Part shown: positions 1 to 6,312 of the stretch, piece after piece
How positions within the stretch are numbered: position 1 is the stretch's first letter
How the letters are laid out: every line of letters begins with the position of its first letter
From: Octopus sinensis
Taxonomy: Eukaryota
Direction of reading: 5' to 3'
Assembly: GCF_006345805.1 (NCBI RefSeq)
Contig: NW_021829382.1
Location: 1-6,312, forward strand
Length of the DNA stretch: 6,312 nt
Notes under the pieces: model-generated
Databases searched by the model: none
Seen by the model: the letters and a program-made list of their open reading frames with translations, nothing else
Told to the model about the DNA's origin: nothing
Program-made: the position numbers and the translations under genes

Positions 1-59
1 GAAGGAAGACTTCAAATAATTAAAGTCATACCTGCATATAAGAAGCATAGACATACATA

Positions 60-226
60 ATAATATATAAACATATACATATGTTTATATATATATCTAT
101 ATATATATATATATATATATATAAATATGTATATATAAATATATATATATATATATGTGTATTTACTTAAATGGGTACATACATGAAACACGTACATGCA
201 CACATATATACACATAAATATATACA
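60..226. repeat. Imperfect (TA)n microsatellite / low-complexity tract
   Basis: Interrupted TA dinucleotide runs read directly. Confidence 0.9.
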
Positions 227-321
227 TCCAGAGATTTCAAACCGTTTGTAACCGAAAAAAAATAAATACTCTACTTAACTTGAAGGAGGTTTCTAAGACC
301 CAAGCAAGGCCGTAGGCCATT

Positions 322-329
322 ATGTATAT

Positions 330-395
<66 letters not shown>

Positions 396-427
396 GTATG
401 TATGTATATAGATGTATGTATAGTATA

Positions 428-491
<64 letters not shown>

Positions 492-579
492 CTATATATA
501 CTACATCTATAACATACTACTATATATATATATATAATATATTCATAAATGTACATATATATAATCATAAATTTATATG

Positions 580-613
<34 letters not shown>

Positions 614-778
614 ATAATATATTATGATATATATCTATATAAAGCGAGATATATGTCGATATGTACAAACACATATGAATATATTCATGTATGCATTTAT
701 ATATATGTATGAATGCAAGTATGTATTTATGTAAGTATGTATGTATGTATTTATATATGTGAGTGTGTATGTTTATAC
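322..778. repeat. (TA)n microsatellite cluster grading into (TATG)n
   Basis: Long perfect TA runs (~334-386, ~431-481, ~580-612) followed by TATG-type units. Confidence 0.9.
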
Positions 779-867
779 GTACGATTCTGGATCAAACAGC
801 GCATTCCCCAGGGGACATTATGTTTCTTCAAATTCTGTATTAATCTCACAAAATAAAATTACCCACC

Positions 868-890
868 CGCACACGCACGCACGCGCTCAC

Positions 891-928
<38 letters not shown>

Positions 929-958
929 CACCACACACACACAGAAAAAAACACACAA
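868..958. repeat. (CA)n/(CACG)n microsatellite
   Basis: Read directly. Confidence 0.9.
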
Positions 959-998
959 ATAGACATATATTTGGAGTAATGAGGTGACAACAGAACAC

Positions 999-1119
999 TA
1001 TGTATGTATGTATGTATGTATTATACATGCGCGCCTGTTTGGATATATATGTGTGTGTGCGTATGCGTGTGTGTGTGTGTGTGTGTGTCTCAGTATGTGT
1101 GTGTGTGTGTGTATGTGTG
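999..1119. repeat. (TATG)n plus (TG)n microsatellites
   Basis: Read directly. Confidence 0.9.
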
Positions 1120-1332
1120 CATAATTTATTAGCGTTTAGCTGAATAGAAGTTCTCTTTCTCGCCAAACATCAATGGTTTCACGTTACGAGTCCTCTGTGT
1201 GATCTAATTACTCCCACAAATTATCAGATCAAAAGATTTATGTTACGTAAGCAATACTCACTCCGTAGAATTTTTTATACCTCACTTCTGACAAATTTTT
1301 TTTTTAATTATTTTGTGCCACTTTGATAATAA

Positions 1333-1359
1333 TATATATCTGTGTGTATGAGTATATAC

Positions 1360-1445
<86 letters not shown>

Positions 1446-1457
1446 TCTATATATATA

Positions 1458-1503
<46 letters not shown>

Positions 1504-1537
1504 TATAAATATATATATATATTACACATATATACAT

Positions 1538-1575
<38 letters not shown>

Positions 1576-1654
1576 GTATAAGCGTATGTATGTATGTAAA
1601 TATTTAGAGAAATATAAACGCGTACATAAATATATTTATATGTAAGTATATAAG

Positions 1655-1730
<76 letters not shown>

Positions 1731-1756
1731 GTGTGTGTTTGCATGTGTGTGTGTGT
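1333..1756. repeat. Compound (TA)n then (TG)n microsatellite
   Basis: TA-dominated ~1333-1663; long TG run ~1664-1756. Confidence 0.9.
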
Positions 1757-2137
1757 GGTCTTCGCATCACTTTGTTTCCAAAACTGAAAAATTTTAGATA
1801 TGGCATAAAAAAAAATTTATGAAATCTATTTCTTTTATCTTTATTCGTGTATTTCATTTCATTATTTACTTATTCCTTCATCGATTTATTCGTTAGTTTC
1901 TTCATTTTATTTTCCTCCAGGAACTGAAAAAAAGGTTTCGGTCGATCTCTGTTGCGTATTTTTGGAAATTATATTTACCAATGTTTTTTGCGTTGTATTT
2001 TATGTTTTAATACTTTGTATATCAAAAACCGATTGAGTGGAGATACTAAATCATAACTCGAATTCTGAAATCGTGTGCATTCGACTACATATAGAGTTAT
2101 AATTGTTTTCTCTGTGTGTGTGGTGTGTATATATATA

Positions 2138-2152
2138 TATATATACACACAC

Positions 2153-2195
<43 letters not shown>

Positions 2196-2349
2196 ACACA
2201 CACAAATATATATATATATATATATCATACCTGCTCGCTTAGCCAGCGGGGTGGCGTCATTTGAAGGCTAAAACAATGCGAAGCGCATTGTGACCAGCGA
2301 TATGTAGCCACATCTGATAGCCTGGTCGGTCACGGTGATTACGGTGATA

Positions 2350-2381
<32 letters not shown>

Positions 2382-2408
2382 CTAATATTTTATATACTTA
2401 CATATATA
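2138..2408 (+). repeat. Left copy of ~270-bp direct repeat flanking the SINE: TA-CA microsatellite + 121-bp unit + TA tract
   Basis: Shares with the right copy the interruption ACCGCAC (2151-2157 vs 2825-2831), the 121-bp unit, and TATTTTATATACTTA (2386-2400 vs 3069-3083). Outer boundary is approximate because it lies in a microsatellite. Confidence 0.85.
2230..2350. repeat. 121-bp GC-richer structured repeat unit, copy 1 (probable fragment of an interspersed repeat)
   Basis: CCTGCTCGCTTAGCC...ACGGTGATAT; 5 substitutions and no indels versus 2908-3028; contains the perfect 8-bp hairpin ACAATGCG-aag-CGCATTGT. Confidence 0.9.
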
Positions 2409-2813
2409 GGCGCAGGAGTGGCTGTGTGGTAAGTAGCTTGCTCACCAACCACATGGTTCCGGGTTCAGTCCCACTGCGTGGCATCTTGGGCAAGTGTCTT
2501 CTGCTATAGCCCCGGGCCGACCAAAGCCTTGTGAGTGGATTTGGTAGACGGAAACTGAAAGACGCCTGTCGTATATATGTATATATATATATAAGTGTGT
2601 GTGTTTGTGTGTCTGTGTTTGTACCCCTAGCATTGCTTGACAACCGATGCTGGTGTGTTTACGTCCCCGTCACTTAGCGGTTCGGCAAAAGAGACCGATA
2701 GAATAAGTACTGGGCTTACAAAGAATAAGTCCCGGGGTCGATTTGCTCGACTAAAGGCGGTGCTCCAGCATGGCCGCAGTCAAATGACTGAAACACGTAA
2801 AAGAGTAAAAGAG
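2409..2813 (+). mobile_element. tRNA-derived SINE (octopus-type) with internal microsatellite
   Basis: tRNA-like head GGCGCAGGAG with A-box-like TGGCTGTGTGG (2419-2429) and B-box-like GGTTCAGTCCC (2462-2472); SINE-core-like CTTGGGCAAGT motif; internal TA/TG tract ~2572-2620; 3' stem-loop CAGTCA-aa-TGACTG (2777-2790); tandem tail (GTAAAAGA)2 at 2797-2812. Resemblance to abundant octopus SINEs is from recall, not a search. Confidence 0.88.
2419..2472 (+). promoter_or_regulatory. RNA polymerase III internal promoter (A box / B box) of the SINE
   Basis: TGGCTGTGTGG and GGTTCAGTCCC approximate the TGGCNNAGTGG and GGTTCGANNCC consensus with tRNA-like spacing (32 nt between boxes). Confidence 0.75.
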
Positions 2814-2828
2814 TATATATACACACCG

Positions 2829-2869
<41 letters not shown>

Positions 2870-3030
2870 ACACACACACACACACATATATATATCATAT
2901 ATATTGTCCTGCTCGCTTAGCCAGCGGGGTGGCATCATTTGAAGGCTAAAACAATGCGAAGCGCATTGTGACCAGCGATATCTAGCAACATCTGATAGCC
3001 TGGTCGGTCACAGTGAATACGGTGATATCA

Positions 3031-3071
<41 letters not shown>

Positions 3072-3089
3072 TTTATATACTTATATATA
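2814..3089 (+). repeat. Right copy of ~270-bp direct repeat flanking the SINE
   Basis: Starts immediately after the SINE tail with TATATATACACACCGCACACA and has the same module order as 2138-2408. Confidence 0.85.
2908..3028. repeat. 121-bp structured repeat unit, copy 2
   Basis: 116/121 identical to 2230-2350 by manual alignment. Confidence 0.9.
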
Positions 3090-3300
3090 AATATATATTT
3101 ACATATTGTCGTACCATTTTTCTATTTCTATATGTATAATTCTACCCTTATGGGGCTATCTTTTACTGGAAAGTAGTACATTTGTATTGCATTATTATTT
3201 TCGTTCAAAAATCCTTCACTGTTCTCGTACTATTAACGGCTAGGCGTTCAGACGAGTATACCGGCATTGATGTGGCAATATTTGAAATTTTGTCTAGGTA

Positions 3301-3373
3301 AATGCAGCTGATGAAGACTAATCAAATTTACGTTGTCAAATGTATTTGAAGACTTAGAAACCGGTCCTGCATT
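3301..3373 (+). ncRNA. Minimal type I hammerhead ribozyme motif (HH-A)
   Basis: Stem I AATGCAG (3301-3307)/CTGCATT (3367-3373), 7 perfect bp; core CTGATGA (3308-3314); imperfect stem II including TCAAAT (3322-3327)/ATTTGA (3344-3349); GAAA (3357-3360); palindromic stem III ACCGGT; GTC triplet with predicted cleavage after 3366. Confidence 0.8.
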
Positions 3374-3565
3374 ATTGGAATAAGGATAGAGCAAGTATGG
3401 ATAAATGTTGAAATGGGAACAAAAGTATACAAAATACGAGAGCCCGTATATTACTTCGTTCAACTAATTGTCCTCATATGATTAGAAATAAGAATAATAG
3501 AATAAAAAAACGAACCCCTTATATATTTAATGTTTCGAAAATTTGAAAATTATAATGCATCTCCT

Positions 3566-3780
3566 GGTAAGGACGACATTATTTCGTTTATAATTCCATT
3601 TTCTAAGTAAATTAAGAATAATTTGGTCGAGACCATATACAAACTTTTTCTAAACACTTTATAAAGGAACCTAGATGCTATGATATTATTAAGCCCAGGT
3701 TTCTTAAAGTTTCATTTTCTGTATCAAATAATTTGGCCCAGGTTATACCTTCAATTAACGAAAGAAAATTTCTAATTTTC
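3566..3780 (+). pseudogene. PLE ORF remnant: post-RT thumb/linker region
   Basis: Manual translation with one stop and one frameshift (~3649): GKDDIISFIIPFSK*IKNNLVETIYKLF / SKHFIKEPRCYDIIKPRFLKVSFSVSNNLAQVIPSINERKF. This fits the recalled PLE pattern IIWFNPPFS..V.TNIG..FL.LI.KHF.....KIFN....KVSYS...N...II..HN. Confidence 0.72.
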
Positions 3781-4095
3781 ATAACAATTATAACGGTATC
3801 GAATGCAACAATAGTAAAGCTCTTGGAATAAATGTTAATAAGTAGTGTATACTTGAGTCTCCTAGTATACAAGGGGAAACAACCCAAGTTAAATCCCATC
3901 TCAACCTTTTGAATATAGTTGACTTGGTAAAAAGCAATCATACTAAATGGAATGATGTAAAGTCGTGCAGTTACTGTTTATATCTCGTTCAGAGATTTAT
4001 TATTGCTTGCATACAGTTTTTCGAAATAGGTGACGAAAAGTTACTGGAAAAACGATATAAGAATTTGCATTGGGACCTCCCTTCATCGAAAACCG

Positions 4096-4154
4096 GTGAT
4101 TGTCGTACGCTGAGGACAGGTCAAAACCTAGAAACTGCAGTCCGTGCGTATCAC
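4096..4154 (+). ncRNA. Minimal type I hammerhead ribozyme motif (HH-B)
   Basis: Stem I CGTACG (4104-4109)/CGTGCG (4143-4148; one G-U), extended by GTGAT (4096-4100)/ATCAC (4150-4154); core CTGAGGA (4110-4116); stem II AGGT-caaa-ACCT; GAAA (4131-4134); palindromic stem III ACTGCAGT; GTC triplet with predicted cleavage after 4142. Confidence 0.82.
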
Positions 4155-4321
4155 TTAGGTTGACGAGGGAAGGGTGACCTCCCTTTGCAAATACCATAAG
4201 GGCACAGAAAGTGTGCCTAAAGCCAGCTGGAGATGATGTTCTCCTGGGGCAACATGCTACAGTAACACCCACTCTTAGTGGTTAGCCATATTGAGATGGC
4301 AAGTATACCCCACAGAATAAT

Positions 4322-4760
4322 ATGAATAGTAATGAAAATATATTTTGTGATTGCAAGATTATAAGTAAATGTTTATTCAAAAATTATTGTAAGCGAAAAA
4401 AAGTAGTTTACAGGCGTAAAGTGAAATTTGGAGGTAAGAATTTCTTTGACATAGGAGCAACGCAAAATTTTATCAAGAAACGCATCTCTAATCACATTTA
4501 TACATTTAATAATGGGAACAGGTTCTCTTGTACCAGCCCCAGAAAATTTATTTTGGACTTGAAAGACAAGAAAAAGGATTTTGTCAGCGGAGTGGGATAT
4601 TGTAACAAAGGCTGCCGCTTACGAGGCTTGGAAATTCTTTTTGCTTTCTCTGCATCAAAGAGTTATACTAATCCTAAATCTCAGGCGGTGCTTCTTCAAT
4701 ACGAGGATGGAGACTGGTTTTTCATGTGCTCACGAATGTAAACAGGCTTTCAAAGACTAA
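4322..4760 (+). pseudogene. Frameshifted GIY-YIG endonuclease domain of a Penelope-like element, preceded by a Cys-rich knuckle
   Basis: CDC-x5-C-x5-C knuckle; VVY (4403-4411)...DIG.T (GIY/YIG motifs, Y>D); KKRISNH (catalytic R plus H); TSPRKFILDLK. After frameshifts: EWDIVTKAAAY (from 4590), CFLCIKE (from 4642) and FNTRMETGFSCAHECKQAFKD* (ends 4760). These reproduce the PLE endonuclease motif order including the Cys/His zinc ligands. Confidence 0.9.
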
Positions 4761-5173
4761 CATTAGATATATTATTGTCTTGAATAAATTAATTATATCT
4801 TAAAGCTACTAGTACATTAAATAGGTCGGTATTTCATGTTTAATACACGGACATCTTTAACTGTAAGAATAAAGAATTCTTAGTAGACATCATATAAATA
4901 TTAAAAATTATATTAAAATATTAATATTTAAATATTAATAATGCATCTTAAATACCAGGAAGGAGACTGATAATCCATGTATTCGCGCTTGTTTATGAGT
5001 GTTCAAAAACTTTCATCGCTTATATTATTGTCACTTATATTATCATCATGAATAATTAATTTTATATGAAAGCTACAAGAACTTTGAATATTTTTACAAA
5101 CGCACGGACATTTACATGATGAATGTTAACGCTCTCTATCCCTCAATTTCCCTCTATATATATGTCTTTCAAT

Positions 5174-5232
5174 CTCTCTCTCTCTCCCTCCCTCTCTCTC
5201 CCCCTCTCTCTCCTCTCTCTCTCTCTCTCTCT
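5174..5232. repeat. (CT)n polypyrimidine microsatellite
   Basis: Read directly. Confidence 0.92.
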
Positions 5233-5381
5233 GACACCTAGTTCATTCTAACTGCAACATTATATATATATATGTAGGTGCATGTGTATATGCACTTATA
5301 TGTAAGTGTATATTATGTATATGTACTTATTCTTGTATATGTGTACCTTCTATAATATTCATATTTGAATTGTACTTTATA

Positions 5382-5497
5382 ATCTCTGGGATATATATGT
5401 AAGTATCTCATTTATAACCACATATTACCTTAACACACCTGGCTAATATGAGCATAATGAGATACTCCTATCTACGTGGCTGAAACAGCTGTAAGAT
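5382..5497 (+). ncRNA. Degenerate type I hammerhead motif with long stem II (HH-C)
   Basis: Stem I ATCT (5382-5385)/AGAT (5494-5497); damaged core CTGGGA (one base short of CTGAGGA); stem II has an 11-bp perfect inverted repeat AGTATCTCATT (5402-5412)/AATGAGATACT (5456-5466) enclosing CATATTA/TAATATG; GAAA (5482-5485); palindromic ACAGCTGT; GTA triplet. Confidence 0.6.
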
Positions 5498-5504
5498 CTA
5501 GTTA

Positions 5505-5539
5505 ATATTTATATTTATATTTATTTATATTTATTTATA
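5505..5539. repeat. (ATATTT)n-type short tandem repeat
   Basis: Read directly; immediately downstream of HH-C. Confidence 0.75.
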
Positions 5540-5881
5540 CGTATTGTACTTATGGTATCATATTACTCATTGATGTGTACTGTTTTTTTCTGTATTATTG
5601 TGTTTGATCTGGATGTTCCTATGTAGTTGGTTAATAAATTATGTGAATGGGTATTATCTGGTAGTTGATGATTGATTAAAGTATATTCCTACTTTTTCTT
5701 ATTTTGTATTATGAATTTGTGGTAAAGGATTTTACCTTCGCCCATATAATACAATAAATGAATTAATTGCTTTGTAATTCTTAGCATTTTTTCTAGTAGC
5801 ATTACTGGGTGCTTTACTGGCAGTATATTGGATATATGTTATCCCATAGAGAGTTACACTCACAACTCCTATCTCACTTTG

Positions 5882-5884
<3 letters not shown>

Positions 5885-5924
<40 letters not shown>
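5885..5924. repeat. (TA)n microsatellite
   Basis: Read directly. Confidence 0.95.
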
Positions 5925-5932
<8 letters not shown>

Positions 5933-6312
5933 AAACACAGATGCAGCACGAAGCTTTGTCAGTGAACAGGTCTCGGTGTCAAAGCGACGAAAATATTTTG
6001 ACTAATTAAATTTAAATGTTGAAGTGAATCTAACGGTTTTGTGTGTTTCTTAAATGGTTTAAAAACACCTTCCACGCTGCAATTGTTTTCGTTCCAGCAC
6101 ACGATCTCAGATCAAGTCACTCGTATTGCAAGTACATCTCCGTAATATATATATATATATATGGTTATGGTATATTTTGTGAAGAGCATAGTACATTACA
6201 GTATAAAACTCGTCCCCCTTCAGATTTTACCCTGTGCTACCCAGTATTCGTAGTATTATACAGCTCCTAGGTTTGCGTTTGGTCTTCTGTCGTGTGTAAA
6301 TAGACAATTAAA

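Follow-up and report, generated by a model that had tools for sequence, protein, structure and literature searches.

The segment at 3962-4311 on the forward strand of the analysed octopus DNA (the window, a whole contig of 6.3 kb whose junctions are taken as they stand in the assembly) is very probably one non-LTR retrozyme monomer that lies nested within the linker of a broken copy of a Penelope-like element (PLE). The matching repeat unit of 355 bp is present less 2 bp and reaches to 4314, its last three bases (ACA, 4312-4314) being common to repeat and host; the insert proper thus measures 350 bp, and its 3' junction shows 3 bp of microhomology, without a target duplication. Its GC content is 0.449, whereas the host flanks have values of 0.293 and 0.341. 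A genome search with 3240-5060 gave 4,471 candidates, 40 of which were scored: 36 matched 3962-4314 alone, at 91-96% identity, three were host copies with the two flanks joined, and the remaining one was the window itself. The insert was absent from all 22 host-family loci examined; 18 of these extend across the site, represent 17 distinct copies and are all empty (the other four do not span it), the surplus length at the site being -15 to +18 bp as against 350 in the window. The host flanks of the window join exactly as they do in the empty copies. Since the insert is closer to its best relatives (91-96% identity) than the host is to its own (76-85%), the sequence comparison suggests that the host copy had decayed before the insertion. 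The original prediction had allowed either that this lineage carries a self-cleaving motif in its linker, for which none of the 17 spanning copies speaks, or that a retrozyme-like unit was inserted into the ORF; the second option is borne out by the empty sites and by the independent dispersal of the block, which recurs at hundreds of other places. This combination is the one that the original prediction had itself named as refuting a lineage-wide cassette. At another locus (L003, 1189-1422) the same host linker is likewise interrupted by an unrelated nested insert, about 217 bp long and with a TAAC repeat at its end.

The repeat to which the insert belongs, termed family A here, is non-coding, has a period of 353-358 bp and carries one type I hammerhead in each unit. 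Exact matches in the genome numbered 119 for the core and 588 for the 3' end of the unit, while the motif at 4082-4098, which serves as the LINE target described below, matched exactly 1,514 times. Because 28 of the first 30 loci with this motif were family A, we estimate that the family occupies approximately 1,400 sites. Its copies are 5'-truncated partial tandems in head-to-tail orientation, often with an inverted piece (5' inversions). One arm of such copies stops at 4314, the other continues for a further 46 bp, and the first 46 bp of the unit (3962-4007, + strand) recur as a 3' tail in many members of the family. Monomers and partial tandems make up the majority; L021 contains two cores and L023 three, spaced 355 bp apart, and long tandem arrays were not seen, the maximum being about 2.3 units (L023). 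(TA)n-like DNA followed nine of 22 tail matches by a crude rule, with four to six of the 22 being internal continuations. A second nested copy, flanked by a 14-bp duplication, was seen in a different PLE, within its RT region (L110). On these sequence features we classify family A as a non-LTR retrozyme, with expression, cleavage and circular forms being putative.

The layout of tails and inverted pieces has been described for PLEs (available text of PMC8557442), which would agree with family A being the solo pLTR of an autonomous PLE still to be found and its copies being 5'-truncated products of that element. The available parts of two further papers point the same way, as PLE hammerheads sit in pLTRs, mostly as single motifs (PMC4209133), and retrozymes are related to pLTRs (10.64898/2026.07.22.740005). 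We nevertheless regard this explanation as improbable: over-length copies continue into another unit and not into a 3' UTR or ORF, and tblastn with a 960-aa PLE protein of the same genome matched six of 126 family A and B loci, among which L109 and L110, when compared at the sequence level, proved to be a nested insertion. No autonomous PLE sharing its ends with family A was found among the PLE ORFs and loci compared.

The hammerhead itself occupies 4095-4155 on the + strand and was identified by descriptor scan and inspection of the sequence as a type I motif with an intact core. It consists of stem I (4104-4109/4143-4148), the core heptamer CUGAGGA (4110-4116), stem II (4118-4121/4126-4129) closed by a C4117.A4130 mismatch, the core GAAA (4131-4134) and a stem III of 2 bp inside the palindrome 4134-4141, with the predicted cut after C4142. 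None of 100 dinucleotide-shuffled versions of the block contained a hammerhead with zero core mismatches. The original claim of an intact core at 4096-4154 holds. The Rfam hammerhead models left 4096-4154 unreported at E<=10, their sole match in the window being 3290-3389 (HH9, E 0.008), and a covariance model made from 108 family A copies scored only 4085-4171, which it does by construction.

This hammerhead had also been predicted to be abutted on both sides by degenerate units, forming a tandem cassette. We found one hammerhead in the block and not several. A descriptor scan of both strands of 3780-4346 that allowed up to two core mismatches, a setting that gave a match in 27 of 100 shuffled blocks, returned the core at 4110 and no other, and neither flank contained a match to the family A covariance model with E below 0.36. 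The flanks instead pair with each other in a single long hairpin (4065-4190, + strand; z -3.57; 0/200 shuffles) that prolongs stem I. Its TTGACGA at 4160 had been a candidate for a second core and was rejected, as this heptamer and the purine run that follows pair with 4072-4092 in the fold of 4060-4190 and belong to the hairpin. A look-alike near 4030 was likewise rejected; it forms a separate hairpin, and its pseudo-core, read by eye, is altered in diverged subfamilies. The stretch 4160-4183 (TTGACGA-GGGA..TCCC) looks like the hammerhead's 5' half as found in diverged subfamilies and could conceivably descend from an ancient duplication, but no GAAA follows it and the heptamer varies (69/108).

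A stop-free frame does run through the ribozyme, as originally noted, and extends over 3846-4163. Dual coding, with which the frame had been considered compatible, did not stand up: the first 39 codons are the host's own linker frame, the last 67, up to the TGA at 4161, lie inside the insert, and this insert part is open in eight of 40 family A copies and often shifted by small indels. The family A unit has no conserved ORF, and with 350 nt, not a multiple of 3, the insert places the Cys knuckle out of frame with the host linker. A search with a 148-aa frame found no database homologue among longer proteins, and there was no PDB match. A PLE lineage whose coding linker holds a hammerhead cassette that is both translated and self-cleaving would account for the open frame, for the position of the ribozyme on the sense strand and for a linker of about 137 aa even without the insert, as against about 73 aa in relatives. 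With every spanning copy empty, the frame composed and shifted as described, and the 174-aa linker of an intact 960-aa relative free of hammerheads in a regex scan, we consider this extremely unlikely. The same very low probability applies to a retained PLE intron carrying the hammerhead or an assembly chimera: PLEs retain introns (PMC4209133, available text), an AG stands at 4314-4315 and the contig is short and unplaced, but the AG derives from host sequence found in empty copies, the 5' junction (3961/3962) is the unit start, the 3' junction is one of the natural ends of the family, the host flanks join as in empty copies and the block is dispersed independently of PLEs.

The nested monomer thus interrupts a PLE remnant on the + strand whose upstream part (3374-3961) comprises the post-thumb region, the remnant of a W-x-x-P motif near 3578 and an Asn-rich linker, with stops and frameshifts. 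Downstream (4312-4745, assigned by sequence match) follow the end of the linker, the Cys knuckle from 4346 and a degenerate GIY-YIG-type endonuclease, and then the 3' region of the element (4689-5090), with an internal repeat (4689-4779 versus 4942-5032, 70%). The PLE context given by the original prediction was confirmed by a match of 4343-4670 to the Cys-knuckle/endonuclease part of the intact 960-aa PLE ORF (39% identity, E 2e-16). Pfam showed no meaningful family for the window frames or for the 960-aa ORF. Together with an RT remnant found upstream in L073, the host shows the order RT, Cys-rich linker motif and C-terminal GIY-YIG endonuclease; we take it to be a probable Neptune-type PLE, the clade name being assigned from the motif. 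The premise that the linker is usually short was correct for relatives, with 72-83 aa in 24 of 26 (about 73 aa; outliers 66 and 147 aa; 26 of 34 proteins parsed), and incorrect for the host family, where about 137 aa are native, as are 174 aa in the family of the intact 960-aa ORF.

Several further repeats were noted in and around the window. The place of the host RT is occupied by a fragment of a second hammerhead family, family B (3106-3375, + strand; cores at 3308 and 3358), which ends 8 bases past its predicted cut, at the start of the host PLE remnant. Family B (also L032-L042) has a unit of about 428 bp, 86-92% identity and 1,219 first-look candidates, and its hammerhead has a long stem II and a palindromic stem III. 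Two near-identical intact 960-aa PLE ORFs (L096 1249-4128 and L097) contain two Asn-rich expansions, and a hammerhead with a long stem II lies upstream of the intact ORF (approximately L096 672-775). Window positions 5259-5895 match the upstream repeat and 5' region of this PLE (L096 546-1158) at 65% and include the decayed end of a hammerhead near 5481. The element at 2409-2810, which we presume to be SINE-like, lies amid microsatellites and is flanked by a 121-bp direct repeat (96%; 2230-2350 and 2908-3028).

Conservation of the ribozyme was assessed on an alignment of 108 rows, consisting of the window and 107 of 133 distinct segments; chimeric, junction-shifted and indel-bearing segments were left out, and about 60 of the rows came from searches with part of the core fixed. 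In this alignment 92.2% of cells were paired, compared with 26-43% in slid controls, and 73 cells had double changes versus 23.6 in shuffled data, covariation counts that are inflated by relatedness; the number of pairs in which both sides had changed did not reach significance (84/500 shuffles). The core 3-8 pair was C-G in 84 rows, U-A in 10, U.G in 12 and C.A in 2, and stem II exhibited swaps of A-U to G-C (70/34) and of G-C to A-U (91/11). At 10.1-11.1, the 11 U-A cells probably reflect CpG decay, and C.A replaces the usual G10.1-C11.1 in 68 of the 108 rows, the window subfamily included. The minimum-energy fold of the monomer is not the hammerhead (-16.5 versus -9.7 kcal/mol). The main variants of stem III are palindromic with a self-duplex of -11.1 kcal/mol, and a dimer mechanism would therefore fit. 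Among loci picked by the target motif, the canonical CUGANGA was present in one of 27, most cores being U3.G8, U3-A8 or U4C by eye, and for this reason cleavage may be weak or dispensable in family A. The U3-A8 variant has been reported for Schistosoma PLEs (PMC4209133, available text), and cleavage occurred in one of nine tested retrozyme dimers according to the accessible part of 10.64898/2026.07.22.740005. We consider the window subfamily about equally likely to be active or inactive as a dimer.

We propose that tandem family A copies would be transcribed and that two hammerheads likely pair via their palindromic stem III and excise monomers of about 355 nt, which may be circularised. A Penelope-type RT and endonuclease acting in trans would likely have inserted such a monomer after the host had decayed, the PLE enzyme priming on AT-rich DNA and copying the monomer from a defined 3' end. 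The tail, the 5' inversions and the (TA)n-like neighbours of family A would be compatible with such mobilisation. At the window locus cleavage likely has no role, because the hammerhead is alone, without a neighbouring partner, in a host without an intact ORF.

The family A unit is in turn the target of two LINE families that insert at one site 11 bases upstream of the hammerhead core. In the window this site is empty (4082-4098, + strand), 4085-4098 being the part that is duplicated in occupied copies; the duplications are 14-17 bp long, and in most of them variants specific to the locus are present on both sides. The association came to light through several family A copies that start at 4082-4085 behind a common long sequence. 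In five of eight fetched loci a LINE split one unit into a left half reaching to 4098-4101 and a right half resuming from 4082-4089; the other three loci were plain truncations, and the reading of these clustered 5' ends as the sign of an autonomous partner was rejected. The LINE at L171 encodes Exo_endo_phos (APE), RVT_1 and zf-RVT domains; zf-CCHC was scored in ORF1 at L173, and ORF1 at L171 had no Pfam match. Both families are presumably L1/Tx1-type, the name Tx1 being taken from the architecture, and the closest named relative among the 120 homologues listed was a protein of Argonauta hians (66%).

The two families, a and b, are about 82% alike; 30 loci of each, the query locus included, were retrieved with 3'-end queries from which the target had been left out. 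For family a, 22 of these adjoined the unit, six the target motif and another LINE, one the first base of a full U2 snRNA sequence and one other sequence; for family b, 26 adjoined the unit, one the target motif and another LINE and two a distant family A relative, and one was interrupted. Junctions with the target motif thus amounted to 28/30 and 27/30, respectively. When exact family b 3' ends were taken in genome order (first 30 of 46, overlapping with the loci of the 3'-end search), 25 adjoined the unit and four the motif and a LINE, and one was interrupted, placing 29 of 30 on the motif. Sixteen further full loci comprised 12 with both target halves, one with the left half only, one at U2 and two truncated LINEs in the distant relative. 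All targets, U2 included, have ATCG-N4-YY-GG in common, and the APE endonuclease of these LINEs would likely read TTY-ATCG-N4-YY-GGTG, a sequence almost confined to the retrozyme in this genome.

Over 26 loci the LINE ends were 97.7% alike and the retrozyme halves 79.9%, from which we infer that most of the LINE insertions are independent. The same figures, together with the recurrence of variants on both sides, led us to reject a composite LINE-retrozyme element as the main cause of the common junction; an inverted pair (L270/L271) suggests occasional co-mobilisation. One near full-length LINE (L193 1848-2041; L242) stands immediately 5' of base 1 of a U2 snRNA sequence, with a short duplication. 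About 16 bases of the retrozyme target precede its 5' end, which suggests, in this one case, that the RNA of the LINE had started within a retrozyme. The motif shared with the first bases of U2 further suggests a shift between RNA-gene and retrozyme targets. That octopod L1/Tx1-type LINEs have specialised on the retrozyme, are co-transcribed with it (one locus, L242) and could have read-through RNA trimmed by the ribozyme behind their 3' end is a tentative and rather doubtful proposal.

Other arrangements observed at these sites include a 1.8-kb element with a zinc-knuckle ORF1-like frame alone at the same retrozyme site (L173 6556-8394), possibly a non-autonomous third family. A distant family A relative with a U4C core and other stems carries LINE family b at ATCG (L244 and L245; E 7e-10 and 8e-9). 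LINE tandem arrays with the duplicated target motif between members mix families a and b (L204-L206, L183/L222 and L179/L226), and recombinant a/b copies occur in L170 and L252.

Among known systems, family A resembles metazoan non-LTR retrozymes as far as these are described in the available parts of PMC7229834 and 10.64898/2026.07.22.740005, with a unit of 354-358 bp where about 170-400 nt is the reported range, a single type I hammerhead in each unit, a GC content of 45%, and monomers and partial tandems. Its palindromic short stem III is like that of amphibian dimer-dependent motifs and its RNA fold is strongly self-paired as in retrozymes. It differs from the known non-LTR retrozymes of these texts in the limit of about 2.3 units, the many non-canonical cores, and the clear PLE-type tail and inversions; its host species lies outside the species sets that they give. 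Type I architecture, the palindromic stem III and U3-A8 covariance are shared with PLE pLTR hammerheads as covered in PMC4209133, whereas family A is a stand-alone repeat and not a terminal repeat of the surrounding PLE, and the window subfamily lacks G10.1-C11.1. The host agrees in domain order with the Neptune-type EN+ PLEs presented in PMC8557442 but, as a group, has an Asn-rich expanded linker of 137-174 aa versus about 73. For the Tx1 clade, the accessible text of PMC4494074 lists insertion of Tx1 into Tx1D, of Tx1-Mar into Mariner-N4_AMi and of Keno into U2 snRNA, as well as into microsatellites. The octopus LINEs are similar in having a zinc-knuckle ORF1, an APE-RT-zf-RVT ORF2 and a fixed site in a multicopy element, with targeting far above the 20% criterion of that paper; they differ in that the target is a hammerhead retroelement and not a DNA transposon, LTR element, microsatellite or RNA gene.

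From the sequence data we are highly confident that the association of the LINEs with the retrozyme site is real, and we think it somewhat probable that it is unreported. Titles and abstract beginnings in the literature covered, a range outside which Repbase and subscription papers fall, held no report of a retrozyme or pLTR as a LINE target, nor of cephalopod retrozymes, and the words ribozyme, retrozyme and hammerhead are all absent from the available text of the Octopus vulgaris repeat paper (PMC13282606); prior annotation of the association is possible. In the same literature we found no published account of a three-tier dependence of PLE, retrozyme and LINE.

In itself the flagged feature, a retrozyme inserted into a dead retrotransposon, is nothing unusual. 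The need of cleavage for mobilisation is left open in the available parts of PMC8557442 and PMC4209133, and family A, in which compensatory core changes occur beside amplified subfamilies with weakened cores, would allow this need to be tested for mobilisation of the PLE type. The target motif of the LINEs would likewise provide a new natural specificity of an APE endonuclease for testing in vitro.
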